Assembly: GCA_049518795.1 (NCBI GenBank)
Contig: JBEKRK010000001.1
Span: forward strand, 583,506-647,505
DNA from: Sedimentisphaerales bacterium
Lineage (GTDB): Bacteria; Planctomycetota; Phycisphaerae; Sedimentisphaerales; UBA12454
Length of the DNA: 64,000 bases
Direction: 5' to 3'
In this document: positions 1 through 64,000 of the stretch, piece by piece
How the letters are laid out: each line of letters starts with the position of its first letter
Position numbering within the stretch: position 1 is the first letter of the stretch
Position numbers and translations under genes: made by a program
The notes under the pieces: model-generated
Told to the model about the DNA's origin: nothing
Seen by the model: only the letters and a program-made list of their open reading frames with translations
Database searches by the model: none

Positions 1-461
1 CAAGCCGCAGTTGCCGTTGCCGGCAATTTCCGAACAATCTCATCTGCTATCGTCGGCCCAGATAATACAACAACCCTGATATTTTTATTTATTACATCCG
101 CCAGTATCTCGCTTGGCCGAAGTAGTGTCCCGTTTTCAATACCTTTAGCTACAGATACTATCGGCACTGAAGTATTGACGTAATTTTTCAATCTTTGCCA
201 GATGCTTCGGATATATTGGCACGGCACAGCAGAAATGATTAAATCGGCGCCTTTTAAAATTTCGGAATCATTCGACTGGAAAACTAAATTGTCCGGCAGT
301 TTATATCCCGGCAGGAATTTGAAATTCTCCCTCTTCTTCTCAATCTGCGCAAGTTGTTTCTCGTCATAACCCCACATTTTGACATTGAAGCCCTTTTCGC
401 AGAGCAGGATAGCGCAAACGCTACTCATCGCCCCATCGCCTATGATTGAGATATTCTTCAT
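1..461 (-). CDS. gpsA: NAD(P)H-dependent glycerol-3-phosphate dehydrogenase, 5' part (runs off window start)
   Basis: Translated by hand from ATG at 461: MKNISIIGDGAMSSVCAILL...ADLIISAVP...IVSVAKGIE...VVLSGPTIADE. Rossmann motif plus the SxAKGIE and LSGP motifs of GpsA. Not in the ORF track. Confidence 0.92.
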   Translation of the reverse strand, partial: MKNISIIGDGAMSSVCAILLCEKGFNVKMWGYDEKQLAQIEKKRENFKFLPGYKLPDNLVFQSNDSEILKGADLIISAVPCQYIRSIWQRLKNYVNTSVPIVSVAKGIENGTLLRPSEILADVINKNIRVVVLSGPTIADEIVRKLPATATAA

Positions 462-598
462 AATGTTTATTTAACCAGAGAAATGTCTTTTTTCAATAAA
501 ATTTATAATTCGACCCCCCAAAAAATTATTCTGGGGGTTGCTTAGATAATATGTAGGTTACTCGATCTGTGCCGTGGGCAGACGCCGCTTGCGGTGTT

Positions 599-2224
599 TC
601 ATCCGGATTTTCGAAACAAAGCACCTGCTATGTTTCTATTAAATTGCACTTCAGCCTTGTCATTATAGTAAACCATGTTGAGCCGGTTATCTGATTGGAG
701 TTCTTTCAATTCGTTATCAGTGGCGACAATCCAGTCGCCTTTATCATAATATTGATAAATTATATTTTTATCTTTTATTTCAGGGATTTCTCTTCCAAAA
801 TAATGAACCACTCTCTTTGAGACAGAGTTATATGCCACCAGGTTATCTGTTAATGGTATTCTTTCCGATATTTCCAAGGCAAATTTTTTGGTATAATTGT
901 TATTATCAAATGGGGCTGACAGACTAACAAAACAGATTGTAAGCAAACAATAACCTCCAAAGATTAATCCACAGCCAAGAGTTGTTTTACTTTTTGCAAA
1001 CGATGCCAGAATTCCTACTATTGTTATAATTGCTATTATTCCAAGAATCAGCACTTCAGAAAGAAGGCAGGGGTAAGTGATAGCGAAGTAGATCATGCCT
1101 GCAATTACGGAGAGAGCGATAATTATCATATGATAAATGAGAAAATTTTTTGCAAATTTTTCCGTAAAGGCTTTTCGAATGAAAATCATATCTTCTAAAA
1201 CAATCCCAATTAAAATGGCAATGGTGGGCATTATAGGCAGCATATAATGCTTGCGTTTGCCGCCTGATATAGTTAGAAAAATCAAGTCTGTTACAAAACA
1301 AAGCCACAGAAACAGCATAACTTTTTGCTTTTTTTCCCAAATCTTATAGAAAGGTGATATTAAAGCGACGGGAACAAAAGCAACCCATGGAGCAATGAAC
1401 GCAAAGGTATAAAGTATGTATAAATAAAATGGGTAATTACCCGGGGCATAATCGCCGAAGAAACGGTCAAAAAAGTTTTGTTTCCATACGATTAAATTCC
1501 AGTTTACTTTGTAACCAACAGCAAGCGGCCACGGCAATACTATAACAAGAAAGATAATTACGCCTGCAATGGGCAGCAGTTTGGGTAATATTTTCCATTG
1601 CCTAAATATGACAACGCAGAAAAACAGCGGGATTAAGACTATTGGAAGCGGGACCGGGCCTTTAGCAAGCATTGCCAGGCCAAAACTTATCCAGAAGACA
1701 AGCATATATATAATTTGCTTTTTGCGAACTTGTTCGATAACAGCAGAGTAGAAAGCAAGAAAGCATAAAGTTACGAAAAATGTAAGAGCCATTTCCGGCC
1801 TTGCGTTATGAGCATAATTGATATAACCGAATGATGTTGCCCAGACCAGAACAGATATTATTGCAACCCGAAGAGCCAACCATTGTTTCACAAAATATAA
1901 AATAGCTAACGCAGATAAAAACGCAAATAAGGCACTCGGAAATCTTGCGGTAAAGTCGCCAATTTTGCCTGTTATTTCCCCCAAGGAGGCTACAAGCCAG
2001 TAAGAAAGCGGCGTTTTTTCAAGTCGAAGCTGTCCGTTGCAGGCAGGCATAACCCAATCATGGTTCTGGAGCATTTCACGTGCTGTAATGGAGACAAAAC
2101 ACTCATGGTTTTCCATTGCTTTACCTGAGATGCCCCAAATCGCAGTTAGTGCAGGGAGGAACAATGATAAAATCAGAATTATATTTTTATTTTTCAGAAC
2201 CTCTTTAGTATTCAGGCCGTTCAT
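599..2224 (-). CDS. ArnT/PMT-family (GT-C fold) lipid-linked glycosyltransferase
   Basis: Multi-TM protein with AREMLQNHDW...LRLEKTPLSYWL, ARPEMALTFF, LAKGPVP and KRKHYMLP motifs typical of ArnT-like proteins. Confidence 0.85.
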   Translation of the reverse strand: MNGLNTKEVLKNKNIILILSLFLPALTAIWGISGKAMENHECFVSITAREMLQNHDWVMPACNGQLRLEKTPLSYWLVASLGEITGKIGDFTARFPSALFAFLSALAILYFVKQWLALRVAIISVLVWATSFGYINYAHNARPEMALTFFVTLCFLAFYSAVIEQVRKKQIIYMLVFWISFGLAMLAKGPVPLPIVLIPLFFCVVIFRQWKILPKLLPIAGVIIFLVIVLPWPLAVGYKVNWNLIVWKQNFFDRFFGDYAPGNYPFYLYILYTFAFIAPWVAFVPVALISPFYKIWEKKQKVMLFLWLCFVTDLIFLTISGGKRKHYMLPIMPTIAILIGIVLEDMIFIRKAFTEKFAKNFLIYHMIIIALSVIAGMIYFAITYPCLLSEVLILGIIAIITIVGILASFAKSKTTLGCGLIFGGYCLLTICFVSLSAPFDNNNYTKKFALEISERIPLTDNLVAYNSVSKRVVHYFGREIPEIKDKNIIYQYYDKGDWIVATDNELKELQSDNRLNMVYYNDKAEVQFNRNIAGALFRKSG

Positions 2225-2244
2225 ATCACTTATTATTTTAAAGA

Positions 2245-2916
2245 TTATTTGTAATTAGTCAAAGTGATTTGCGGCAGCGGATTTGGAATTTTATCGATAA
2301 CTCCCTTTTGTTTAAGCAGAGAAGCCAATTCTTCCATATTGCTATTAAGATAGGGCAACAGATTAGGATTATTTTCAGGGTTCCAGCCATAATTCCTCAT
2401 TTCATTAAGAACAAAAGGCACATCTTTTTTTTCAATAAGTAAGCGGTAAGCTGCTATTACGCCGCCTGCGCGTTGGGCTCCTGCGCCGCAATGCACCAAC
2501 ACACGTTTTCCTTCTTTCCGAGCCAGGCATATTGCAGCGATTGCTTTGGTATAATTATTAATGTCTCCAACTCCATCACCTCCTAACGGGAACACCAGTC
2601 TTTCAATACCCAACTTCTTTGCTGTTTTTTCTTCCGTCTTTCTGTCGGAGGTTTTGGACTCACTACCTGTCAGGCTTACAATTACTTTTATATTGTATTT
2701 GTTCAAAGTTTTCCCAATTAACCATCCCGACAACTGGCCGCTGCGATAAATCAGACCCTCTTCTACTACGCCAAAGTTCTTGGGGATGAAATAGTTCTTT
2801 AGCAATCTCTGCCATAGACCAAAACTTACGATAAGACAAAGTGCAACTGCCGCAATTATGATTTGTCGCTTATGAACTTGCGTCATTTTCAGAACTTTAT
2901 GTCTATCAAAAGTCAT
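2245..2916 (-). CDS. Membrane-anchored dual-specificity/protein-tyrosine phosphatase family protein
   Basis: N-terminal TM helix; NFGVVEEGLIYRSGQ and VLVHCGAGAQRAG (HCxxGxxR) P-loop. Confidence 0.8.
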   Translation of the reverse strand: MTFDRHKVLKMTQVHKRQIIIAAVALCLIVSFGLWQRLLKNYFIPKNFGVVEEGLIYRSGQLSGWLIGKTLNKYNIKVIVSLTGSESKTSDRKTEEKTAKKLGIERLVFPLGGDGVGDINNYTKAIAAICLARKEGKRVLVHCGAGAQRAGGVIAAYRLLIEKKDVPFVLNEMRNYGWNPENNPNLLPYLNSNMEELASLLKQKGVIDKIPNPLPQITLTNYK

Positions 2917-3287
2917 TCGGGTAAGTTTCCCTTATGGGATCATGGCGACTTAAAATGCTATCGTATTATTTGACAAAATATAGATATTAAATGTTATATC
3001 AGCTTCGGTCGGTCAATCCTTGTCAATGCTGGAATACTATACAAACAATTATGAGAATATTATGAGAATTTATCGGTGGCCTCCGAATCGCTTAATACAC
3101 TACTGTTTGCCACAAGGAAAGGCACTGCTGCCAACAGACCCTGATGACAGGAAAAGGTGTTCAGTTTAGCGTAAATTAGGCAAATCCCTTTCGTTTAAGA
3201 GAATACTTTGCCTTCGCTGATAATTGATATATTCTTCACAGCATGGGTATCAAACCAGATTTTAGACTTTTTCAATGTAAAAAATGT

Positions 3288-4595
3288 CTATATTTGCTCT
3301 ATTTTGACAGGTTTAAATCTTTCCAGTTCCGTCAGATGGTTTTTGCCGAGCCGGACATCGAGAACAATAGTATTATCAATAAACTGCTGTCCAAGAATAA
3401 TTGCATTTGCCTTGATAAAGTTTTGAATTTTGCCGTCTGCCGCGTTTGCGGTTATCCTCAAAACGACCTGCCCGCCGGTATAAATCTCAAATACTTTATG
3501 CCTAAGCAATTCAAGATTCATACCTGTCTTTGCGGAAATACTCAGCGCATCAGGATAAATCGTCTGCAATAATTCAAATTGCGCAGAATTTCGGACAATA
3601 TCAGCCTTATTCAGCAGAACGATAGTTTTTTTATCCGAGCATCCGATTTCTTCAAGCACTTTTTTCGCATCTTCAGCCTGCCTTTCAGCGTCATCGCTTG
3701 AAACATCGACAATATGGAGCAGTAAATCTGCGTTGACCGCTTCTTCAAGGGTCGCCTTAAATGACGCCACAAGCAAATGCGGCAGATTCCTCACAAATCC
3801 GACCGTATCGCTAAGCAGGACTTTCTGGCCGCCCTGAAGCGTCCACTGTTTCGTCCGGGTATCGAGTGTCGCAAAAAGCCTGTCCGCCACATAGACATCC
3901 GCGTCTGTCAGGGCGTTCATCAGCGTGCTTTTGCCGGCGTTTGTATAACCGACAAGGCAAATTTGGAACATATCCTTTCTCGTCTCGATTTCTCTTAATT
4001 TTCTGCTGTCAATCTCGGCTATTTCTCTTTTCAGTTCCGTTATTTTTTTACTGACGAGTCTTCGGTCGATTTCAAGCTGTTTTTCGCCCGTTCCGCGAGT
4101 GCCGATTGCGCCAACGGCGCCTGCCGCCGGCCCGCCTGCCGCGCCGGTTACGGTATCCAAATGCGACCACATTCTTGTAAGTCTCGGATATGTATATTCG
4201 AGCTGAGCAAGCTCAACCTGTAATTGAGCCTGTTTGGTTTGTGCCCTCGTTGCGAAAATATCGAGAATCAATTCGCTGCGGTCGATAACTTTTACCTGTA
4301 TAATTTCCTCAAGGTTGCGAATCTGTCCCGGCGAAAGGTCATTATCGAAGATAATGACTTCAGCGCCGGTTTTTTTTGCCCTTTGTTGAATCATATCCGC
4401 TTTTCCGCTGCCGATATAGGTTGCCGGATGGATATGGTTGATTTTCTGCTGAAGTTTATCGACGATTATAGCCCCCGCCGACTCAGCCAGTGCCGCCAGT
4501 TCGGCGAGGTTATCCGCGTAGGTATTTTGGGCCAATGCCCCTACAAGAATGGCTTTTTCACGTCTGACCGCTATATTTTCCCGCATTTTGCCCAA
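3288..4595 (-). CDS. hflX: GTPase HflX
   Basis: LILDIFATRAQTKQAQLQVELAQLEY, GYTNAGKS (G1), LFATLD (G2), DTVGF (G3), NKAD (G4). Confidence 0.97.
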   Translation of the reverse strand: MGKMRENIAVRREKAILVGALAQNTYADNLAELAALAESAGAIIVDKLQQKINHIHPATYIGSGKADMIQQRAKKTGAEVIIFDNDLSPGQIRNLEEIIQVKVIDRSELILDIFATRAQTKQAQLQVELAQLEYTYPRLTRMWSHLDTVTGAAGGPAAGAVGAIGTRGTGEKQLEIDRRLVSKKITELKREIAEIDSRKLREIETRKDMFQICLVGYTNAGKSTLMNALTDADVYVADRLFATLDTRTKQWTLQGGQKVLLSDTVGFVRNLPHLLVASFKATLEEAVNADLLLHIVDVSSDDAERQAEDAKKVLEEIGCSDKKTIVLLNKADIVRNSAQFELLQTIYPDALSISAKTGMNLELLRHKVFEIYTGGQVVLRITANAADGKIQNFIKANAIILGQQFIDNTIVLDVRLGKNHLTELERFKPVKIEQI

Positions 4596-4728
4596 TTTTA
4601 GCCAGAATCTCCATAAAAATGTGTTATTGTTAATTATATCAAATATGATTCAGCAATTCAATTTTGCATTATTAATTCCTTATTTTTTTCTTCGCATTTC
4701 AGTGTCAAAAAAAAATTAAAAATCATTC

Positions 4729-4757
4729 TTGACAACAAAACATACATCAATTATAAT
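4729..4757 (+). promoter_or_regulatory. Perfect-consensus sigma70 promoter for the small CxxC protein
   Basis: TTGACA (4729-4734), 17-nt spacer, TATAAT (4752-4757). Confidence 0.8.
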
Positions 4758-4815
4758 TATTGTTTTGTTTATTTAATGTTTCTAAATATTTTTTAATCAA
4801 TTTTGGAGAACACAC

Positions 4816-4977
4816 GTGAGAGATTTTGGTAAAGGTCCCCGTAAGGATTTTGGACCACGTCAGATGTACAAAGCTACCTGCGCAGAGTGCGGACAGGAGT
4901 GCGAAGTGCCATTTCAGCCCAAAGAAGGCAGGCCGGTTTATTGTAAAGGATGCTATACCAAGAAGAGAAACGCCTGA
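4816..4977 (+). CDS. CxxC-x17-CxxC zinc-finger small protein (53 aa)
   Basis: GTG start after GGAGA; MRDFGKGPRKDFGPRQMYKATCAECGQECEVPFQPKEGRPVYCKGCYTKKRNA matches the CxxC-x17-CxxC family pattern. Below the ORF-track cutoff. Confidence 0.9.
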   Translation: MRDFGKGPRKDFGPRQMYKATCAECGQECEVPFQPKEGRPVYCKGCYTKKRNA

Positions 4978-5198
4978 TTTCCTGATTATCACGCAGTAAT
5001 CCCTGTTTTTTGGTGCCGTTCTTATATTACGGTTTCAGATGTTAATCCTGATGTGTAGATACTCTGTATAAACAGTATCAAATCATCGGCTTACTTTCTT
5101 GCCATATCTACATCGGATTGATATACTCTGCTCTTATCGTAGTAAAAAAAACGTCCGATTGACCCGATAAATGGAATTTGACAGGTGGAAATGGATTT

Positions 5199-6317
5199 AT
5201 GAAAATTGCGTATATCAGTTTTTCCGCGATTCCATCTCGTCAGGCCAACAGCATTGGCGTTATGAAGATGTGCCAGGCTTTCGCACAAGCTGGACATAGT
5301 GTAACCCTTGTTGTGCCGGATGTATCTGACATTGAGCCGGGCGTGTCCGACATGTATAGTTTTTATGGGGTTAAGCCGGTTTTCAAAATTCATAAAATAA
5401 AACTGCGATCATCGTGGGAATTCATTCAAAAATTTTTCTACGCCTTCGATTCTGCAAGATATGCTCAAAAAGAAAATTCTGAACTGGTTTACGGCCGGTT
5501 TATTCCCGGCTGCACATCAGCCGCTGCGGCCGGCCTGCCGGTAATCGGCGAACTGCACATCCCTTATGGTCCGGGCATAATAAAAGAATGGCTTTTTCGC
5601 CGATTCATTGGGACAAAAAGTTTCCGTCATATAGTTGTAATATCGGAATCGCTCAAGAGAGACATTCTGAATGTATATCCGCAACTTGAAGACAAAATTA
5701 TTGTCGTTCGCGATGGAGCAGAGGCGATTACTGAGGATTATAAACCTTCCCGCAGGACAAACCGTCTGCAGATTGGCTTTGTCGGGCATTTATACAAGGG
5801 CAGAGGTATTGAACTGATTCTGGAGCTGGCAGCCAGATGCCCAAATGCCGATTTTCACCTGGCAGGCGGTACCGAAGAAGACATAAACTATTGGAAAGCG
5901 GCGGCAATAGATTACAAAAACGTTAAATTTTATGGCTTTATGCCTCATCCCGAAACCGAAAAATTCCGATTAAAAATGGATATACTGCTCGCTCCCTATC
6001 AGAAAAAGGTCAGTGTTGCCGATAATGGTAATATGACTACTGAAAAATGGATGTCGCCGTTGAAATTGTTTGAATATATGGCTGCCGGCAAAGCTATCAT
6101 AAGCTCCGATATTCCTGTTTTAAGAGAAATCCTGGAGCATGAAAAGACAGCGATTTTTTGTCCGCCCGATGATGCCGATGCCTGGCAAATCGCAATTGAA
6201 CGGATGCGCGATGATATCGTATTAAGAGACCGCCTTGGCCGAGCGGCCAGAGAAATTTTTCTTAAGCATTATACCTGGAAAGCACGGGCAGAAAAGGTAT
6301 TGGCAGGAGTTTTATAA
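5199..6317 (+). CDS. Glycosyltransferase family 4 (GT-B)
   Basis: Likely ATG at 5199 (track ORF starts 5178); FVGHLYKGRG and SPLKLFEYMAAGKAIISSD motifs. Confidence 0.9.
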   Translation: MKIAYISFSAIPSRQANSIGVMKMCQAFAQAGHSVTLVVPDVSDIEPGVSDMYSFYGVKPVFKIHKIKLRSSWEFIQKFFYAFDSARYAQKENSELVYGRFIPGCTSAAAAGLPVIGELHIPYGPGIIKEWLFRRFIGTKSFRHIVVISESLKRDILNVYPQLEDKIIVVRDGAEAITEDYKPSRRTNRLQIGFVGHLYKGRGIELILELAARCPNADFHLAGGTEEDINYWKAAAIDYKNVKFYGFMPHPETEKFRLKMDILLAPYQKKVSVADNGNMTTEKWMSPLKLFEYMAAGKAIISSDIPVLREILEHEKTAIFCPPDDADAWQIAIERMRDDIVLRDRLGRAAREIFLKHYTWKARAEKVLAGVL

Positions 6318-7429
6318 TGATTCCATATTTCGCGGTATTCGGCATACTGGTCCTTCTTTCGATTTTTGAGATAATCGAAGCGGATAAAAAAATGAGGTTT
6401 TGGGCCGCTATAGCTGCCGTTATTTTGATTTTGTTATTTGCCGGCTTGAGAAGCCCCGACACAAGCGATGATGGGAAGTCATACATATCAGTTTTTTTAG
6501 AGGTGCCGGATGTTTTAACCTGGCTTGGCGGTCATTTTAAATATTCATATAATATATTGCAGATGGAACCTTTTTATATTCTGCTCTGTTCTGTCATTAA
6601 ACTTTTTACCTATAATTATATATGGCTGTTTTTGATAATGGCGGCAATCGCAGTCCTTGTTAATGCATATAATTACTTTAAATATTCGCCTTATGTGATT
6701 TTGACGCTCATTCTCTATTTCTCTCACCCATTTCTGTATAAAGAAATGGGCTCAATCAGAACCGGCCTTGCGTCGGCAATATTGCTTTTTTCTATAGGCT
6801 TCATATATAGAAAAAAACTTTTACAATTTTCCGCTGTAACAGCCGCGGCGTCTTTATTTCATTTTGCCGCTTTTCCTTTTTTTCTCAGTTATTTCGTTAA
6901 CCTTTTTGATTTTAAGAAAAAAACTCTTTATATAATTCTCGCAATAGCATTTCTTATAGGATTAATAGGCATCTCTTCCTGGATGATTCAATATTTGCCG
7001 CCAACAGGCGAGATATCCCAAAAGATACTGGCCTATTATGAAGCTGAACAATACAGCGCCTCGCTTGGAGTTTTCGATATTACCAACATAAAACTTCTTT
7101 TCTTTTCAATACTTTTAATTTATTTTAAGGACACGCTGCAAAGCCGCTATCCATTTTTCAAAGTAATGTTATACATTTATTTGACAGGGACGGTCTGGCG
7201 AATTGCATTTAACGATTTTGGCATTTTCGCCGCCAGAATCGCCACATTTTTTATTATTGTTGAGGTAATCCTGCTTCCGATGCTGGTTACGGTTATAAGG
7301 ACAAGATTCATAGCTTACCTTTCATTGGTGATTTACGCTTTTATCGCTTTATATCTTAATCTTTATGTAAAAGAAGCTCTTCATCCATACGGAATATCTA
7401 TAAATATTCTGCAATTATTGAAAATGTAA
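6317..7429 (+). CDS. EpsG/Wzy-like polysaccharide polymerase
   Basis: About 10 TM helices; FAGLR...D..SY, MEPFY, IRTGLASAI and SLFHFAA motifs; sits between two GT4 genes. Confidence 0.75.
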   Translation: MIPYFAVFGILVLLSIFEIIEADKKMRFWAAIAAVILILLFAGLRSPDTSDDGKSYISVFLEVPDVLTWLGGHFKYSYNILQMEPFYILLCSVIKLFTYNYIWLFLIMAAIAVLVNAYNYFKYSPYVILTLILYFSHPFLYKEMGSIRTGLASAILLFSIGFIYRKKLLQFSAVTAAASLFHFAAFPFFLSYFVNLFDFKKKTLYIILAIAFLIGLIGISSWMIQYLPPTGEISQKILAYYEAEQYSASLGVFDITNIKLLFFSILLIYFKDTLQSRYPFFKVMLYIYLTGTVWRIAFNDFGIFAARIATFFIIVEVILLPMLVTVIRTRFIAYLSLVIYAFIALYLNLYVKEALHPYGISINILQLLKM

Positions 7430-7432
7430 AAT

Positions 7433-8548
7433 ATGCCTGCCAGGACCGTTTTATATATCGTATCTACACTTCAAAAAGGCGGGCCGGTTCGGCAGTTATT
7501 TAATCTTATCAAATATCTCGACCGCTGGCAGTTCCTGCCGCACGTTTTAACCTTATCTGCGGAACCAAAGGATTCTTTGCTGGGCGAATTTATGCGTATA
7601 GATGTCCCGGTTTCCAGTTTAGGGCTGGGGCGACTTGCCGGTTTTATCCGAGCAAGACATCTCATTGCCGATTATATTGCCAAACTTGCTCCTGCCATTG
7701 TTCACAGCTGCGGTTTTCGTGCAGATTTATTTTCTGCCGGCCTTGACTATTCAGTTCATACGGTTGCGACTGTGCGAGCTCATCCTTTTGAGGATTATGT
7801 CTGCGAATATGGCTGCTTGGGCCGATTTATTATGGCTCCGCTTCATTTGAAAGCCCTGCGGAAAATTGAAAAACCGGTCTTTGTATCTCGCACTTTGAGC
7901 GAAAAACTTTCTAAAAAATATGGAATTGCCTTTGGTTGCATTCAAAATGGTGCCGACACAGAGATTTTCTTCCCCGCCGCAGACGAACAAAAACAGCAAA
8001 TTCGCAATCAATTGGGATTGCCTCTTAAACATCGGCTGTTTATAGCTGCCGGGAATCTGTCGCAGGGAAAAGACCCGCTTTGCGTCGCGCAGGGTTTTCT
8101 AAAAGCTGCGATTGGCGATGCGACAATGATTTTCGCCGGCGATGGTCCGCTTCGACAAAAGCTGAACCTTTTATGCAATTCTGGAAAAATAATTATAGCC
8201 GGTTATGTAAAAGACATTCGGCCCTGGCTTTGGGCTTCGGATTTTCTGGTATCCGGCTCTCATTCGGAAGGTCTGCCTAACGCAGTTCTGGAAGCAATGG
8301 CCTGCGGCCTTGGCTGTATTCTGTCGGATATCCCCCCGCATCGTGAAATTCTCGATTATAATCCTCAGGCAGGAACACTTTTTACCGCGGGCAACCCTGA
8401 ACATCTGGCCGAAGCAATCCGCAGGATAATGGAAACGCCTTATGATACCGGCAGGCAGGCCGCTTTAGGGATAATTAAAAATCATCTGAACGCTCAGCGT
8501 ATGTCAAGTCAATATCAGGCCTTATACAAAACTATTTTACATAGTTAG
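7433..8548 (+). CDS. Glycosyltransferase family 4 (GT-B)
   Basis: GGPVRQ, IQNGAD and SHSEGLPNAVLEAMACG (E-x7-E) motifs. Confidence 0.92.
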   Translation: MPARTVLYIVSTLQKGGPVRQLFNLIKYLDRWQFLPHVLTLSAEPKDSLLGEFMRIDVPVSSLGLGRLAGFIRARHLIADYIAKLAPAIVHSCGFRADLFSAGLDYSVHTVATVRAHPFEDYVCEYGCLGRFIMAPLHLKALRKIEKPVFVSRTLSEKLSKKYGIAFGCIQNGADTEIFFPAADEQKQQIRNQLGLPLKHRLFIAAGNLSQGKDPLCVAQGFLKAAIGDATMIFAGDGPLRQKLNLLCNSGKIIIAGYVKDIRPWLWASDFLVSGSHSEGLPNAVLEAMACGLGCILSDIPPHREILDYNPQAGTLFTAGNPEHLAEAIRRIMETPYDTGRQAALGIIKNHLNAQRMSSQYQALYKTILHS

Positions 8549-8630
8549 AGAGGATTTATACTCCCGTTTACTTCTTAGCCGTTTCTTTTTTCTTCACTTT
8601 TAGCCGTTTAATAGTATAATTTCACATAAT

Positions 8631-9818
8631 ATGAAACTTCTATCTTATATTGCGCTGATTACTGTATTTATGACGGTTTCATTAGCTGCCGCCGATACTT
8701 TTATCAGCGACACAAACAATCAATCCTATCACGGCTACGCTACCGGAAATGAAAGCGGAGGCTTATCAGAGGTTAATACCGTTGAAAAAGGTCTTATCAA
8801 TCTGAATTTAAACCAGTTCAAAGTAACACGCGACAGAATCGGCAGAAATAATACTGTTGCGATTTTGTCTATACCCGGTGAAATAATACTTGGAATGGAG
8901 ACTAATGCTTTTGAAAAGGCAATCAAAACTGCCGCTTCGAAGGGACCGCTTTTTATCCTTATCGAAATAGACAGCCCCGGCGGCAGAATCGATTTGGCAA
9001 TGAGAATCTGCTCGGCTATTACAAAAACGTCCAACTGCGATATTTACGCTTATACAAACGGCGGCAGTAACGGCGGTGCATATTCCGCGGCCGCTGCGGT
9101 GGCAATGGCCTGTAACAAAATCTATATGTCCGACGGCACCGCAATTGGCGCAGCTACAATGATTTCACAGGACAGTGAGGGCAACCCTGTCGATTTAAAG
9201 AAGGAGCTTGGTGAAAATTTAAGCGAAAAATTTCGCTCAGGATGGAGAAATTATCTCGCCTCGCTGGCTGAAAGGAATAATCGTCCCGGCATATTGGTAA
9301 AGGCGATGGAAAGCAAGGATATCGAAGTCGTCGAGGTCAACGACAACGGCAAAAGAGTTTTTATAGAATCCGTGAACAAAAAGCCCGGCCAGACTATAGT
9401 CAAAACCTGGTCGAAACACGATTCGCTGCTTACCCTGCCCGCGAAAGAGGCAGTAGATTGCGGCATAGCAGACAAAATTTACGATACCCGCCAGGACTTA
9501 TTGCAGGACCAGAACGCTCTTTCAGCACAGATAATTCCTGATGAATCGATGGCAAAGGCCAGAGAACTTTATCAGCGAATAGAAAAAAGTCTTAAAAGAT
9601 TAGATGCATCGATAGACCTCGGTATAAAACAGCTCAAGGCCACACAATCCCGGCCGCAGGCGCTGAAGGCTATGAGAAGTATTATAAACGACGCTCAGTT
9701 TGTTCTGGGCCTGAAGAAAAAATTCGGAGACGATGTGCCGGTCGATGAGCAAAGGGTTCAGAGCTTTTTGAATGCCGTCCAGGCCGAATATGATGCTCTA
9801 AGAACCGCTGACAAATAA
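8631..9818 (+). CDS. Secreted NfeD-type (ClpP/crotonase fold) serine protease domain protein with helical C-terminus
   Basis: Signal peptide; IEIDSPGGRID, AYSAAAAVAMACNKIYMSDGTAIGAA, EKFRS and LLTLPAKEAVDCGIAD match the NfeD N-terminal domain; no TM bundle or OB fold follows. Confidence 0.7.
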   Translation: MKLLSYIALITVFMTVSLAAADTFISDTNNQSYHGYATGNESGGLSEVNTVEKGLINLNLNQFKVTRDRIGRNNTVAILSIPGEIILGMETNAFEKAIKTAASKGPLFILIEIDSPGGRIDLAMRICSAITKTSNCDIYAYTNGGSNGGAYSAAAAVAMACNKIYMSDGTAIGAATMISQDSEGNPVDLKKELGENLSEKFRSGWRNYLASLAERNNRPGILVKAMESKDIEVVEVNDNGKRVFIESVNKKPGQTIVKTWSKHDSLLTLPAKEAVDCGIADKIYDTRQDLLQDQNALSAQIIPDESMAKARELYQRIEKSLKRLDASIDLGIKQLKATQSRPQALKAMRSIINDAQFVLGLKKKFGDDVPVDEQRVQSFLNAVQAEYDALRTADK

Positions 9819-9839
9819 ATTCAAATTATTCAAACGCAT

Positions 9840-11456
9840 TTACCAATTATTAGAAAATACCGTAAAGTCCCTGAAGTCAACAGTGCCGTCGCGATAAAGG
9901 TCGGCATCCCTGCAATTGAAGTTGAGCCAATCGCAGGAATTGAGCCATTCCTCAGCGAAAACGGATAAATCGTAAATGTCAACGCGACAATTGTGCGTCA
10001 AATCGCCAACAGGATAAGGTCTCTTTTGACAGCCGCAGGGATATTGACAATCCTGTTTTAACCAATCATTCGCAAGTAAAACAAAATCGCCCAAATCCAC
10101 CCTGCCGTTTTTATCAATATCTGCGCCATCGCAAAAACCATTGGCGTTATTGCAATCAGTCCGCAGCCAGTTTAGAGCGAATACCGACAAATCACCCGTA
10201 TCAACTCCGCAACGGCCGTCTAAATCAGTGAATTGACAAGTCGGCAGAGGATATTCGGGAGCTACATCAAAACCCAGCAGGCCTTTTTGTGTGTCAATTA
10301 CGATATTATCAAACGGTGTTGAGCTTATGTCCCAGGTCGTCGTATCTATCGAGGCACAAATGAAGTTGTCGCCAAAAATACCGTCAAGAACAACAAAATC
10401 GCCGATGTCTTCGTCCCAAATGGTAACATCAGCGACACAAACCCTTGCGTTGATGAAAACAAGATTAAAACCTGAAAGAGTCGGGACAGATAATTTATCC
10501 AATGTATAGCCCGGCAGGTCAATTTCGCCGCCGATACCGCCAATCGGCACATAAAAATCAGGCTCCACTATAGGGTCTCCATTTTCATCGACAAGTCCAA
10601 GAGCCATTGCCTGGTCATTCGAAATAACGCTTACCGAGCCGCCGGTGTCGAAGAGCCAATTGCCTTTGGAACTGATGCCGCCGTATTCAACGGTAATATT
10701 GTCTATCAGGGGATTATATGCCAGAACCGGCAAAGGAGGCAGATTGAGCGGATTGGACAGGCTGATGAATTTTTCAAATCTCAGCGCAACCTGAAAATCG
10801 GTCTGCGGAATGTTGGGGTCGTTTGGGTCTTTAATGTCCGCGGTGAAGACTGGTAAATCCCAATCATCTCCGCCATCGTCATCCCCGGAATCATCAAAAT
10901 CAATGCCGCCAATATTATAATCTCTTACCGGCTTAAGCACAATAGTTCTGCCAGCCATAACGGGAATGCCGAGCACATCTAACGGTTCCCCAAGCAGCGA
11001 GTCTGCATACTCTTTGCTGACCTGAAAATGCCAGGGACCGTGAAGATAGTAAATATCAGGGTCGTCAGGATTGGCGGCATTGTAATCAGCGGTGCCGATA
11101 TAGAGCGGCTCGGAGACGTTGAAATATTCGTCGCCGGCAATGCCGGTATCGACAAATTGCGCGTTGGCGTCAATCGCGATTTCCATATCTTCAGCCGTTT
11201 CACGCGAGAACAGTATTCCTGAAGCGCCAGTATCCAGATAGGCGTAATTAACCGCAAACCCTCCTTCAGAGGAGGAGGGAATTGGCGGCTCATTGGGCGA
11301 ATATTTGAGCAGGAACAATATCTTCGGCAGGTCCACAGACCCTTCGTAAGTGCCGTCAATCTCGAAATCCTCACAGGCGGCCAGAACAACGGCCGATAAA
11401 GACAGACTTATAGCGATACAGGCTATGAAATAGTATGACTGCTTTGTGATAATCAT
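9840..11456 (-). CDS. Secreted two-domain aspartic protease with C-terminal dockerin-like/EF-hand repeats
   Basis: Signal peptide; two DTG motifs (AYLDTGASG, WLFDTGGS), each followed by a hydrophobic-hydrophobic-Gly motif (VLGIP, IFGDN); four EF-hand-like xDxxxxxxVDxxDxxxxxxxW repeats at the C-terminus. Confidence 0.75.
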   Translation of the reverse strand: MIITKQSYYFIACIAISLSLSAVVLAACEDFEIDGTYEGSVDLPKILFLLKYSPNEPPIPSSSEGGFAVNYAYLDTGASGILFSRETAEDMEIAIDANAQFVDTGIAGDEYFNVSEPLYIGTADYNAANPDDPDIYYLHGPWHFQVSKEYADSLLGEPLDVLGIPVMAGRTIVLKPVRDYNIGGIDFDDSGDDDGGDDWDLPVFTADIKDPNDPNIPQTDFQVALRFEKFISLSNPLNLPPLPVLAYNPLIDNITVEYGGISSKGNWLFDTGGSVSVISNDQAMALGLVDENGDPIVEPDFYVPIGGIGGEIDLPGYTLDKLSVPTLSGFNLVFINARVCVADVTIWDEDIGDFVVLDGIFGDNFICASIDTTTWDISSTPFDNIVIDTQKGLLGFDVAPEYPLPTCQFTDLDGRCGVDTGDLSVFALNWLRTDCNNANGFCDGADIDKNGRVDLGDFVLLANDWLKQDCQYPCGCQKRPYPVGDLTHNCRVDIYDLSVFAEEWLNSCDWLNFNCRDADLYRDGTVDFRDFTVFSNNW

Positions 11457-11632
11457 TTACCACCCTACTTCCAAAAGCATTATAGCATATCGGACGGCTT
11501 TTTACAAGTTTATGTCAAAGTTTTTGCCATTTTAAGCTGGAGACCAATTTGTAATATCTCGGAAAAATCTGTATAATGTGTATAATATATGAACAAAAGA
11601 ATATCTTTTTACTCTATTGATGAGGTTGGGAA

Positions 11633-12721
11633 TTGATAATCCCGTGGAAAGTTGATGTTCCTCAGGACCGCCTGCCTTTGACAAACTGGCTTTTAATCGC
11701 ATCAATCATAGTCGTTTTTATATGGGAAATGCCTCAAATTCAAACATATAATAAAGCTATACAAAAAAAGCAGATGGAGCTGCTCCTCGCATATAAAGAC
11801 CCAAATACTAAAGACCTAAAATATATAGAGAGCGAATTCAAAAAAATAAAAAATCCCTTAAACGAATATATGCTGAACGGCTGGACAGGCAAAGGACTGT
11901 TCACGCATATGTGGCTGCACGGCGGCTGGATACACCTGATTGGAAATATGCTCTTTTTGTGGATATTCGGAAATGCGGTTTGCGCTAAAATCGGCAATAT
12001 TCTCTACGCACCAATCTACATAATTGCAGGCCTGTCGGCAGCTATTACATATTTATTTTTTTCAAATCATCCGATGCTCGGAGCCAGCGGAGCAATCAAC
12101 GGCATCGTGGGAATATATCTTGTGTTCTTTCCAATCAACTCGATTACCTGCTATTGGTCTCTGAATTTGTTATATTGGAAAGAATTCGAAGCACCCAGCT
12201 ATGCAATAATTCTGTTATGGCTTGCCTATGATATATTCGGAGCTTTTATAGGAGGCAGTAACATAGCTTATTTTGCTCATTTTGGAGGATTTGCGTCAGG
12301 CTTTGTGATTGCGATTATCCTGCTGAAAACCAGACTTATCAAAATGACGGAATATGAAAAATCGCTGCTCGATATTATCTTCGAAAAGCAGGTAAAGCCG
12401 CAACCAAAGGAATCATATTTCAACCGCGATTTGCTGACAAAAGTTCCTGATAGTCAGGCGTCAGCGGCTGAAGAAATTCCTGCCGGAACAATCGGCGAAA
12501 AAAAACAAGCTCCGCAGTCTGTTTTATCGGCAGAAGATTTCTTCAGACAACCCACTGCCGAACCTCCGCCGCCGACACAGTTGAAAGCCAATATTGGCGA
12601 TGGTTTTATCCGTTTTTTCTGCATCTGCGGCAAGCGGATTAAAGTCGCTGAGCAGTTCGCCGGCAGGACCGGCAAATGCCCGCAATGCAAACGGTCGATT
12701 AAGATACCGAAACCGGATTAA
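11633..12721 (+). CDS. Rhomboid intramembrane serine protease with C-terminal Zn ribbon
   Basis: LFTHMWLHGGWIHLIGNMLFL, GASGA (Ser) and FAHFGG (His); C-terminal CICG...CPQC. Confidence 0.9.
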   Translation: MIIPWKVDVPQDRLPLTNWLLIASIIVVFIWEMPQIQTYNKAIQKKQMELLLAYKDPNTKDLKYIESEFKKIKNPLNEYMLNGWTGKGLFTHMWLHGGWIHLIGNMLFLWIFGNAVCAKIGNILYAPIYIIAGLSAAITYLFFSNHPMLGASGAINGIVGIYLVFFPINSITCYWSLNLLYWKEFEAPSYAIILLWLAYDIFGAFIGGSNIAYFAHFGGFASGFVIAIILLKTRLIKMTEYEKSLLDIIFEKQVKPQPKESYFNRDLLTKVPDSQASAAEEIPAGTIGEKKQAPQSVLSAEDFFRQPTAEPPPPTQLKANIGDGFIRFFCICGKRIKVAEQFAGRTGKCPQCKRSIKIPKPD

Positions 12722-12730
12722 AACCGATTC

Positions 12731-13282
12731 TTATTTTCGCCTGTATTTGCCCATTAATGAGCCTTCGGCGAGAATATGACCCTTCATAGCGACAATTAAA
12801 TCCTGCTTTGTGGAGCTATCCGGCAAATCAAGCATCGTGTCTAAGGCATAAATTTTGAAATAATACCGATGCGTGCCGCTCGGCGGACAGGGGCCGCCAT
12901 AACCGGGCTTGCGAAAATCGCTAATGCCCTGCTTTGAGCCGTCAGGAAGCTGGGGCGATGCCGGCACAGCTTCCGGCAATCTATTCGCCTCGGCAGGAAT
13001 GTTCCACATTACCCAGTGAACCCAATTTCCGACAGGAGCATCAGGGTCATCGCAAATTAAGGCGATGCTTTTGACGCCCTGCGGCGTCTGCTGCCATTTT
13101 AATGACGGCGAAATATTCAGACCATCGCAGGTGTATTTCGCGGGTATCATACCGCCCTCGTTAAATGCCGAAGATGTAACTTTAATTGACATTTTTTTGT
13201 CTCCTTTTTCTGCTATACTATTTTGACCAAAACCGCACAACAAAATCAATAATACAAACAAAACAAAATAATTCTTATTCAT
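12731..13282 (-). CDS. YbhB/YbcL-family PEBP (Raf kinase inhibitor-like) protein
   Basis: DDPDAP, WVHW and GYGGPCPPSGTHRYYF motifs; N-terminal signal peptide. Confidence 0.93.
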   Translation of the reverse strand: MNKNYFVLFVLLILLCGFGQNSIAEKGDKKMSIKVTSSAFNEGGMIPAKYTCDGLNISPSLKWQQTPQGVKSIALICDDPDAPVGNWVHWVMWNIPAEANRLPEAVPASPQLPDGSKQGISDFRKPGYGGPCPPSGTHRYYFKIYALDTMLDLPDSSTKQDLIVAMKGHILAEGSLMGKYRRK

Positions 13283-13299
13283 AAATCTGTCTCCTAAAA

Positions 13300-13473
13300 T
13301 TATTTTTTATGCTTTTTACAGCGTTTTTTTGATTTTGTTTTCAGACATAAACTGCATCGCTCGTCGCTGCACATCTGGCAGAAAAAGCAGTCTTTGCAAT
13401 TATGCTTTTTGGGGCCTCTACCGTCCGGCACATAAATCAAGCCCGGCAGACCGCGAATTCTTTTTAACGCCAT
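13300..13473 (-). CDS. Small Cys-rich basic protein (57 aa)
   Basis: Hand translation: MALKRIRGLPGLIYVPDGRGPKKHNCKDCFFCQMCSDERCSLCLKTKSKKRCKKHKK. Fills the gap between co-oriented genes; below the track cutoff. Confidence 0.75.
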   Translation of the reverse strand: MALKRIRGLPGLIYVPDGRGPKKHNCKDCFFCQMCSDERCSLCLKTKSKKRCKKHKK

Positions 13474-13481
13474 ATAAAAAT

Positions 13482-13967
13482 TTAAATTTTATCAGAAACT
13501 TTCGGCAGTTTTTCCCTTGTTAAAAGCCACGCACCTAAAATTGCAAAACCGAACAAAAATAAGGTTTTTAGAATCAATTCCAATATCAAATATATTTTAT
13601 AAAATAGGGATACCTGAAAATAAAAAATTAACTCAACCATCATACCAACAGAAAAAATGGATACAAAGATAATAACATATATTATTGGGCTTATATTTTT
13701 TCTTCTTGAAATAGAAATTACAATAAAACTCATTAAAAAACCAGAAACACCATAAGCTAAACTTTCTGCTATCGCATTTTCTGAATAAACTAATAATAAC
13801 GGAAATTTACCAGCAACGTGTGGTAATGGAATTAGCAATGTAACCGATAGAAAAATTGCTAAAAAGAAAGGGATGGAATAAACGCAAAATATCGCACCGC
13901 AAATTATACTAAATGCTTTTAATAAAGCATATTTATCAGGTTCAAATATTTTATGATAAATTTTCAA
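13482..13967 (-). CDS. Hypothetical AT-rich membrane protein (about 4 TM)
   Basis: Hydrophobic ORF overlapping the ispG stop; no family recognised. Confidence 0.55.
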   Translation of the reverse strand: MKIYHKIFEPDKYALLKAFSIICGAIFCVYSIPFFLAIFLSVTLLIPLPHVAGKFPLLLVYSENAIAESLAYGVSGFLMSFIVISISRRKNISPIIYVIIFVSIFSVGMMVELIFYFQVSLFYKIYLILELILKTLFLFGFAILGAWLLTREKLPKVSDKI

Positions 13968-15009
13968 TCTCCTTCTTTAAGACAGTAAAAAGCTTAGCCT
14001 GTTTAACGACGGTGATTTTTTTGCCTTTTTTATAAATAAAACCTCTGTCGGCGGCGGCGCAGACGGCAATATCAGCATCGGCGGCTTCGCCGGGGCCGTT
14101 GACTATACAGCCCATAACAGCAACTCTTATAGGTTTGTGAATTTCCGCAAGAAGTTTCTTAACCCGCTGCGCGAATGTGATTAAGTCCCACTGAACCCTG
14201 CCGCAGGTCGGGCAGACTATCAACTGCGGTTCTCTGCTTTTATAAATGCCGAGAGATTCGAGAATTTTTTTTGCGATTTCGACTTCCTGAATCGGGTCGC
14301 CCGCGATACTGATTCTAATCGTATCGCCGATACCCCTTTGCAAAAGAGTCCCCATCGCGACAGAGGCGGGAATAACCGCATCTTCAGCAAGGCCGGCGTG
14401 AGTAAGACCTAAATGTATCGGATAATCGAATTTCTCGGCGATTGCGCAATTGGATTCAATCGTCCTTTCGACATCGGAGCTTTTGACGCTTAAAACAATA
14501 TTGTTAAAGCCTCGTTTTTCAAACAGCCGAACGTAACTTTGCATTTCCTTAATCATCAGGTCTGTTCGCCTTTTATATGGCGTATCTCGCAGCAGATTTC
14601 TGATACTTGCCTCGTTTATGCCGATGCGGACAGCAATTTTGTGAGCCTTAGCGCAATCTATTATCCTGTTTATATCGTTTTTGTCTTCAATATTGCCGGG
14701 GTTAAGGCGGATTTTCGCTGCGCCTGCCTCGACAGCCTCAATCGCCCTTTCAGCGGAAAAGTGAATATCGGCAATCAGGGGAATTTTGACCTTTTGGACG
14801 ATTTTCGCAAAGGCGATACCGTCTTTGGCGGTCGGGATGGCAAGTCTGACGAGCTTCGCGCCTGCCGCAGCGAGGGCATTTATCTGCCTGACGCAGCCTG
14901 TAATATCGGTCGTGGGCAATTTAGTCATAGACTGAACCACAATTGGGTATTTTGAGCCGATTTTGATGGGGCCTGCCTCGACAATAGTTGTTTTTCTTCT
15001 ATTTATCAT
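13951..15009 (-). CDS. ispG: (E)-4-hydroxy-3-methylbut-2-enyl-diphosphate synthase
   Basis: IVVQSMT, PLIADIHF, RLNPGN, PIHLGLTHAG, GIGDTIRIS, CPTCGR and MGCIVNGPGEA. Confidence 0.97.
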   Translation of the reverse strand: MINRRKTTIVEAGPIKIGSKYPIVVQSMTKLPTTDITGCVRQINALAAAGAKLVRLAIPTAKDGIAFAKIVQKVKIPLIADIHFSAERAIEAVEAGAAKIRLNPGNIEDKNDINRIIDCAKAHKIAVRIGINEASIRNLLRDTPYKRRTDLMIKEMQSYVRLFEKRGFNNIVLSVKSSDVERTIESNCAIAEKFDYPIHLGLTHAGLAEDAVIPASVAMGTLLQRGIGDTIRISIAGDPIQEVEIAKKILESLGIYKSREPQLIVCPTCGRVQWDLITFAQRVKKLLAEIHKPIRVAVMGCIVNGPGEAADADIAVCAAADRGFIYKKGKKITVVKQAKLFTVLKKEIENLS

Positions 15010-15061
15010 AGTGATAAATTCTATCTTGTTTTATGACACTGGGCAAATTAAAATATGACGA

Positions 15062-15913
15062 ATGTTACTATCGATTATCTTATTATTGTTTATAGCGTAT
15101 TTCGGGCTGGGAATAACGCTATATTTTATGCAGCCGGCACTGACCTTCAGCCCGACCAGAGAAGTGCCATACACCCCCGGCGATATAGGTCTGGACTATG
15201 AAAAGGTGCAATTTAAAACAGCCGACAATTTGACCCTTTCGGGCTGGTATATCCCGGCAAAGAATGCTCACTTTACCCTGCTTTTATGCCACGGCAACGG
15301 CGGAAATATTGCTTATGCGCTCGATTCCATATACATTTTCTACGAATTGGGTTTTAACTGTCTTATTTTCGATTATCGCGGATATGGACATAGTCAGGGC
15401 GAGCCAACCGAGGAAGGGACGTATCTCGATGCGCAGGGAGCTTATGACTGGCTTATAAAAGTGAAAAAACTCAAGCCTGACAATATAATACTCTGCGGCA
15501 AATCGCTGGGCGCCAGTATCGCGGCACATCTTGCCGCCAATGTCAGCATAAAAGGACTAATTATCGAAAGCGGATTTACTTCGTATGCCGATATCGGCCA
15601 GAAATTTTATCCGTATATGATGGTAAGGCCGTTTGCCCGGTATAACTTTAATACAAGCGATTATCTCAAACAGGCCGATTGTCCGGTGCTCATCATCCAC
15701 AGCAGGAATGACGAAATTGTGCCGTTTGAGTTCGGCCTGCGGCTTTACGAAGAGGCGGCAAAAGAACCGAAAGAGTTTATTGAAATCTTCGGCAATCATA
15801 ATGACGGTTTTCTTTATTCGGGACAGATTTATCGCGAAGGATTGACTAACTGGGCGAAATTTCTTAAAAATTATCAAAAGCAATCGGGCGCAAAAATAAA
15901 ATTGATTTCATAA
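15062..15913 (+). CDS. Alpha/beta hydrolase (ABHD13/BEM46-like), N-terminal membrane anchor
   Basis: CHGNGGN, FDYRGYG, GKSLG nucleophile elbow, HSRNDEIVP and GNHND. Confidence 0.88.
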   Translation: MLLSIILLLFIAYFGLGITLYFMQPALTFSPTREVPYTPGDIGLDYEKVQFKTADNLTLSGWYIPAKNAHFTLLLCHGNGGNIAYALDSIYIFYELGFNCLIFDYRGYGHSQGEPTEEGTYLDAQGAYDWLIKVKKLKPDNIILCGKSLGASIAAHLAANVSIKGLIIESGFTSYADIGQKFYPYMMVRPFARYNFNTSDYLKQADCPVLIIHSRNDEIVPFEFGLRLYEEAAKEPKEFIEIFGNHNDGFLYSGQIYREGLTNWAKFLKNYQKQSGAKIKLIS

Positions 15914-15926
15914 AGCATACAACCTA

Positions 15927-16889
15927 ATGAAAAAGACTCGGATTGATACTGTTGAACAGGCAACAAAGCTGAAACAAACAGCACAAATAATTTTTCTTCT
16001 GATAACACTCTCGATAGCGATTTTTTTGATATATCTTGGTATAACTGCAAACCAGCCCGGGAAAACTGGCTGGATTGGGCCAAAATCTTATACGAGGATT
16101 ATTTCCCTTGCTCCGAGCACGACAGAAATACTTTTTGCGCTCGGGCTTGGCGATAATGTAATCGGCGTTTCGCAATTTTGCAATTATCCCGAACAGGCAA
16201 AGGAACTGCCGCGAATGGGCGGACTAATGAATCCTAATTACGAGGCAATCGTTGCGGCAAAGCCGGATTTAGTCATTATCTTCGATGATATGCAGGAAGC
16301 CGAAAATAAATTCAAGGCTCTTGAAATAGAAACCCTCGTTGTAAAACACGATACTATAAACGACATCCTTGATGCGATTCATACAATTGGCGAACGAACA
16401 GGCAAAGCGGAACAAGCCCGGCTGATTGTTGACGATATTGTGAATAAAATTCATATAACTCAGGGGCAAAATCAATCTGCCAATCCGCCAAAAGTGCTTG
16501 TATGCATCGGGCACGACTATTCGCAGGACCCGTCGGCAAAACTGCAAAACATTTACATAGCCGGCAATGACGGCTTTTACAGCGAGATGATTAAGCTTGC
16601 AGGCGGACAAAATGCTTATACCGGCAGCATAGCTAATCCGGCAGTCAGCTTCGAATCCATCATAGCAATGAACCCGCAGATTATTATCGATATTCTGCCG
16701 CCGGCAAACGTTAATATCGATACCGAAATTATCAAAAAACAATGGCAGAATTTTAGCGATATCGACGCTGTAAAAAACAACAGAATTTACCTTTTCATGG
16801 AAGATTATATGTCAATACCCGGCCCGAGATTCATAAATATAATCGAAAAATTTGCCCAGGTAATCAATCAGCCGGCTCAAACGCAATGA
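15927..16889 (+). CDS. Cobalamin/Fe-siderophore ABC transporter substrate-binding protein (BtuF-like)
   Basis: RIISLAPSTTEILFALGLG, PNYEAIVAAKPDLV, AVKNNRIY and PGPR. Confidence 0.88.
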   Translation: MKKTRIDTVEQATKLKQTAQIIFLLITLSIAIFLIYLGITANQPGKTGWIGPKSYTRIISLAPSTTEILFALGLGDNVIGVSQFCNYPEQAKELPRMGGLMNPNYEAIVAAKPDLVIIFDDMQEAENKFKALEIETLVVKHDTINDILDAIHTIGERTGKAEQARLIVDDIVNKIHITQGQNQSANPPKVLVCIGHDYSQDPSAKLQNIYIAGNDGFYSEMIKLAGGQNAYTGSIANPAVSFESIIAMNPQIIIDILPPANVNIDTEIIKKQWQNFSDIDAVKNNRIYLFMEDYMSIPGPRFINIIEKFAQVINQPAQTQ

Positions 16890-16890
16890 G

Positions 16891-16989
16891 TCCCGTTAGA
16901 CCTTGTCAGATTTATATATGTGTTTTAATATACTGTAAAACAGAAATATTTTATACCGCTTTACGCCTATGAAACGAGGTCTAACGGGA
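16891..16989. mobile_element. 99-bp MITE-like insertion with 13-bp terminal inverted repeats and 4-bp direct repeats
   Basis: TCCCGTTAGACCT (16891-16903) and AGGTCTAACGGGA (16977-16989) are perfect reverse complements; TGAG flanks both sides (16887-90, 16990-93). Confidence 0.75.
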
Positions 16990-17777
16990 TGAGCGAAAAA
17001 GTAATTGAAGTTGAAAATTTAGGTTACGGCGTCCGGGCAAAACGGATTCTGGAGGGAATTAACTTTTCCGTATTTTCCGGCAGGCGTCTTTTTATTGTCG
17101 GGCCGAACGGCGCAGGCAAAACCACCCTGCTGCGATGTATGAGCAGAATCATTACCGATTATGCCGGCATAATCAGGGTCAAAAATAAAAACATTGAAAA
17201 TTATTCACATAAAAATCTCGCGAAAATTCTGGTTTATCTTCCGCAATCGCTGCCGACAGATATTCCTTTTACCGCACGGCAATTCGTTATGATGGCCAGG
17301 TTCCCGCATTTAAGCCCCTTTTCGATTATAAGCCCACAGGACGAGAAAATTGTAAATAATGCTCTGGATGTGACGCAAACCGCCGGCTTTGCCGACAGAG
17401 AGATGACGACCCTGAGCGGCGGAGAAAGACAGCAGGTCAGTATCGCCGCGGCTGTCGCACAGCAGGCCGAAATTCTGCTGCTCGACGAGCCTGTTACATA
17501 TCTCGATTACAAACACCAAAGAGACATCCATATACTCCTGGCAAAAATAAATAAAACAAATAATACGACTATCGTTTGCGTTACTCACGATTTGAACTCT
17601 GCCGTGTTAAACGCCGATTCGATTATCGCACTTAAAGAAGGTAAAATTGCTTTTGAGGGAATGCCCCGGAATATAATGAATGAAGATACGCTCGAAGAAA
17701 TCTATTCGAAAAAATTTAATTTTACAGACCATCCGTTAACAGGCCAGAAAATAATTATTCCGGACATAATACAATGA
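16989..17777 (+). CDS. Cobalamin/Fe-siderophore ABC transporter ATP-binding protein
   Basis: GPNGAGKT, LSGGERQ, LLLDEP and H-loop VTHDLN. Confidence 0.92.
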   Translation: MSEKVIEVENLGYGVRAKRILEGINFSVFSGRRLFIVGPNGAGKTTLLRCMSRIITDYAGIIRVKNKNIENYSHKNLAKILVYLPQSLPTDIPFTARQFVMMARFPHLSPFSIISPQDEKIVNNALDVTQTAGFADREMTTLSGGERQQVSIAAAVAQQAEILLLDEPVTYLDYKHQRDIHILLAKINKTNNTTIVCVTHDLNSAVLNADSIIALKEGKIAFEGMPRNIMNEDTLEEIYSKKFNFTDHPLTGQKIIIPDIIQ

Positions 17778-18760
17778 GAAAAAACGCCGCACTGATATTG
17801 ATAATTCTATTCGCACTACTTGTTTTAGCGGCTGCTCCATTTGCAGGTCCGACAAAAATACCGTTTTCAATATTAAAAAACATCTCTGCCGACAGCACGG
17901 AGGCGAGGATTTTTTACTCTTTACGGCTGCCGAGGGTTTTTACAGCCTTTCTGGCAGGAGCCGCCCTTGCCTGCTGCGGAGTAGCTTTGCAGGCGATGTT
18001 TAGAAATCCGCTTGCAGCGCCTTTTACTTTAGGCATCTCAGGCGGAGCAGCCTTTGGAGCTGCAATATACGTTTTATTCTCAGCTTTTTTACAGATTTAC
18101 TGCGGTTCAATATTGTTTTCATTCGCTGGGGCTTTGGCTGCAATACTTTTAGTCTATGGACTTACAAAAATTAAAAAAGGCTTCTCCGCAGAAACAATGC
18201 TGCTGGCCGGCATTGCTGTTAACTTCTTTTTCTCAAGCCTGATACTTCTGCTGCAATATATAAGTGATTTTACCCAGTCTTTTATGGTTATTCGCTGGCT
18301 GATGGGCAGTATTGATGTTACAGGATATTTTACACCTGTTCTTATGCTTATTTTTACAATAATCGGTGTTGCAGTTATTAGTTTTCATAGTTTAAATCTT
18401 AACCTGATGAGTATCAGCGATGAAATTGCGATTACGCGGGGCGTCAACGTCCAGCAGACAAGAAAAATTATCTTTCTGGCAACATCTGTTATGGTTGCGG
18501 CGGTGGTAGCATTTTGCGGGCCTATTGGTTTTGTCGGTTTGATGGCTCCTCATATATGCAGATTGCTTGTCGGCTATGACCATAAAATTTTAACGCCTGC
18601 ATCAGTCCTGTTCGGCGGGGCATTTCTTGCCCTTTGCGATACGGTTGCAAGGACACTGATTGCACCAGCCGAGATTCCGGTCGGCGTAATAACCGCCCTT
18701 TTAGGCGGGCCCTTCTTCATCTGGCTGCTGCTGAAAGACAGCGTTAAATCAGGCGTATAA
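17774..18760 (+). CDS. FecCD/BtuC-family ABC permease
   Basis: LRLPRV, QAMFRNPLA, GPIGFVGLMAPHI and EIPVGVITALLGGPFF. Confidence 0.93.
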   Translation: MRKNAALILIILFALLVLAAAPFAGPTKIPFSILKNISADSTEARIFYSLRLPRVFTAFLAGAALACCGVALQAMFRNPLAAPFTLGISGGAAFGAAIYVLFSAFLQIYCGSILFSFAGALAAILLVYGLTKIKKGFSAETMLLAGIAVNFFFSSLILLLQYISDFTQSFMVIRWLMGSIDVTGYFTPVLMLIFTIIGVAVISFHSLNLNLMSISDEIAITRGVNVQQTRKIIFLATSVMVAAVVAFCGPIGFVGLMAPHICRLLVGYDHKILTPASVLFGGAFLALCDTVARTLIAPAEIPVGVITALLGGPFFIWLLLKDSVKSGV

Positions 18761-18840
18761 ACAATCCAATGGCAACAAGCCCTTAGCAACAAAGCAAATA
18801 CAAGCATCCACTGCTACCCCCCAAATACACCACATTTTAC

Positions 18841-18868
18841 TTGACAAACGTCTGTTAAGTGGTAGTAT
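18841..18868 (+). promoter_or_regulatory. Sigma70 promoter upstream of GLUG protein
   Basis: TTGACA (18841-46), 16-nt spacer ending TGG, TAGTAT (18863-68). Confidence 0.55.
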
Positions 18869-19003
18869 GTCTTTTTAATTAATTGAGGCATTTAGTATGG
18901 AGAACTGGAGAAGGGAAAGAAGAGATGTGCGTTTCATATCTCCAAAACAAATCGTAGAGATGGTATGTTCAAATAATGTCCAATTTTAATAAGGAGGAAA
19001 AAG

Positions 19004-20869
19004 ATGAAAAAACCAATTTTATTTTTAGTGATGTGGGCAACTTTGCTTATTCCAACAGGAAACACCCTCGCCTTTAGCGGCTCCGGTTCAGGAACAGAAA
19101 CAAACCCATATATAATTACCAACGTTACTCAACTGCAGGAGATGCGATATTCCCTGTATGCGTGGTATCGGTTAGGTAATGACATCGATGCTTCTGAAAC
19201 TCAAGGCTGGAACAGCGGTGAAGGTTTCCTTCCGGTCGGAGATGGAGCCCATCCTTTTGCGGGTCACTTGCAGGGAAATGGCTTTAAAATTTCCGGTCTT
19301 TATATATACCGGGTAAGCACCGACTATGTCGGCTTGTTCGGAAAGGTAGCCGGCAACGCTACAATTGAAGACGTTACACTGACTGAACCTAATATGATAG
19401 CCCGAAACTACTGCGGAGCTTTGGCCGGATATACTGACGCTGCTCCTGTCGCTTGTCAATCCCTGAATAGCTATATTATCGGCAATGACTACGTCGGAGG
19501 ACTGCTCGGCCAAGTTACCGTTGATATGAATAATTGCAGTTCATCGCTTGTTGAAGTTCAGGGACACGACAGAGTCGGCGGACTTGTCGGTCAGAGCCGT
19601 TCCTTAATCAGCTGCAACTCCTCAGGACTCATACGCGGAAACTCTTATGTTGGTGGGTTGGCTGGAGGCGTCGATATTTTAGGTCCGATGGAAAACTGTA
19701 ATTCTTCAGCAGACATTACAGCAACCGGAGGAAGTGTTGGCGGATTAGTTGGCGACAGAGAGGGTAATAGCGGTATCACTATCACAAATAGCTATGCCAC
19801 CGGCTCCGTCAGAGGCACAGGCGAAAATATCGGAGGTTTAATCGGATTCAATTACTATTCTATAAGTTTTTGTTATTCTACAGGAAGTGTTGTAAGTTCT
19901 TCGAGAAATGTGGGCGGTTTAATTGGTTATGCATATAGTTCAGGAAACATAAGCAATTGTTATTCCACAGGTAACGTTACAAGTTATGGAACTTACAGCG
20001 CAGATGACCCGGCACCAGTAGGAGGACTAATCGGGTTCTGCTACGGATGGTGTTGCAACATTATTGACTGCCACGCCTCTGGCAATATTTACACCAATGG
20101 ATGTTCAGGTGTCGGGGGATTGATTGGCAGGTTTTATTACTGCGGGAGCATACAACGATGTTATTCTGCTGCACAGACTGTAACTGGTGCATCGCGGGTA
20201 GGTGGTTTAATAGGAAACAATGACGGCGGCGCGCAAATATCTCAATGCTTTTCTGTCAGCGATGTCAACGGCCAAGGCCATTACATCGGCGGACTCATCG
20301 GTTATAACATCGGCTCTATCTCAGTTTGTTATGTGGAGGGTAATATAATCGGTGAAGAGTATGATATCGGTGGACTGGTTGGCTACAACAGCAGCTCTAT
20401 CACAGACTGCTATGTGCGAGGCAGCGTAACCGGCGAGGAGTTCGTCGGCGGTTTTGTCGGCGAGAATGCTTCCAGCGGCAACATATTGAGGTGTTATTCA
20501 ACCGGAGCGGTGAATGGTCTTTATAATTCAGGCGGTTTTGCCGCCTGGAACAGCGGCGGCTGCAGCTATAACTACTGGGACACTGAAACCTCCGGCTGGC
20601 CAATCAGCGCCTGCGGGAACGGCAGGACAACGACACAAATGATGCAGCAGAGCACTTATGAGCCGGAATGGGATTTCGAGGCGGTTTGGGGCATCGACGA
20701 AGGCCACGACTATCCGGTCCTGATTATATTATTTTTTGAACCGGCCTGCGGCGACCCCTGGCATCCGTATCCGGTAGGCGATTTCAATCACGACTGCAAA
20801 GTTGATTTTGCAGACTTCGCCACATTCAGCTTGCACTGGCTCGAATGCACCGCCCCGGTATGCGATTGA
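19004..20869 (+). CDS. Secreted GLUG-motif repeat protein with C-terminal dockerin-like tail
   Basis: Signal peptide; GSGTETNPYII cap, many VGGL(I/V)G repeats, YWDTETSG end motif; tail PYPVGDFNHDCKVDFADFATFSLHWL. RBS AAGGAGG. Confidence 0.88.
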   Translation: MKKPILFLVMWATLLIPTGNTLAFSGSGSGTETNPYIITNVTQLQEMRYSLYAWYRLGNDIDASETQGWNSGEGFLPVGDGAHPFAGHLQGNGFKISGLYIYRVSTDYVGLFGKVAGNATIEDVTLTEPNMIARNYCGALAGYTDAAPVACQSLNSYIIGNDYVGGLLGQVTVDMNNCSSSLVEVQGHDRVGGLVGQSRSLISCNSSGLIRGNSYVGGLAGGVDILGPMENCNSSADITATGGSVGGLVGDREGNSGITITNSYATGSVRGTGENIGGLIGFNYYSISFCYSTGSVVSSSRNVGGLIGYAYSSGNISNCYSTGNVTSYGTYSADDPAPVGGLIGFCYGWCCNIIDCHASGNIYTNGCSGVGGLIGRFYYCGSIQRCYSAAQTVTGASRVGGLIGNNDGGAQISQCFSVSDVNGQGHYIGGLIGYNIGSISVCYVEGNIIGEEYDIGGLVGYNSSSITDCYVRGSVTGEEFVGGFVGENASSGNILRCYSTGAVNGLYNSGGFAAWNSGGCSYNYWDTETSGWPISACGNGRTTTQMMQQSTYEPEWDFEAVWGIDEGHDYPVLIILFFEPACGDPWHPYPVGDFNHDCKVDFADFATFSLHWLECTAPVCD

Positions 20870-20908
20870 GCAAAAAACAGTAAAACGAGTGAAATTTTCA
20901 GATTTTAC

Positions 20909-20942
20909 AAGAGCCGACTTCAAACAGAGTCGGCTCTTTTTT
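20909..20942 (+). terminator. Intrinsic terminator
   Basis: AAGAGCCGACT / AGTCGGCTCTT 11-bp stem, 8-nt loop, T-run. Confidence 0.85.
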
Positions 20943-20973
20943 GGATGATTTTATTCCTCTCTGCTTTATCTTA

Positions 20974-21002
20974 TTGACATAAATTGGCAAAGAATCTACA
21001 CT
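20974..21002 (+). promoter_or_regulatory. Sigma70 promoter for DAHP synthase
   Basis: TTGACA (20974-79), 17 nt, TACACT (20997-21002). Confidence 0.6.
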
Positions 21003-21013
21003 AACTGAACAAT

Positions 21014-22057
21014 ATGGAAATCACAGACAATCTAAATATTGTGCAGTTTAAGTCGCTGATAACGCCTGAGCAGCTTAAGGAGAAATACCCGCCGACGGAC
21101 GAAACCTCGCATCTGGCGGCACAGGCCCGCAGGGATATACAGGCAATCCTGACAAACAGAGACAAAAGACGCATCGTCATCGCAGGCCCCTGTTCACTGC
21201 ACGACAGTAAAGCCTCATTCGATTACGCCGCCCGGCTGAAAAAACTTCAGGACAAATTTCAGCAAAAGCTCCTGATTATAATGCGGACGTATTTTGAAAA
21301 GCCGCGAACATCTATCGGCTGGAAAGGAATGATTTACGACCCGTTCCTTGACGGCTCGTATGATATTGAAGAAGGTCTTACACGTGCTCGTGATATTTTG
21401 CTTGAAATAAGCAAAACCGGCCTGCCCTGCGCGACTGAATTTCTGGACCCAATTGTGCCTCAGTATCTTGCCGATTTGATTTCTTGGGCCGCTATCGGGG
21501 CAAGAACAACTGAATCGCAAATACATCGTCAAATGGCCAGCGGCCTGTCAATGCCGATAGGTTTTAAAAACTCAACTGATGGAAATCTCATCTCTGCCGT
21601 TGATGCGGTTAAAGCTGCCGCAAGTCCTCATTCGTTTCTGGGCATCAGCCGAACCGGCCAGGTTATTATCGCTGAAACACGCGGCAATAAATATGGCCAT
21701 TTGGTTATGAGAGGCGGAATGGACTGCCCAAATTATGCCGCCGAATATGTCGCCTTCGCAGGCGTTCTGCTGCAAAAAGCAGGTATCGGCAATGGTCTTA
21801 TCATTGATTGCAGTCACGCCAATTCTGATAAGAACTATCGTCTTCAGCGAAAAGCTTTTATTGATGTGGCTGGGCAAGTTAAATCCGGAACAACACTGAT
21901 TGCCGGCGTAATGCTCGAAAGTTTTATAGTCGCAGGAAACCAAAAGCCCGCAAAACCGCAGACACTTACTTACGGCCAGTCTGTCACAGACGGTTGTATC
22001 GGCTGGGAAGAAACGGAAGAGCTAATCGACATATTTGCCGATGCGGTAAGATTATAA
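21014..22057 (+). CDS. 3-deoxy-7-phosphoheptulonate (DAHP) synthase, class I-alpha (AroF/G/H type)
   Basis: GPCSLHD, YFEKPRT.IGWKG, IGARTTESQ.HR, GFKN, DCSHANS and YGQSVTDGCI. Confidence 0.95.
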   Translation: MEITDNLNIVQFKSLITPEQLKEKYPPTDETSHLAAQARRDIQAILTNRDKRRIVIAGPCSLHDSKASFDYAARLKKLQDKFQQKLLIIMRTYFEKPRTSIGWKGMIYDPFLDGSYDIEEGLTRARDILLEISKTGLPCATEFLDPIVPQYLADLISWAAIGARTTESQIHRQMASGLSMPIGFKNSTDGNLISAVDAVKAAASPHSFLGISRTGQVIIAETRGNKYGHLVMRGGMDCPNYAAEYVAFAGVLLQKAGIGNGLIIDCSHANSDKNYRLQRKAFIDVAGQVKSGTTLIAGVMLESFIVAGNQKPAKPQTLTYGQSVTDGCIGWEETEELIDIFADAVRL

Positions 22058-22945
22058 CAATGCAGTGCTGAAATATCTTTCAGCCCTGTCGGGCAGAACG
22101 GTTGCGATATTACCTTTGTATTTTTTAGCGAGCTGACGGGCTGCCCAGATATTGGCGCCGGAAGAAATCCCGACAAGCAAACCAAAAGAGCTGCCTAATT
22201 GCCTTGTCGTATCAATCGCATCCTCATCAGTAACTTCAATAACCTCATCCACAAGCGAGACATCCAGCACGGCGGGGATAAAGCCATCGCCGATGCCCTG
22301 AATCTGATGCAGACCCGGCTCGTGGCCTAAAAGAGCGCTTACATTTTTCGGTTCTACCGCAACTATTTTTGTTTCCTTTTTATGTTCCTTGAGAAATTTC
22401 CCAACGCCTTGCAGTGTTCCGCCGCTGCCGACGCCGGCGACAAAACAGGTAATATCGCCGCTCATCTGCCGCCATAGCTCCACAGCCGTTTGTTCGTAGT
22501 GGCAACGAGGATTATCTGGATTTTCAAACTGCTGCGGCACAAAAATTCGCTTATCTTCAGCGGCCATTTGTTTTACCTTTTCAACTGCCCCGCCGATACC
22601 TTTTTCACCTTCAGTCAAAATCAATTCGGCTCCGAGAGCTTTGATGAGCTTTTTTCTTTCCTCGCTCATACTTTCCGGCATTACAATTTTGACTTTATAG
22701 CCTTTGAGCCTGCCGACGAGTGCAACGCCGATGCCTGTATTTCCGCTGGTCGGCTCCATAATTATCGAATCGGGTTTTAATCTGCCGTCGCGTTCGGCGC
22801 CTTCGAGCATAGCGAGGGCTACCCTGTCTTTAATGCTTCCGCCGGGGTTAAGAAACTCGGCCTTGGCGTAAACGCTTTCCCCTCTTAGCCTTATAAGCGG
22901 TGTGTTGCCTATCAAATCAAGAATGTTATCTGTAAGCATAGTCAT
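22052..22945 (-). CDS. cysK: Cysteine synthase A
   Basis: KAEFLNPGGSIKDR (PLP Lys), EPTSGNTG, QFENPDN, GVGSGGT and IQGIG. Confidence 0.9.
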   Translation of the reverse strand: MTMLTDNILDLIGNTPLIRLRGESVYAKAEFLNPGGSIKDRVALAMLEGAERDGRLKPDSIIMEPTSGNTGIGVALVGRLKGYKVKIVMPESMSEERKKLIKALGAELILTEGEKGIGGAVEKVKQMAAEDKRIFVPQQFENPDNPRCHYEQTAVELWRQMSGDITCFVAGVGSGGTLQGVGKFLKEHKKETKIVAVEPKNVSALLGHEPGLHQIQGIGDGFIPAVLDVSLVDEVIEVTDEDAIDTTRQLGSSFGLLVGISSGANIWAARQLAKKYKGNIATVLPDRAERYFSTALL

Positions 22946-23076
22946 TACCTCAACTTAAGGCTGACAGAATACTGATTTTTTCATGGTTCGTCAAATACTT
23001 TCAGCCCACCAGGCAATTCTTGCAGTAAAGCTTAATAGAAGTTATACTTACACCCTTTAATATAAAGGATTTGTAA

Positions 23077-24582
23077 ATGTTAGACGATACAAAAGCCACA
23101 AGACACACAACGGCAGAGTCAATCGCAAATACTTTTGAATGGCTCATCACCGCCTTTATTCTCGCGTTTGTATTCAGGGCGTTTATTCTCGAAGCCTTTC
23201 GCATACCGACCGGCAGTATGGCTGATACGCTGATGGGCGACCATTTCAGAATCTGCTGCACACAATGCGGCTACAGCTACGAATACAATTTCAATCCTTA
23301 TATACAGAAAAATTACCAGGTCCGCACCGACCCAGGCCTTTACCAATTGATGCCTTCGCCAAGATGCCCAAGCTGCGGCTATTACGAAAATCCCAACACG
23401 CTTGTTCCCAAGTCCAACGGCGACAGGATTCTCGTTTTTAAAAGTCTCTACCAGTTTACTGAGCCAAAAAGATGGGACGTAATCGTCTTCAAAAATCCCA
23501 TTGACCCCAGGGAAAACTACATAAAGAGACTTATCGCAAAGCCCGGCGAAACGCTCGAAATAATCGACGGCGATATATATATAAATAATGTTCTTCAAAG
23601 AAAACCGCCGAAGGTGCAGCAGGAAATGTGGATGTGTATTTACAATAATGATTATCAGCCGATACGTCCAACGGAAGGCAGATTCAACAATCATCAATGG
23701 CAGCAGCCGTTCACAAATGATAAAGATTCTCAATGGAAATATAATCCCTCAAAGCCGACGGAATTTACACTCGAAAGCAGCTCTGAAAAACCTCAAATAA
23801 TGTTTTATAACACGTCAAAGGGCAATAACTTTAGAGCGGTCTATGCTTATGGCGACCCGCGATTTTATCGCGATATACCCTTCTGCAGCGACCTGATGAT
23901 GAACTATTACGCAAAATTCAAAGGCGATAACGATACAGTTGGTATCGGTCTAACTAAATATGAAACGCTATATAAGGCTCAGGTAAATTCACTTGGCATA
24001 ATGATAATTGAAAAGGTTGATTCAGCCGGCAAGTCAGTTGAGCTTGCCCGCAGAGAAATTTTACCGCCGGGGCAAAACAAAAGTTTTTTTGTCCAATTTG
24101 CTAATGTTGACCATCAGCTTATTTTTGAAATTGACGGCCAAAAGCTTACTTGCGACCTCGGCACCGGCAAAGATGATGCCGGTCAGCGGCGAAGCGAGAT
24201 AGAGCCAAAGGCTTTTATTTTCGGTGCAGGCAATTTATCACTGCTGCACGTTGCCTTATACCGCGATATACATTATCTTGGAATTCGGCCTGATTCTCAT
24301 CAACCAGTCGACCGGGCAGGCGAAAATAATCCTTTTACACTCGGAAAAGATGAGTTTTTCGCTATGGGCGATAACAGTCCTGACAGCCTCGACTCACGCC
24401 TGTGGAGTACCGAAGGCATCGGAAATAACGGCTATACTTACAGGATGGGCATAGTTCCACGTGATTATCTCGTCGGCAAAGCCTTTTTTGTCTATTGGCC
24501 AAGCGGTTTTCGTGTGGACGCATCCAGATTAGCTCTTGTTCCAAATGTAGGCCGGATGAGATTCATTTACGGGGGAATATAA
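23077..24582 (+). CDS. lepB: Signal peptidase I with large insertions
   Basis: FRIPTGSMADTL (Ser), YIKRLI (Lys), MGDNSPDSLDSR (box E); Cys-pair insert CTQCG...CPSCG. Confidence 0.9.
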   Translation: MLDDTKATRHTTAESIANTFEWLITAFILAFVFRAFILEAFRIPTGSMADTLMGDHFRICCTQCGYSYEYNFNPYIQKNYQVRTDPGLYQLMPSPRCPSCGYYENPNTLVPKSNGDRILVFKSLYQFTEPKRWDVIVFKNPIDPRENYIKRLIAKPGETLEIIDGDIYINNVLQRKPPKVQQEMWMCIYNNDYQPIRPTEGRFNNHQWQQPFTNDKDSQWKYNPSKPTEFTLESSSEKPQIMFYNTSKGNNFRAVYAYGDPRFYRDIPFCSDLMMNYYAKFKGDNDTVGIGLTKYETLYKAQVNSLGIMIIEKVDSAGKSVELARREILPPGQNKSFFVQFANVDHQLIFEIDGQKLTCDLGTGKDDAGQRRSEIEPKAFIFGAGNLSLLHVALYRDIHYLGIRPDSHQPVDRAGENNPFTLGKDEFFAMGDNSPDSLDSRLWSTEGIGNNGYTYRMGIVPRDYLVGKAFFVYWPSGFRVDASRLALVPNVGRMRFIYGGI

Positions 24583-24611
24583 GAGGTATTGATTTTGAAG
24601 TTTCGCTTTTG

Positions 24612-26246
24612 TTAAGCTGAAACCGGTGTCAGATGACGGCTTATAACCTTAACAAGATTATTTTTGTCAGTTGTTTTTGAGATATATTCGTCACAGCCGG
24701 CGGAAAGGCTTTGCTTCCTTTCGTCCTCTTCTATATCGGAAGTTATCACTATTATTGGTGTTTCCACTCTAAAGCTTCGCAACCTTTTCACAGCGGCAAA
24801 GTCGTTCATCTCCGGCATCTGCACATCCATAAAAATCAATTCAAAATGCTGCTTTTTAACTGCTTCGATTGCTTCGAGCCCATTGGCTGCAAGCGTTACG
24901 ACAAAGCCCAATTCTTCAAGTAGCGTCTTTATCGATGCCTGGCTCGGCCGGCAGTCTTCAGCAACAAGCACTCTACCGGAAAACTCGACCCGCAGATTAT
25001 CCTGTCCGGCCGCAAGCTCTTCATCAGATATTTCGTTTTGTTCGTTTTCGACCGTATTCAGCGGTATGGTAAGTCTGAATATTGAGCCTTTTGACAGTTC
25101 GCTCTCGACGCTTATATCTCCTCCCATCAGAACTGCGATTTGTTTTGTTATTGTCAATCCCAGTCCTGTCCCGCCATATTTGCGCGTCATACTGCCGTCC
25201 GCCTGAGTAAACGCCTCAAAAATAGCATTGAGTTTTTCTGCCGGTATTCCAATACCCGTATCAAAAACTGCAAATTCTAAAAACGGTTTGCCGTCCTTTT
25301 CTATTTGCTGAGCTGTAACTTTAACATATCCCTGTTCAGTGAATTTTAAGGCATTACTTACAAGATTAAAGAGACACTGCCGCAGTTTCACGAGGTCTGT
25401 AATGATCATATGCGGCACATTGTCTGCACACTCAACTATGAACTGGAGCTGTTTATTTCTCGCGGTAGGCATCATCAGCGATTCGACATTAGCCAATACA
25501 GCCCTTATGTTACATTCAATATTCTCTGTCTCCATCTGGCCGGCCTCGATTTTTGAAAAATCAAGAATATCGTTAATCAGTTGCAGCAGATGTTTGCCGC
25601 TGTCAAGAATCATTTTTATGTATTCTTTTTGCTGCAGCGCCAACGGTTCTGCTGTAAGGACTTCGCTGAAGCCGATGATGGCATTCATAGGTGTTCTTAT
25701 TTCATGACTTATATTGGCCAGGAACTGACTTTTAGCAGCATTGGCTCTTTCAGCCTCGGCGGCCATTTCTTTTGCGGTTGTTGTAGCCTTAATCAGTCTT
25801 GCGTTTATATGTTCAAGCTCATTTTTCGTTTCAATGAGGCCGGCTTTTGTTTTTCTCCTTTCAATAGCATATCTTATTGTCCGCACTAAGGTATATTCAA
25901 GTCCCTCACCTTTTATCAGGTAATCTTCAGCGCCGTTGCGTATGGCCTCAAGACCCATATTCTCGTCGTTAAGCCCTGTAAGCACGACGATAGGAATATC
26001 AGGAACAGCATCGAAAACCCTTTGTACGGTTTCCATTCCCCTGCTGTCGGGAAGATTTAAATCGAGAAGAATAACGTCATATTTATTATTGGCAAGTTTT
26101 TCAAGAGATTCTGTAATTGTCTGCGCAGAATCTCCTTTGAACTTTACCAGATTAGCCGCCTTTGTCAGGACAATATCGACAAGCTTTCTGTCCAGTTCGT
26201 CATCGTCAACTACTAATACATTTACTGACTTGTCTGTCTGGCTCAT
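24612..26246 (-). CDS. Cytoplasmic hybrid histidine kinase (REC-HisKA-HATPase-REC)
   Basis: N-terminal receiver (LLDLNLPD), FLANISHEIRTPMN, NLVSNALKFT, DTGIGI, GGTGLGL; C-terminal receiver (FMDVQMP). Confidence 0.93.
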   Translation of the reverse strand: MSQTDKSVNVLVVDDDELDRKLVDIVLTKAANLVKFKGDSAQTITESLEKLANNKYDVILLDLNLPDSRGMETVQRVFDAVPDIPIVVLTGLNDENMGLEAIRNGAEDYLIKGEGLEYTLVRTIRYAIERRKTKAGLIETKNELEHINARLIKATTTAKEMAAEAERANAAKSQFLANISHEIRTPMNAIIGFSEVLTAEPLALQQKEYIKMILDSGKHLLQLINDILDFSKIEAGQMETENIECNIRAVLANVESLMMPTARNKQLQFIVECADNVPHMIITDLVKLRQCLFNLVSNALKFTEQGYVKVTAQQIEKDGKPFLEFAVFDTGIGIPAEKLNAIFEAFTQADGSMTRKYGGTGLGLTITKQIAVLMGGDISVESELSKGSIFRLTIPLNTVENEQNEISDEELAAGQDNLRVEFSGRVLVAEDCRPSQASIKTLLEELGFVVTLAANGLEAIEAVKKQHFELIFMDVQMPEMNDFAAVKRLRSFRVETPIIVITSDIEEDERKQSLSAGCDEYISKTTDKNNLVKVISRHLTPVSA

Positions 26247-26682
26247 AACTTGAACGCCTGCAAATGGTAAACCAATAATCTGTTAAGGTTTGCATTACTT
26301 CCTGAAAATCGGTGAGACTTACAGGTTTTTTGATATATCCGGCGGCCTGTAATCTGAAACTTTCGAGAATGTCCTTATCGGAATCGCTCGTAGTGAGGAT
26401 AACGACAGGTATTGCCTCAAATTGCGGGTCGGCTTTTATCTGTCTGAGGAATTCCTTGCCTCCCATACCGGGCATATTCAAATCAAGCAGAATAAGGTCC
26501 GGCAGAATATCCTTATTTTCCGGCGTCTTATTCTTTTTGAGGTAGCATAGAGCTTCTTCAGCACTGGATAATACCACAGGAATATTGGAAAGTCTTTGTT
26601 CCTTAAGCGACATTCTTATAAGTTTTTGGTCACCAAGGTCATCCTCTATCAGCATTATCGTAACCGGTTTATAGATATCCAT
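26206..26682 (-). CDS. Single-domain response regulator (Rcp1-like)
   Basis: IEDD, LILLDLNMPGMGG, VILTTSDS, AAGYIKKP. ATG at 26682 chosen from its GGGGA RBS (track start 26727). Confidence 0.9.
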   Translation of the reverse strand: MDIYKPVTIMLIEDDLGDQKLIRMSLKEQRLSNIPVVLSSAEEALCYLKKNKTPENKDILPDLILLDLNMPGMGGKEFLRQIKADPQFEAIPVVILTTSDSDKDILESFRLQAAGYIKKPVSLTDFQEVMQTLTDYWFTICRRSSYEPDRQVSKCISS

Positions 26683-26723
26683 TTTAAGTTCCCCATCAAA
26701 TTGATAAACTTCATTGCCGCCAA

Positions 26724-27167
26724 TCAAACTTTCACTACCGCTGAAGCTAAAAACCAGTAGCGGGTCATTTTTTTAACCACCTCATTAAACTCTTCCGGCA
26801 CAGCGGACTTCTGTATATATCCCGCTGCCTGTAAACGATAGCAGTCCTGGACATCGGTTTCCGAATCTGAGGTTGTAACCACAACAACTGGAATAGCACA
26901 CAATTCGTCATCTGCCTTGATTTCCCTTAAGAATTCCTTGCCGCCCATTCCCGGCATATTCAAATCAAGAAGTATTAAACAAGGCTTTTGATATTGTTCC
27001 GGAGCTTCTTTGCACATTTGAAGATAACTCATTGCTGCTTCTCCGGCAGGTGAAATCATTAGTTTCACACCATATTCCTGGTTCATAATTGCCGCTTTAA
27101 TCAGCTTTTGATCTCCAGGGTCATCCTCAATAATGAGAATCAGCAGTTCTTTTTTATCGCTTACCAT
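26724..27167 (-). CDS. Single-domain response regulator (Rcp1-like)
   Basis: IEDD, LILLDLNMPGMGG, VVTTSDS, AAGYIQKS. ATG at 27167 chosen from its AAGGGGG RBS (track start 27206). Confidence 0.9.
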   Translation of the reverse strand: MVSDKKELLILIIEDDPGDQKLIKAAIMNQEYGVKLMISPAGEAAMSYLQMCKEAPEQYQKPCLILLDLNMPGMGGKEFLREIKADDELCAIPVVVVTTSDSETDVQDCYRLQAAGYIQKSAVPEEFNEVVKKMTRYWFLASAVVKV

Positions 27168-27405
27168 ATCAGCCCCCTTATTCTCACAAATCTTTAACTT
27201 CTCCATAGCTGTGATTGCAGTCCATCCGTCGCCGGTTCAGTTTTAACCGACACCGTAAATAAAAATTGGACTTCTGTTGGGACTCAGATATTAAAACTAT
27301 TATCATTTTCACTTATTATTATCGAAAAATTCCGCACATTACTGAACATTCCCCAAACTTGTCTTATAAATTGTCCAATATTGCACGATTAACCCTATTT
27401 ACTTT

Positions 27406-29739
27406 TTAAAAATATTTATTACCGGACTTGTCTGCTACCCCATCCTTATTCTCTGCCGCAGCAACAGCTGATTTTTCTGCGATGGGCATTGTGAACCAGA
27501 ACGTAGAGCCTTTATCCGGCTGAGATTCGACACCGATTTTCCCGCCGTGACGCTCCACTATTTTCTTGCATACTGCAAGACCAATGCCTGTTCCCTCATA
27601 TTCATCACGCGAATGCAGGCGTTTGAACATTGTAAATATCGCACCCTGAAATTCCGGCTTAATACCTATACCATTATCTGTAACTTCTATCCTGACCATA
27701 CCATCAGACGCGGGCTTGCTTGTTATGATTATACGTGGAATATTGCCCTTCTTCTGATACTTGACGCCGTTTGCGATAAGGTTCTGCATAAGCTGTCTAA
27801 TCTGGGCAGGGTCAGCCTCAACACAGGGCAGCGATTGTGACTCGATAGTTACCTGTTTCTCTTCAATCAGCACGGCAAGTTCGAGCTGCTGCAGTTGTGT
27901 GACTATCTCATTAAGATCGACACCTTGCGAAGGGTGCGCCTGTGTGCTTACTCTCGAATAAACAAGAAGTCCTTCTATCATCTTTGTCATTCGCTGCGCG
28001 CCATCTATCATAAACTTAAGATTTTCAGCATCATCACCTGCAAGTTTGCCTTTGAGCGAGCTTCCCAGCATAGCGCCAAAAGCGGTAATCTTCCGCAATG
28101 GCTCACGCAAATCATGCGATGCTATATAGACAAAATTCTTCATCTCCTTATTGGTCTCTTCAAGCTCTGCTACGGTGTTTTCAAGGTCCCGATTGAGCCT
28201 CTTCATCATTTCTTCTGCCTCTTTCTGGCGGGTAATATCTATATCTGAGCCTCTGTAGCCGACAAGATTACCATCAATATCAAGTATAGGCACTCCGCTT
28301 GTTATCAACCATACAATCCGGCCGTCTTTGTGCACATTCGCATTCAGAAACCCCTTGAAAGACTGTTTTTCTGCAAACGCTGCGAATGCTGATTTTTTTA
28401 ATTCGTCTCTCTCTTTATCTGTAAACAGGTCGTAGAAATATTTTTTGCCGACAATTTCCTCCGGCCTATAGCCGAGCAGGTCTATAACGATAGAACTTGA
28501 ATAAGTATATAATCCATTCGCGTCAACTTCCCATACCCATTCGGAAGCATTGCTGACAATTTCCTGGAACCTTTTTTCGCTCTCCCTAAGATTGCCCTCT
28601 ATCTTCTTGCGCTCGCCAATTTCATTAATTAAGGAATTACGCGAAACTGTTGTTCTGTTTAAGTTCTCAACCATCTGATTGAAACTCGCAGCCAACTGCC
28701 CTATTTCACTCCGTGATTCAACTTCTATTCTTGTATCCATCCTGCCTTCGCCAATCTTTATGGCAGCGTCTCGTAAATCTATTATCGGTTTTGTCAGTCT
28801 TTTTGACAGATAAACGCCGGCTATGATAGCTAAGGTAAAACTCAGAAGTATCGTAAATGCCGTCAGTTTAATCGCCGTAATGACAGGTTGGTATGCCTCA
28901 CGGACTGGCAGCTCAACCACAACCGCCCAGTCAGGCATACCAAGCGGCGCATAACTGCTTACCACATAATTACCCTGAATACCCTTTGCTATACCGGCCT
29001 CATCGGAGACAGGAGATTTGTCGCTGCCTGTAAATTCAGACACCTCCCCTATATAGGCTAAATTCTCTCCCTTCAAAATGCGGCTGATATCGTCAAAAGC
29101 TATTAAATCCCCCTGTCTGTCAACCACATAAGCCAGGCCTGTTTTGCCAACTTTTATTGAACCCACTAAATCCCACATAAATTTCAGGTTCACCTCGGCC
29201 AGCAACACACCTCTAAAGTCGCGGAAAACATCCATAATCGGAACAGCCATTATTACCATAGGCTCGCTTGTTATTTCATCTATATATACCGAGCTGATAT
29301 ACATTTTGCCCTGATTTGTTTGAGAAAACAGTTCACTCTTTTTTTGCCCTGTTAATTTAATTGACAGTAAACTTGATAAACGAGAATCTCTCATCAATTC
29401 CTGTTCCTGCGAGTCAAACATAACCAGCTGGCGAAAGGCCGGTTCCAAACCCAGCAATTTTTCCAGAACTAATTTTTGCTCCTGCCCTGAAAAAGCTGTC
29501 AGATTGCCAAGGCCGGCCGCCGTTCTTAACATGTCAAATTCCCTCTGAATAAAACTCTTTACAGTATTGGCCGCCTCCTTGGCAACAAGCTGCTGCTGAC
29601 TGGCAATAATATGACGTTGGGTCTTGAAGTTAAAATATATCTGCAGGCTATTAGCAATCAGCAGGACTACCGCACTCAAAGCTAAAAAAGCAATGGCTAA
29701 TGTAACGGTCAAACTACGAAATTTTTTTATTTTTACCAT
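27406..29739 (-). CDS. Membrane sensor histidine kinase (Cache-HAMP-PAS-HisKA-HATPase)
   Basis: Two TM helices around a Cache-like region (YISSVY..., [14 protein letters not shown]), HAMP ([13 protein letters not shown]), PAS ([11 protein letters not shown]...DIT), [11 protein letters not shown] and GTGIGLA. Confidence 0.92.
27488..28179. repeat. 692-bp near-identical duplicated kinase core, copy 1
   Basis: Matches 34511-35202 with one synonymous mismatch seen (27541 C vs 34564 T). Confidence 0.95.
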
Positions 29740-29754
29740 TCCGAATCTCGATAC

Positions 29755-30771
29755 TTAACGAATTATTTCACCTGCCCTGCTTAATAAACCTTCAGGCACA
29801 TTCAGCCCCAGTTTCTGGGCCGCTTTGTAATTGAACTGGAAGAAACCTTCGGATGAGACAACCGGGATTGTGCCAGCTGATATACCTTTTAATATTTTGT
29901 CAGCCAGAAACGCAGCCTGTCTGCCTACAGGAATGTTTTGAGGCGTCAATCCAAAAACAGATTCATATCCTCCCACTGACATTAAGGCGCCGCCAATCGG
30001 AATCTTATGTTCATCCGCAAATTTACCCAGCACCACAAAATTTTCAGGCGTCACACCAAGAGGCTCAACCATTATCAGGATAGCATCTGTGTCATTGACA
30101 CCGACTGATTTAGCCCGCTCCTGCAATTCAGCCTCAAGTTCTGTCGCATTATTGGCGGGAACTTCTAACAGCGTTATACCTGAGGATGCAGCCATCGGGC
30201 GCAATATCTCTAACTGGCTGGCTACAATAGGATAACCTCGCTGATAGGGTAGCCACATTCGCTTGGTCTGCGGCACCAACTCGTGCATAATCTCAAAACG
30301 CTTGGCCGCAAGGTCCGGGCCAGGCCAGCGCACACCGGTGATATTCCCGCCCGGATGGCGCACAGTCTCGATCAGATTGGTACCCTCTATATTCGCAATC
30401 GCAAAAACCACTGGGATGTCTGTTCCTTGTGTGGCCGCCTTTGCCTCCTGGGACGCCTCGGTGGGAAACACAAAAATTAAATCAACCTTATCAGCCACAA
30501 ATTTCTTGAGGATGTTCTTGTAGGCAACCAAGTCAATGTTTGTTTTCTGCAGGTCATAGACGACATTTTTGCCCTTGACATAGCCTAACTCGGTCATCCT
30601 GGCTTTGAAGCCGTCCGCTGCACTGGCAAAAAAATCCAGGCCGGACAGAATGCCCACCCGATATACCTTCTGCTGCGGCGCTTTTTTACCACAACTGTTC
30701 AGAAACACACAAAACACAACTAAAAAGGTTGCAAACAGCGTGAGCCATTTGAAACAAATTTTCCTGCACAT
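29755..30771 (-). CDS. ABC_sub_bind (COG2984/TrpX-like) periplasmic binding lipoprotein 1
   Basis: Lipobox FLNSC; VDLIFVFPT, PVVFA, HPGGNITGV and NYKAAQKLGLNVP. Confidence 0.88.
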   Translation of the reverse strand: MCRKICFKWLTLFATFLVVFCVFLNSCGKKAPQQKVYRVGILSGLDFFASAADGFKARMTELGYVKGKNVVYDLQKTNIDLVAYKNILKKFVADKVDLIFVFPTEASQEAKAATQGTDIPVVFAIANIEGTNLIETVRHPGGNITGVRWPGPDLAAKRFEIMHELVPQTKRMWLPYQRGYPIVASQLEILRPMAASSGITLLEVPANNATELEAELQERAKSVGVNDTDAILIMVEPLGVTPENFVVLGKFADEHKIPIGGALMSVGGYESVFGLTPQNIPVGRQAAFLADKILKGISAGTIPVVSSEGFFQFNYKAAQKLGLNVPEGLLSRAGEIIR

Positions 30772-30801
30772 AATTATCTATTACCTTTCTTTCAATAACG
30801 T

Positions 30802-31809
30802 CTAACGAATTATTTCATCTGCCTTGCTTAATAAACCTTCAGGAACATTCAATCCCAGTTCCTGAATTACCTTGTAGTTCAGCCGCAGATGAGCTTCAGG
30901 TGTAACCACCGGGATTGTACCGGCAGGCATACCCTTGAGAATTTTGTCAACCAGAGACGCCGCCAGCTTACCCTGTTCAACATTGTCAGGAACAAAACTA
31001 AACATAGCCCCCAAGTCCGCGGTAAAGTCCATTCCGCCGCCGATTGGGATTTTGTGCTTGGCCGCAAAATCGTGAATTGCCCCAAAACCGTCAGGTGAAT
31101 TATTAAGAATATCCGGCATAATCAATATTGCATCAATACCTATATCGTTTGCTTCGTCACGTTTTTTCAAAGCCGCACGAAGCTCATCCAAATTATTTAC
31201 AGGCTCTTCCACCAGCGTGATATTCGCAGCCGAGGCCGCTGAATGCAATCCCTCAAGTGCGCTTGACGCATTAGGATAATTCCGGTCGTATGCCAATAAA
31301 ACTCGTTTTGTTTGAGGCACCAGCTCACACAAGAACTCAAAACGCTTAACCGTCAACTCCGGCCCAGGAAAGCGAACACCGGTAATATTTCCACCCGGCT
31401 GGCGCACGGTATTTATGAGGTTATTTCCTTCTATTCCGGCCATAGCAAAAACTACTGGAATATTAGTCCCCTCAGCAATTGCCTTGGCTGTTACGGCCGT
31501 CTCGGTTGGAAATGCGAAAATTAAATCAACTTTATCTTTAACAAATTCCTTAACGACTCGTTTTTCCTCCTCAGGGTTTGCGTTCACTTTCTGAAAGTCA
31601 TAAACAATGTTTTTACCCTCTATATAGCCTAATTCAGCCATTTTGGTTTTGAGGCCGTCTGCTATATTGGCAAAAGGTTCTGCTCCGGATACGATGCCCA
31701 CGTGACAAATTTTCGGCCTTTTGCTGCAGTTAGTCAAAAATATACAAGACATAATTAACATTGTCAGGGATACTATTTGCAAAAATTTAATTTTTTTGCA
31801 TATCTTCAT
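30802..31809 (-). CDS. ABC_sub_bind periplasmic binding lipoprotein 2
   Basis: Lipobox-like FLTNC; VDLIFAFPT, QPGGNITGV and LNYKVIQELGLNVP. Confidence 0.88.
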   Translation of the reverse strand: MKICKKIKFLQIVSLTMLIMSCIFLTNCSKRPKICHVGIVSGAEPFANIADGLKTKMAELGYIEGKNIVYDFQKVNANPEEEKRVVKEFVKDKVDLIFAFPTETAVTAKAIAEGTNIPVVFAMAGIEGNNLINTVRQPGGNITGVRFPGPELTVKRFEFLCELVPQTKRVLLAYDRNYPNASSALEGLHSAASAANITLVEEPVNNLDELRAALKKRDEANDIGIDAILIMPDILNNSPDGFGAIHDFAAKHKIPIGGGMDFTADLGAMFSFVPDNVEQGKLAASLVDKILKGMPAGTIPVVTPEAHLRLNYKVIQELGLNVPEGLLSKADEIIR

Positions 31810-31824
31810 CTTAATGTCTTTCTT

Positions 31825-32823
31825 TTAACGAATAATTTCATCTGCCCTGCTTAATAAGCCTTCAGGCACATTCAGTCCCAGTTTCTGGGCCGCTTTGTAA
31901 TTGAACTGGAAGAAACCTTCGGATGAGACAACAGGAATTGTGCCTGCCGGAATACCTTTCAGGATTTTGTCAGCAAGAATCGCAGCCTGCCTGCCTGTGC
32001 TGTCAAGATTAACATTTATGCCAAAAACAGAGTCATAACCATCTACCGACATTAAGGCGCCGCCGACGAGAATTTTATGTTCAGCGGCAAATTTACCGAA
32101 CACCGCAAAAGCGTCAGCTGTCACGCCAAGAGGTTCGGCAATTATCAGCATAGCATCTATACCGATGTCAGCCGATTTAGCTCTTGCCTGCAAATCAGCC
32201 TGAACTTCTGCTGCATTGGAGGCGGGGCATTCTACCAAAGTTACACCTGCAGCCTCGGCCATCGGATACAACACTCTCAACTGGCTGGATACAATAGGGT
32301 AACCTCGCTGATAGGGTATCCATATTCGCTTAATCTGCGGTGCTAACTCACGCATAATCTCAAATCGCTTGGCCGCAAGGTCGGGGCCGGGGTAACGAAC
32401 GCCGGTGATATTGCCGCCCGGCCGGCGAATACTCTCAACCAGATTAGTGTCTTCTATGTTGGCAAAAGCAAAAAGCACAGGAATGTTTGTCCCCTGCGCG
32501 GCCTTCTTGGCAGCCATTGATACCTCGGTGGGAAACGTAAAAATAAGGTCAACTTTGTCTTTTACGAATTGCTTAAGGATTTGTTCTTCCCTGGCAGGTT
32601 CAAAGTTCGTCCTCTGTATGTCATAAACGATGTTTTTCCCCTCAATGTAACTTAAGTCGGTCATCCTGGCTTTGAAACTATCCGGTATAGCGGCAATATA
32701 ATCCAGCCCGCATAGAATACCCACTCGATATACCTTCTGCTGTGTCGCTTTTTTGCCGCAGCTGCTTAAAAGCAGACAAAATATAATTAAATAGAACGCA
32801 ATATTTTTTATTTTTGTTTTCAT
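31825..32823 (-). CDS. ABC_sub_bind periplasmic binding lipoprotein 3
   Basis: Lipobox LLSSC; VDLIFTFPT, RPGGNITGV and NYKAAQKLGLNVP. Confidence 0.88.
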   Translation of the reverse strand: MKTKIKNIAFYLIIFCLLLSSCGKKATQQKVYRVGILCGLDYIAAIPDSFKARMTDLSYIEGKNIVYDIQRTNFEPAREEQILKQFVKDKVDLIFTFPTEVSMAAKKAAQGTNIPVLFAFANIEDTNLVESIRRPGGNITGVRYPGPDLAAKRFEIMRELAPQIKRIWIPYQRGYPIVSSQLRVLYPMAEAAGVTLVECPASNAAEVQADLQARAKSADIGIDAMLIIAEPLGVTADAFAVFGKFAAEHKILVGGALMSVDGYDSVFGINVNLDSTGRQAAILADKILKGIPAGTIPVVSSEGFFQFNYKAAQKLGLNVPEGLLSRADEIIR

Positions 32824-32835
32824 AACGGTATTCCC

Positions 32836-34269
32836 TTAAAAGGTATATTCGATTGAAATTTGACTAAAATAAGCCGGGTCTCTGTCCGGTTCGGCATAAT
32901 AATTGCCCGGCACAAAATATTCGAACTGATAATAAGCTAAAAGATTCTTTGTAACGTTATATTTAAGTAATAACGAGAATAATTGGCCTCTGAATTTTCC
33001 GCCGCTCGACCAGCTCGGCCCGCCTGGATTAGTGGTTCCGCCAAGAGGATTTTCATTGGCAAACAGCAGGTGATAATCTGTGCTAATCTGGATTTTATCG
33101 GTGGGACAGAAAGAATGGCCCAGATTCAATCTTGCAAGGTTTGTGCTTGCCCCGGGTCCATTCTCATACCAATAAGCATAAGTATTTATCACACTCCATT
33201 GCGGCCACTTCCCCCAGAGGTTATCGAACCCTTCGTTTCTGCCTGAGCCGGGCTTGTCTCCGGAAAGGTATTCGAAAGTTCCGTGAAGCACATTTTTGTA
33301 TTTATCGTTGAAATGATATTCAAGCGTGTCTATGGTTCCGAACGCCCGCAGGCTGTGGCCATCTTTATTGCCGGTCTGCACTGCGCCTTCGGCCCTGTAT
33401 TTCCAGTGCTCGCTCTTGAAAAGCGGGCCTGAAAGTGCCCCGCCTAATGTATAAATTTCATCTCCTACGGAACCAGATGCGACAGGAGTATCGTGTTTAT
33501 AAATAAAATAACCTTCGAGCTGCAGATTGGGACGGGATTTATCCGTATAATAAACTATTGCTCCTGTCTGGTCTGTATTATTTACAAGTTTATGTCCATC
33601 TGAAAACGGCCTTAGCCACGCCGAAGAATCGGCCTTCTGGTCTATAAAAATCAAATCGAGCGTTTTATCTTTTTGCAATTCATAGGTAAAACGCAGTGCG
33701 TCGAAAAATATTGTTCTTCCTTCGTCATTATTTGTTCCTTCAAGAACAAGCCAGCCTGTTCCGAAGATGATGTCCTGGCGGCCCACAACCATCGTCAGGG
33801 GCATACCGCCGAGATTTCGGACGGTAAGATTAAACCTGTCCCAAACGATTTCATCGAAATCAACCTCTTTTTGGCGGCTGTCAGGCCCATCCCAGGTTCT
33901 GAATTCCCAAACCCATCTGTGATTAAATTCGATGTCATCTGTGATTTTCGTTTTGGTTCCCCATCTGAACCTGTTTAGAGTGTAATTCCAATTGCTCAAT
34001 CCTGAATCGTCGTTGAACCTGTCAATGTTCCATGCGTTGAACCACTGCCATTTCAAGTCAGCCTCCATACTAAGCCAGGGAGTCGGATTATGGAACCAGT
34101 CGATAAATTTATCCATTCCATTTTTATTTTCTCCGGCGGGCTGAGACGATATTAACTGTTCTACTTTTTGTGATGCCTGCTGTGTAGCTTCCTGAGCAGC
34201 AGCAATTGCCGCAAAAAGTATCACAGCCGATGCAATAAACACATAAATTTTCGGCATATTATGCACCAT
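32836..34269 (-). CDS. Alginate-export (AlgE-like) outer-membrane beta-barrel porin
   Basis: Signal peptide, alternating beta-strand pattern, VGRQDIIFGTGWLV, FEYLSGD and terminal Phe (IEYTF). Confidence 0.75.
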   Translation of the reverse strand: MVHNMPKIYVFIASAVILFAAIAAAQEATQQASQKVEQLISSQPAGENKNGMDKFIDWFHNPTPWLSMEADLKWQWFNAWNIDRFNDDSGLSNWNYTLNRFRWGTKTKITDDIEFNHRWVWEFRTWDGPDSRQKEVDFDEIVWDRFNLTVRNLGGMPLTMVVGRQDIIFGTGWLVLEGTNNDEGRTIFFDALRFTYELQKDKTLDLIFIDQKADSSAWLRPFSDGHKLVNNTDQTGAIVYYTDKSRPNLQLEGYFIYKHDTPVASGSVGDEIYTLGGALSGPLFKSEHWKYRAEGAVQTGNKDGHSLRAFGTIDTLEYHFNDKYKNVLHGTFEYLSGDKPGSGRNEGFDNLWGKWPQWSVINTYAYWYENGPGASTNLARLNLGHSFCPTDKIQISTDYHLLFANENPLGGTTNPGGPSWSSGGKFRGQLFSLLLKYNVTKNLLAYYQFEYFVPGNYYAEPDRDPAYFSQISIEYTF

Positions 34270-34449
34270 TGTTTCTCCTATTTTTTAATCCGTTAAAATA
34301 GGATGCTTTTTGCGCAAATCTACTTGCATACATTCTTTAGGAATAATCGACATAAATAAAATGGGGATTGATTCAACAGTATCTATACACACAAAAACAA
34401 TTGGAATTGAAGCCAGATTAAATATTATCGGTCGTTTTTGACGGTCAAT

Positions 34450-37400
34450 TTATGAACTATATGAAGTTTGAACTATATTCTTATCAGCTGTTACTGCTTT
34501 AGTTTCCGGTATTGTGAACCAGAACGTAGAGCCTTTATCCGGCTGAGATTCGACACCGATTTTTCCGCCGTGACGCTCCACTATTTTCTTGCATACTGCA
34601 AGACCAATGCCTGTTCCCTCATATTCATCACGCGAATGCAGGCGTTTGAACATTGTAAATATCGCACCCTGAAATTCCGGCTTAATACCTATACCATTAT
34701 CTGTAACTTCTATCCTGACCATACCATCAGACGCGGGCTTGCTTGTTATGATTATACGTGGAATATTGCCCTTCTTCTGATACTTGACGCCGTTTGCGAT
34801 AAGGTTCTGCATAAGCTGTCTAATCTGGGCAGGGTCAGCCTCAACACAGGGCAGCGATTGTGACTCGATAGTTACCTGTTTCTCTTCAATCAGCACGGCA
34901 AGTTCGAGCTGCTGCAGTTGTGTGACTATCTCATTAAGATCGACACCTTGCGAAGGGTGCGCCTGTGTGCTTACTCTCGAATAAACAAGAAGTCCTTCTA
35001 TCATCTTTGTCATTCGCTGCGCGCCATCTATCATAAACTTAAGATTTTCAGCATCATCACCTGCAAGTTTGCCTTTGAGCGAGCTTCCCAGCATAGCGCC
35101 AAAAGCGGTAATCTTCCGCAATGGCTCACGCAAATCATGCGATGCTATATAGACAAAATTCTTCATCTCCTTATTGGTCTCTTCAAGCTCTGCTACGGTG
35201 TTCCGCATCTCTTCGTTGAGTTTTTTCAGTTTCTCCTCTGCCTTCTTGCGATCGGTGACGTTGCGGAATATCCCCATCACATATTCGGTTTGGTTGATAG
35301 TCACCGTACTTGCGTTTATGCTCACGGATATTACCTGGCCGTCCTTCCTTACGCACGGCAGGTCCGCGGTTATCTTGGTCCCTGAGGCTTGAGCCTCGAA
35401 CTCGGCGATCACCTGCTCGAGCGCCTCTTTCGGGTGGATATCGGCCACGCTCATCCGCGTAAGTTCCTCCTCGCTGTAGCCCAGCATCCTGCATATCGCC
35501 GGGTTGGCGTATCTGAACTTCTTTGTCGTGACATCGGCTATGAGTATCCCATCAATGTTCGCCTTAAACAGACTCTTGTATCGCTCCTCGCTCTCCCGCA
35601 GCGCCTCTTCCGCCCGCTTGCGCTCGGTGATGTCCTGGCCTTGGGCAATGATGGCCACAGCAGTTTTGCCGTCTGGCGCGAAGATCGTGGCAGAGTTCCA
35701 GAGGACGGTACTGACAGAGCCGTCGATATGCAGGATGCTGATCTCTACGGCCTTCCATCGTTCGCCGGTCAGTGTCTTCCGGATGATATTCATCGTGTTT
35801 TCCACGAGGGCCGGCGGGAAGAGAAGATCGAGAGGCTTGCCGATAACATCGCCGGCCTTTCTTCCGGTGAGGGACTCGAAGGCATGGTTGAACTGGCTGA
35901 TCCGGAATTGCGGATCCCAGACGATAATGGGGGCATTCGCATAGGTGATGAGGTTCTGGAGGTACGCGGTGGTCTCCCGCAATGCCTCCTCCGCCTGCTT
36001 GCGCTCAGTGATGTCGCGGAATATCCCCATCATACATTCGGTTTGGCCTATTGTCATCGTACCTGCGTTTATGCTCACGAATATCACCTGGCCGTCCTTC
36101 CTTACGCACGGCAAGTCCTTTGAGGTTATCTTGGCCCCGGAAACTCGGGCTTCGAAATCGGCGGACGCCTGCTCGAGCGACTCTTTCGGGTGGATGTCGG
36201 CCAAGCCCAACCGCGTAAATTCCTCCTCGCTGTAGCCCAGCATCCTGCACATCGCCGGGTTGGCGTACCTGAACTTCTTTGTCGTGGGATCGGCTATGAG
36301 TATCCCGTCAATGTTCGCCTTAAACAGACTCTTGTATCGCTCCTCGCTCTCCCGCAGCGCCTCTTCCGCTCTCTTGCTCTCGGTGATGTCGCGGAAAATT
36401 CCCATCGTTCCTGCTGGATTGTCTTTGTCATCTTTAACAATAGAGACAGTTAATAAAACAGTAAATTTTTCCTTATTTTTCCTAATACAGATTGTTTCTC
36501 CCGACCATTTGCCTTTATTTTTTACCTCCTCTACAATATTATTTGCATCTTTTGGATCTGCTGTAAATTGAGATACTTTTAATTTTAGTATCTCCTCGTG
36601 CGAATAACCAAAGACCTTAATAGAAGACTCATTGGCATTAGTAACATTGCCGTTTATATCAGTCAGTATAAAGCTATCGTAAGCATTTTGAACAGCGTTT
36701 GAGAATATTTTTATCTTCTCCTCCGTCTCCTTGCGCTCGGTGATGTCTATAAATATACCGTTTGCATATTTTATGCCGTTCTCTTCATAAACCGACATTG
36801 CTCTATCGCGCAGCCAAATCCACTTTCCATCTTTTCTCTTGATCCGATATTCAATGTCAAACAAATCTTCTTTTTCGAATAATGCTGTAAAACTCTTTTT
36901 CGTCCTTTCTATGTCATCAGGATGAATCCTGCCAAACCAAATTTCATTTCCGCCTTCAAATATTTCCTCAGGCGTATATCCATAAATTTTCTTTACATTT
37001 TGACTTATAAAGACGGTTCTGCCCTTTAGGTCAGTCGTCCAAACCACATCTGGAATATTTTGCACCAAGGAACGATATTTTCCCTCTGATTCTTTTAAGA
37101 TCGCCTCCATCTTCTTGCGTTCGGTGATGTCCCAGAAAATGCCTAATATTCCTATGACGTTTCCTTGCTCATCTTTGATAGGTGTCTTGACTGTTTGGAC
37201 AATAAATTCCTTTCCTTCCCGAATATATTTCTCCTCGACTTCTTCTGCTTTTCCGGATTCCATAATTCTTTTGTCGTCAGCTTTGTATTTCTCAGCCAAT
37301 TCCGTTGGGTAAAATTCGTAGTCTGTTTTTCCAACGATTTCCTCGGCCTTAATCTTTAAAGCTCTGGCGTAATTCTCATTGCAGGAAAGGTAAACAGAGT

Positions 37401-37485
37401 TTCCATCTTTAAGAAATATGTTCTGAGGCAGGTTATCAAGTAGCGTTCTGTATATATTTTCATCACCCCGCAACTTCTGTATCAT
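34450..37485 (-). CDS. Cytoplasmic multi-PAS sensor histidine kinase
   Basis: About six PAS/PAC units ending in DIT(E/D)R-like motifs, then the same [11 protein letters not shown]...GTGIGLA core as 27406-29739. Confidence 0.93.
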   Translation of the reverse strand: MIQKLRGDENIYRTLLDNLPQNIFLKDGNSVYLSCNENYARALKIKAEEIVGKTDYEFYPTELAEKYKADDKRIMESGKAEEVEEKYIREGKEFIVQTVKTPIKDEQGNVIGILGIFWDITERKKMEAILKESEGKYRSLVQNIPDVVWTTDLKGRTVFISQNVKKIYGYTPEEIFEGGNEIWFGRIHPDDIERTKKSFTALFEKEDLFDIEYRIKRKDGKWIWLRDRAMSVYEENGIKYANGIFIDITERKETEEKIKIFSNAVQNAYDSFILTDINGNVTNANESSIKVFGYSHEEILKLKVSQFTADPKDANNIVEEVKNKGKWSGETICIRKNKEKFTVLLTVSIVKDDKDNPAGTMGIFRDITESKRAEEALRESEERYKSLFKANIDGILIADPTTKKFRYANPAMCRMLGYSEEEFTRLGLADIHPKESLEQASADFEARVSGAKITSKDLPCVRKDGQVIFVSINAGTMTIGQTECMMGIFRDITERKQAEEALRETTAYLQNLITYANAPIIVWDPQFRISQFNHAFESLTGRKAGDVIGKPLDLLFPPALVENTMNIIRKTLTGERWKAVEISILHIDGSVSTVLWNSATIFAPDGKTAVAIIAQGQDITERKRAEEALRESEERYKSLFKANIDGILIADVTTKKFRYANPAICRMLGYSEEELTRMSVADIHPKEALEQVIAEFEAQASGTKITADLPCVRKDGQVISVSINASTVTINQTEYVMGIFRNVTDRKKAEEKLKKLNEEMRNTVAELEETNKEMKNFVYIASHDLREPLRKITAFGAMLGSSLKGKLAGDDAENLKFMIDGAQRMTKMIEGLLVYSRVSTQAHPSQGVDLNEIVTQLQQLELAVLIEEKQVTIESQSLPCVEADPAQIRQLMQNLIANGVKYQKKGNIPRIIITSKPASDGMVRIEVTDNGIGIKPEFQGAIFTMFKRLHSRDEYEGTGIGLAVCKKIVERHGGKIGVESQPDKGSTFWFTIPETKAVTADKNIVQTSYSS
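34511..35202. repeat. 692-bp near-identical duplicated kinase core, copy 2
   Basis: Matches 27488-28179 at an offset of 7023. Confidence 0.95.
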
Positions 37486-37728
37486 TTTAATTCCCTTTAA
37501 TCATTAAACTCATTCATGAATTCCACTTGGAAGCAGCTCTCTCGACTGTATCTATGAAAATCGGCAGAAATAAGTCGGTAATTGAAGAAATAGTACTTTT
37601 TCAAAAAAAATGACCCGAAATCGACATCCGTCAAATAATTATCGGTCGTTAGCAAACGTGTTTACAAAGATGGGATTTTTTTGCACAAACCTCTTGCCAG
37701 ATTGATTTGCCGGATTATATTGGAATCT

Positions 37729-38874
37729 ATGCTTACCACTGCAAAACCAGACACGTTTGAAAAGCTCGAAATTCTAAGCCGTGATTCGCAGTATGACCTT
37801 ACCTGCGCCTGCGGCACCGATAAATCCGGACATCGGACACGGGGAAACAACGGCAAATGGATTTATCCGGTAACTCTTCCCAACGGCGGCAGCACTATTC
37901 TGTTCAAAACGCTTATTTCAAATGTCTGTTCGAGCGATTGCAAATACTGTCCCCTTCGACAGGATGCCGACGTTTCGCGATGCACGCTTAATTGTGAAGA
38001 AACTGTCAGGACATTTATGGATTATTACAACAGAGGCGAGGTCTTCGGCCTGTTTCTTTCCAGCAGCGTCCTCGGCTCGGCTGATGCAACAATGGAAAAA
38101 TTGATTGCTCCCGCTGAAGTCCTTCGTAAAAAGTATGGATTCAGGGGCTATATTCACCTGAAAGTCCTGCCAGGCTCAAGCCCTGCCGCTATAGAAAAAG
38201 CAGTTTCAGTTGCCAATGCCGTTTCGCTGAATATCGAAACGCCGGGAAAGGAATTTCTCAAAAAATTGTCGAATAAAAAAGATTTTTTAAAGGATATTGT
38301 CGAGCCTATGAAACTTATCAGCCGGCTTACCAGCCAGAGTTGCCGAAGAGTTAAACAAACCACCCAGTTTATCGTTGGTGCCGCCAGCGAAACCGACAGG
38401 CAAATTGTCGATTACACAGCCGCACTTTATAACAGGCTCAACCTAAGCAGGGTTTATTTTTCAGCCTACCAGCACCCCAATCCGGAAGTAAACATCGATT
38501 CCCAGCAATCATTTATTCGGGAACACAGGTTATATCAGGTTGATTTTCTGCTCCGTAAATATGGATTTGAGCAGTCTGATATTGTATGCGACAGTTTAGG
38601 TCTCCTTTCAACAGAAAAAGACCCAAAAGAAGTCTGGGCTATAAATCATCCGGAATGTTTCCCTATAAGTGTAAACACAGCAACTAAATACAAGCTGTTA
38701 CGCGTGCCGGGGCTTGGCCCTAAAGCAGTTGAAACTATACTAAATAAGAGAAAATTAGCAAAAATTAATTCAATTGACGATATTGATAAAGTAACGAAAA
38801 ACCTGCTAAAAGCCGTAAAATACCTCGATTTTGGCGGCATCACTAAAAATAAGAGATATTTGTTCAATTTTTAA
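37729..38874 (+). CDS. Putative DNA modification/repair radical SAM protein with HhH motif (TIGR03916-like)
   Basis: NVCSSDCKYC (CX3CX2C), GLFLSSSV, GYIHLKVLPG, RVYFSAY, REHRLYQVDFLLRKYGF and LLRVPGLG. Likely ATG at 37729 (track start TTG 37681). Confidence 0.88.
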   Translation: MLTTAKPDTFEKLEILSRDSQYDLTCACGTDKSGHRTRGNNGKWIYPVTLPNGGSTILFKTLISNVCSSDCKYCPLRQDADVSRCTLNCEETVRTFMDYYNRGEVFGLFLSSSVLGSADATMEKLIAPAEVLRKKYGFRGYIHLKVLPGSSPAAIEKAVSVANAVSLNIETPGKEFLKKLSNKKDFLKDIVEPMKLISRLTSQSCRRVKQTTQFIVGAASETDRQIVDYTAALYNRLNLSRVYFSAYQHPNPEVNIDSQQSFIREHRLYQVDFLLRKYGFEQSDIVCDSLGLLSTEKDPKEVWAINHPECFPISVNTATKYKLLRVPGLGPKAVETILNKRKLAKINSIDDIDKVTKNLLKAVKYLDFGGITKNKRYLFNF

Positions 38875-38961
38875 CTTGAAAAAAGCCGCCAAACTCATAT
38901 TATTTGGGTCTTTGTTTTCCAGTATAAATCGTATTTTAGACAAGAAAGGTATTGTTATTTT

Positions 38962-39150
38962 ATGATTAAGGTTAAAGCCCGTCTCGGCGAATCAGTCGAA
39001 CAGATGGTCAAACGCTTCAAGAAAATGTGCGAAAAGGAAGGCGTTATTCGCGATATGAAGCGCGTCAGCTATTATGAAAAGCCATCTGAAAGGAACCGCC
39101 GAAGAAGGCGAAAGGCAGCAAGGTCAGCAAAATTCTCAACAAGATACTAA
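38962..39150 (+). CDS. rpsU: 30S ribosomal protein S21
   Basis: RFKKMCEKEGVIRDMKRVSYYEKPSERNRRR. Confidence 0.95.
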   Translation: MIKVKARLGESVEQMVKRFKKMCEKEGVIRDMKRVSYYEKPSERNRRRRRKAARSAKFSTRY

Positions 39151-39175
39151 AAAAATCAGTTTTTGCAAAAATTAC

Positions 39176-39207
39176 AAAACCGGGTGCATTTTCACCCGGT
39201 TTTTTTT
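39176..39207 (+). terminator. Intrinsic terminator after rpsU
   Basis: AAAACCGGGTG / CACCCGGTTTT stem, 6-nt loop, T-run. Confidence 0.85.
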
Positions 39208-39217
39208 ATGCCCGTTG

Positions 39218-39246
39218 TTGACAAACATCTTTCCGGTCAATATTAT
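39218..39246 (+). promoter_or_regulatory. Sigma70 promoter for kdsB-pyrG
   Basis: TTGACA (39218-23), 17 nt, TATTAT (39241-46). Confidence 0.65.
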
Positions 39247-39323
39247 GAACGGGCAGTGGTTTGGAAATTAAAAATAATTTTAAACTTGTCCCCGCGAAGG
39301 CGGGGAATCGCTGCGGTAAATTT

Positions 39324-40079
39324 GTGAAAATCATAGCTGTTATACCTGCCCGCTACGAATCAACAAGATTTCCCGGTAAAGTTCTCGCTAAAGAAACCGG
39401 CAAATATCTCATTCAGCACGTCTGGGAACAAGTCCGCAAAGCAAAACTTGTTGAAAAAGTTATCATCGCCACTGACAGCGAAAAAGTTATGTCGGCCTGC
39501 AAATCCTTTGATGCAGATTGCGTAATGACTGCCTCCACTCACAAGAGCGGCACAGACCGAATCGCCCAGGTTGTTGAAAAAATTGATACCGATATTGTCA
39601 TAAATATTCAGGCTGATGAACCCGAAATCGAGCCGGCCAATATAGATTTGCTCGCTCAATTAATGATTGACAATCCGCAGACAAAAACGGCTACGCTTGT
39701 GGCTAAGTTTGAAAACAAAGAGCAGATTGCAAACCCGAACATTGTTAAGGTTGTTATCGATAAAAGCAGATTCGCAAAATATTTTTCAAGGTCTGTAATA
39801 CCATATTGCAGAACTAACGGCCCTGTCGGCAGTATTATTGACTATTACAGGCATCTTGGCGTTTATGCCTATACAAAAGATTTTCTTTTATGTATAACAA
39901 AGCTGCCGGTTGGAAAATTAGAACAAATCGAGCAGCTTGAGCAGCTTCGCGTCCTCGAATATGGCTATAATATACTTACCGGCCTTGTCCGCCGCGCTGC
40001 AGACGGCATAGACACCCCGCAGCAGTATGCGGAATTTGTAAAAAGATATAAAATTTCAAGTAAGGTTGGAAATGACTGA
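39324..40079 (+). CDS. kdsB: 3-deoxy-manno-octulosonate cytidylyltransferase
   Basis: IPARYESTRFPGK, SGTDRI, INIQADEP, RHLGVYAY and LEQLRVLE. Likely GTG at 39324 (track start 39261). Confidence 0.95.
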   Translation: MKIIAVIPARYESTRFPGKVLAKETGKYLIQHVWEQVRKAKLVEKVIIATDSEKVMSACKSFDADCVMTASTHKSGTDRIAQVVEKIDTDIVINIQADEPEIEPANIDLLAQLMIDNPQTKTATLVAKFENKEQIANPNIVKVVIDKSRFAKYFSRSVIPYCRTNGPVGSIIDYYRHLGVYAYTKDFLLCITKLPVGKLEQIEQLEQLRVLEYGYNILTGLVRRAADGIDTPQQYAEFVKRYKISSKVGND

Positions 40080-41838
40080 CAAAAACGATTTACTTGCAGG
40101 CGTAAGCGAGGCCTCGGTTGAAAGCGAATTCTTTTCGCCGATACCGGCAGGTTACAAAAAAGGCAAGACAAAATACGTAATTGTAATGGGAACCGTAATG
40201 AGTGGCCTGGGCAAAGGAATCTTCTCATCCTGCCTGGCAAAACTTATGCAGGACAAGGGGCTTAAGGTTTCCCCGATAAAACTCGAAGGCTATTTGAATA
40301 TCGACTCAGGCACATTAAATCCATTTCGCCACGGTGAGGTCTTCGTCCTTGATGACGGTATGGAATGCGATATGGATTTAGGTACTTATGAGCGGATGCT
40401 CGATAAGGATTTAAGCAAAGACAATTTTTCAACCAGCGGCCAGATTTACCGCGATATTCTGGAAAAAGAACGTCACGGCGATTATTTAGGCAGAGATGTT
40501 CAAATGATTCCGCACGTTACGGGAGAAGTTAAGCTCAGGCTGCGGACGCTGGCGATGAAATCCAATGCGGATATCGTATTCGTCGAAATCGGCGGCACGG
40601 CAGGCGATCTCGAAAACGCTTTCTATATCGAAGCGATGAGAGAGCTTGCCTATGAGGAAGGCACTTATAGTTGCTGTTTTGTAGCGTTGACATATATCCT
40701 TGAGCCGAGAACGCTTGGCGAGCAAAAATCAAAAGCAGCCCAGCTTGGCATAAAACAGCTTATGCAGTCCGGCATTCAGCCGGATATTATTGCCTGCCGA
40801 GCGGCAAGTGCCGTCAGCGATAAGGTCCGCCAGAAAATCAGCGTTTACAGCAATGTGCCGATCAGCAGGGTCGTAAGCCTTGCAGATTCAGCGAGCATAT
40901 ATCAGATACCGGCAATGCTGCGGGACTGCGGGATGGATTTTGAAGTTCTAAGGCTTTTGCACATTGAGGACAGGATTGATTTGCGCAGGGAGCGGATTGA
41001 ATGGGCAAAATGGTGTGATTTTACAGATAAAATCGACAAAGAAAAACAGGAAATTACAATCGGCATTACCGGCAAATATACCTCCGTCCGGGACAGCTAC
41101 GCATCAATCATAAACGCGCTTGAGCATTCGGGAATTGCACTCGGCTGCAAGGTTAAAATTGACTGGATAGATACAAGCGCTATAACCGATAAAAATGCCG
41201 CTCAGCATTTGAAAGTAGTCGACGGCATAATCGTTCCCGGCGGTTTTGGTGTCCGAGGCACCGAAGGCAAGATAGCCTGTATAAAATACGCCAGAACCAA
41301 TAATCTGCCGTTTCTTGGGATTTGTTTCGGTTTCCAGATGGCAGTTATCGAATTTGCAAGGAATGTTTGCAGCCTAAAAAAAGCAAACAGCACTGAAATA
41401 GAGCCGGCCTGTTCGGAACCAGTTATTGACATTTTGCCGGAGCAGAAAAAAATTGAAGGTCTCGGCGGTAATATGCGCCTTGGCGGCCAAGACATAGAAA
41501 TAAAACCGGACACGATGGCTTTTAAGCTCTTCGGCAATAGTTCAGCTGTCCGGATGAGGTTCAGGCATCGCTATGAAGTTGACCCGCGTTATATCGAAAC
41601 GATTGAAAAAGCGGGCTTGGTTTTCTCCGGCAAGGCTCCAAACCAGCCGATTATGCAGATGCTTGAATTGCCCGGCCACCCGTATTTTATCGCGACGCAA
41701 GCCCATCCTTGTTTGACTTCTCGGCCGTTGCATCCTCAGCCGATGTTCGTTGGTCTTGTTGCAGCGGCAATAGCTTCACGCTCAAATAATAAGGACAATG
41801 CCGCAGTTTGTCGGGCAGTAGAGAAGGTATGCGGCTGA
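40072..41838 (+). CDS. pyrG: CTP synthase
   Basis: GTVMSGLGKG, HGEVFVLDDG.ECDMDLG, VPGGFG, LGICFG, FRHRYE and QAHP. Confidence 0.97.
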   Translation: MTDKNDLLAGVSEASVESEFFSPIPAGYKKGKTKYVIVMGTVMSGLGKGIFSSCLAKLMQDKGLKVSPIKLEGYLNIDSGTLNPFRHGEVFVLDDGMECDMDLGTYERMLDKDLSKDNFSTSGQIYRDILEKERHGDYLGRDVQMIPHVTGEVKLRLRTLAMKSNADIVFVEIGGTAGDLENAFYIEAMRELAYEEGTYSCCFVALTYILEPRTLGEQKSKAAQLGIKQLMQSGIQPDIIACRAASAVSDKVRQKISVYSNVPISRVVSLADSASIYQIPAMLRDCGMDFEVLRLLHIEDRIDLRRERIEWAKWCDFTDKIDKEKQEITIGITGKYTSVRDSYASIINALEHSGIALGCKVKIDWIDTSAITDKNAAQHLKVVDGIIVPGGFGVRGTEGKIACIKYARTNNLPFLGICFGFQMAVIEFARNVCSLKKANSTEIEPACSEPVIDILPEQKKIEGLGGNMRLGGQDIEIKPDTMAFKLFGNSSAVRMRFRHRYEVDPRYIETIEKAGLVFSGKAPNQPIMQMLELPGHPYFIATQAHPCLTSRPLHPQPMFVGLVAAAIASRSNNKDNAAVCRAVEKVCG

Positions 41839-41850
41839 TTTAAGAAGTAT

Positions 41851-42237
41851 TTATTTCTGCTGCTGTTGCTGCTGAGTTTTATATTGCCCCAATTCTCTTT
41901 CAAGGTCTGCGATTCTTGACAACAGATATGCGTTCTCTTCTGAAAGTTTCGAGGCATCATCCAGCAGGTCTTTGGGCAGTTCGTCCATAAGCCATTTGAT
42001 ATTTTCATTGCACTGCTGGTCTGCCTTTTCCTTTTCATCCTCGCACTGGCGGACAAGACTTTTTTGTTTTTCTATTTCTTCCTGACAGCTCTTCAACTCA
42101 TTTTTAAGGTTCAGGTTTTCATTGCCTACGAGCCTGTCTTTCCTTGAAATCTCAGTAGTTTGTTTCTCCTGCGACTGCTGACAGCCCGCTAAAATAACTA
42201 CTAGTATTACCGATAAAATAAAGCTTAATCTTTTCAT
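41851..42237 (-). CDS. Hypothetical coiled-coil lipoprotein
   Basis: MKRLSFILSVILVVILAGC lipobox, then a heptad-rich polar region. ATG at 42237 (track start 42267). Confidence 0.75.
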   Translation of the reverse strand: MKRLSFILSVILVVILAGCQQSQEKQTTEISRKDRLVGNENLNLKNELKSCQEEIEKQKSLVRQCEDEKEKADQQCNENIKWLMDELPKDLLDDASKLSEENAYLLSRIADLERELGQYKTQQQQQQK

Positions 42238-42332
42238 AACCTGCCCTTTAATAAGAAGTTCTGTCATTTAAGACCTGCAATTATATCGGCTTTTCTTTAC
42301 CGGTCAACAATAATTAAATAAGGTAAAATTGC

Positions 42333-42374
42333 AAAAAAACGGAAGATTCTGTCGTAGCGTTAGAATCTTCCGTT
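42333..42374 (-). terminator. Strong intrinsic terminator (minus strand)
   Basis: 13-bp perfect stem AACGGAAGATTCT (42338-50) / AGAATCTTCCGTT (42362-74); A7 run at 42333-39 reads as a U-tract on the minus strand. Confidence 0.85.
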
Positions 42375-42484
42375 AGCCTTGTGAGCTGAAGTCAAAATTT
42401 TGAGTTACGGCTCACGGTTTTAATTAGTCGTCGCAAGAATTAACCGTGGCGAAACCTACTGCTGCGACGACATTTTACTAAAAA

Positions 42485-42523
42485 CTATTTTTTCTTTTTT
42501 GCTGCTTTTTTCTTCTTAGCCAT
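42485..42523 (-). CDS. Candidate 12-aa Lys-rich micropeptide MAKKKKAAKKKK
   Basis: ATG GCT AAG AAG AAA AAA GCA GCA AAA AAG AAA AAA TAG, preceded at 7 nt by AAAGGAGGTG (42531-40), a near-perfect Shine-Dalgarno. Confidence 0.6.
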   Translation of the reverse strand: MAKKKKAAKKKK

Positions 42524-43118
42524 TATTGTTCACCTCCTTTCAACAAAAAGGATTTACTGAACAATACTTTTTTACACTTCTTTGTAATTCTGTCAACAAA
42601 TTTTTGTCATAAGTTCACGTGCTCAACATATTTATCGTCAAATAAGTGGAAATTTCTTCACAATTTTCTTAATAATTTCTCTTTTATCGCTTCATTGATT
42701 CATTGAATGGCACAAGTAAATTATAAATCGGAAAATATGCTGCGAATGTTTTTATGCACTAATAGCATCATCATAAAACCATCTAAAATGGTTCGATATT
42801 AAGCGAAAATCAACGATTTTCCTGATTTTGAAATATTGTTTGTAATTTTCTCTTGCGCAATAAAAAATGTGAGAAATCGAAAAATTAAAATTACTAATTT
42901 GAATGAAAACTATCTGACAAGAATTTTTTTTTGAAATTTTAAAAAAATAGTGAAAATCCGTATTTTAAAGGATTTTTTGAGATAAATTTTTGAATTTATA
43001 CCAAAATATGCAACAGTTTATTTGTGAAATTTTTTGCTTAAAAGTTGTTTTTGCCTTTGCTGATATAGTTTTTTATAATATTAAGTCTGGTTTTTTAACT
43101 TATTAAAGGTTACTGCGA

Positions 43119-43742
43119 ATGTCGGACAAGATAATTTTATTTGGCGGAACTTATGACCCCGTTCATATTGGTCATATAGATGTTGCGGCTTCGGCGGCCC
43201 GGATAATCGGCGCATCGACAGTTTTCCTGATACCCGCCAGGCGTTCACCGCACAAGCAAAACAGGCCTTTGGCTGCAGATGATGACCGGATTGCAATGTT
43301 GAAACTTGCCATTGCGGGTAAAAGCCTTTTCCAGATAAGTCCTGTGGAGCTGAACAGGGCTGAACCCAGCTACACAATTGACACCATCATATATTTCAGG
43401 CAGAAATTTGGACCGGCCTGTCAGCTTTATTGGCTCATCGGCGCCGATATGCTAAAGGATTTGCCGAAGTGGTTCAAGATTGATGAACTGATGAATGAAT
43501 GCACAATTTGTGTTATGAACCGCGGCGGCTTTGACAGGCCTGATTTCAAAGATTTAGCGGGCAAATTGGGCGAGAAAAACATTGAAAAGTTGCGCCAAAA
43601 TTCGATTGAAACTCCTCTAATTGATATTAGCAGCACTGAAATACGTCAGAAATTATCACAAAGCGAAGATGTTAGCAAATTTCTGCATCCAGCCGTTTTG
43701 AATTATATCAAAACCTACAGACTATACACCGCTGCTGATTAA
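43119..43742 (+). CDS. nadD: Nicotinate-nucleotide adenylyltransferase
   Basis: FGGTYDPVHIGH, SYTIDT, LIGAD and ISSTEIR. Confidence 0.95.
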   Translation: MSDKIILFGGTYDPVHIGHIDVAASAARIIGASTVFLIPARRSPHKQNRPLAADDDRIAMLKLAIAGKSLFQISPVELNRAEPSYTIDTIIYFRQKFGPACQLYWLIGADMLKDLPKWFKIDELMNECTICVMNRGGFDRPDFKDLAGKLGEKNIEKLRQNSIETPLIDISSTEIRQKLSQSEDVSKFLHPAVLNYIKTYRLYTAAD

Positions 43743-45295
43743 CCGGGAAAAATCATCGCTGATGCGAATTCATCCTGAAAATCACTATCAGCTGATAGTT
43801 CTATATGTTTTGTCTGATTAGCAAGATTTTCTGCCTTTTCTCTTGCCTTAATTGAAAGCAGCGCAAGTTTTACCCCTGCAAGCGATGTATTGCCAACAAA
43901 AGAAATTTTTTCGTGGCCGATTTCCATCGGCAATAGTCCTATCCGCTGAGCATGATTTCTTCTGATGAAACTTCCGAACCCCCCTGCTATAAACACTTTT
44001 TTCAGGTCGACAGGTCTAAGGTCTGACTGCTTAAGAATTATATTTATTCCTGCCCTGATTGCCCCGACAGCAAGCTGAATCTGCCGAATATCCTTTTGCG
44101 TAATTTTAACTTTATCGGCAATAACAAATTCAGGCTGCTTCATTCTACCTGATGAATCAATGATACCTGCGTTAAGAAGTCCCGCTGTAACATCAATAAG
44201 CCCGCTGCCGCAAATACCCATTGGCTTTACATTTCCAATAACATTATAGATACATTCATTGTTGAACTTCACTTTTTCAATCGCACCGATTGTTGCCCTC
44301 ATTCCGCAGGATATTCTCGCTCCTTCAAACGCAGGACCTGCTGCGGTTGATGCCGCCATTATTTTATTATTATTTACCAGCACAATTTCGCCATTAGTGC
44401 CGATATCAATCATTAACGCAGGCTGCGGCTGGTTGAGTAAGTCCAAAGCCAGCATTCCCGCAGAAATATCGCCGCCGACAAAACCTCCAATAATCGGAAA
44501 TATATAAACGATGCCTTTTGAATTTATTTCAATCTTCAATTCAGACGCGTTTATCACCTTTGCTCCTCGCCAAACCGGTTCAAAAGGCAGCTGCCCCAAA
44601 GGCGAAGGGTCTATCCCGCAAACAAGATGCTCCATTGTTGTATTGCCTGCGATGGCAACCTCATAAATATTTTCTCTACCAACTCCGCCCTGTTTACAAA
44701 GCTGGTTTATAATTGCATTTATTTGTCTGATAACTGTCTTTTGCAATTCGGCAAGGCCGTTTTTGTCCGCAGCGTGCTTTATCCTGCTGATAACATCGTC
44801 GCCAAAGGAAATCTGCGGATTTACCTCGCCTATAACGGCAATTTCATTTCCATTTTTAAGATTGACAAGTGAGGCTGCCAGCGTCGTTGTGCCGACATCG
44901 ACTGCGACGCCAAAATACTTGTCGCCTTTGATTTGCCGCTCGTCAGGAATAAGCGTCTGAATGATATCAGACTCAATAACAATTTTTTCAATGCCTGACA
45001 GGAGCGATTCTTTAGGCACTTCGATTACCATATCTTCAGTAATTGTATTTTGACAGGCCAATCGCCAGCCTTGTTTTAGTTCTTCCTCGCTGAAGATTTT
45101 CTCATCAGCCGGTGTCGGTTCACTTTTAGGCGATATAATTTTTACTCTGCATTTTCCGCAGCCCCCTGTTGCCCCGCAGGGCGTATTTATAATGATTCCG
45201 ACAGCACCGGCAGCCTCAATTATCTTTGTGCCGCTCAGCACATAAACCGACCTGCCCTGCGGCTGGAATGTAACTTTCATCTGCCGTTCATTCAT
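43739..45295 (-). CDS. ASKHA-domain [2Fe-2S] reductive activator of corrinoid proteins (RACo/DUF4445-like), compact form
   Basis: CGATGGCGKC...RLACQ ferredoxin; AVDVGTTT, GGFVGGD, IDIGTNGE, STAAGPAFEG, GICGSG and IAGGFG. Confidence 0.88.
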   Translation of the reverse strand: MNERQMKVTFQPQGRSVYVLSGTKIIEAAGAVGIIINTPCGATGGCGKCRVKIISPKSEPTPADEKIFSEEELKQGWRLACQNTITEDMVIEVPKESLLSGIEKIVIESDIIQTLIPDERQIKGDKYFGVAVDVGTTTLAASLVNLKNGNEIAVIGEVNPQISFGDDVISRIKHAADKNGLAELQKTVIRQINAIINQLCKQGGVGRENIYEVAIAGNTTMEHLVCGIDPSPLGQLPFEPVWRGAKVINASELKIEINSKGIVYIFPIIGGFVGGDISAGMLALDLLNQPQPALMIDIGTNGEIVLVNNNKIMAASTAAGPAFEGARISCGMRATIGAIEKVKFNNECIYNVIGNVKPMGICGSGLIDVTAGLLNAGIIDSSGRMKQPEFVIADKVKITQKDIRQIQLAVGAIRAGINIILKQSDLRPVDLKKVFIAGGFGSFIRRNHAQRIGLLPMEIGHEKISFVGNTSLAGVKLALLSIKAREKAENLANQTKHIELSADSDFQDEFASAMIFPG

Positions 45296-46218
45296 ATAAT
45301 CACTTTATAATAAATATCGCTGTCCTGCTTTACAGCCTTGATTCTGCCCGATTTAATCAATTCATCGATATGTTTTAGAGTTTCTATCTTTGATATTTTC
45401 AGTCCTGCTGCTATATCATCCGCCGAGCAGGGTCTTCTTTTAAGCATTTCGATAATATCATCGTTTTTGATTTTAAAGTCGCCCGCTTTATCACCGCCCT
45501 TAAAATCAGCGATAACTTCGGCATTTTTATAAATTCTTTTCGCAATCTGCCGCATTCTTTCTCTGCTGACTGCCTTTACATTTTCAGCCGGCGGCCGGCT
45601 CACGGTATTAAGCTGAACTTTGTCGGGTTGGATTTTCTCAATGCAGGCTGCAATTTTATCAATCTGCTCATCACTGTCGTTCAAACCGGTAATCAGAAAA
45701 ACCTCAAGCCAGTATTTGCCTTTAAATTCCCTGCGAAAATCAATCAAGCCCTTAAGCATTTTATCAAATGTTATTTCAGGAACGGGGCGGTTTATTTCTT
45801 TAAAAGTTACTTCGTCGCCGGCAACAAGGGTCGGCATAACAACATCAGCTTCCAATAAATCCTGACGAACTTCCCTATTAAAAAGCAGCGAACCATTAGT
45901 TATAACCGCGATAGGTATATTGGTAATCTGTTTGATTTTATTTATTAGCTGTCCGCAATCGCTGCACAGCGTCGGCTCACCTGAACCGGAAAGCGTGATA
46001 AAATCGGGCTTCGTTGAAAGTTTTTCTTTTAGCTCTTCAATAACCTCATCTATATTTACCCAGCTTTTCCTTATAATTGTTTTTTGTGTTGTGCGTCCTA
46101 CCTGGCAATATACGCAATCATAAGTGCAGGTTTTATAAGGAATTAGGTCAATACCGAGCGAGCGCCCAAGCCTTCTCGACGGCACCGGCCCGAAAATATG
46201 TTTTTTCGGTTCTTTCAA
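45292..46218 (-). CDS. Radical SAM protein (COG0731-like) with C-terminal HTH-like tail
   Basis: FGPVPSRRLGRSLGID, CTYDCVYC, LSGSGEPTL and VQLNTVSRPP. Confidence 0.88.
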   Translation of the reverse strand: MKEPKKHIFGPVPSRRLGRSLGIDLIPYKTCTYDCVYCQVGRTTQKTIIRKSWVNIDEVIEELKEKLSTKPDFITLSGSGEPTLCSDCGQLINKIKQITNIPIAVITNGSLLFNREVRQDLLEADVVMPTLVAGDEVTFKEINRPVPEITFDKMLKGLIDFRREFKGKYWLEVFLITGLNDSDEQIDKIAACIEKIQPDKVQLNTVSRPPAENVKAVSRERMRQIAKRIYKNAEVIADFKGGDKAGDFKIKNDDIIEMLKRRPCSADDIAAGLKISKIETLKHIDELIKSGRIKAVKQDSDIYYKVII

Positions 46219-46258
46219 ATTGCAAATCTCTTCCTTGTTCTGTTTTTAACTTCCAAAT

Positions 46259-47119
46259 TCAATATTCTACTATTGTTCCCGCCGAACATATAAAACATTT
46301 TCTGGGAAATGCTTGTCTTATTTCAAGCGTTGCCTTAAGTCCTGTGCAGTGAGCAGGCCCGATTTTTTGCAGATTTAGCGATTTCAAACGGTTTATGACC
46401 TTCTGTATCCTTTCTTTTTTAGCGCCGATCAGGTGCATACCGCCTATAATCGCATAGATTTTGTCCGTACGGCTGATTTTCGTAACGTAATCAAGGGTGT
46501 TTATTAGCCCCGCATGAGCGCAGCCGAATATAACTACCAGCCCGTTTGCCGTATTGAAAAAAACCGACTGGTCGTCAGCCAATATATCAGGCTTTTTTGC
46601 TTTCTCATCGAGAAAGAATTCGTTCTCATCGATTTCAAAATCATTGGTTCTGGGCACTTCTCCCGTAACAAACAAGCCCGGAAAAATTTCCGTCGGCCCT
46701 TTTGTCCACACGACCTTATTTGTTTGCGAATGAGATTCGATAATGCTCTTTATTCCATGTGCCACTCCGATAAATCTGCTCGTCCCGCCGGTAAAACTGT
46801 ATTTTTTATCAAGCGCATCCGGATGAAGGTATAGCTTTGCTTTTTTTGCTTGATTCAGCACCGGCTCAAGCCCGCCTGTATGGTCATAATGCCCGTGGCT
46901 TATGACAATAGCGTCCGCCTGCGCCAAATCAATTCCGAGTATTTCGGCATTTTTGACTACGATTCCAGTTTGTCCTGTATCAAACAGGAGTTTGCTGTCT
47001 CCATACTCAATCCAGAAACTAACCCCATGCTCGGCGTGCAGGCCGTTTCCTTCGGCAGTATCTTCCACAAGTGTTGTTATTTTTATATTTTTATTCATTT
47101 TTTCACGCTTTATATTCAA
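46259..47119 (-). CDS. MBL-fold metallo-hydrolase (MJ0448/COG1237-like)
   Basis: EHGVSFWIE, LLFDTG, SHGHYDHTGG, DDQS, GCAHAG, GGMHL and HCTG. Confidence 0.88.
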   Translation of the reverse strand: MNIKREKMNKNIKITTLVEDTAEGNGLHAEHGVSFWIEYGDSKLLFDTGQTGIVVKNAEILGIDLAQADAIVISHGHYDHTGGLEPVLNQAKKAKLYLHPDALDKKYSFTGGTSRFIGVAHGIKSIIESHSQTNKVVWTKGPTEIFPGLFVTGEVPRTNDFEIDENEFFLDEKAKKPDILADDQSVFFNTANGLVVIFGCAHAGLINTLDYVTKISRTDKIYAIIGGMHLIGAKKERIQKVINRLKSLNLQKIGPAHCTGLKATLEIRQAFPRKCFICSAGTIVEY

Positions 47120-47155
47120 ATCACAAGTTTTTTGTTTCCAAGAACTTATATCACT

Positions 47156-48073
47156 TTACCAATTAAAATAGCAGCCAAAATGCCTATAAAATAAGCCTAT
47201 TATTCTCATTACAAAGACCCCTAATATTTGTACAGCCAGCACTGCCGCAAGGTTCAATAATACTGTTGTATTGGCAACATCGCCATAGTTTCGAGTCATA
47301 AATTGAAGCCAGCATAAAATGGCAAATAATATCGCAATAAATAAATAATGCCGAAAGGCATTTTTTATCGGCACAAAAAAATAGTCCGGCCTGAAAAGCA
47401 TTGTCAGGTCTCGCCCTATACTTACCGTCAGCACAGCCATAGGAAACAGAAATCCTCCGATTGCGGCTAAAAGAAAAATCAGCCAGTGGAGTTCAAAACC
47501 GATGAGATAGAATATAAATTTTGTGATAATCACTGGCAGAAAAACTACCACTAATGCGACAAAAAAAGAATACAACGCTCCAAGAGCTGAAAACAGATAA
47601 CCGAATCCGCCGCCGAAAGTTATTTGCGGCAATGATTCAATATCAAAAGCTGTCGAATAGATAATTTCAGCATAGCACCATAAAATCCCGCCCCATACAA
47701 GGATGGCAATTGCTGAACCTATCGGCAGCAGGATTGCTATCGTGCCGCCGCCTCGGCAGGGTATTGTAAAGGAATAATTAAGGTGCGCAACAAAAAATTT
47801 TAGAGTAGTTACAACAAATATGAAAACAAGCATCGGCAGACTCTGTTCACTGAAGATGGCAGCTAATGATTTTTTGAAAACCGCTTCATAAAACCCCGGC
47901 AATGGCTCATCAAATTCTTTCGGCTGCTTAATTTTTTTTGGCGAATCGCCATCTTTATCTGGAATTATAAATATTTGATTGCATTGCAGGCATCTTGCAC
48001 GTCTGCCTTTGTAAATATCCCTAAATGCACATAACGCCTTGCAATTAGGACAGTTAAATGTAATTGAAGCCAT
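47156..48073 (-). CDS. Membrane protein with N-terminal Zn ribbon
   Basis: CPNC...CLQC followed by about 6 TM helices; no named family recognised. Confidence 0.7.
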   Translation of the reverse strand: MASITFNCPNCKALCAFRDIYKGRRARCLQCNQIFIIPDKDGDSPKKIKQPKEFDEPLPGFYEAVFKKSLAAIFSEQSLPMLVFIFVVTTLKFFVAHLNYSFTIPCRGGGTIAILLPIGSAIAILVWGGILWCYAEIIYSTAFDIESLPQITFGGGFGYLFSALGALYSFFVALVVVFLPVIITKFIFYLIGFELHWLIFLLAAIGGFLFPMAVLTVSIGRDLTMLFRPDYFFVPIKNAFRHYLFIAILFAILCWLQFMTRNYGDVANTTVLLNLAAVLAVQILGVFVMRIIGLFYRHFGCYFNW

Positions 48074-48079
48074 TTCTCT

Positions 48080-49222
48080 CTACATTGTCACAGAGTTCAT
48101 TGCATCCATAAAGCACTGATTATCGTTGACCCATTTTTGGGCTTCGAGCAGGTCGATTTTGCCGGTCTTGACCAATTTTGCAAGGTGATGTTCGAACGTC
48201 ACCATTTTTTCTTCGGGCCTGTTTTTTGTTTTGATTTGGAGCTGCGAATAAAGCTGTTCGATTTTTCCTGTCCTGATGATATTCGCACAGGCATAATTAT
48301 TGTTCAGAATTTCCATACAGACTACTCTTCCTGTTCCGTCTTTTTTTGGAATTAGTTTCTGGCAGATAACATAAGCAAGTCCCAGCGATAGCTGATTTCC
48401 TATCTCATCCTGCCTGACGGCCGGAAAATAATCCAATATTCTTGTTATAGTTCCTGTAACATCGCGTGTATGCAGAGTCGAAAAAACCAAATGGCCTGTC
48501 TCGGCAGCCATCAGCGTCATCGCGATTGTCTCCGCGTCTCTCATTTCGCCGACAAAAATTATATCAGGGTCTTCTCGCATCATCGCTTTCAAACCATCAG
48601 TGAATGTAGGAACGTCCCTGCCTGCCTCACGTTGCGATATGACGGAGTTTTTCTGCTTAAGGATGTATTCGATTGGGTCTTCGATTGAAATTATCCGGCA
48701 GGCTCTTGTTTCGCTTATCCTGTCAATTAAGGATGCGATAGTGGTTGATTTTCCTGCGCCGGTAATACCCGTAAGCAGGACAAGCCCATTTTGCAATTTG
48801 ATAATATCCTTGTAAACATCATTTGGAAATCCGATATCTTCGAGTTTGGGCACATCGAGTCCCAATGCCCTGATAGCCGCTGCCGGTCCGTCATTATCCA
48901 CAAACACATTGATTCTGAACTGCAAATCGGAGTAGTGATATGAGCAGTCAACATTGCTTTTATCTTTGAATTCAGCTATCTTTTTTTCACCTAACAGCGG
49001 GAAAATCAGCCCCTCGGCAATTTCCTTTGTTACAATCTGGCCTCTGAGTTTCATCAAATCCCCATCAACGCGGAATGTCGGCTGGACACCGACCTTTATG
49101 TGCAAATCGGAGACCCTCATTGCCCCGTGTTTTTTGAAATAAGCCAGCATATCCTCGATGCTCCAGTCGCCGGAGTCGGCGGTCTTGTAAACCTTTGCAT
49201 TTACGGAATACTCTTGTGCCAT
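48080..49222 (-). CDS. PilT/PilU-family type IV pilus ATPase
   Basis: SDLHIKVG, FRINVF, GITGAGKST, EDPIEY, REDPDIIFVGEMRD and STLHT. Confidence 0.9.
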   Translation of the reverse strand: MAQEYSVNAKVYKTADSGDWSIEDMLAYFKKHGAMRVSDLHIKVGVQPTFRVDGDLMKLRGQIVTKEIAEGLIFPLLGEKKIAEFKDKSNVDCSYHYSDLQFRINVFVDNDGPAAAIRALGLDVPKLEDIGFPNDVYKDIIKLQNGLVLLTGITGAGKSTTIASLIDRISETRACRIISIEDPIEYILKQKNSVISQREAGRDVPTFTDGLKAMMREDPDIIFVGEMRDAETIAMTLMAAETGHLVFSTLHTRDVTGTITRILDYFPAVRQDEIGNQLSLGLAYVICQKLIPKKDGTGRVVCMEILNNNYACANIIRTGKIEQLYSQLQIKTKNRPEEKMVTFEHHLAKLVKTGKIDLLEAQKWVNDNQCFMDAMNSVTM

Positions 49223-49316
49223 ATTTCACCTGTCTTGTAATTTCTACGCTAACGAACATAATTATACAAATTTATACCATAAATCAAAAGAAATAGTTAC
49301 AATACAATTATTCATT

Positions 49317-50048
49317 ATGGACGAAAAAAAAGAGCAAAATTTCGTTGAAATGACCCTTGGCGACCATCTTGAAGAGTTGCGGTTAAGGATTATTTTCGCC
49401 CTGCTTGGAATCGGCGTCGGCCTAGCAATTTGTTTATTCTACGCAGGCTTTTTCCTTTCGCTCCTGGCAAAACCATATCTTGAGCAGGCAGGTTCAGCCG
49501 CGACGCTTCAGGCAATTACACTATCGGAAAAATTCTTTGTTTATATGAAGACGGCTCTTCTTTTCGGCATTATCCTTTCTTCGCCGTGGGTCTTTTATCA
49601 ATTATGGAAATTCGTCTCGGCAGGTCTATACAAAAACGAAAAAAAGTTTATTTACATAATAGCGCCTGTCTGCGCCTTACTGTTTATAATCGGGGCATTG
49701 TTTTTCCTGTTTGTTATGGCACCGGTTATGATAAAATTTTTCATCGATTTCGACCCCGGCATAAAATCGATTAAGACACAGGTTACGCTTTCCAGCTATA
49801 TTGATTTTATGCTGGTTATGATGTTGATTTTCGGCGCCTGTTTTCAATTGCCCGTCGCTATCGTCGCGGCCAACAGGATAGGAATCCTCCCAGTTGAAAC
49901 TCTCAAAAAAGCCCGAAGGTATGTCTTGCTTGCGATATTTATCATAGCCGCAATTGTTACGCCTACTACTGATGTAGTAACTCAGACCGCATTAGCTGTG
50001 CCGATGTATATATTATATGAGTTAGGAATCCTCTTCTGCCGCAGATAG
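49317..50048 (+). CDS. tatC: Twin-arginine translocase subunit TatC
   Basis: MTLGDHLEELRLRI, YQLWKFVSAGLY..EKK, ARRY and TPTTD...LAVPMYILYELGI. Confidence 0.95.
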   Translation: MDEKKEQNFVEMTLGDHLEELRLRIIFALLGIGVGLAICLFYAGFFLSLLAKPYLEQAGSAATLQAITLSEKFFVYMKTALLFGIILSSPWVFYQLWKFVSAGLYKNEKKFIYIIAPVCALLFIIGALFFLFVMAPVMIKFFIDFDPGIKSIKTQVTLSSYIDFMLVMMLIFGACFQLPVAIVAANRIGILPVETLKKARRYVLLAIFIIAAIVTPTTDVVTQTALAVPMYILYELGILFCRR

Positions 50049-50071
50049 AGACTGTCATTTACACAAGAACT

Positions 50072-51193
50072 TTAATCCGTCTTATGCTTTTTAGTTTCAA
50101 TCGCTTCCGTATAAATTTTCAGCAGATTTTCGACCATTGAGCTTACGGAATGGCTTGTGCGGAGATAATTCTGCGCGGCAGAGGCAAGAGATTTTGCCTT
50201 TTCACGGTCGTCAAGAAGTTTTTGAAGTGCTGAACAAATGCTTAATTCATCTCTTTTATCAAAAAGAATGGCTGTTATGTTATCCTGCAGCAAACCGTCC
50301 GCATTCCCCTTATCGGCGGCAATTGCTGCTCCTGCACCGGCTGCTTCGAATATTGCAGGGTCAAACCTTTCTAAAACATTGGGCTGGACGAAAACATCAA
50401 CATTGCGGAACACTGCACGCAATTGTCCTATCTGAGATGAAATATTTACGACATCAGACAAACCCACACTTTGAACAAATTTACGAACTTCGCACTGAGC
50501 AGGGCCTTCGCCCATTAAAACAACAAGAAATTCATAACCGTTAATTGAAAGATGCCTGATGGCATTTAAAAATGGCTCCAAATCGCCAAAACGCAAAAAA
50601 TCCGAAACTGCAATCAGACTGGGAATCCTGCCCGGCTGCGAAAAACAAACACAGGTCTCATCAACGAATATGCCGGTATTAACCTGTTTAACACGCTCTG
50701 CTATGTGAGAATTGCGTTTCTTAAATAACTCGGCAATTCTCTCCGTAGGTGCAATAACAGCGGAAAAACCCTTGCGTATCGTCCAGCGTCTCCAAAAACT
50801 TTGTCTTGCAGAATTGACCGTCAAAACAACAGGAATATTAAAAGAACGACTGACAGCTCTGGCAAGCAGCATTCTGCCGGTGCCAAGACAATGTATCATC
50901 GTGGGTTGAAATTTGTCAATCTGTGAAATGAGCCGATAGCGATTCTGTCTGTAAAATAAGGGGAATTGCCACGAAGGATATTCTATTATTTCTATACCCG
51001 GCCAAAGAAAAGATTCAATTCTGCTGTCAGGAGGAACTACGACACAGCAATGAATATCCTGAGCCTCAAAACCAAAAAGCAAATGACGCAGCGGCTCATA
51101 AAACTGCTGAACTGTTTGGCTGTCTGCAATAAACAGCAGACGAATAACGCCTGTCTGTGGCTCTTTCGGAATTGTTAATTCATTTTGCTCCAT
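50072..51193 (-). CDS. Glycosyltransferase family 4-like (divergent)
   Basis: GT-B-like C-terminal half: GEGP, VFVQPNVLERFDPAIFEAAGAG (E-x7-E) and DGLLQDNITAILF. Confidence 0.7.
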   Translation of the reverse strand: MEQNELTIPKEPQTGVIRLLFIADSQTVQQFYEPLRHLLFGFEAQDIHCCVVVPPDSRIESFLWPGIEIIEYPSWQFPLFYRQNRYRLISQIDKFQPTMIHCLGTGRMLLARAVSRSFNIPVVLTVNSARQSFWRRWTIRKGFSAVIAPTERIAELFKKRNSHIAERVKQVNTGIFVDETCVCFSQPGRIPSLIAVSDFLRFGDLEPFLNAIRHLSINGYEFLVVLMGEGPAQCEVRKFVQSVGLSDVVNISSQIGQLRAVFRNVDVFVQPNVLERFDPAIFEAAGAGAAIAADKGNADGLLQDNITAILFDKRDELSICSALQKLLDDREKAKSLASAAQNYLRTSHSVSSMVENLLKIYTEAIETKKHKTD

Positions 51194-51196
51194 CAG

Positions 51197-52024
51197 TTAT
51201 CTCGTAAGTTTTTCAAGTTTTTCATATTCGCCGGCCTTAATATGGTAACAGTGAGCGTCGTCAGGGAAAGAACCCTGTCTAACCTGCTCTGCATACAAAG
51301 TAATCGCTTCGATATATGCTTTTCCAATATCTGCAAAACTTTTGGAAAATTTCGGCTTATGGCCGTCGTCAAGATTCAAAATATCTGGCAGAACTAATAC
51401 CTGCCCATCACAGTCAGGACCGCTGCCGCAGCTTATGACCGGTATAGGCAATCTTTGCGTAATGATTTTAGCGACTTCCCTCGCCGTGCCTTCGAGCAAA
51501 AGCATCTTTGCACCGGCCCGGCACATCTCATCAGCAAGTTTTATAAGCTCCGCCGCATCATCGGCAGTCGTTCCTCTTGCTTTGTATTGAAGGGTTTGCG
51601 GCCTTATGCCCAAATGAGGCATTACAGCAATCCCTACATCCACAATCGCTTTTATTATCTCAATCTGTATGTCATTTGCCTCAATCTTTACAATATCGGC
51701 ATTACATTCTTTAACGAATCTTTGAGAATCTTTTATTATCCGCTCTGTGCCGGCCTGAAAAGACTCATAAGGTAAATCTGCGACAATCAGCTTGTCAGGA
51801 GCAGCCTTTTTAACTGCAGAAGTTATGGCAGCCATAAAGTCCATAGTTGCCGGCAGGGTTGAGTCGAAACCAAGCATTAACTGCGCAGCAGAATCGCCTA
51901 TAAACAGAACCTCCACGCCGGCAGCGGCAACGAGCTTCGCACTTGTATAATCGTAACAGCTCACCGCGACAAATTTTCGCTTTTCAGCTTTTGCCTGACA
52001 TAATATCGCAATTGTAATTTTCAT
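51197..52024 (-). CDS. panB: 3-methyl-2-oxobutanoate hydroxymethyltransferase
   Basis: CYDYTSA, FIGDS, VADLPY, VKIE, MPHLG, LLLEG and CDGQVLV. Confidence 0.95.
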   Translation of the reverse strand: MKITIAILCQAKAEKRKFVAVSCYDYTSAKLVAAAGVEVLFIGDSAAQLMLGFDSTLPATMDFMAAITSAVKKAAPDKLIVADLPYESFQAGTERIIKDSQRFVKECNADIVKIEANDIQIEIIKAIVDVGIAVMPHLGIRPQTLQYKARGTTADDAAELIKLADEMCRAGAKMLLLEGTAREVAKIITQRLPIPVISCGSGPDCDGQVLVLPDILNLDDGHKPKFSKSFADIGKAYIEAITLYAEQVRQGSFPDDAHCYHIKAGEYEKLEKLTR

Positions 52025-52456
52025 ATCTGGCTGTTAGAAATAAGGATATGTAAGAATTGACCAATTGGCAAGCAGATTCTCGCGGCCTTACAATTCCAAA
52101 CAGGCTCTCAATAAACTGCCTATTCATCTAAAACAACTACAAGAAAATACTTGATTTCCCTACTTAAATTGCAATAATTGACTATGGAGAATCACAGCAA
52201 AATAGTCTTAGTTATTTGGTATATTGATCTTTTCATCACCCTCCTCCGAAGCCAGATTCTCTATATCTTAGAGGTCTGGCTTTCTTGATAAATTCTAATG
52301 TTAGTTTAGAAAACACAGGTATTTAAGGCAATTATCATCTATCAATTTGCAACTAATAAAAGACAATAAAAATCTTTAATCAATAATTTTTTTTAAAACA
52401 ATATTGTAATTTATTGTTTTTTGGCTACAATTTCGTATATTTTTAAAGGAAAAGAT

Positions 52457-53986
52457 ATGGCCGTAAAATTCTCCAAAGAAGTGCAATTATTAGGCGATAT
52501 GGCAAGGGCATTTGCCGAGTCACTCGACCTTGAGCTGACCCTCAAGGCCATCCTGAAATCTCTGGACACCCATGTCAAACTGCAAAAAGGGACTGTTACT
52601 TTACTCGACCCTGCAACAGAAACCATTAATATCAAAGTAGCTCACGGCCTGAGTGAAAAGTCAAAACAATTGGGCAGCTATAAAATTGGCGAAGGCATCA
52701 CCGGCACGGTCGTTCAAACAGGCAGGGAAATTGTCGTGCCGGATATTTCCAAAGACAGCAGATTCCTTCATAGAACACGTTCCAGAAAAGAAACACAGGG
52801 CAGACAAATTGCCTTTTACTGTGTGCCGATAAAACTCGAAGGCGCAACAATCGGTGCACTGAGCGTTGACAGGCAGGTTCAGAAAGGCGACGATGCAGAG
52901 GCATATCTAAGTCTTCTGAATATTATCGCGACAATGGTCGCACAGGCCGTAAAATTGAACAAGCTTGTCGAATCCGACAAAAGACAGCTCTCCGAAGAAA
53001 ATCTGAGGTTAAGACAGGAGCTAAAAGCACATTTCAATATAAACAATATGGTAGGCACAAGCAATGCAATGAAACAGGTTTATCGGCTTATTGAACAAGT
53101 GGCCGACAGTAATGCTACCGTGCTGATTCGAGGCGAAAGCGGCACAGGTAAAGATCTTGTTGCCCACGCGATACACTATAACAGCAGCAGAGCGAACAAA
53201 CCCTTTGTAAAAGTAAACTGCACCGCCCTGCCGGAAACCCTGCTCGAAAGTGAGCTTTTCGGCCACGAAAAAGGGTCTTTTACAGGCGCAACAGAAAGAA
53301 AAATTGGCAGATTTGAAAGAGCCAACGGCGGCACCATTTTCCTCGATGAGATAGGCGATTTTTCCATAAATCTCCAGATCAAGCTGCTGAGAATTATCCA
53401 GTTCAGAGAATTCGAACGGGTTGGCGGGACAGAAACCATAAAAGCAAATGTCCGAATCATCGTCGCTACGAATAAAAATCTTGAAGAGCAAATCAAGGAA
53501 AAACTCTTTAGAGAAGACCTTTATTACAGGATAAATGTTTTTCCGATTTACCTGCCGCCGCTGAGGGAGCGAAAAGACGATATTATGCTTCTGGCAGATT
53601 ATTTTCTCGAACAATTTTCAAGAGAAAATAACAAAAGAATTACACGCATTTCAACGCCGGCAATTGAAATGCTTACGAGCTATCACTGGCCCGGAAATGT
53701 CCGAGAGCTTGAAAACTGTATCGAACGGGCTGTTCTTCTATGTAATGACGAAGTCGTGCGTTCAGAACATCTGCCCCCATCATTGCAAATGATTAAAAAA
53801 AGTGATATGCCCTTAGGTCGGTCGCTTACCGAAATTATCGAAAACAAGGAAAAAGAAATCATTATCGATTCTCTTAAAAAACATAGCGGCCAGCAAAGAA
53901 AAGCAGCAAACGAGCTTGGTATTACGGAACGTATTCTCGGATACAAAATTAAAAAATACGGCATCTTTCCCAAAATGCTCTCGTAA
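52457..53986 (+). CDS. NifA-family sigma54-dependent activator (GAF-AAA+-Fis HTH)
   Basis: GAF (YKIGEGITG...[11 protein letters not shown]), [40 protein letters not shown] and C-terminal HTH. ATG at 52457 after AAGGA (track start 52421). Confidence 0.93.
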
Positions 53987-53994
53987 ATTTTAAA

Positions 53995-54036
53995 TACGAA
54001 AATGTCCACAAAAAACCATACTTATACATTATTGTA
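53995..54036. promoter_or_regulatory. Paired TACA-N4-TGTA boxes (candidate activator enhancer) upstream of the TorF operon
   Basis: TACGAAAATGTC (53995-54006) and TACATTATTGTA (54025-36), 30 bp apart. Confidence 0.65.
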
Positions 54037-54127
54037 TAAAATTAAAAAAGCGTTCATATCGTAGCCATCTCATCATAACATCTTCTTTTGCAAACATTTA
54101 TATCAAATTTATAAATTTTTAATTATC

Positions 54128-54143
54128 TGGCACGGATATTGCT
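54128..54143 (+). promoter_or_regulatory. Sigma54 (-24/-12) promoter
   Basis: TGGCAC-GGATA-TTGCT. Confidence 0.9.
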
Positions 54144-54214
54144 TTATATTATATGAGATTTATGATTTCTGTATTTAAATAAAGGATTTGTCATTTTTTT
54201 ACTGGAGGCAAAAA

Positions 54215-54997
54215 ATGAAAAAGTTCGTCATTGTATTTATGGGTTCTTTTATGATTTACTCAACTGTCCTGGCCGACGCCAATTCAGTCGTCCCGGACGA
54301 AGCAAAGGACAAAATCGCTTTCACCATTACCAGTGATTTTTACAGTAGGTATATATGGCGAGGTCAGGTGATTACTAATGGCGCTGTTTTTCAGCCGAGC
54401 ATCGGCGCCAGCTACAAGGGATGGACTGCCAATATCTGGGGTAATGTGGATATGACAGATTATCGCAATCAAAGCGGCGAATTTACCGAATACGACCTGA
54501 CACTCGATTACAGCAACAAACTCACCGAAAAAGTTGGCTATTCTATTGGAACGATTCATTATCACTTCCCGAGTTTCTCCTATACGGATACAACTGAAAT
54601 ATACTGGGGATTCAATTTTGACTTGCCGCTAAGTCCTGCCATTAAAGTATATCACGGGCTTGGTAATGAAAATGGAACTTATGTAAATTTCAGTATAGGA
54701 CATACAATCGAAAAAGTTATGACATTTACCGAAAACTGTTACTGTAATTTGCAATGGGGTGCATCGCTCGGCTGGGGTAACGGGACATATAATAGGGATT
54801 ATTGGGGCGTGAATGGGTCCCATCTGAATGATTTGGCATTTACCCTCGGTTTGCCTATATGTTTCCCGGGCGGATGGACTGTGAGTCCAAGCATTAATTA
54901 TGTAACGCTGGTTGATGGAGCGATTCGCAGCTCCGATGTTTATGCCAGGTCAAGCGACTATTTCTTTACAGGCATCCGCATCAGCAAAAGTTTTTAA
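54215..54997 (+). CDS. TorF-family putative porin (type commonly found next to glnK-amtB)
   Basis: Signal peptide; SDFYSRYIWRG, FQPSI, EYDLTLDY and terminal F. ATG at 54215 after GGAGG (track start 54188). Confidence 0.8.
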   Translation: MKKFVIVFMGSFMIYSTVLADANSVVPDEAKDKIAFTITSDFYSRYIWRGQVITNGAVFQPSIGASYKGWTANIWGNVDMTDYRNQSGEFTEYDLTLDYSNKLTEKVGYSIGTIHYHFPSFSYTDTTEIYWGFNFDLPLSPAIKVYHGLGNENGTYVNFSIGHTIEKVMTFTENCYCNLQWGASLGWGNGTYNRDYWGVNGSHLNDLAFTLGLPICFPGGWTVSPSINYVTLVDGAIRSSDVYARSSDYFFTGIRISKSF

Positions 54998-55064
54998 ATG
55001 TCTTAAACGAAAATTTGGTGAAAAAATCCAAACAAAGAAAAAATAAAAATTTGGAGAAATTATT

Positions 55065-56942
55065 ATGCCGTCTGAAAATAAAATAATCGAACCACAAATA
55101 AAGGCTACGTTAGGCCTGTTTGGCGCTACCGCAAACGCTATGGCACTGATTGCGCCCGGGGCATTCCTGTGGATTACTTATCAACTGCAAGCTGCTGCCA
55201 CATCTCCGAGCGGGGCATCGGTTTCAAGCGATATCTGGGCGGGAATCGTTGTTGCATTGGCTATCTGTTTCCTTACCGCCATTTCCTACTCGGAACTTGC
55301 AAAATTATATCCGCAAGCGGGATTTGCAAGCGTCACATATTTTGCAGAAAAAGCCTTTCTCGACAGCAAAGGTGTAAAAAGAGGAACGCCTACCTCTTTA
55401 GCCCGTATGGCGAAAATAGTTACAGGATGGGCCGCCCACCTTTTCTACTGGGTCTATCCGGGAGTTATGGTGGCTATGATGGCCAACCTTATCAGCTATC
55501 TCTACACAGCATTCACCGGACATACCTTAACAACGGTGATGCTGGTTGTGGTCAGCACTCTATTCGCGGGCATCATAGGATTCGTAGCCTATCGCGGTGT
55601 AACCGGCTCGACAAAGACCTCAATCTGGATTAACGTGATTCAGCTTGTTACGCTGGTTGTATTTACCGTTCTTGCAATCTGGTATCGCACTTCTAACCCT
55701 CAAGGTGCGACAAACTGGACATTCACCGGCGGCTGGGATGTAATCCGTCCGCATTCGCTCAACGGCATCCTGATTCAATCTACCCTTGCCATCCTGATAT
55801 TGGTTGGCTTTGAAAGCTGCACCGCCCTTGCCGCCGAGACAAAAGACCCAAAAACAACGATTCCCAAGGCCATCATTTTGTCCCTGGTGATTCAAGGATT
55901 GTTCGCGTATCTGCTGGAGTATTTCGGTGCCGGCTTTATGATTAACGATAAACTGGCCGGCACGGCCGCCGGACAACCGGTAACCGGAATGGCCGCCGCA
56001 GCCGCTTCAAGTGCACCTATCGGAGACCTTGCTCAGCTTATCGGCAACAGCATCGTGCCGGGACTTGGCTTTGGTTTGATGATAACTATGGCAATCACTG
56101 TGGCAATTGCCGTAATCGGCACAACCTTAAGCTGTATGAACACCGCTGTGCGGGTAACCTGCGGTATGGCGGAAGACCTTGAATTGCCGAAATACCTGAG
56201 TTTCATAAGCTCACACAGCACGCCTCATACGGCATTGTGGACGCTGGTAATCATTACTTCCATAATCGGCGCCATAGGCGTTCAATCCGTAGTAGGTCTT
56301 ACAGGCATCACGCTTGCCTCGAACTTCGGAACCTTTGTGCTCTACGGCCTAACCTGCGTGTGGACCATTATCGCTTTCAGGAAACGGCTTGACTTCAGCA
56401 TCTTCAAACACGGAATTATTCCGGTGCTGGGAGTAATTACCAACGTCATTATGCTTATAGCGATTATTTATCTGTATGCTATCGGAAACGCAGATTCGAA
56501 AAGAGAAGCAACGATTTGTTTCTATATCTGCGGCGGATGGGCCATTATGAGTTTCCTGTATGTCGCTGTCAGCACGGTGAGCAAAACTTATGATTTAAAG
56601 ATGATTTCAGTTGTCATTCGCCCCGAAAGACTCAACATCCTGACCGAGGTTCTTAAAGACGAAGAGCTTCTTATGGGAATGACTGTAACAAAAGTAAAAG
56701 GATTTGGCAGACAAAGAGGCCACATAGATTCGGACGACTCAAAGCCTGTATCCGATATGACATATTTTATTCCCAAAATGCGGGTTGACGTCCTGGTAAG
56801 GAGCTGGGATGTTCCGTATGCAATGGGTATTATGAGAGAAGTCTTATATACCGGCGAAGCCGGGGACGGAAAGATTTTTGTGGTTGACGCGTCAGAAGCA
56901 ATGCGAATACGCACTGGAGAAAAAGGCGTTGCCGCTATCTAA
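55065..56942 (+). CDS. APC-superfamily amino acid permease fused to a C-terminal P-II domain
   Basis: About 12 TM helices (ALIAPGA, GFESCTALAAETKDPKTTIPKA), then from about 56595 KMISVVIRPE...KGFGRQRG...PKMRVDV...TGEAGDGKIFV...MRIRTGE. Confidence 0.9.
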   Translation: MPSENKIIEPQIKATLGLFGATANAMALIAPGAFLWITYQLQAAATSPSGASVSSDIWAGIVVALAICFLTAISYSELAKLYPQAGFASVTYFAEKAFLDSKGVKRGTPTSLARMAKIVTGWAAHLFYWVYPGVMVAMMANLISYLYTAFTGHTLTTVMLVVVSTLFAGIIGFVAYRGVTGSTKTSIWINVIQLVTLVVFTVLAIWYRTSNPQGATNWTFTGGWDVIRPHSLNGILIQSTLAILILVGFESCTALAAETKDPKTTIPKAIILSLVIQGLFAYLLEYFGAGFMINDKLAGTAAGQPVTGMAAAAASSAPIGDLAQLIGNSIVPGLGFGLMITMAITVAIAVIGTTLSCMNTAVRVTCGMAEDLELPKYLSFISSHSTPHTALWTLVIITSIIGAIGVQSVVGLTGITLASNFGTFVLYGLTCVWTIIAFRKRLDFSIFKHGIIPVLGVITNVIMLIAIIYLYAIGNADSKREATICFYICGGWAIMSFLYVAVSTVSKTYDLKMISVVIRPERLNILTEVLKDEELLMGMTVTKVKGFGRQRGHIDSDDSKPVSDMTYFIPKMRVDVLVRSWDVPYAMGIMREVLYTGEAGDGKIFVVDASEAMRIRTGEKGVAAI

Positions 56943-56971
56943 ATCCGAAAGAATCGTGAAAGGAAATAAAA

Positions 56972-57313
56972 ATGAAAAAAATTGAAGCTATTGTTCGACC
57001 CGGCAAGGTCGCCAGTGTGTGTGCCGTTTTGGAAGAAATCGACTATCCCGGCCTTACAATCACCGAAGTTGAAGGACATGGAAAGCAAAAAGGTCTCGAA
57101 CAACAGGTGCGAGGCAAAACTTACAAAGTGGGTCTGCTTACCAAGGCAAGGATTGAAATAGTGGTCAAAGACAGCGATGTTGACAAGGTAATCAATGCCA
57201 TACGAGAAACAGCTTTCACCGGCAAGGTCGGCGATGGTAAGATTTTTGTTTATCCCGTTGAAAATGCGGTGAGGATACGCACCAATGAACGAAGCGAGGC
57301 AGCATTAGTATGA
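56972..57313 (+). CDS. P-II family nitrogen regulator (retains Tyr51)
   Basis: MKKIEAIVRP, GHGKQKG, RGKTY51, TGKVGDGKIFV and VRIRTNE. Confidence 0.95.
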   Translation: MKKIEAIVRPGKVASVCAVLEEIDYPGLTITEVEGHGKQKGLEQQVRGKTYKVGLLTKARIEIVVKDSDVDKVINAIRETAFTGKVGDGKIFVYPVENAVRIRTNERSEAALV

Positions 57314-57416
57314 CCAGCTCAGAACCGGCAGCATCAATACAAGAATAGCTTAAACTTATGGAATAAGATAACAAAACTACCGGATAACACAGATATAAAC
57401 AGTCGTCAGTATAGAC

Positions 57417-57476
57417 GGCACCACTTCCAAAAGTGCCTTGAGATCAGGGGCCCGATTTTTCGGGTCCCTGATTCTC
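57417..57476 (+). ncRNA. Candidate 3'-UTR sRNA / structured element, copy 1
   Basis: GGCAC-CACTTCCAAAA-GTGCC hairpin plus a roughly 15-bp hairpin; repeated at 61612-61671; first 12 nt are complementary to the amtB RBS regions. Confidence 0.6.
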
Positions 57477-57655
57477 TAATATAAATCTCAAAAATACATC
57501 AGACAAAAAACGCTAAATCAAAGCAAATCAAAACTGTTGCATTGCAGACAGGATTTTTGTATTATTACGGTTTTGAATAAACGTATAAAACAGGTGGTTT
57601 TGTTTTATGGGCAATCTTTGTCTATTCCCTGTATGTTCTCCGAAAAGAAAAAAGG

Positions 57656-59647
57656 ATGAAATCGGATTCTGATAGCAAATTAACTTTTACTGAAACAGTT
57701 ACCAGAAAAATATTTGGCGCTCCTCGCGACATTCAGGACCCTCGCATTTTCCACAAATTATCTCTTATCCCCCTGCTTGCCTGGATAGGATTAGGCGCAG
57801 ACGGACTTTCCTCGTCATCTTATGGCCCGGAAGAAGCGTTCAGAGCATTGGGTTCTCATGTGTATTTATCTTTATTTCTTGCCATAGCGACTGCCCTGAC
57901 CGTAGCGATAATTTCTTACGCATATTCAAGAATTATTGAGCATTTTCCGCACGGGGGCGGCGGCTATATAGTTGCAACCCACATGCTCGGTAAAAAAGCA
58001 GGCGTAGTCTCCGGATGCGCATTAATTGTCGATTATATATTGACTATTACCGTTTCAATAACCTCGTGCGTTGATGCATTGTTCAGCTATCTGCCGATGG
58101 AATTCCACAGGTTTAAGATTTTGACCGCATCCGGTTTAATTATATTGCTGATAATTTTTAATATCAGAGGGGTTAAAGAATCCATAATGATGCTTGCGCC
58201 CATCTTTATTACTTTCATAATCACACATATATTGATGCTCGGCTATGGCATATTAAGCCACACTGACAGGATAATGCCGGTCGTGAATAATTTTCATAGT
58301 AGTTTTGCCAGGGACATTTCCACAATAGGCGGTATGGGCATTTTTCTTCTCTTTTTGCGTGCCTATTCACTCGGCGGCGGAACATATACCGGAATAGAGG
58401 CTGTTTCCAACGGCCTGCAAATTATGAGAGAGCCGAAAGTGCAAACCGGCAAACGAACTATGTTGTATATGGCGACATCCCTCGCCCTGACAGCAGGAGG
58501 ACTTTTTCTATGTTACCTGATTTGGGAAGTTCGGCCTCTTTCTGGAAGAACACTTAATGCAATCCTTGCCGATAGCCTTTTCGCAAATTGGCGGCTGGGT
58601 CACTGGATAGCGTTTATAACTATTTTCTCAGAAGGTGCACTTCTTCTGGTTGCCGCCCAGACAGGATTTGTTGACGCCCCGCGTGTTATGGCAAATATGG
58701 CAGTTGATTCCTGGCTGCCGCACCGATTCGCGTCTTTTTCGGAACGTCTGACAATGCGCAACGGCGTTTTAATGATAGGAATATCAGCCATTGCCATACT
58801 GTTCTATACACACGGCTCGATATCAGCGCTTGTGGTTATGTATTCGATAAACGTATTTCTTACGTTCTCGCTTTCAGAGTTCGGAATGTCGCGGTTCTTT
58901 ATAAAAAACCACAGGACAGAGGCCAAATGGAAACAGCATCTTAGCGTTCACCTTACCGGCCTTATTCTCTGTTTGACAATTCTGGTAATAACAACCTTTG
59001 AAAAATTCAGCGAAGGTGGCTGGATGACGCTTGTTATAACGTCATTCCTGATAATGCTCTGCTACCTGATTAACAGCCATTATTCAAAGGTAAAAAACGA
59101 ATTAATGCGGCTGGACAAACTGCTTGCGAGAATGCCGATATCAGGTTCGCCTAATACCGAGCCGATTAACAAAGAAAATATGACCGCAATACAGCTTGTC
59201 AGCACATACAACGGTTTTGGGGTTCATACGCTGTTTACAATTATTCGTTCCTTTCCGGGGTTATATAAAAACTTTGTGTTTGTTTCTGTTGTCGTCATAG
59301 ACCAGGGCGCATTTAAAGGCAAAGAAGGATTAGAGGATTTGAAGAAATCCACGAAGGAATCTCTCAGGAAATACGTTGAACTTGCCCGGACACTCGGGTT
59401 CCCCGCCGAATACAGAATGGCGACTGGAACTGACCTTGTGGAAACGGCAACTGAATTGGTTAAGGAAGTCTCAGAGGAATTTAACAAATCCACGATTAAA
59501 TCCACAGTTTTTTCAGGACAGCTTTCTTTCCAGCTTGAGAAATCTTATCATAGACTGCTTCACAACGAGGCGGCATTTGCCATTCAGCGGCGGCTGCAAT
59601 GGAACGGCATCGCAAATGTTATATTGCCCATAAGACTGGAAATGTAA
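57656..59647 (+). CDS. APC-family permease (YdaO/KimA-like) with cytoplasmic C-terminal domain
   Basis: GADGLSSSSYGPEEAF, FPHGGGGYIVA, YTGIEAVSNG, QTGFVDAPRV and YSINVFLTFSLS. Confidence 0.8.
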   Translation: MKSDSDSKLTFTETVTRKIFGAPRDIQDPRIFHKLSLIPLLAWIGLGADGLSSSSYGPEEAFRALGSHVYLSLFLAIATALTVAIISYAYSRIIEHFPHGGGGYIVATHMLGKKAGVVSGCALIVDYILTITVSITSCVDALFSYLPMEFHRFKILTASGLIILLIIFNIRGVKESIMMLAPIFITFIITHILMLGYGILSHTDRIMPVVNNFHSSFARDISTIGGMGIFLLFLRAYSLGGGTYTGIEAVSNGLQIMREPKVQTGKRTMLYMATSLALTAGGLFLCYLIWEVRPLSGRTLNAILADSLFANWRLGHWIAFITIFSEGALLLVAAQTGFVDAPRVMANMAVDSWLPHRFASFSERLTMRNGVLMIGISAIAILFYTHGSISALVVMYSINVFLTFSLSEFGMSRFFIKNHRTEAKWKQHLSVHLTGLILCLTILVITTFEKFSEGGWMTLVITSFLIMLCYLINSHYSKVKNELMRLDKLLARMPISGSPNTEPINKENMTAIQLVSTYNGFGVHTLFTIIRSFPGLYKNFVFVSVVVIDQGAFKGKEGLEDLKKSTKESLRKYVELARTLGFPAEYRMATGTDLVETATELVKEVSEEFNKSTIKSTVFSGQLSFQLEKSYHRLLHNEAAFAIQRRLQWNGIANVILPIRLEM

Positions 59648-59689
59648 AAAATCAATTGTTTCAATTCATTTTTACATACCCAAAATAAA

Positions 59690-59730
59690 TACAAAAATGT
59701 ATATTTTAAAGCAATATATACAAAATTGTA
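59690..59730. promoter_or_regulatory. Paired TACA-N4-TGTA boxes upstream of amtB1
   Basis: TACAAAAATGTA (59690-701) and TACAAAATTGTA (59719-30). Confidence 0.72.
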
Positions 59731-59821
59731 AAATATTAATAAATAAATTTTTAAATTCTTTCCTTCCTTAACTTCCTTTAAAAACAACAGGTTATAACGA
59801 TTTTTTAAAAAATAAATAAAT

Positions 59822-59837
59822 TGGCACAACTATTGCA
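59822..59837 (+). promoter_or_regulatory. Sigma54 promoter for amtB1-glnK1
   Basis: TGGCAC-AACTA-TTGCA. Confidence 0.92.
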
Positions 59838-59902
59838 TATAACAACAATGAATAAATTACCAACGAAAACATTTGCATATAAATTGAAAGGAAGTGGTGC
59901 TA

Positions 59903-61228
59903 ATGAAGGTTAGTTTACACAAATTGATATTCTGTATAGTATTTCTGTCTTTCACAGCCAGTCTCTGTCTTGCAGCAGATTCACCCGCCATACCTAATAA
60001 AATAGACAGCGGCGATACTGCCTGGGTGCTTATCTCAACAGCTTTGGTTATGATAATGACGCCTGGGCTGGCATTCTTCTATGGCGGCCTTGTCAGGCGA
60101 AAAAATTATCTCAGCATTCTTATGCAATGTTTCATCGCTCTTGCGGCGTTAAGCATTCAATGGGTATTGATTGGTTATAGTCTATCATTTGCACCGTCAA
60201 ACGGATTCTGGGGCGGTTTTAAATGGTTCGGACTTAATGGAGTCGGATTCGAACCTTACGCCAGCTATAGCGCTACTATTCCGCACCAGGCATTTATGAT
60301 ATTCCAGGCTATGTTCGCAATAATCACGCCCGCCCTTATTATAGGTGCGTTCGCAGAACGAATGAAATTCTCGGCATTTCTGGTCTTTTTACTGCTGTGG
60401 GCGACCTTCGTTTATGACCCGATAGCTCATTGGGTTTGGGGCGTCGGAGGTTGGCTTAGGAATCTTGGAGTACTGGATTTCGCGGGCGGGACGGTGGTTC
60501 ATATAAATGCCGGTATCGCGGCATTAGTTACGGCGTTAATAATAGGCAAAAGGTCGTGCCACGATAAATACGCGGTTGCACCGCATAATCTGCCTTTCAG
60601 CGTTCTGGGGGCAGCGATGCTTTGGTTCGGCTGGTTCGGCTTCAACGCCGGTTCAGCTCTGGGCGCTAATGGTTTAGCTGTCAATGCCTTTGTCGTTACC
60701 AATACCGCGGCGGCAGCGGCTGCCCTGACTTGGGCAATAATCGACTGGATGCTAAACGGCAGTCCGACAATGCTCGGCACTATTTCCGGAGCGGTCGCAG
60801 GACTGGTAGCCATAACGCCTGCCGCAGGGTTTGTCGGTATAGGCGGCGCAATTGGAATTGGTGTAATTGTAAGTATATTGTGCTTCATTGCGGTCAGCTT
60901 TATAAAGCATAAATTCCATTACGACGATTCGCTTGATGCATTTGGAGTTCACGGCATAGGAGGTATGTGGGGTGCAATCGCAACCGGAATATTCGCTACA
61001 AAAGCAGTAAATTCTGCCAGCGCTAATGGTTTGCTCGCAGGCAATCCAAAACAGCTGCTCATCCAACTGGCGGCAACAGCTGCCACTGTTATTTACAGCT
61101 TAATAGCGACATATATCATCTATAAACTCGTTGATATAATAATCGGAGTTAGAGTAACCGATAACGATGAAGCTGTAGGCCTTGACCTGACTCAACATAA
61201 CGAACGTGCCTATACAATGCTCGAATAA
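59903..61228 (+). CDS. amtB: Ammonium transporter 1
   Basis: [48 protein letters not shown] and DAFGVHG. ATG at 59903 (track start GTG 59894). Confidence 0.97.
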   Translation: MKVSLHKLIFCIVFLSFTASLCLAADSPAIPNKIDSGDTAWVLISTALVMIMTPGLAFFYGGLVRRKNYLSILMQCFIALAALSIQWVLIGYSLSFAPSNGFWGGFKWFGLNGVGFEPYASYSATIPHQAFMIFQAMFAIITPALIIGAFAERMKFSAFLVFLLLWATFVYDPIAHWVWGVGGWLRNLGVLDFAGGTVVHINAGIAALVTALIIGKRSCHDKYAVAPHNLPFSVLGAAMLWFGWFGFNAGSALGANGLAVNAFVVTNTAAAAAALTWAIIDWMLNGSPTMLGTISGAVAGLVAITPAAGFVGIGGAIGIGVIVSILCFIAVSFIKHKFHYDDSLDAFGVHGIGGMWGAIATGIFATKAVNSASANGLLAGNPKQLLIQLAATAATVIYSLIATYIIYKLVDIIIGVRVTDNDEAVGLDLTQHNERAYTMLE

Positions 61229-61240
61229 AGGAAACCGAAT

Positions 61241-61582
61241 ATGAAACTGATAATCGCAATAATTCAGCCTCACAGGCTCGAACAAGTAAAAGAAGAGCTT
61301 TATAAAGAAGAAGTCAACCTCATTACCGTAAGCGAGGTTCTCGGCCACGGCAGACAAAAAGGTGTAACCGAAATTTACCGCGGCTCAAAAGAAACAGGTA
61401 ACCTGCTGCGGAAAGTCCGCCTCGAAATAGCGGTAAATGAGAACTTCGTCGAACGGACAATAAAGGCAATAATCGCCGGGGCGAAAACCGGCAATACCGG
61501 CGATGGAAAAATATTCGTTGTGGATCTTCCTGAATGTATCAGAATAAGGACGGAAGAACGCGGCGGTGAAGCAATAGGATAA
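61241..61582 (+). CDS. glnK: P-II protein GlnK1 (Ser49, no Tyr51)
   Basis: Directly follows amtB; [16 protein letters not shown] and [11 protein letters not shown]. Confidence 0.93.
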
Positions 61583-61611
61583 TACCGAACTAAACTGTTG
61601 TTCGTGTAAAA

Positions 61612-61671
61612 GGCACCACTTCCAAAAGTGCCGAGAGATTAGGGAGCCGATTTTTCGTGCCCCTAATTCTC
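61612..61671 (+). ncRNA. Candidate 3'-UTR sRNA / structured element, copy 2
   Basis: First 21 nt identical to copy 1; second hairpin conserved with a compensatory C-G to T-A pair. Confidence 0.6.
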
Positions 61672-61688
61672 TAAAATGTCGCTAAAAA

Positions 61689-61730
61689 TACAAAATTGTA
61701 ATTATCATACCTCTAAATTACAAAAATGTA
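61689..61730. promoter_or_regulatory. Paired TACA-N4-TGTA boxes upstream of amtB2
   Basis: TACAAAATTGTA (61689-700) and TACAAAAATGTA (61719-30). Confidence 0.72.
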
Positions 61731-61808
61731 GTAAGTTGTAGATTGTAAAATAAAACACTAATCACATAAGTATCTTAGTAACCATCACTTATAGTTAAAT
61801 ACGCAGGT

Positions 61809-61824
61809 TGGCATAACTATTGCA
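61809..61824 (+). promoter_or_regulatory. Sigma54 promoter for amtB2-glnK2
   Basis: TGGCAT-AACTA-TTGCA. Confidence 0.88.
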
Positions 61825-61894
61825 CCTAATAATTAAATAAATCTGAATTACTAACTAATACATTAGCATAAAAATAAGAAAGGAAGTGGTGCCA

Positions 61895-63217
61895 ATGAAG
61901 GTTAGTGTTCGCAAACTGGTATTTTGCGCGGTGTTGGTCTGCGCCGCCGTAAGCCTGTGCCCTGCCGAAGGAATATCAACAAACTCCAAAATAGACGGCG
62001 CCGATACCGCATGGGTGCTTATATCGGCTGCACTGGTTATGCTGATGACGCCGGGGCTGGCGTTTTTCTACGGCGGTCTTGTCAGGCGAAAAAATTATCT
62101 CAGCATCCTTATGCAATGCTTCATAGCCTTGGCCGCTCTTAGCATTCAGTGGATAATATTCGGATACAGTCTGTCTTTTTCTCCGGGTAATGGATTTATA
62201 GGCGGCTTACAATGGTTCGGACTTAGAGGAGTCGGACTCGAACCTTATGCTGTTTATAGCGCAACTATTCCGCATCAGGCGTTTATGATTTTCCAGGCAA
62301 TGTTCGCTATAATTACACCTGCACTTATTATTGGTGCGTTCGCAGAGCGGATGAAATTCTCGGCATATCTGATTTTTACGCTGCTTTGGGCGACATTTAT
62401 ATATGACCCGATAGCACACTGGGTCTGGGGCAGCGGCGGATGGCTTAAAAATATGGGTATTATGGATTTTGCAGGCGGCACGGTGGTTCATATAAACGCC
62501 GGCATTGCAGCGTTGGTTACCGCATTAGTAATAGGAAAAAGGTCCTGCTACAATAAATACGCGATTGCGCCGCATAATCTGCCGTTCAGTGTGTTGGGAG
62601 CGGCATTACTGTGGTTCGGCTGGTTTGGCTTTAACGCAGGCAGCGCATTAGCTGCAAACGGCATAGCGGTAAACGCATTTGTTGTTACAAATACCGCAGG
62701 AGCTGCAGCAGCATTAACATGGGCATTGATAGACTGGAAACTTAACGGCAATCCAACAATGCTTGGAACCATATCAGGAGCAATAGCGGGACTTGCGGCA
62801 ATTACGCCAGCGGCAGGATTTGTCGGGGTGGGTGCGGCATTGGTAATCGGTATTGCAGCCAGTATCTTTTGTTTCATTGCCGTCAGTTTTGTGAAACGCA
62901 CATTTCATTACGACGATTCGCTGGACGCATTCGGCGTTCACGGCATAAGCGGTTTCTGGGGAACTTTAGCAACAGGACTGTTCGCATCCAAGGCTATAAA
63001 CCCGGCCGGCGCCAACGGGCTGCTTGCGGGAAACAGCAGGCAATTTTTCATACAGCTTGTCGCGGCAGCAGCAACGGTAGCTTATGCGTTCATTGGCACG
63101 TTCATCATCTACAAAATTATCGATGCGGTCATCGGTGTCAGAGCTACTGAAGAGGAAGAAGCAATCGGGCTTGACCTGACTGAACACAATGAGCGGGCTT
63201 ATACGATGTTAGAGTAA
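61895..63217 (+). CDS. amtB: Ammonium transporter 2
   Basis: Paralog of 59903-61228 with the same motifs. ATG at 61895 (track start GTG 61886). Confidence 0.97.
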
Positions 63218-63234
63218 AAGAAAGGAAATCTGTT

Positions 63235-63576
63235 ATGAAACTGATTATAGCCATAATTCAGCCTCACAGGCTCGAACAAGTAAAAGAAGAGCTTTATAAG
63301 GAAGAAGTGAACCTCATTACTGTAAGTGAGGTTCTCGGCCACGGCAGACAAAAAGGCGTTACAGAGGTCTATCGCGGTATGAGAGAAACAGGCAACCTGC
63401 TGCGGAAAATCCGGCTCGAAATAGCGGTAAATGAGAACTACGTTGAACGGACAATAAAGGCAATAATCGCCGGGGCGAAAACGGGTAATACCGGCGATGG
63501 GAAAATATTCGTTGTTGACCTTCCTGAATGTATCAGAATCAGGACGGAAGAACGCGGCGGTGAAGCTATAGGTTGA
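63235..63576 (+). CDS. glnK: P-II protein GlnK2 (Met49, no Tyr51)
   Basis: Differs from GlnK1 at 5 of 113 residues. Confidence 0.93.
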
Positions 63577-63627
63577 AAAACTCAAAACTAACTAAATTGT
63601 ATTTTTTGCGGACAATTCCGTAATAAA

Positions 63628-63669
63628 TACAATAATGTAGATTTATATGTAAATATCTACAAAAATGTA
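63628..63669. promoter_or_regulatory. Paired TACA-N4-TGTA boxes upstream of glnA
   Basis: TACAATAATGTA (63628-39) and TACAAAAATGTA (63658-69). Confidence 0.72.
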
Positions 63670-63758
63670 TGAACGAAAATTTTTATATTGACTTTGTATG
63701 TATTCGTAATATCTTCTACAATAAGAACCTATGAAAATTTATATATCAAAAAGCTGAT

Positions 63759-63774
63759 TGGTATAGTTATTGCA
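63759..63774 (+). promoter_or_regulatory. Sigma54 promoter for glnA
   Basis: TGGTAT-AGTTA-TTGCA. Confidence 0.8.
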
Positions 63775-63852
63775 TATTAACTTTCAGTAAGTTGCTGTCT
63801 ATATAAAAAGTTATGAATAAAAAACAAGATATTGGTTGAAAGGAAATAAGAA

Positions 63853-64000
63853 ATGACCCCCAAAGAATTTTTTGATTTTTGCAAGAAAAACAATGCCGGG
63901 ATGGTCGATTTGAAATTCGTTGACCTTCTGGGCACCTGGCAGCATTGCACATTCCCGGTGGAATTCCTGGACGAAAAGGCTTTAAAGGAAGGTCTCGGTT
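63853..64000 (+). CDS. glnA: Glutamine synthetase type I, 5' part (runs off window end)
   Basis: Hand translation MTPKEFFDFCKKNNAGMVDLKFVDLLGTWQHCTFPVEFLDEKALKEGLG matches the GSI N-terminus (VDLKF.D..G.WQH). Confidence 0.92.
   Translation, partial: MTPKEFFDFCKKNNAGMVDLKFVDLLGTWQHCTFPVEFLDEKALKEGLG

What the first reader, a model, noticed from the sequence alone, without database searches (positions are those of the whole stretch)
42333..42600. Stand-alone mini-transcript: 12-aa MAKKKKAAKKKK peptide, multi-hairpin RNA with pseudoknot potential, strong terminator
Seen (minus strand): TTGACA at 42596-91 (only a weak -10), SD AAAGGAGGTG and a 39-nt ORF with 8 Lys codons. Then come a 9-bp stem (42463-71/42427-35) whose loop holds CACGGTT, complementary to AACCGTG 7 nt past the stem; a 6-bp stem (42410-15/42381-86) that competes for the same GTG; and a 13-bp terminator. 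The terminator loop could pair 8/9 with the 5' arm of the first stem. Inference: either a histone-H1-like or ribosome-associated micropeptide with a stabilising 3' RNA, a Lys-tRNA-sensing leader/attenuator, or a dual-function sRNA. I recognise no known family.
Basis: partly seen in the sequence, partly recalled or inferred. Interest (0 to 1): 0.7.

Follow-up and report, generated by a model that had tools for sequence, protein, structure and literature searches.

The report
Conserved polylysine micropeptide gene, structured mRNA
A tiny unannotated gene in a sediment planctomycete encodes a 12-residue, almost pure lysine peptide on a highly folded mini-mRNA; the same kind of gene sits once per genome across its order and recurs in many other phyla, most likely supplying a free histone-tail-like polycation for DNA or RNA.

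Summary
It is also strongly conserved.

- **Coding:** the 39-nt ORF (MAKKKKAAKKKK) is a real gene. In 68 distinct relatives the product is MAKKK[(A/V/T)AKKK]n, 12-122 aa, with no Glu, Asp or Gln in about 2,700 codons and free third positions.
- **Ribosome-binding site:** GAAAGGAGGTGA pairs perfectly over 12 nt with the genome's own 16S 3' end. Its only other copy in the genome is the 16S gene.
- **RNA structure:** the 3' UTR forms four helices. P1 holds the stop codon; P1 and P2 covary. The P4 terminator has a conserved CGCCACGG apex, occurs once per genome across Sedimentisphaerales, and always follows the Lys-rich ORF.
- **Distribution:** similar stand-alone micro-genes occur in Rokubacteria (43 of 61 genomes), Bdellovibrionota, CPR bacteria and DPANN archaea.
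- **Context:** in other planctomycete lineages the gene lies beside smc, scpA or parA. The same AKKK tail is fused to SWIB and histone-fold proteins.

My best reading is a free H1-tail-like polycation that binds nucleic acid, made from a stabilised and probably regulated mRNA. The attenuator idea is rejected. A regulatory role for the 3' UTR stays open. No Rfam, Pfam or NCBIfam family matches.

The parts
42607..42614 (-). Conserved upstream box ACTTATGA, about 10 nt 5' of the -35; a possible UP element or activator site
   Evidence: Near-invariant in all family-f1 loci in the alignments. Function is inferred only.
42569..42596 (-). Promoter: -35 TTGACA (42596-42591), 16-nt spacer, weak -10 TAAAAA (42574-42569)
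   Evidence: Sequence read. ATTGACA and GTAAAA are conserved across the family.
42524..42566 (-). 5' UTR two-tier hairpin that occludes the ribosome-binding site: outer helix UAUUGUUCA/UGAACAAUA, inner helix UCCUUUU/GAAAGGA
   Evidence: Folds at -16.2 kcal/mol. The outer helix covaries within the family: UAUUAUUCA/UGAAUAAUA, and UUGUCAUUC/GAAUGGCAA, which includes the AUG.
42530..42541 (-). Shine-Dalgarno GAAAGGAGGTGA, a 12-nt perfect complement of the genome's own 16S rRNA 3' end
   Evidence: The 12-mer has only two occurrences in the 2.9-Mb genome: this site and the 16S gene itself. The duplex with the 16S tail is -21.5 kcal/mol against -11.6 for an ordinary AAGGAGG. It is conserved order-wide and in other phyla.
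42485..42523 (-). Micro-ORF MAKKKKAAKKKK plus TAG stop (12 codons, 8 Lys)
   Evidence: Orthologues are MAKKK[(A/V/T)AKKK]n of 12-122 aa. Composition is K 62.5%, A 21%, T 6%, V 5%, with no Glu, Asp or Gln in about 2,700 codons. Codon position 1 is 99% A/G, position 3 uses all four bases, and codon 2 is GCA, GCT, GCG or GCC.
42417..42485 (-). P1 long-range helix (42485-42477 with 42424-42417). It contains the G of the stop codon and encloses P2
   Evidence: RNAalifold finds it. Four of 7 pairs show compensatory changes: UUCUG/CAGAA, UUCC/GGAA, UUUU/AAAA. It is predicted sequence by sequence. Family f7 has an analogous helix, UAGCGUAAC...GUUACGC.
42427..42471 (-). P2 hairpin (9 bp) with the loop motif CGCCACGG at 42451-42444
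   Evidence: Six of 8 pairs show compensatory changes. The loop motif is the same as at the terminator apex in relatives.
42381..42415 (-). P3 hairpin GUGAGC/GCUCAC enclosing the palindrome UCAAAAUUUUGA (42403-42392)
   Evidence: 99-100% of cells are pairable, but variation is only invariant pairs or G-U changes. It is therefore consistent with pairing but not proven by covariation. It is about 90% identical across genera.
42333..42374 (-). P4 intrinsic terminator: 13-bp stem, 11-nt loop AACGCUACGAC (consensus AACGCCACGGC), U7 tail
   Evidence: Folds at -18 kcal/mol. In the order-wide alignment 7 of 11 stem pairs are compensatory, the GGAAG/CUUCC core is invariant, and the apex is CG[CCA]CG. 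Covariance model R1 gives one strong hit per genome, always just after the Lys-rich ORF.

Best explanation
This is an autonomous, monocistronic micro-gene of about 234 nt, running from roughly 42566 to 42333 on the minus strand.

**How it is expressed.** Its own promoter drives a short mRNA. The 5' end folds into a hairpin that covers an unusually long 12-nt Shine-Dalgarno sequence. The duplex between that sequence and the 16S tail (-21.5 kcal/mol) is stronger than the hairpin (-16.2), so 30S subunits can open it and start at a very high rate. That would suit an ORF so short that probably only one ribosome fits on it at a time.

**What it makes.** The product is a 12-residue oligolysine, MAKKKKAAKKKK, with a net charge of about +8. 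I infer that it works like a free histone-H1 C-terminal tail: a non-sequence-specific polycation that neutralises and compacts nucleic acid, most probably the chromosome.

**What the 3' UTR does.** It folds directly from the stop codon into four helices and ends in an intrinsic terminator. This leaves little single-stranded RNA for nucleases, so it probably stabilises the mRNA. The conserved CGCCACGG loop, which is both the P2 loop and the P4 apex, is probably a docking site for an unidentified trans-acting regulator that controls synthesis of a potentially toxic polycation.

**Shown versus inferred.** Shown: the gene is conserved and under protein-level selection; the SD is unique in the genome; P1, P2 and P4 covary; the ORF and the terminator hairpin always occur together. 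Inferred: expression level, nucleic-acid binding, chromosome role, and loop function.
For: **Coding**
- The SD, ATG GCN and a Lys-rich frame are conserved in every family member.
- A strict SD-plus-ORF pattern hits exactly once per genome in 98 of 251 genomes of the order, with 0 control hits.
- 68 distinct ORFs contain only K, A, T, V and R. There is no Glu, although GAR is one transition from AAR. Third positions are free, and one-codon indels occur.
- The same peptide is written with AAG and GCG/GCC codons in the Rokubacteria copies but with an AAA/AAG mix and mostly GCA/GCT here.

**Expression signals**
- The 12-nt SD is unique in the genome.
- The gene is single-copy and is the top-ranked K/R-rich ORF with an SD in the genome.

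**RNA**
- Fold z-score is -5.4.
- 93.9% of cells pair, against 33-46% for slid controls, and 13 pairs show double changes.
- P4 covaries order-wide and occurs once per genome.
- Four genomes found through the P4 model alone all have a Lys-rich ORF directly upstream.
- A Phycisphaerae relative (L103) whose terminator stem is a different, G+C-rich sequence keeps the same loop.

**Nucleic-acid and chromosome link**
- AKKK tails of the same kind are N-terminal extensions of SWIB-domain and archaeal histone-fold proteins.
- In other planctomycete lineages the micro-gene lies directly beside smc (L200, L053, and L114 with a 38-nt gap), scpA (L055, L056) or parA (L060, L103, L147, L193).
- Repeat-number variation matches that of Hc2 and BpH1 (PMC2848022).
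- Synthesis of the chlamydial H1-like protein HctA is held in check by the sRNA IhtA (PMC3469542, PMC4355289). This is a precedent for RNA-level control of such proteins.
Against: - There is no expression data of any kind.
- There is no significant homology to any H1-like family. The best Pfam HC2 result is E = 0.09 and 13 bits against a cutoff of 40, and that is for a 94-aa relative.
- Twelve residues is very short for stable DNA binding at physiological salt, so high copy number would be needed.
- In this window's own lineage the neighbours are nadD, a lipoprotein gene and pyrG, not chromosome genes.
- The smc/scpA/parA association was noticed after the fact.
- The conserved loop has no identified partner. 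No complement occurs in the tRNAs or the rRNA operon or in cis in most families.
- Sequestration of the SD is clear only within family f1. Order-wide, 41 of 66 sequences are more occluded than shuffles.
- A polycation could equally target ribosomes, polyphosphate or membranes.
Confidence: 0.55

Rival explanations
1. Dual-function or RNA-centred element. The conserved 3' UTR (P3-P4, possibly released as a 3'-derived sRNA of about 90 nt) is the main effector. It would use the CGCCACGG loops or the invariant P3 sequence to pair with targets or to titrate an RNA-binding protein, and translation of the micro-ORF would mainly tune its folding through P1.
For: - P3-P4 is the most conserved stretch, about 90% identity across genera, and is more conserved than the ORF at nucleotide level.
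- P3 is sequence-invariant rather than covarying.
- The loop motif is kept even when the stem sequence changes (L103), and it is duplicated in families f1 and f2.
- The stop codon lies inside P1, so a terminating ribosome must remodel the 3' domain, and an alternative loop-CYGUG pairing is possible.
Against: - No target was found. There is no antisense match in the genome beyond chance and no complement in the tRNAs or rRNA.
- The ORF itself is under strong protein-level selection, and it is conserved in phyla where the 3' UTR is entirely different.
- P3 exists only in family f1.
- No Rfam family matches.
Confidence: 0.17
2. Ribosome-associated micropeptide. The oligolysine would bind rRNA as an accessory ribosomal peptide, in the manner of eL41, bTHX, bS22 or bL37.
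For: - It is extremely basic and tiny, like those proteins (my own knowledge of those families).
- The maximal SD suggests ribosomal-protein-like abundance.
- In Rokubacteria the gene lies tail-to-tail with rpmB, which encodes L28.
Against: - Length varies from 12 to 122 aa within one order, and the sequence is a low-complexity repeat. That does not fit a fixed rRNA pocket.
- It is not in a ribosomal-protein operon in this window.
- There is no NCBIfam or Pfam ribosomal match.
Confidence: 0.1
3. Polycation for a non-nucleic-acid polyanion or surface. The peptide would organise polyphosphate granules (as proposed for the H1-like AlgP), bind anionic membrane, or act as an exported cationic antimicrobial.
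For: - The H1-like protein AlgP spaces polyphosphate granules in Pseudomonas (PMC9239181).
- Oligolysines bind any polyanion (general physical chemistry).
- A lipoprotein gene lies downstream in this lineage.
Against: - There is no signal peptide, no transporter and no immunity gene nearby.
- The neighbours in other lineages are chromosome genes rather than ppk or export genes.
Confidence: 0.08
4. Lysine-sensing leader peptide or attenuator. Ribosome stalling on Lys codons would change 3' folding and control read-through of the terminator into the downstream gene.
For: - Eight of the 12 codons are Lys.
- The stop codon is embedded in helix P1.
- A terminator follows.
Against: - Orthologous ORFs reach 122 aa.
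- No conserved antiterminator competes with P4.
- The downstream gene has its own conserved consensus promoter.
- In relatives the downstream gene is convergent or different: a histidine-kinase-like gene, a serA-like gene, parA or smc.
- No lysine-metabolism gene is nearby.
Confidence: 0.03

Closest known systems
Bacterial histone-H1-like lysine-rich proteins: Chlamydia Hc2/HctB and Hc1/HctA, Bordetella BpH1, Pseudomonas AlgP
   Same: - Lys/Ala-rich short tandem repeats (pentamers).
- Size variation through repeat number (PMC2848022).
- No acidic residues.
- Expected non-specific polyanion binding.
- HctA synthesis is controlled at the RNA level by the sRNA IhtA (PMC3469542). Here the own mRNA carries conserved structured elements.
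   Different: - Those proteins are 120-240 aa. This one is 12 aa, and 12-122 aa across the order.
- There is no significant profile match (Pfam HC2 E = 0.09).
- It has a stand-alone mini-transcript, a 12-nt perfect SD and a lineage-specific terminator hairpin with a conserved loop.
- It is unannotated and absent from protein databases.
Coxiella burnetii ScvA and Hq1, small basic DNA-binding proteins enriched in the small-cell variant (PMC4766238)
   Same: A very small, highly basic peptide thought to act on the nucleoid.
   Different: - From my own knowledge, ScvA is about 30 aa and Arg/Gln-rich, and it is developmentally restricted to one genus.
- There is no sequence relation.
- No developmental cycle is known here.
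Tiny basic ribosomal proteins (eL41, bTHX, bS22, bL37)
   Same: Similar size range, extreme basicity, and probable high expression.
   Different: Those have fixed lengths and unique sequences that fit defined rRNA pockets. Here there is a variable low-complexity repeat and no family match.
Dual-function RNAs and 3'UTR-derived sRNAs (SgrS/SgrT, RNAIII/hld, OppZ/CarZ)
   Same: A short transcript that combines a micro-ORF with a conserved, structured region bearing a terminator.
   Different: No seed-target pairing or processed RNA species has been shown. Here the ORF is the most widely conserved part.
Lys-rich AKKK tails fused to SWIB-domain proteins (Nitrospirota, Bdellovibrionota) and to histone-fold proteins (Promethearchaeota), seen here
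   Same: The same MAKKK(A/V/T)AKKK... start and repeat grammar, found on proteins with DNA or chromatin roles.
   Different: In those proteins the tail is an appendage of a folded domain. Here the tail is the whole protein.

Membership tests
Histone H1-like lysine-rich bacterial proteins (Hc2/HctB, Pfam PF07382; BpH1; AlgP) | Lys/Ala-rich tandem short repeats, no acidic residues, repeat-number polymorphism | tested here: met
   K 62.5%, A 21%, and 0 Asp/Glu in 68 ORFs. (A/V/T)AKKK units vary from 2 to about 25 copies.
Histone H1-like lysine-rich bacterial proteins (Hc2/HctB, Pfam PF07382; BpH1; AlgP) | Significant match to the family profile | tested here: not met
   The best result is HC2 E = 0.09, 13.3 bits against a cutoff of 40, for a 94-aa relative. 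Shorter relatives give nothing, and the 12-mer is below the tool's minimum length.
Histone H1-like lysine-rich bacterial proteins (Hc2/HctB, Pfam PF07382; BpH1; AlgP) | Binds and condenses DNA | not testable with these tools
   Only indirect evidence: smc/scpA/parA neighbours in other lineages and the same tail on SWIB and histone-fold proteins.
Small basic ribosomal proteins (eL41, bTHX, bS22, bL37) | Fixed length and a conserved, non-repetitive sequence | tested here: not met
   Length is 12-122 aa within one order, and the sequence is a low-complexity repeat.
Small basic ribosomal proteins (eL41, bTHX, bS22, bL37) | Match to a ribosomal-protein family model | tested here: not met
   No NCBIfam or Pfam ribosomal hit at E up to 10.
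Small basic ribosomal proteins (eL41, bTHX, bS22, bL37) | Physical presence in the ribosome | not testable with these tools
   No proteomic or structural data are available.
Leader-peptide transcription attenuator (trpL/hisL type) | Short leader ORF enriched in codons of the sensed amino acid | tested here: inconclusive
   Eight of 12 codons are Lys in this window, but orthologues are up to 122 aa, which is not leader-like.
Leader-peptide transcription attenuator (trpL/hisL type) | Conserved mutually exclusive antiterminator and terminator helices | tested here: not met
   The P4 arms have no conserved alternative partner. The only alternative pairing involves P1 and P3, not P4.
Leader-peptide transcription attenuator (trpL/hisL type) | Controls a co-oriented downstream operon that lacks its own promoter | tested here: not met
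   The downstream gene has a conserved TTGACC-16-TATAAT promoter. In relatives the next gene is convergent or unrelated.
Any Rfam 15 RNA family | Covariance-model match at or near the gathering score | tested here: not met
   There are 0 hits at gathering threshold over the window. In 42200-43150 only chance hits of 16 bits or less appear.
Rho-independent (intrinsic) terminator | Stable G+C-containing hairpin directly followed by a U tract | tested here: met
   13-bp stem, -18 kcal/mol, U7 tail. The stem covaries order-wide. The consensus scan missed it only because of its 11-nt loop.
3'UTR-derived or dual-function sRNA | Conserved exposed seed with complementary targets, and a stable processed RNA species | tested here: inconclusive
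   The CGCCACGG loop is conserved, but no complement was found in the tRNAs, the rRNA or elsewhere above chance. RNA species could not be examined.

The most novel reading that the evidence does not exclude
Genetically encoded oligolysines of 10-120 residues form a cross-phylum, so far unannotated class of 'protein polyamines'. Each would be made from a dedicated mini-mRNA with a maximal Shine-Dalgarno sequence and would serve as a tunable counter-ion for chromosome compaction alongside SMC-ScpAB and ParAB. In Sedimentisphaerales, output would be set by a dedicated feedback device: the once-per-genome terminator hairpin with the CGCCACGG apex, together with a stop codon buried in a helix.
Probability: 0.25. 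Interest if true: 0.85.

Novelty: new variant of a known kind. Interest (0 to 1): 0.64.

Why it matters
**Annotation gap.** Gene callers and protein databases miss these genes entirely. Ten of 10 variants are absent from a 15-billion-protein collection, and a 60-aa variant has no hits. Yet the gene is single-copy, carries the strongest ribosome-binding site in its genome, and is conserved across an order. Look-alike genes occur in Rokubacteria, Bdellovibrionota, CPR bacteria and DPANN archaea.

**Biology.** If the peptide is a free histone-tail-like polycation, it would be a minimal nucleoid or charge-balancing factor. That would give a simple, testable handle on how bacteria with condensed nucleoids, planctomycetes among them, manage DNA charge.

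**RNA.** The once-per-genome hairpin with a conserved loop is a clean candidate for a new RNA-protein or RNA-RNA control module.

Tried and rejected
- **Rfam.** Gathering threshold over the whole window and permissive E-value over the locus gave nothing.
- **Protein family libraries.** Pfam and NCBIfam on longer orthologues gave only sub-threshold HC2 and SepX noise.
- **Protein collections.** Exact look-up of 10 variants in the 15-billion-protein collection found none. A homologue search with a 60-aa variant found 488 word-sharing candidates, none significant.
- **Extra copies in the genome.** The locus and the terminator are single-copy. Apparent second copies at contig ends in G022 and G007 are assembly breaks at the hairpin.
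It is compatible but has only 2 compensatory cells, and it excludes P1 and P3.
It is 7 of 8 in this window. However, the P2 arm varies while the loop stays constant, and the loop persists in families that lack P2. I reject it as the reason for the loop's conservation.
- **Partner for the CGCCACGG loop.** No complement was found in the 49 tRNAs (including both tRNA-Lys) or in the rRNA operon. The genome-wide count of the 8-mer complement (45) shows no obvious excess. Most families have no cis partner. Pairing with the SD or the start codon gives at most 4-5 bp by inspection.
- **T-box-like tRNA sensing.** There is no specifier/UGGN architecture, so I rejected it.
- **Attenuator model.** Rejected on synteny and ORF length.
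- **Literature.** Searches for stand-alone oligolysine micro-genes found nothing relevant.
- **Structure prediction.** Not attempted, because a 12-mer of Lys and Ala carries no fold information.
Full report
**Observation**

- TTGACA at 42596-42591, followed after 16 nt by a poor -10, TAAAAA.
- GAAAGGAGGTGA at 42541-42530.
- ATG GCT AAG AAG AAA AAA GCA GCA AAA AAG AAA AAA TAG at 42523-42485.
- A 9-bp hairpin (42471-42463 with 42435-42427) with CACGGTT in its loop, and AACCGTG 7 nt downstream.
- A 6-bp helix (42415-42410 with 42386-42381).
- A 13-bp hairpin (42374-42362 with 42350-42338) followed by seven T.

The 246-nt stretch folds at -70.3 kcal/mol, against -48.4 +/- 4.0 for dinucleotide shuffles (z = -5.4). 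The consensus terminator scan missed the last hairpin only because its loop is 11 nt. Rfam has nothing here at gathering or permissive thresholds.

**Organism and copy number**

The window is contig C1:583506-647505 of a 2.9-Mb genome with 43.6% G+C. The order is therefore Sedimentisphaerales, in Phycisphaerae, Planctomycetota. The locus is single-copy in its genome.

**The ORF is a real gene**

All 21 family-level loci keep the promoter, the SD, ATG GCN and a Lys-rich frame. The product there is MAKKK[(A/V)AKKK]n of 12-34 aa, and the window's copy is the shortest. Other families of the order have 17-122 aa versions.

A strict pattern, AAGGAGGTGA-N4-9-ATGGCNAARMRNAAR, hits exactly once per genome in 98 of 251 genomes of the order (43 of 110 genera). 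The reversed control pattern gives no hits.

Across 68 distinct ORFs:
- Residues are K 62.5%, A 21%, T 6%, V 5% and R 1.6%.
- There is not one Glu, Asp or Gln, and only one Asn, in about 2,700 codons. This holds even though GAR is a single transition from AAR.
- Codon position 1 is 99% A or G, while position 3 uses all four bases.
- Codon 2 occurs as GCA, GCT, GCG and GCC.
- Lengths differ by single codons.

In the Rokubacteria copies listed the same peptide is spelled with AAG and GCG/GCC codons. This pattern is what protein-level selection for a polycation looks like, not an RNA constraint.

None of 10 variants is in a 15-billion-protein collection. A 60-aa variant finds no significant homologue. 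Pfam and NCBIfam give only a sub-threshold HC2 hit (E = 0.09).

**Translation signals**

GAAAGGAGGTGA is a perfect 12-nt complement of the genome's own 16S 3' end. The 12-mer occurs only twice in the genome: here and in the 16S gene. The predicted duplex is -21.5 kcal/mol, against -11.6 for an ordinary AAGGAGG.

In family f1 the SD is buried in a two-tier 5' hairpin (-16.2 kcal/mol). Its outer helix covaries: UAUUGUUCA/UGAACAAUA, UAUUAUUCA/UGAAUAAUA, and in another genus UUGUCAUUC/GAAUGGCAA, which covers the AUG. Order-wide the occlusion is only a weak trend, with 41 of 66 sequences more occluded than shuffles.

Extended SDs of the form (A)AAGGAGGTGA also precede the look-alike genes in Rokubacteria, Bdellovibrionota, CPR bacteria and Brocadiales.

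**The 3' UTR**

RNAalifold and explicit pair counts on 21 family sequences give four helices.
- **P1** pairs the stop codon and the following bases with a segment about 60 nt downstream. Four of 7 pairs are compensatory (UUCUG/CAGAA, UUCC/GGAA, UUUU/AAAA).
- **P2** has 6 of 8 compensatory pairs.
- **P3** is always pairable but essentially invariant.
- **P4** is the terminator.

Overall 93.9% of cells pair, against 33-46% when partners are slid by 1-3 columns.

It also excludes P1 and P3. It may be an alternative conformer when a terminating ribosome opens P1, but this is inference.

**P4 is the most remarkable RNA part**

An alignment of 42 hairpins from families f1, f2, f3, f6 and f7 shows 7 of 11 stem pairs with compensatory changes. 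The GGAAG/CUUCC core is invariant, and the apex is CG[CCA]CG within (Y)CGCCACGGC(R).

A covariance model gives one strong hit (above 47 bits) per genome and no second site. Four genomes that the ORF pattern had missed were found through the hairpin alone, and each has a Lys-rich ORF of about 49-110 aa directly upstream. A Phycisphaerae relative with a different, G+C-rich stem keeps the same loop (L103).

Families f1 and f2 carry a second CGCCACGG upstream in the 3' UTR. Family f7 keeps the stem but varies the loop, and it also buries its stop codon in a long-range helix.

No partner for the loop was found:
- There is no complement in the 49 tRNAs or the rRNA operon, and the complement 8-mer shows no obvious genome-wide excess.
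- Most families have no cis complement.
- No other terminator in the genome has such a loop.

The loop's function is therefore unexplained. A trans-acting protein or RNA is the simplest inference.

**Not an attenuator**

- The gene downstream in this lineage encodes a lipoprotein-like coiled-coil protein with no Pfam match. It has its own conserved TTGACC-16-TATAAT promoter.
- In other lineages the next gene is convergent or unrelated.
- ORFs reach 122 aa.
- No helix competes with P4.

**Wider distribution and context**

A GTDB-wide pattern scan stopped at its 120-locus limit. It found stand-alone MAKKK...KKKK ORFs of 10-120 aa in:
- Rokubacteria/Methylomirabilota
- Bdellovibrionota
- Woesearchaeota and Nanoarchaeota
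- CPR groups
- Elusimicrobia (three tandem copies)
- Verrucomicrobia
- Eisenbacteria
- Brocadiales
- Records labelled Pirellulales. At least one of these (L181) is the same contig as an order-level relative of this genome, so that label may be imprecise.

In one Rokubacteria order 43 of 61 genomes have a match, many with several hits that include tandem pairs about 110 nt apart, and the control gives 0.

The same tail also begins SWIB-domain proteins and archaeal histone-fold proteins.

Synteny differs by lineage:
- In Sedimentisphaerales f1, f6 and f7 the gene is divergent from nadD.
- In f2 and three other Phycisphaerae it lies 200-560 nt upstream of parA on the same strand.
- In a Brocadiales genome and another planctomycete it lies upstream of smc.
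- In L114 it follows smc after 38 nt.
- In L055 and L056 it follows a gene whose product I identified as ScpA from its N-terminal sequence (Pfam was not run on it).
- In Rokubacteria it lies tail-to-tail with rpmB and upstream of recG.
- In two CPR genomes it lies next to secA.

Pfam confirms the SMC, ParA-type, L28 and SecA assignments. Three different genes of the chromosome partition and condensation machinery beside the micro-gene in separate planctomycete lineages is unlikely by chance. However, I noticed this after the fact.

**Mechanism proposed**

I propose a dedicated mini-mRNA, protected at both ends by structure, that is translated at a very high initiation rate into a free oligolysine. 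The peptide would act as an H1-tail-like counter-ion on nucleic acid, most probably the chromosome. The conserved loop would provide post-transcriptional control.

Known relatives in kind are Hc2/HctB, BpH1 and AlgP. These vary in size through lysine-rich pentamers (PMC2848022; PMC9239181). [quoted passage not shown] HctA synthesis is repressed by the sRNA IhtA (PMC3469542, PMC4355289), which is a precedent for RNA-level control of such proteins.

Membership in any of these families is not established. The composition and repeat criteria are met, the profile criterion is not, and DNA binding is untested.

**Confidence**

| Claim | Probability |
|---|---|
| It is a genuine protein-coding micro-gene | about 0.9 |
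| P1, P2 and P4 are real RNA helices | about 0.85 |
| The peptide acts on nucleic acid or the nucleoid | about 0.5-0.55 |
| The loop is a regulatory docking site | about 0.4 |

I saw the corresponding tandem copies myself (L152 and L154).

Noticed in passing
window 42280-42307 (minus strand): A near-consensus promoter, TTGACC-16-TATAAT, lies right after the terminator and drives the downstream gene. It is conserved across the family together with the TATTAAAGGGCAGGTTATG start region.
   Followed up: partly
window 41851-42237 (minus strand): The downstream gene encodes a protein of about 128 aa with a lipobox-like N-terminus (LAGC), a coiled-coil-like middle and a poly-Q tail. It has no Pfam match. 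A similar small coiled-coil protein follows the micro-gene in family f6 (L058).
   Followed up: partly
L116, L128, L150, L163, L169, L171, L172, L182, L184, L192, L206 (Rokubacteria loci): The Rokubacteria oligolysine micro-genes (11-13 aa) are followed by their own conserved hairpin, GGUGGGGGGUGGCGGCCUCCCACC. They are often in tandem pairs about 110 nt apart, tail-to-tail with rpmB and upstream of recG.
   Followed up: partly
L152 307-514; L154: An Elusimicrobia contig carries three tandem MAKKKV(A/V)KKKVAKK(R)KR micro-ORFs, each with its own SD. They are followed by a small gene whose product starts MAQKLVKLGLKREK.
   Followed up: partly
L141, L149, L168, L188, L217, L120, L186; L135, L165, L173, L183, L212: The same MAKKK(A/V/T)AKKK tail forms the N-terminus of proteins ending in a ...KRKPNAAFMKPM...LWxYIKKNxLQD region in Nitrospirota and Bdellovibrionota. 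I read that region as a SWIB/MDM2 domain. The tail also begins proteins of about 78-87 aa in Promethearchaeota that I read as histone-fold. Both domain calls are by eye; no family search was run on them.
   Followed up: no
G022:C72/C52 and G007:C102/C32 contig ends: In two relatives the assemblies break exactly at the P4 hairpin, so two contigs overlap by the inverted repeat. This mimics a second copy of the element.
   Followed up: yes
window 42392-42403 (minus strand): Inside P3 there is a perfect 12-bp palindrome, TCAAAATTTTGA. In two relatives it shrinks symmetrically to TCAAATTTGA. It could be a weak RNA hairpin or a DNA operator for a dimeric regulator.
   Followed up: no
own genome G000:C1:847557 (+), outside the window: A 26-codon ORF, MAKPRRRRKIGSKKRHQKWKIRHHKQ, with an upstream GGAG is another very basic micro-ORF candidate. 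I did not examine it.
   Followed up: no

Follow-up and report, generated by a model that had tools for sequence, protein, structure and literature searches.

The window, that is the whole stretch of 64,000 nucleotides of a Sedimentisphaerales genome (Planctomycetota, Phycisphaerae) that was analysed, ends in a group of genes predicted to function in nitrogen assimilation. A gene encoding a putative sigma54 activator is followed by three operons and by glnA, with predicted promoters and palindromic boxes in the upstream regions (Table 1). Operon 1 is followed by terminator-like hairpins (57410-57480).

Table 1. Genes, predicted promoters and TACA-N4-TGTA boxes of the locus (positions in the window)
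Feature	Position	Strand	Remarks
Putative autoregulatory box 1, AACAATATTGTA	52397..52408	.	1 mismatch
Putative autoregulatory box 2, TACAATTTCGTA	52426..52437	.	1 mismatch; exact TACAATTTTGTA in many relatives
Sigma70-like promoter TTGTAA-N16-TACAAT (inferred)	52404..52431	+	consensus scan; overlaps both autoregulatory boxes
NifA-family enhancer-binding protein, 509 aa	52457..53986	+	GAF, sigma54-interaction AAA+ (GSFTGA loop), Fis-type HTH
Promoter 1 distal box, degenerate, TACGAAAATGTC	53995..54006	.	2 mismatches
Promoter 1 proximal box, TACATTATTGTA	54025..54036	.	exact
Sigma54 promoter 1, TGGCACGGATATTGCT	54128..54143	+	-24/-12 element
Operon 1: 260-aa porin-like protein, APC permease-P-II fusion, free P-II	54215..57313	+	Pfam, NCBIfam
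Promoter 2 box pair, TACAAAAATGTA + TACAAAATTGTA	59690..59730	.	29 bp apart
Sigma54 promoter 2, TGGCACAACTATTGCA	59822..59837	+	-24/-12 element
Operon 2: ammonium transporter, GlnK-type P-II	59894..61582	+	Pfam
Promoter 3 box pair, TACAAAATTGTA + TACAAAAATGTA	61689..61730	.	30 bp apart
Sigma54 promoter 3, TGGCATAACTATTGCA	61809..61824	+	-24/-12 element
Operon 3: second ammonium transporter, GlnK-type P-II	61886..63576	+	Pfam
Promoter 4 box pair, TACAATAATGTA + TACAAAAATGTA	63628..63669	.	30 bp apart
Sigma54 promoter 4, TGGTATAGTTATTGCA	63759..63774	+	-24/-12 element; alignment of glnA upstream regions
glnA, type I glutamine synthetase, 470 aa	63853..64000, on to 65265 past the window	+	

Pfam identifies GAF, Sigma54_activat and HTH_8 domains in the 509-aa activator (E = 9e-74 for PF00158; HTH_8 at residues 462-501). 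The GAF domain forms the N-terminus and there is no receiver domain. The AAA+ loop reads GSFTGA where the family type is GAFTGA, a variant included among those given as functional (PMC4641369). Three features that characterize enhancer-binding proteins were found: an AAA+ domain with a GAFTGA-type loop, a C-terminal HTH and, elsewhere in the genome, sigma54 itself (rpoN, 384 bits against a cut-off of 277, C2:496740-498176). The protein marginally passes the NifA equivalog profile (NCBIfam TIGR01817, 530.7 against 528.85) with a match spanning only positions 3-438 of 534, while for NtrC (TIGR01818) it reaches 348.8, the cut-off being 558.6. The best solved structure is NifA (9qq6_C, aligned over residues 6-504), and the GAF domain is similar to that of Nlh1 of Aquifex aeolicus (E = 1e-27). 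Judged by these similarities, it is an enhancer-binding protein of the NifA lineage with a GAF-AAA+-HTH organization. No nifH was found above cut-off in this 96.7%-complete genome (best 37.8 bits against 394). Since the TIGR01817 score lies just above the threshold, cut-off-based annotation would call the protein "nif-specific activator NifA" in genomes that carry no nitrogenase, and such misnaming could mislead metagenomic surveys of diazotrophy.

All four -24/-12 elements proposed in a first-pass annotation of this DNA were found again where it had placed them. The window contains seven exact TACA-N4-TGTA boxes (at 54025, 59690, 59719, 61689, 61719, 63628 and 63658), all located in the upstream regions of these four promoters. 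The two boxes per promoter, 29-30 bp apart, that had been claimed are exact at three promoters, whereas promoter 1 has one exact box and, 30 bp from it, a partner with two mismatches, at a position occupied by an exact box in three relatives (L021, L022 and L032). This first pair begins 8 bp past the activator stop codon, and that of promoter 4 appears as a conserved block when glnA upstream regions are aligned. At promoters 1 to 4 the second box ends 92, 92, 79 and 90 nt before the TGG, the earlier estimate being about 80-90 nt. The ACA and TGT half-site cores lie 7 bp apart, centre to centre, a small distance for a Fis-type HTH dimer if the flanking bases do not contribute. The NifA-type sequence TGT-N10-ACA was not found in four of the five regions and its single match overlaps a promoter 3 box (genome background 0.22 per kb); as previously noted, neither this nor an NtrC-type site explains the promoters. 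The Fis-type HTH of a NifA-lineage protein has apparently been retargeted from TGT-N10-ACA to ACA-N4-TGT.

Further conserved blocks are observed between the boxes and the glnA promoter, as well as a third box-like element at 63610. Because of these other blocks, additional factors may take part at this promoter. Two neighboring candidates were not retained as members of the regulon: the APC663 gene (57656-59647), which has neither boxes nor a sigma54 site and looks to fall outside it, and gltBD, located downstream of glnA after a terminator and a sigma70-like promoter and devoid of boxes.

The degenerate pair that the first-pass annotation had noticed before the activator gene, with the same spacing of 29 bp (52397 and 52426), is confirmed with one mismatch in each box. 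Alignment of 14 orthologous upstream regions, whose mean identity is 43%, leaves as invariant columns, ATG aside, only the ACA..TGTA and ACA..TGT cores (for box 1, the ACA and TGTA columns). Nearly all orthologs have such a pair upstream of the activator gene, and so does a homolog from another family with 47% identity. As the sole conserved sequence in this region, the pair argues for the autoregulation proposed earlier. The upstream region carries no -24/-12 element. Since the pair overlaps a sigma70-like promoter and there is no sigma54 promoter, autoregulation would most likely be negative. However, the two boxes coincide with the -35-like and -10-like hexamers and their conservation could therefore be, in part, that of the promoter.

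Exact pairs occur in 23 of the 28 genomes with an activator ortholog (at least 67% identity) but in only 1 of the 13 without (Fisher p = 8.6e-6). This distribution supports the view that the boxes track the adjacent activator gene, and the GAF protein is their predicted binder. The exact pair of genome G190 was taken as chance: neither a GAF activator nor nitrogen genes lie nearby. It is improbable that the boxes, although real enhancers, are instead bound by a response-regulator activator of which the GAF gene would merely be another target, in the way that NtrC controls nifLA in Klebsiella. Every one of the 41 relatives examined carries several activators. Two in this genome are REC-AAA+-HTH proteins (C1:765404-766747 and C2:28720-30108); the first has NtrC as best NCBIfam match (405 bits, cut-off 558.6) and adjoins a small histidine kinase-like ORF. 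However, no boxes were found near the response-regulator genes and the distribution of the pairs parallels that of the GAF ortholog. Moreover, the GAF gene has no sigma54 promoter, so that an activator bound there could only repress, and the GAF protein would be left without a target site although it is always beside these promoters. That the GAF protein replaces NtrBC, as first suggested, is plausible: GlnD was not found in the genome, and the other three activators all score below the NtrC equivalog cut-off. Nevertheless, as two response-regulator activators remain, we infer this replacement rather than observe it.

The arrangement was compared across relatives, in 48 distinct promoter regions. 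The two boxes are 30 bp apart in 40 of these, 29 bp in five and 31 bp in three. Most often 88-94 nt separate the second box from the TGG, and a second group of regions has 78-81 nt, which is one helical turn less. The N4 spacer within the boxes consists almost exclusively of A and T, in spite of a search pattern that left the spacer free. This phylogenetic footprinting, which had been suggested as a check, supports the boxes as conserved cis-elements. They precede sigma54 promoters of nitrogen-assimilation operons throughout the order and, in variant form, throughout the phylum. Targets in the relatives include porin-like protein-amt-glnK, amt-glnK and glnA, together with a 702-aa ORF interpreted as a type III glutamine synthetase and, in a distant lineage, an 840-aa ORF interpreted as nitrite reductase; according to these interpretations they are always ammonium assimilation genes. 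In high-GC planctomycetes that have 53-55% homologs of the activator, the order is conserved: activator gene, (C)TAC-N6-GTA(G) boxes, sigma54 promoter, then amt or glnA. TACA-N4-TGTC boxes accompany a 50-54% subfamily whose recognition helix is different (TTARIIRYKV); this correspondence between helix and motif variant concerns two loci only. Full-length homologs occur in about one sixth of the genomes of the phylum sample.

It is less probable still that an unrelated nitrogen repressor or architectural protein uses the boxes as its operators and that the activator binds another sequence. The extra blocks and the box-like element before the glnA promoter would be compatible with such a role, and the overlap with the sigma70-like promoter at the activator gene is a typical operator position. 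However, a location about 90 nt upstream of the -24 element, pairing at 30 bp and whole-turn offsets fit an enhancer and not an operator, no other motif is common to all four promoters, and the boxes co-occur with the activator gene.

Over the whole 2.9-Mb genome, exact boxes are rarer than expected from base composition (29 against about 70), and 7 of the 29 sit within the 12 kb of this locus. Exact pairs at 29 or 30 bp number three, all at the locus, for about 0.003 expected. When up to one mismatch per box is tolerated, five pairs are found at spacings of 29 and 30 bp, and zero to two at each other spacing between 12 and 120 bp. AT-rich DNA (GC <=30%) outside the locus holds 8 exact boxes in 294 kb, all unpaired, against 7 in 2 kb at the locus, an approximately 130-fold higher density; this answers the concern, raised from the start, that pairs might be equally frequent in any AT-rich DNA. 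The reversed pattern, used as a control, has no match in 41 + 201 genomes. The reading of the palindromes as functionless chance products of AT-rich intergenic DNA is already refuted by these box and pair counts: the intergenic regions are very AT-rich and so is the box, but placement and spacing are kept in the 48 promoter regions, including those from genomes of 64% GC. A pair at C3:250096 (30 bp, one mismatch per box) has no nearby sigma54 site and was taken as chance. The rest of the genome contains no other exact pair and no box beside a sigma54 site, in line with the initial description of the regulon as self-contained. Of the exact boxes elsewhere, five have AT-rich spacers; none of these five has a partner at 29-31 bp with fewer than four mismatches, a suitably placed TGG-N9-TGC or associated nitrogen genes.

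Taken together, we estimate at roughly three in four the probability that the GAF activator is a one-component functional replacement of NtrC, with a new DNA specificity and a paired-box sigma54 nitrogen regulon. Dimers of the activator would bind two 12-14-bp palindromes (ideal form CTACAWWWWTGTAG) whose centres are 30 bp apart, with about 90 nt between the end of the second and the -24 element downstream. The bound dimers would nucleate the AAA+ hexamer and, by looping to the sigma54 holoenzyme, would open the four promoters of the porin-like/APC-PII permease/P-II operon, the two amt-glnK operons and glnA. Binding over the -35 and -10 of the sigma70-like promoter would repress the activator gene. 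The GAF domain probably keeps the ATPase off until a low-nitrogen signal is received, which may be 2-oxoglutarate or a P-II protein of the regulon itself. We lean only slightly towards the more general proposal that Planctomycetota use such one-component control, in which a retargeted, self-repressing GAF activator acting on paired CTACA-N4-TGTAG boxes and directly sensing 2-oxoglutarate/P-II has replaced NtrB-NtrC-GlnD.

In Proteobacteria, sigma54-dependent control of nitrogen genes via NtrBC and GlnD is described in textbooks. Sediments, peat and wastewater all harbor abundant Planctomycetota, a phylum of importance for nitrogen cycling. Literature searches on the motif and on sigma54-dependent nitrogen control in planctomycetes returned nothing relevant, and no described nitrogen regulator or site for this phylum was found. 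In a survey of sigma54 regulons published in 2025, Planctomycetota are mentioned but no activator site for nitrogen genes is described. The paired TACA-N4-TGTA boxes appear to match no described activator site. The locus constitutes a testable regulon composed of one activator, one 12-14-bp site and four or five promoters with a fixed geometry, and the motif variants follow the divergence of the activator protein. Its sequence is present in peat and lake DNA metagenomes only; no RNA run was found to hold it.

In enterobacteria, NtrC (NR-I) activates the sigma54-dependent glnA (glnAp2) and amtB-glnK promoters from two strong palindromic sites separated by about three helical turns and located >100 bp upstream, and represses at glnAp1 and glnLp, where its sites overlap a sigma70-type promoter. 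The predicted system shares with it the glnA and amt-glnK targets, the sigma54 promoters, the paired upstream palindromes and the overlap of the activator's predicted sites with a sigma70-type promoter. However, the locus activator has neither receiver domain nor NtrB partner, its sensor being a GAF domain, its site is TACAWWWWTGTA instead of TGCACC-N5-GGTGCA, and the genome lacks GlnD. NifA (TIGR01817, PDB 9qq6) has the same GAF-AAA+-HTH organization and is the best family and solved-structure match. It differs in its TGT-N10-ACA site, which does not explain the locus promoters, in its recognition helix (TPRQIAYRIQT) and in its nif targets: the predicted targets here concern ammonium uptake and assimilation, in a genome without nitrogenase. 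Other GAF-regulated activators of the NifA lineage occur without nif, such as Nlh1 and Nlh2 of Aquifex aeolicus (PDB 4g3k, 4g3w) and the Nitrospira regulators, which adjoin nxr (PMC6606698). The locus activator resembles these but differs in that a regulon and a motif can be predicted and are conserved phylum-wide; to our knowledge, neither has been defined for Nlh1, Nlh2 or the NifA-like regulators of Nitrospira.

The four -24/-12 promoters (promoters 1 to 4) proposed in the first-pass annotation are all present (see the table) and make up four of the 20 matches to TGGYAY-N5-TTGCW in the whole genome. The latter is a 2.9 Mb assembly of 8 contigs (GC 43.5%, 96.7% complete), in which the window spans C1:583506-647505. 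It is closely related to metagenome-assembled genomes of Phycisphaerae/Sedimentisphaerales (Planctomycetota) that come from peat, fen, groundwater and the sediment of lakes. The window includes seven exact copies of the palindrome TACA-N4-TGTA (called here a box), every one located within the upstream regions of these four promoters. Each promoter had been described as carrying two palindromes 29-30 bp apart. This is strictly the case for promoters 2 to 4, whereas the distal partner at promoter 1 carries two mismatches; in close relatives an exact box occupies the equivalent position. The distance from the end of the second box to the TGG is 79-92 nt, slightly wider than the initial estimate of about 80-90 nt. 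The degenerate pair noticed just before the activator gene was also recovered.

Coordinates of the genes and DNA elements of the locus (positions in the window)
Feature	Position	Pair spacing (bp)	Second box to TGG (nt)	Description
Pair 5' of the activator gene	52397 and 52426	29		One mismatch per box
Activator	52457-53986			509 aa; GAF, Sigma54_activat and HTH_8
Pair of promoter 1	53995 and 54025	30	92	Distal box degenerate, proximal box exact
Promoter 1	54128			Operon 1
260-aa protein	54215-54997			Weak TorF-porin similarity
APC permease with C-terminal P-II domain	55065-56942			In-frame fusion (Pfam AA_permease plus P-II)
P-II	56972-57313
Double hairpin	57410-57480			3' of the operon 1 P-II gene
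Second APC-type permease	57656-59647
Promoter 2	59822	29	92	Operon 2
Amt	59894-61228
P-II	61241-61582
Double hairpin	61605-61670			3' of the operon 2 P-II gene
Promoter 3	61809	30	79	Operon 3
Second Amt	61886-63217
P-II	63235-63576
Third box-like element (GACAATTCCGTA)	63610-63621			18 bp 5' of the distal box at glnA
Promoter 4	63759	30	90	glnA
glnA	63853-65265			Extends beyond the window

The permease-P-II fusion of operon 1 is predicted to share the promoter 1 transcript with a free P-II gene and is also kept in two loci of relatives (L025 and L109). The two double-hairpin elements are near-identical, each composed of GGCACCACTTCCAAAAGTGCC followed by a GC-rich stem around GATTTTTCG, and resemble terminators or 3'-UTR elements common to both operons. 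The second permease gene has neither boxes nor a sigma54 site and does not look part of the regulon here. glnA is followed by a terminator and then by a sigma70-like promoter with two long ORFs of 1453 and 473 aa, read as gltB and gltD from their size and opening residues; these ORFs do not look part of it either.

The regulon had been described as self-contained, and the genome-wide scan agrees with this. The only exact pairs with a spacing of 29 or 30 bp are the three of this locus (about 0.003 expected). Exact boxes, paired or not, number 29 in total, whereas base composition predicts about 70. When each box is allowed up to one mismatch, five pairs occur at spacings of 29 and 30 bp and zero to two at each other spacing between 12 and 120 bp; the fifth, at C3:250096, lacks a sigma54 site in its vicinity. 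The first-pass annotation was to be refuted if paired boxes were as frequent in unrelated AT-rich intergenic DNA. Outside the locus, DNA with a GC content of 30% or less contains eight exact boxes in 294 kb, none of them paired, versus seven in 2 kb at the locus. The remaining five boxes whose spacers are AT-rich lack a partner, a usable sigma54 site and nitrogen genes. Since the genome holds no other exact pair and no other box-served sigma54 site, the system is confined to this locus.

Of 41 related genomes, 28 encode an activator ortholog (66-94% identity). Exact pairs are present in 23 of these 28 versus one of the 13 that lack an ortholog (Fisher p = 8.6e-6), while a reversed control pattern had no match in any genome searched. 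In this genome the first pair starts 8 bp past the activator stop codon, and most orthologous loci keep the arrangement of activator gene, then boxes, then sigma54 promoter. Moreover, a pair spaced by 29-30 bp lies 5' of the activator gene in nearly every ortholog. Alignment of 14 of these upstream regions (mean identity 43%) shows that, besides the start codon, the only invariant columns are ACA..TGTA in box 1 and ACA..T.GT in box 2. This pair overlaps a sigma70-like promoter (TTGTAA-N16-TACAAT), whose own conservation might be thought to explain the pattern. Nevertheless, neither hexamer includes the invariant ACA (box 1) or the invariant TGT (box 2), so that promoter conservation alone is insufficient.

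Phylogenetic footprinting, the check suggested at the outset, revealed pairs that track the activator ortholog and recur 5' of sigma54 promoters in 48 distinct regions of the loci compared (L021-L050, L101-L115, the more distant L116-L123 and the window). The spacing is 30 bp in 40 regions, 29 bp in five and 31 bp in three. The gap from the second box to the TGG forms a main cluster at 88-94 nt and a second mode at 78-81 nt, one helical turn less; single cases lie at 102 and 124 nt (one and three turns more) and three distant ones at 49-55 nt. All four positions of the spacer are, with almost no exceptions, occupied by A or T, a feature that the search pattern did not demand, and C is favoured on the 5' flank of the box and G on the 3' flank (ideal form CTACAWWWWTGTAG). 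The genes behind these promoters are in all cases a porin-like gene together with amt and glnK, additional amt-glnK pairs, glnA or a 702-aa ORF. This ORF (699-702 aa), which our genome lacks, has a pair and a sigma54 promoter in L101-L107, L110, L111 and L114 and is read from its sequence as a type III glutamine synthetase.

In seven aligned glnA upstream regions, the conserved blocks include the boxes and the -24/-12 element. The third box-like element is also kept in these seven promoters, as are two blocks, TTATATTGAATTT and TGTAATATCTT, between the boxes and the promoter. The latter could be sites for bending proteins, and the extra blocks point to further factors at the glnA promoter.

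Of 200 further Planctomycetota genomes sampled, two include exact pairs, G060 and G190. The G190 pair was rejected as a chance occurrence, since that genome has no GAF homolog and the site no nitrogen genes. G060 carries a GAF activator of 47% identity whose gene has a pair on its 5' side, and further pairs precede the sigma54 promoters that drive amt-glnK and an 840-aa ORF, read from its N-terminus as a NirB-like nitrite reductase. At one locus of this distant planctomycete of 33% GC (L121, G060:C6, 2377-5046), the pair lies only about 40-55 nt upstream of sigma54 promoters, one of them that of the 840-aa ORF. Full-length homologs (44-58% identity) are found in 33 of 201 genomes of the sample, ours included. 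Genomes of 64-66% GC exhibit the same layout, activator gene, boxes and sigma54 promoter followed by amt-glnK or glnA, with boxes of the form (C)TAC-N6-GTA(G). In a 50-54% identity subfamily with the recognition helix TTARIIRYKV, the boxes are TACA-N4-TGTC and precede gltB and an operon of porin-like gene, amt, P-II and glnA, which suggests, from two loci, that recognition helix and box change together. In G020 (L116 5560-5700, contig C10), a second GAF activator, 51% identical and with this helix, is divergent from a gltB-like ORF; the DNA between them contains a sigma54 promoter along with boxes AACAAATATGTC and TACAAGATTGTC at a spacing of 29 bp. In some relatives, therefore, glutamate synthase seems to have a paralogous regulator dedicated to it. 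An 860-aa ORF (MTAWASTGFKGLDK...) lies directly 3' of the 50-54% paralog in two genomes (L116 7473-10055 and L119 2899-5478).

The activator scores 530.7 bits against the NifA equivalog model, marginally over the cut-off of 528.85 and across profile positions 3-438 of 534 only. Among solved structures its best match is a NifA (9qq6_C), which aligns with residues 6-504; the GAF domain in addition matches Nlh1, a NifA-like protein of Aquifex. Its sigma54-contact loop is GSFTGA. Its recognition helix differs from that of NifA (TPRQIAYRIQT) at the same place. The 96.7% complete genome contains rpoN, and neither nifH nor GlnD was found in it. The boxes had been said to match neither NifA nor NtrC sites; indeed, neither TGT-N10-ACA nor NtrC-type sites account for the promoters. 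Of the three other activators in the genome, two carry a receiver domain and the third has no sensor domain; all score far below the NtrC cut-off. One of the two response regulators adjoins a small kinase: in the region C1:765404-767442 this activator, whose top family match is NtrC, is co-oriented with a 232-aa kinase-like ORF and lies downstream of a 707-aa ORF.

Literature searches on the motif strings and on sigma54 nitrogen control in Planctomycetota returned no account of the site or regulon. A 2025 cross-phylum sigma54 survey places glutamine synthetase control mainly in proteobacteria and gives no activator site for Planctomycetota (PMC12316311), and Nitrospira is known to have NifA-like regulators in contexts other than nif (PMC6606698). 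None of the RNA runs searched for the sequence contains it. As far as comparative genomics allows, the data support the proposal that the adjacent GAF-AAA+ protein is an autoregulated master activator of ammonium uptake and glnA replacing NtrBC. It would be a sigma54 activator of the NifA lineage with an NtrC-like job through a new site. The predicted system is phylum-wide in reach.

In NifA, as in the Nlh proteins of Aquifex, ATPase activity is gated by the GAF domain, which in NifA responds to 2-oxoglutarate or to P-II. The activator may sense nitrogen in a similar way. P-II is encoded within the regulon itself, as three free proteins and one fused to the permease. The layout matches that of classical enhancers served by AAA+ activators: two putative dimer sites separated by about three turns, in helical phase with the promoter and over 100 bp 5' of the start. 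These sites would be re-used over the activator's own sigma70 promoter. NtrC has such sites at glnAp2 and at glnAp1/glnLp. It is this likeness, paired upstream sites together with their re-use over a sigma70-type promoter of its own, that leads us to read the activator as a one-component functional replacement for NtrC, descended from the NifA lineage.

Follow-up and report, generated by a model that had tools for sequence, protein, structure and literature searches.

A candidate anti-Shine-Dalgarno RNA element in the 3′ untranslated regions of planctomycete P-II genes, with predicted pairing to amtB ribosome-binding sites

Introduction

Known control of the ammonium transporter AmtB is transcriptional, through NtrC/sigma-54 type systems, and post-translational, through plugging by GlnK; an RNA-level brake on amtB translation did not turn up in a limited literature search. 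Fold-back inhibition is reportedly known for the IS10/Tn10 transposase from the work of Davis, Simons and Kleckner in 1985. In IS10, an upstream segment complementary to the ribosome-binding site (RBS) is present only in externally started transcripts, in which it hides the Shine-Dalgarno sequence (SD), the native start lying between the two. Small RNAs (sRNAs) can also derive from 3′ untranslated regions (3′UTRs), and dependence on Hfq or ProQ is not universal in this class. OppZ and CarZ of Vibrio cholerae are autoregulatory 3′UTR-derived sRNAs (PMC7398697), and GlnZ is the glnA 3′UTR sRNA of Enterobacteriaceae (PMC9731577; bioRxiv 10.1101/2022.04.01.486790). Here we describe an element of ~85 nt in which a conserved 5′ box precedes two hairpins, the first invariant and 21 nt in length, the second long and covarying. 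It is present in two copies within a 64,000-nt stretch of DNA (hereafter, the window). Judged by comparative sequence analysis, the element is a credible candidate for an RNA brake on transporter synthesis.

Results

Two copies of the element in an ammonium-transporter island

The host is an uncultivated peat bacterium with a genome of 2.9 Mb, and the sequencing runs found to hold the sequence are peat DNA metagenomes only. The 60-nt core of the element occupies positions 57417–57476 (copy 1) and 61612–61671 (copy 2), with 52 of the 60 nt identical, and follows two P-II genes which share 63% identity in DNA and 42% in protein (Table 1). The motif TACA-N4-TGTA occurs at seven sites within the window, against 0.4 expected, each upstream of a sigma-54 promoter. 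It accompanies all four sigma-54 promoters of the island, two of which have no copy of the 12-mer described below nearby, and the four apparently depend on a single GAF/sigma-54 activator.

Table 1 Features of the island in window coordinates
Feature	Position	Strand	Basis
APC-permease/P-II fusion gene, directly ahead of the 113-aa P-II gene	55065–56942		
P-II gene before element copy 1, 113 aa	56972–57313	+	Pfam PF00543, E=1.9e-29
5′ box of copy 1, ATAAACAGTCGTCAGTATAGAC	57395–57416	+	conserved columns
Hairpin 1 of copy 1	57417–57437	+	5-bp stem GGCAC/GTGCC; near-invariant in 19 copies
Hairpin 2 of copy 1, 16-bp stem	57440–57476	+	fold −38.8 kcal/mol, z=−6.8
Paired TACA-N4-TGTA enhancer sites ahead of the amtB1 promoter	59690–59730	+	motif count
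Sigma-54 promoter of amtB1, TGGCAC-N5-TTGC	59822–59836	+	motif
Target 1, GGAAGTGGTGCT, SD and spacer of amtB1 (ATG 59903)	59890–59901	+	11 bp and one G-U with the seed
amtB1, 441 aa	59903–61228	+	PF00909, E=4e-134
glnK (P-II) before element copy 2	61241–61582	+	PF00543
5′ box of copy 2, CTAAACTGTTGTTCGTGTAAAA	61590–61611	+	conserved columns
Hairpin 1 of copy 2, with seed GGCACCACTTCC	61612–61632	+	sequence and fold
Hairpin 2 of copy 2	61635–61671	+	fold −27.4 kcal/mol, z=−4.0
Paired TACA-N4-TGTA enhancer sites ahead of the amtB2 promoter	61689–61730	+	motif
Sigma-54 promoter of amtB2, TGGCAT-N5-TTGC, between copy 2 and target	61809–61823	+	motif
Target 2, GGAAGTGGTGCC, SD and spacer of amtB2 (ATG 61895)	61882–61893	+	exact 12-bp complement
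amtB2, 440 aa	61895–63217	+	PF00909
glnK after amtB2, without element	63235–63576		

The first 21 nt of the core, GGCAC-CACTTCCAAAA-GTGCC, are the same in both copies and form hairpin 1, the 5′ arm of which, together with the first seven loop bases, constitutes the 12-nt seed, GGCACCACTTCC. Across 19 aligned copies the seed is conserved, with two single-base changes, and hairpin 1 tolerates a G-U pair in genome G013 and carries a compensatory U-A pair in G023. Whereas hairpin 1 is conserved in sequence, hairpin 2 drifts by compensation: C57445–G57470 of copy 1 corresponds to T61640–A61665 of copy 2, and 12 of the 16 pairs are changed on both sides, a value equalled by none of 500 shuffles. Because this strong covariation is accompanied by many G-U pairs, hairpin 2 can be assigned to a plus-strand RNA. 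A search for a T run after hairpin 2 revealed no U tract, and long hairpins devoid of a U tract are a common structure at the 3′ ends of genes in the host genome; hairpin 2 is probably a structural 3′-end or terminator-type hairpin. The element reaches ~22 nt further 5′ than the core, into the box TAAACAGTCGTC, which displays the conserved columns T..CA.TCG..T..TA (across 16–19 copies) and is possibly a processing site. This extension, as well as the conservation in related genomes, had been understated in a preliminary description of the window.

The seed and its predicted targets

The preliminary description had reported twin 60-nt elements after two different P-II genes, the invariant 21-mer and the compensatory pair in hairpin 2, complementarity of the first 12 nt to the region preceding amtB2 (exact) and amtB1 (11 bp plus a G-U), and a sigma-54 promoter between copy 2 and amtB2; these features are real and all of the coordinates are correct. 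The target consensus in amtB paralogues, GGAAGUGGUGCY, corresponds to the SD and spacer and ends 2 nt ahead of the AUG. When seed pairing was scored over 12,254 candidate start windows of the whole genome (mean −6.7, sd 2.7 kcal/mol), amtB2 ranked first (−26.4 kcal/mol) and amtB1 second (−23.7 kcal/mol), in agreement with the targets originally proposed. The exact 12-mer occurs three times in the genome, in the two elements and at the amtB2 RBS, compared to ~0.35 occurrences expected at uniform composition by our own arithmetic; if one mismatch is allowed, the genome also yields amtB1 and three unrelated sites, and of these three, two or more are apparently coding. The seed, CACCACUUCC, resembles the 16S anti-SD CACCUCC, and the amtB SD deviates from the canonical SD at exactly those positions that improve its fit to the seed over the 16S tail.

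Distribution and conservation

A covariance model was searched against 26 genomes of the family, 275 genomes of the same order from outside the family, and metagenome contigs. The element is present in 11 of the 26 family genomes, in a single one of the 275 others, which represents a sister family, and in five metagenome contigs, two of which duplicate family loci. A cmscan of positions 54000–64000 (E ≤ 5) matched no Rfam family, neither the glutamine riboswitch (glnA RNA) nor known nitrogen sRNAs among them, apart from two chance snoRNA matches elsewhere in the region; the element is a new RNA family, and the mechanism proposed for it is of a known kind.

At all mapped loci (18 copies in 11 genomes, plus G283) the element lies just 3′ of a P-II gene. 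All 18 copies of the family genomes are on the coding strand, with G283 arranged alike, and 17 of the 18 start within ~25 nt of the P-II stop codon, copy 1 of the window starting ~80 nt after it. The element is usually located 250–284 nt upstream of a target-bearing amtB, with the TACA-N4-TGTA enhancer and a sigma-54 promoter in between; seed–target spacings (250, 251, 256, 257, 262, 269–274, 283 and 284) are near-continuous and show no helical phasing, and the promoter is found downstream of the seed and 42–83 nt upstream of the target in 16 of 16 adjacent pairs. No invariant blocks in 16 otherwise diverged intergenic regions are longer than the seed AGGCACCACTTCC and the target GAAAGGAAGTGGTG. 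The 3′ half of the hairpin 1 loop and hairpin 2, on the other hand, are free to vary, a pattern characteristic of a seed.

The target is present at every amtB with an element ≤300 nt upstream (16/16) and missing from five of the six same-clade amtB genes without an adjacent element. An ordinary AAGGAG RBS is found at amtB genes devoid of an upstream element (G001–G003 and the first amtB of G022 and G013), and target-pattern matches in element-less genomes fall within coding sequence. It should be noted that seed and target usually share one intergenic block, 250–284 nt apart, so that their co-occurrence partly reflects shared descent. The last glnK of most arrays has no element and is not followed by amtB, which argues against simple operon autoregulation. 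In three elements that do not adjoin a target, the seed is nevertheless perfect. These are G000 copy 1, at a distance of 2.4 kb with one gene in between, G017 copy 1, and G041 copy 2, which lies upstream of a ~700-aa glutamine-synthetase-like gene.

Covariation between seed and target

Each of 17 seed–target combinations, from genera sharing AmtB identity of only about 75%, is paired throughout the 9-nt core, and 15 of them are paired at the full 12 positions, with G-U allowed. Changes on both sides are seen in G023 (seed GGTAC, 3′ arm GTACC, target GGTACC) and G007 (seed GACAC, target GGTGTC), and the remaining target variants are C-to-T changes which retain a G-U pair; G041 has a terminal mismatch. 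Co-variation in relatives, which the preliminary description had put forward as a check, is seen in two lineages, and mgL165, with an A-C mismatch at pair 10, is a counter-example. Because, in addition, 9 of the 12 pairs never vary and the score was matched by 42 of 500 shuffles, the signal is thin, and the seed–target covariation is suggestive only.

Discussion

The central proposal of the preliminary description, namely, pairing of a seed in the P-II 3′UTR with the amtB SD, is backed by the comparative data. We propose, with a probability of roughly 45%, that an Hfq-independent anti-SD RNA located in the P-II 3′UTR represses amtB translation. Transcription would proceed through the element, so that a structured RNA would be carried in the 3′UTR of P-II (glnK-type) transcripts, and hairpin 1 would display the seed GGCACCACUUCC, of which seven bases belong to the loop and the other five to the weak 5-bp stem. 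By pairing with the SD and spacer of amtB paralogues, the seed would keep the 30S subunit from binding and reduce AmtB translation. Under a shared activator, the anti-SD RNA would rise alongside the amtB mRNA and AmtB synthesis would be capped or delayed, in an incoherent feed-forward logic. Action in trans is favoured because the three non-adjoining elements keep perfect seeds; the actor may be the mRNA 3′ end itself or a discrete RNA that would accumulate after being freed near the conserved 5′ box, in either case without Hfq. Indeed, the Hfq profile (PF17209) gave no match in the 96.7%-complete genome, in which control profiles gave matches, and an RNase E/G homologue encoded there is, along with the 5′ box, a hint of a discrete RNA. 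We also entertain, tentatively and at odds of about one in three, a reading in which a private SD/anti-SD pair wires the transporter/P-II arrays of this planctomycete family and provides Hfq-free hierarchical or feed-forward control at the RNA level. A look-alike of the 16S tail in each upstream P-II transcript would then outcompete ribosomes only at the re-tuned amtB SD, imposing control among ammonium-transporter paralogues on top of channel plugging by GlnK.

The anti-SD might instead act in cis, with P-II read-through transcripts folding it onto the amtB SD and sigma-54-started transcripts escaping, so that each amtB is insulated from translation of read-through RNA. Such an arrangement would fit the position of the promoter between seed and target at every adjacent pair, the occurrence of the target at all amtB genes with a nearby element and its absence from most of those without, and the lack of an element at the last glnK of most arrays, where no amtB follows. 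Moreover, read-through is plausible given that hairpin 2 has no U tract, and the 12-bp seed–target helix appears when the 348-nt read-through RNA (61583–61930) is folded, in the MFE as well as in the centroid structure. However, hairpin 2 may well terminate, resembling the common U-tract-free 3′-end hairpins of the genome, and the upstream and downstream units apparently share enhancer and activator, so that the benefit of insulation is not evident. Together with the perfect seeds of G000 copy 1, G017 copy 1 and G041 copy 2, away from any target, this renders fold-back in cis rather unlikely in our estimation.

We consider it improbable that the element is a mere 3′-end stabiliser or terminator of P-II transcripts, its match to the unusually long amtB SD being of no consequence for regulation and either fortuitous or left over from a small inverted duplication. 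A purely structural module would have no need to keep hairpin 1 in sequence while hairpin 2 compensates, and neither the departures of the amtB SD from the canonical sequence, which favour the seed over the 16S tail, nor the pairing maintained across genera (9-nt core, 17/17; 12 positions, 15/17), nor the canonical SD wherever the element is missing sits well with it, even though hairpin 2 is like other 3′-end hairpins of the genome, the covariation alone is not significant, and a seed resembling the 16S anti-SD tail GAUCACCUCCUUUCU can be expected to match a strong SD to some extent. The preliminary description had itself raised the possibility that the motif is a protein-binding site in duplex DNA used in either orientation. 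In duplex DNA a reverse complement is an identical site, and a looping repressor, for example, might use the 12-mer in opposite orientations to both sides of the enhancer and promoter, with RNA complementarity as a by-product. The two sites do flank the promoter region, with little variation in their distance (250–284 bp), and GGCAC-N11-GTGCC of hairpin 1 is itself an inverted repeat. Nevertheless, this explanation is weakened because the activator motif is a different one, TACA-N4-TGTA, present at two promoters without the 12-mer, and because G-U pairs form only in the plus-strand RNA; the G-U (G013) and compensatory U-A (G023) pairs of hairpin 1 are RNA features. The near-continuous spacing without helical phasing, the fixed SD distance of the target from the ATG and the orphan elements kilobases from any partner site also speak against a DNA site, which we regard as highly unlikely.

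If the proposed repression is real, it would constitute a third control layer for AmtB and extend 3′UTR-borne riboregulation to an uncultivated, Hfq-less planctomycete lineage; a private SD/anti-SD pair, if true, would give amtB translation its first RNA regulator and Planctomycetota one of their first functional sRNAs. The 12-nt seed/target pair, compact and with natural compensatory variants, can be readily tested in a heterologous reporter, and the new covariance model is usable to annotate metagenome-assembled genomes of the group.

Comparison with known systems

The geometry is identical to that of IS10, with a promoter between anti-SD and SD and a predicted helix sequestering the SD. However, fold-back in IS10 blocks fortuitous external activation of transposase, whereas here both partners are part of a single co-regulated nitrogen island, with the anti-SD 250–284 nt away inside a conserved hairpin, and, as the three orphan copies indicate, it is not always immediately upstream on the transcript of the target. 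The parallel with GlnZ drawn in the preliminary description holds as a mechanistic likeness: both are 3′UTR-borne RNAs of nitrogen-regulated genes under sigma-54/NtrC-type control, and GlnZ acts by base pairing in nitrogen limitation, as proposed for the element. It does not extend to the host gene or to homology, because GlnZ derives from glnA, is Hfq-dependent and has carbon-metabolism targets such as sucA, whereas the element would act on an ammonium transporter in a genome without Hfq and is similar to GlnZ in neither sequence nor structure.

Like other 3′UTR-derived sRNAs, the element has a same-strand 3′UTR location, a terminal hairpin and a conserved single-stranded seed against a translation-initiation region; the Hfq dependence typical of enterobacterial and Vibrio members has no counterpart in the genome searched. 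As with OppZ and CarZ, a transporter operon carries the RNA at its 3′ end, with the terminal hairpin of the operon as the end of the RNA, and the seed is directed at the ribosome-binding region of a gene in the same functional unit; co-induction with the operon and negative feedback that requires no transcription factor of its own, known for OppZ and CarZ, are for the element predicted only. The two Vibrio RNAs require Hfq and RNase E processing, target cistrons of their own mRNA and involve Rho-dependent termination, whereas the target of the element, with which they share no sequence homology, is usually the first gene of the next operon, an amtB paralogue, rather than part of the host operon. 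Finally, the seed shares its pairing region, the amtB SD, with the 16S rRNA 3′ tail, and the element would therefore compete directly with the ribosome. In a hand alignment, the 16S tail meets the amtB site with a mismatch and a wobble, compared to 12 contiguous bases for the seed, which would thus represent an anti-SD reserved for a single gene family rather than a general one.

A two-hairpin element behind two P-II genes

The preliminary description of a structured element repeated behind two different P-II genes is borne out, with copies at 57417-57476 and 61612-61671. Their initial 21 nt are the same (GGCAC-CACTTCCAAAA-GTGCC) and the element is conserved far above its hosts, since 52 of the 60 nt match, against identities of only 63% (DNA) and 42% (protein) between the P-II genes. 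Folding gives, for each copy, a weak 5-bp hairpin around an 11-nt loop and then a long second hairpin (copy 1, -38.8 kcal/mol, z -6.8; copy 2, -27.4 kcal/mol, z -4.0). Across 19 aligned copies, hairpin 2 is 88.6% paired, with both-side changes at 12 of 16 pairs and many G-U pairs; the observed covariation was matched by none of 500 shuffles. Hairpin 2 is thus a plus-strand RNA helix rather than a DNA palindrome. Hairpin 1 of the same copies has a near-invariant 5' arm and first seven loop bases, the rest of the loop varying in length and sequence (AAAA, TAAA, AACA, TAAATAA, AGTA), and stem variants in three related genomes comprise a compensatory C-G to U-A change (G023), G-U (G013) and A-C (G007). 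A fixed 5' arm and loop start with a variable remainder has the look of a seed region. Hairpin 1 was rejected both as a sigma-54 promoter (no -12 element by inspection) and as an NtrC-type site (wrong half-site spacing, the true enhancer being TACA-N4-TGTA). An Rfam scan of the 10-kb region, suggested earlier as a check, gave no relevant family.

No U tract follows hairpin 2. Because the commonest structure behind long ORFs in this genome is a long hairpin without a U tract (53 of 238 strong hairpins after long ORFs have at least five T within the next 8 nt), hairpin 2 may mark transcript ends. Near-identical long hairpins of similar style (AATCTCAGGGCCAA...TTGGCCCTGAGA), also without a U tract, were noted at gene 3' ends on contigs C4 (minus strand, ~24.6 kb from the contig end) and C7 (plus strand, ~65060) of the same genome and may represent a recurring terminator-type module.

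Directly 5' of hairpin 1, in both copies and at all related loci, lies a conserved box, TTAAACAGTCGTCC-GTATAAAA, which is present behind P-II genes of differing lineages and may be a processing site. We found no consistent pairing partner for it, duplex folds with long sequences yielding only implausible extended structures. A sigma-70 promoter within the box was rejected, as the TTAAAC...TATAAA spacing read from the sequence is only ~9 nt and a start there would remove part of the seed.

Complementarity to the amtB ribosome-binding sites

The initial 12 nt of the element (the seed) are the exact reverse complement of GGAAGTGGTGCC, which stops 2 nt short of the amtB2 ATG, and the counterpart at amtB1, GGAAGTGGTGCT, is placed and matched equally except for a terminal G-U, as had been proposed. 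The exact 12-mer occurs only three times in the 2.9-Mb assembly, in the two elements and at amtB2. When duplexes of the full 21-mer were sought over the whole genome, long imperfect matches inside coding sequences predominated; instead, a 16-nt seed was folded against positions -28 to +6 of 12,254 candidate starts, at most four from each ORF of 100 aa or more. Against a background mean of -6.7 (sd 2.7), amtB2 ranked first (-26.4 kcal/mol) and amtB1 second (-23.7) of all 12,254. Aligned by hand, the amtB site AGAAAGGAAGUGGUGCC is a long SD, non-canonical exactly where the fit to the seed becomes perfect, and the seed CACCACUUCC resembles an anti-SD variant when set against the 16S 3' end (...GGATCACCTCCTTTCT). 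Conserved leader structure was rejected as the cause of target conservation, as leaders of the amtB1 and amtB2 types differ outside the target. Within the amtB2 leader, a helix of ACUAACUAAUACAUU with AAUGAAGGUUAGU is possible about the start codon; the fold is no better than that of shuffles (z=-1.4) and is missing in amtB1-type leaders.

Organization of the gene island

Besides the two elements, the island contains four sigma-54 promoters and seven copies of the palindrome TACA-N4-TGTA, against 0.4 expected in the window. All copies lie ~80-130 bp upstream of a sigma-54 promoter, paired at three promoters and single at 54128, and the palindrome is conserved in relatives. It is probably the enhancer for the adjacent GAF/sigma-54 activator, and because it precedes all four promoters, the entire island looks like a single regulon. 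Orthologues of the APC/P-II fusion, 88% identical, occupy the first position of the same array in two related genomes, G019 and G015.

Features of the island in window coordinates
Feature	Position	Placement	Basis
GAF/sigma-54 activator	52421-53986		Pfam
TACA-N4-TGTA sites	54025-54036, 59690-59730, 61689-61730, 63628-63669		
Sigma-54 promoters	54128, 59822, 61809, 63759		
Unassigned ORF	54188-54997		Pfam gene order
APC-type amino-acid permease with C-terminal P-II domain fusion, 625 aa	55065-56942		Pfam
Free P-II gene, then element 1	56972-57313	directly after APC/P-II fusion	Pfam
5' box, copy 1	57395-57416		
Element, copy 1	57417-57476	3' of P-II gene	
Second APC permease	57656-59647		Pfam
amtB1-glnK, then element 2	glnK 61241-61582	after second APC permease	Pfam
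amtB1 target	59890-59901		
5' box, copy 2	61590-61611		
Element, copy 2	61612-61671	3' of glnK	
amtB2 leader from sigma-54 promoter	61830-61915		
amtB2 target	61882-61893		
amtB2-glnK, no element behind		after element 2	Pfam
ORF named glutamine synthetase in matching contig		after amtB2-glnK	

Distribution and covariation in related genomes

Of the 26 genomes of the same family, 11, spread over three of seven genera, proved to carry the element in searches with the 21-mer and then with a covariance model trained on nine copies. It is also present in one sister-family genome (G283, copy at a contig end), where none of the target-pattern matches lies at an amtB RBS. The other 274 genomes of the order searched outside the family had no element, and the 101 sister-family genomes around G283 yielded no further copy. 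Metagenomes scanned for the target followed by an amtB start added five contigs with an element upstream, two of them duplicating family loci. Among the matches listed, an AmtB2 search of genome contigs found only distant relatives (at most 71% identity), at loci outside the element scan.

All mapped copies (18 from 11 genomes, plus that of G283) are on the coding strand immediately 3' of a P-II gene, and the P-II host comes after a transporter gene, either a divergent Amt or the APC/P-II fusion. In 16 adjacent pairs, 250-284 nt separate the element from a downstream amtB of the amtB1/amtB2 clade with the RBS (A)AAGGAAGTGGTR, the enhancer and sigma-54 promoter lying in between. Alignment of these 16 intergenic regions reveals few conserved islands, namely the 5' box, AGGCACCACTTCC, GTGCC, the GGG/CCC core of hairpin 2, two enhancer sites, the promoter and GAAAGGAAGTGGTG, and the longest invariant blocks are the seed and the target.

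The target is found at an amtB RBS in all 11 family genomes carrying the element; the few target-pattern matches in element-free genomes are all intra-coding. In G001 and G003, of the same genus, a single amtB-glnK unit behind the activator gene encodes an AmtB 75-76% identical to AmtB2; its RBS is an ordinary AATAAGGAGAAC, and no element accompanies it. G002 shares this arrangement and RBS, with an AmtB 92% identical. This G002 orthologue (locus L068, G002:C63, 7368-8606), directly behind the activator gene and with a canonical AAGGAG RBS, is without the first ~30 codons, likely a signal peptide, and its 5' end and leader appear to have been exchanged together. The first amtB of the arrays in G022 and G013 likewise has no upstream element and an AAGGAG RBS.

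Covariation of seed and target, for which a comparison of related genomes had been proposed, is suggestive of pairing but falls short of proof: 97.9% of cells are paired and both sides change at two pairs, but 42 of 500 shuffles equal this result.

Seed and target variants among related loci
Locus	Seed	Target	Change
G023 and metagenome contig L158	GGTACC... (3' arm GTACC)	...GGTACC	three-sided, both helices kept
G007	GACACC	GGTGTC	both sides
Other variants	unchanged	GCT, GTC, GTT	C-to-T, G-U pairs kept
G041	unchanged	GCA	terminal mismatch
Metagenome contig mgL165	GGCAC	GGTACT	internal A-C mismatch

Probable pairing, in trans or in cis

We assign a probability of about 0.7 to RNA-RNA pairing of the P-II 3'UTR element with the amtB SD, in trans and in cis together. 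Action of the element RNA on the SD in trans, to which we would give slightly less than even odds, is suggested by the three elements without an adjacent target, in all of which the seed is perfect. In the window, a permease gene is inserted behind copy 1 and the target is 2.4 kb away; the gene downstream of copy 1 in G017 is a divergent amt that lacks the target; and copy 2 of G041 (L041, G041:C18, 4189-4512) comes after the last glnK of a target-bearing amtB-glnK operon and is followed by a sigma-54 promoter and a 702-aa ORF, the RBS of which lacks the target and the N-terminus of which we take to be that of a type III glutamine synthetase. These same elements weigh against fold-back of the anti-SD in cis on read-through RNA, which we regard as rather unlikely, although a promoter separates seed and target at all adjacent pairs and the predicted MFE and centroid folds of the read-through RNA both hold the 12-bp helix. 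Such a promoter and predicted helix match the logic of fold-back inhibition of the IS10 transposase; however, insulation from read-through would be of little purpose here, because the upstream and downstream units both appear to answer to one activator.

That the 12-mer is a DNA site for a protein is very improbable, as the putative site of the activator, TACA-N4-TGTA, is a different one. The association of element and target is partly shared descent, because the two usually move within one intergenic block, and a match devoid of regulatory meaning appears improbable to us, if less so than a protein site. As for RNA-RNA pairing, the genome encodes an RNase E/G homologue and no detectable Hfq; a contiguous 12-bp duplex initiated from the 7-nt loop could plausibly form without a chaperone. 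No RNA run was found when sequencing runs were searched for this sequence, the only matches being two peat DNA metagenomes.

Relation to known regulatory RNAs

Neither a glnK-3'UTR RNA nor an amtB-targeting RNA turned up in a full-text literature search. The mechanistic class is already known from OppZ/CarZ (PMC7398697) and GlnZ (PMC9731577), whereas the RNA family, host gene, target and phylum described here are new.
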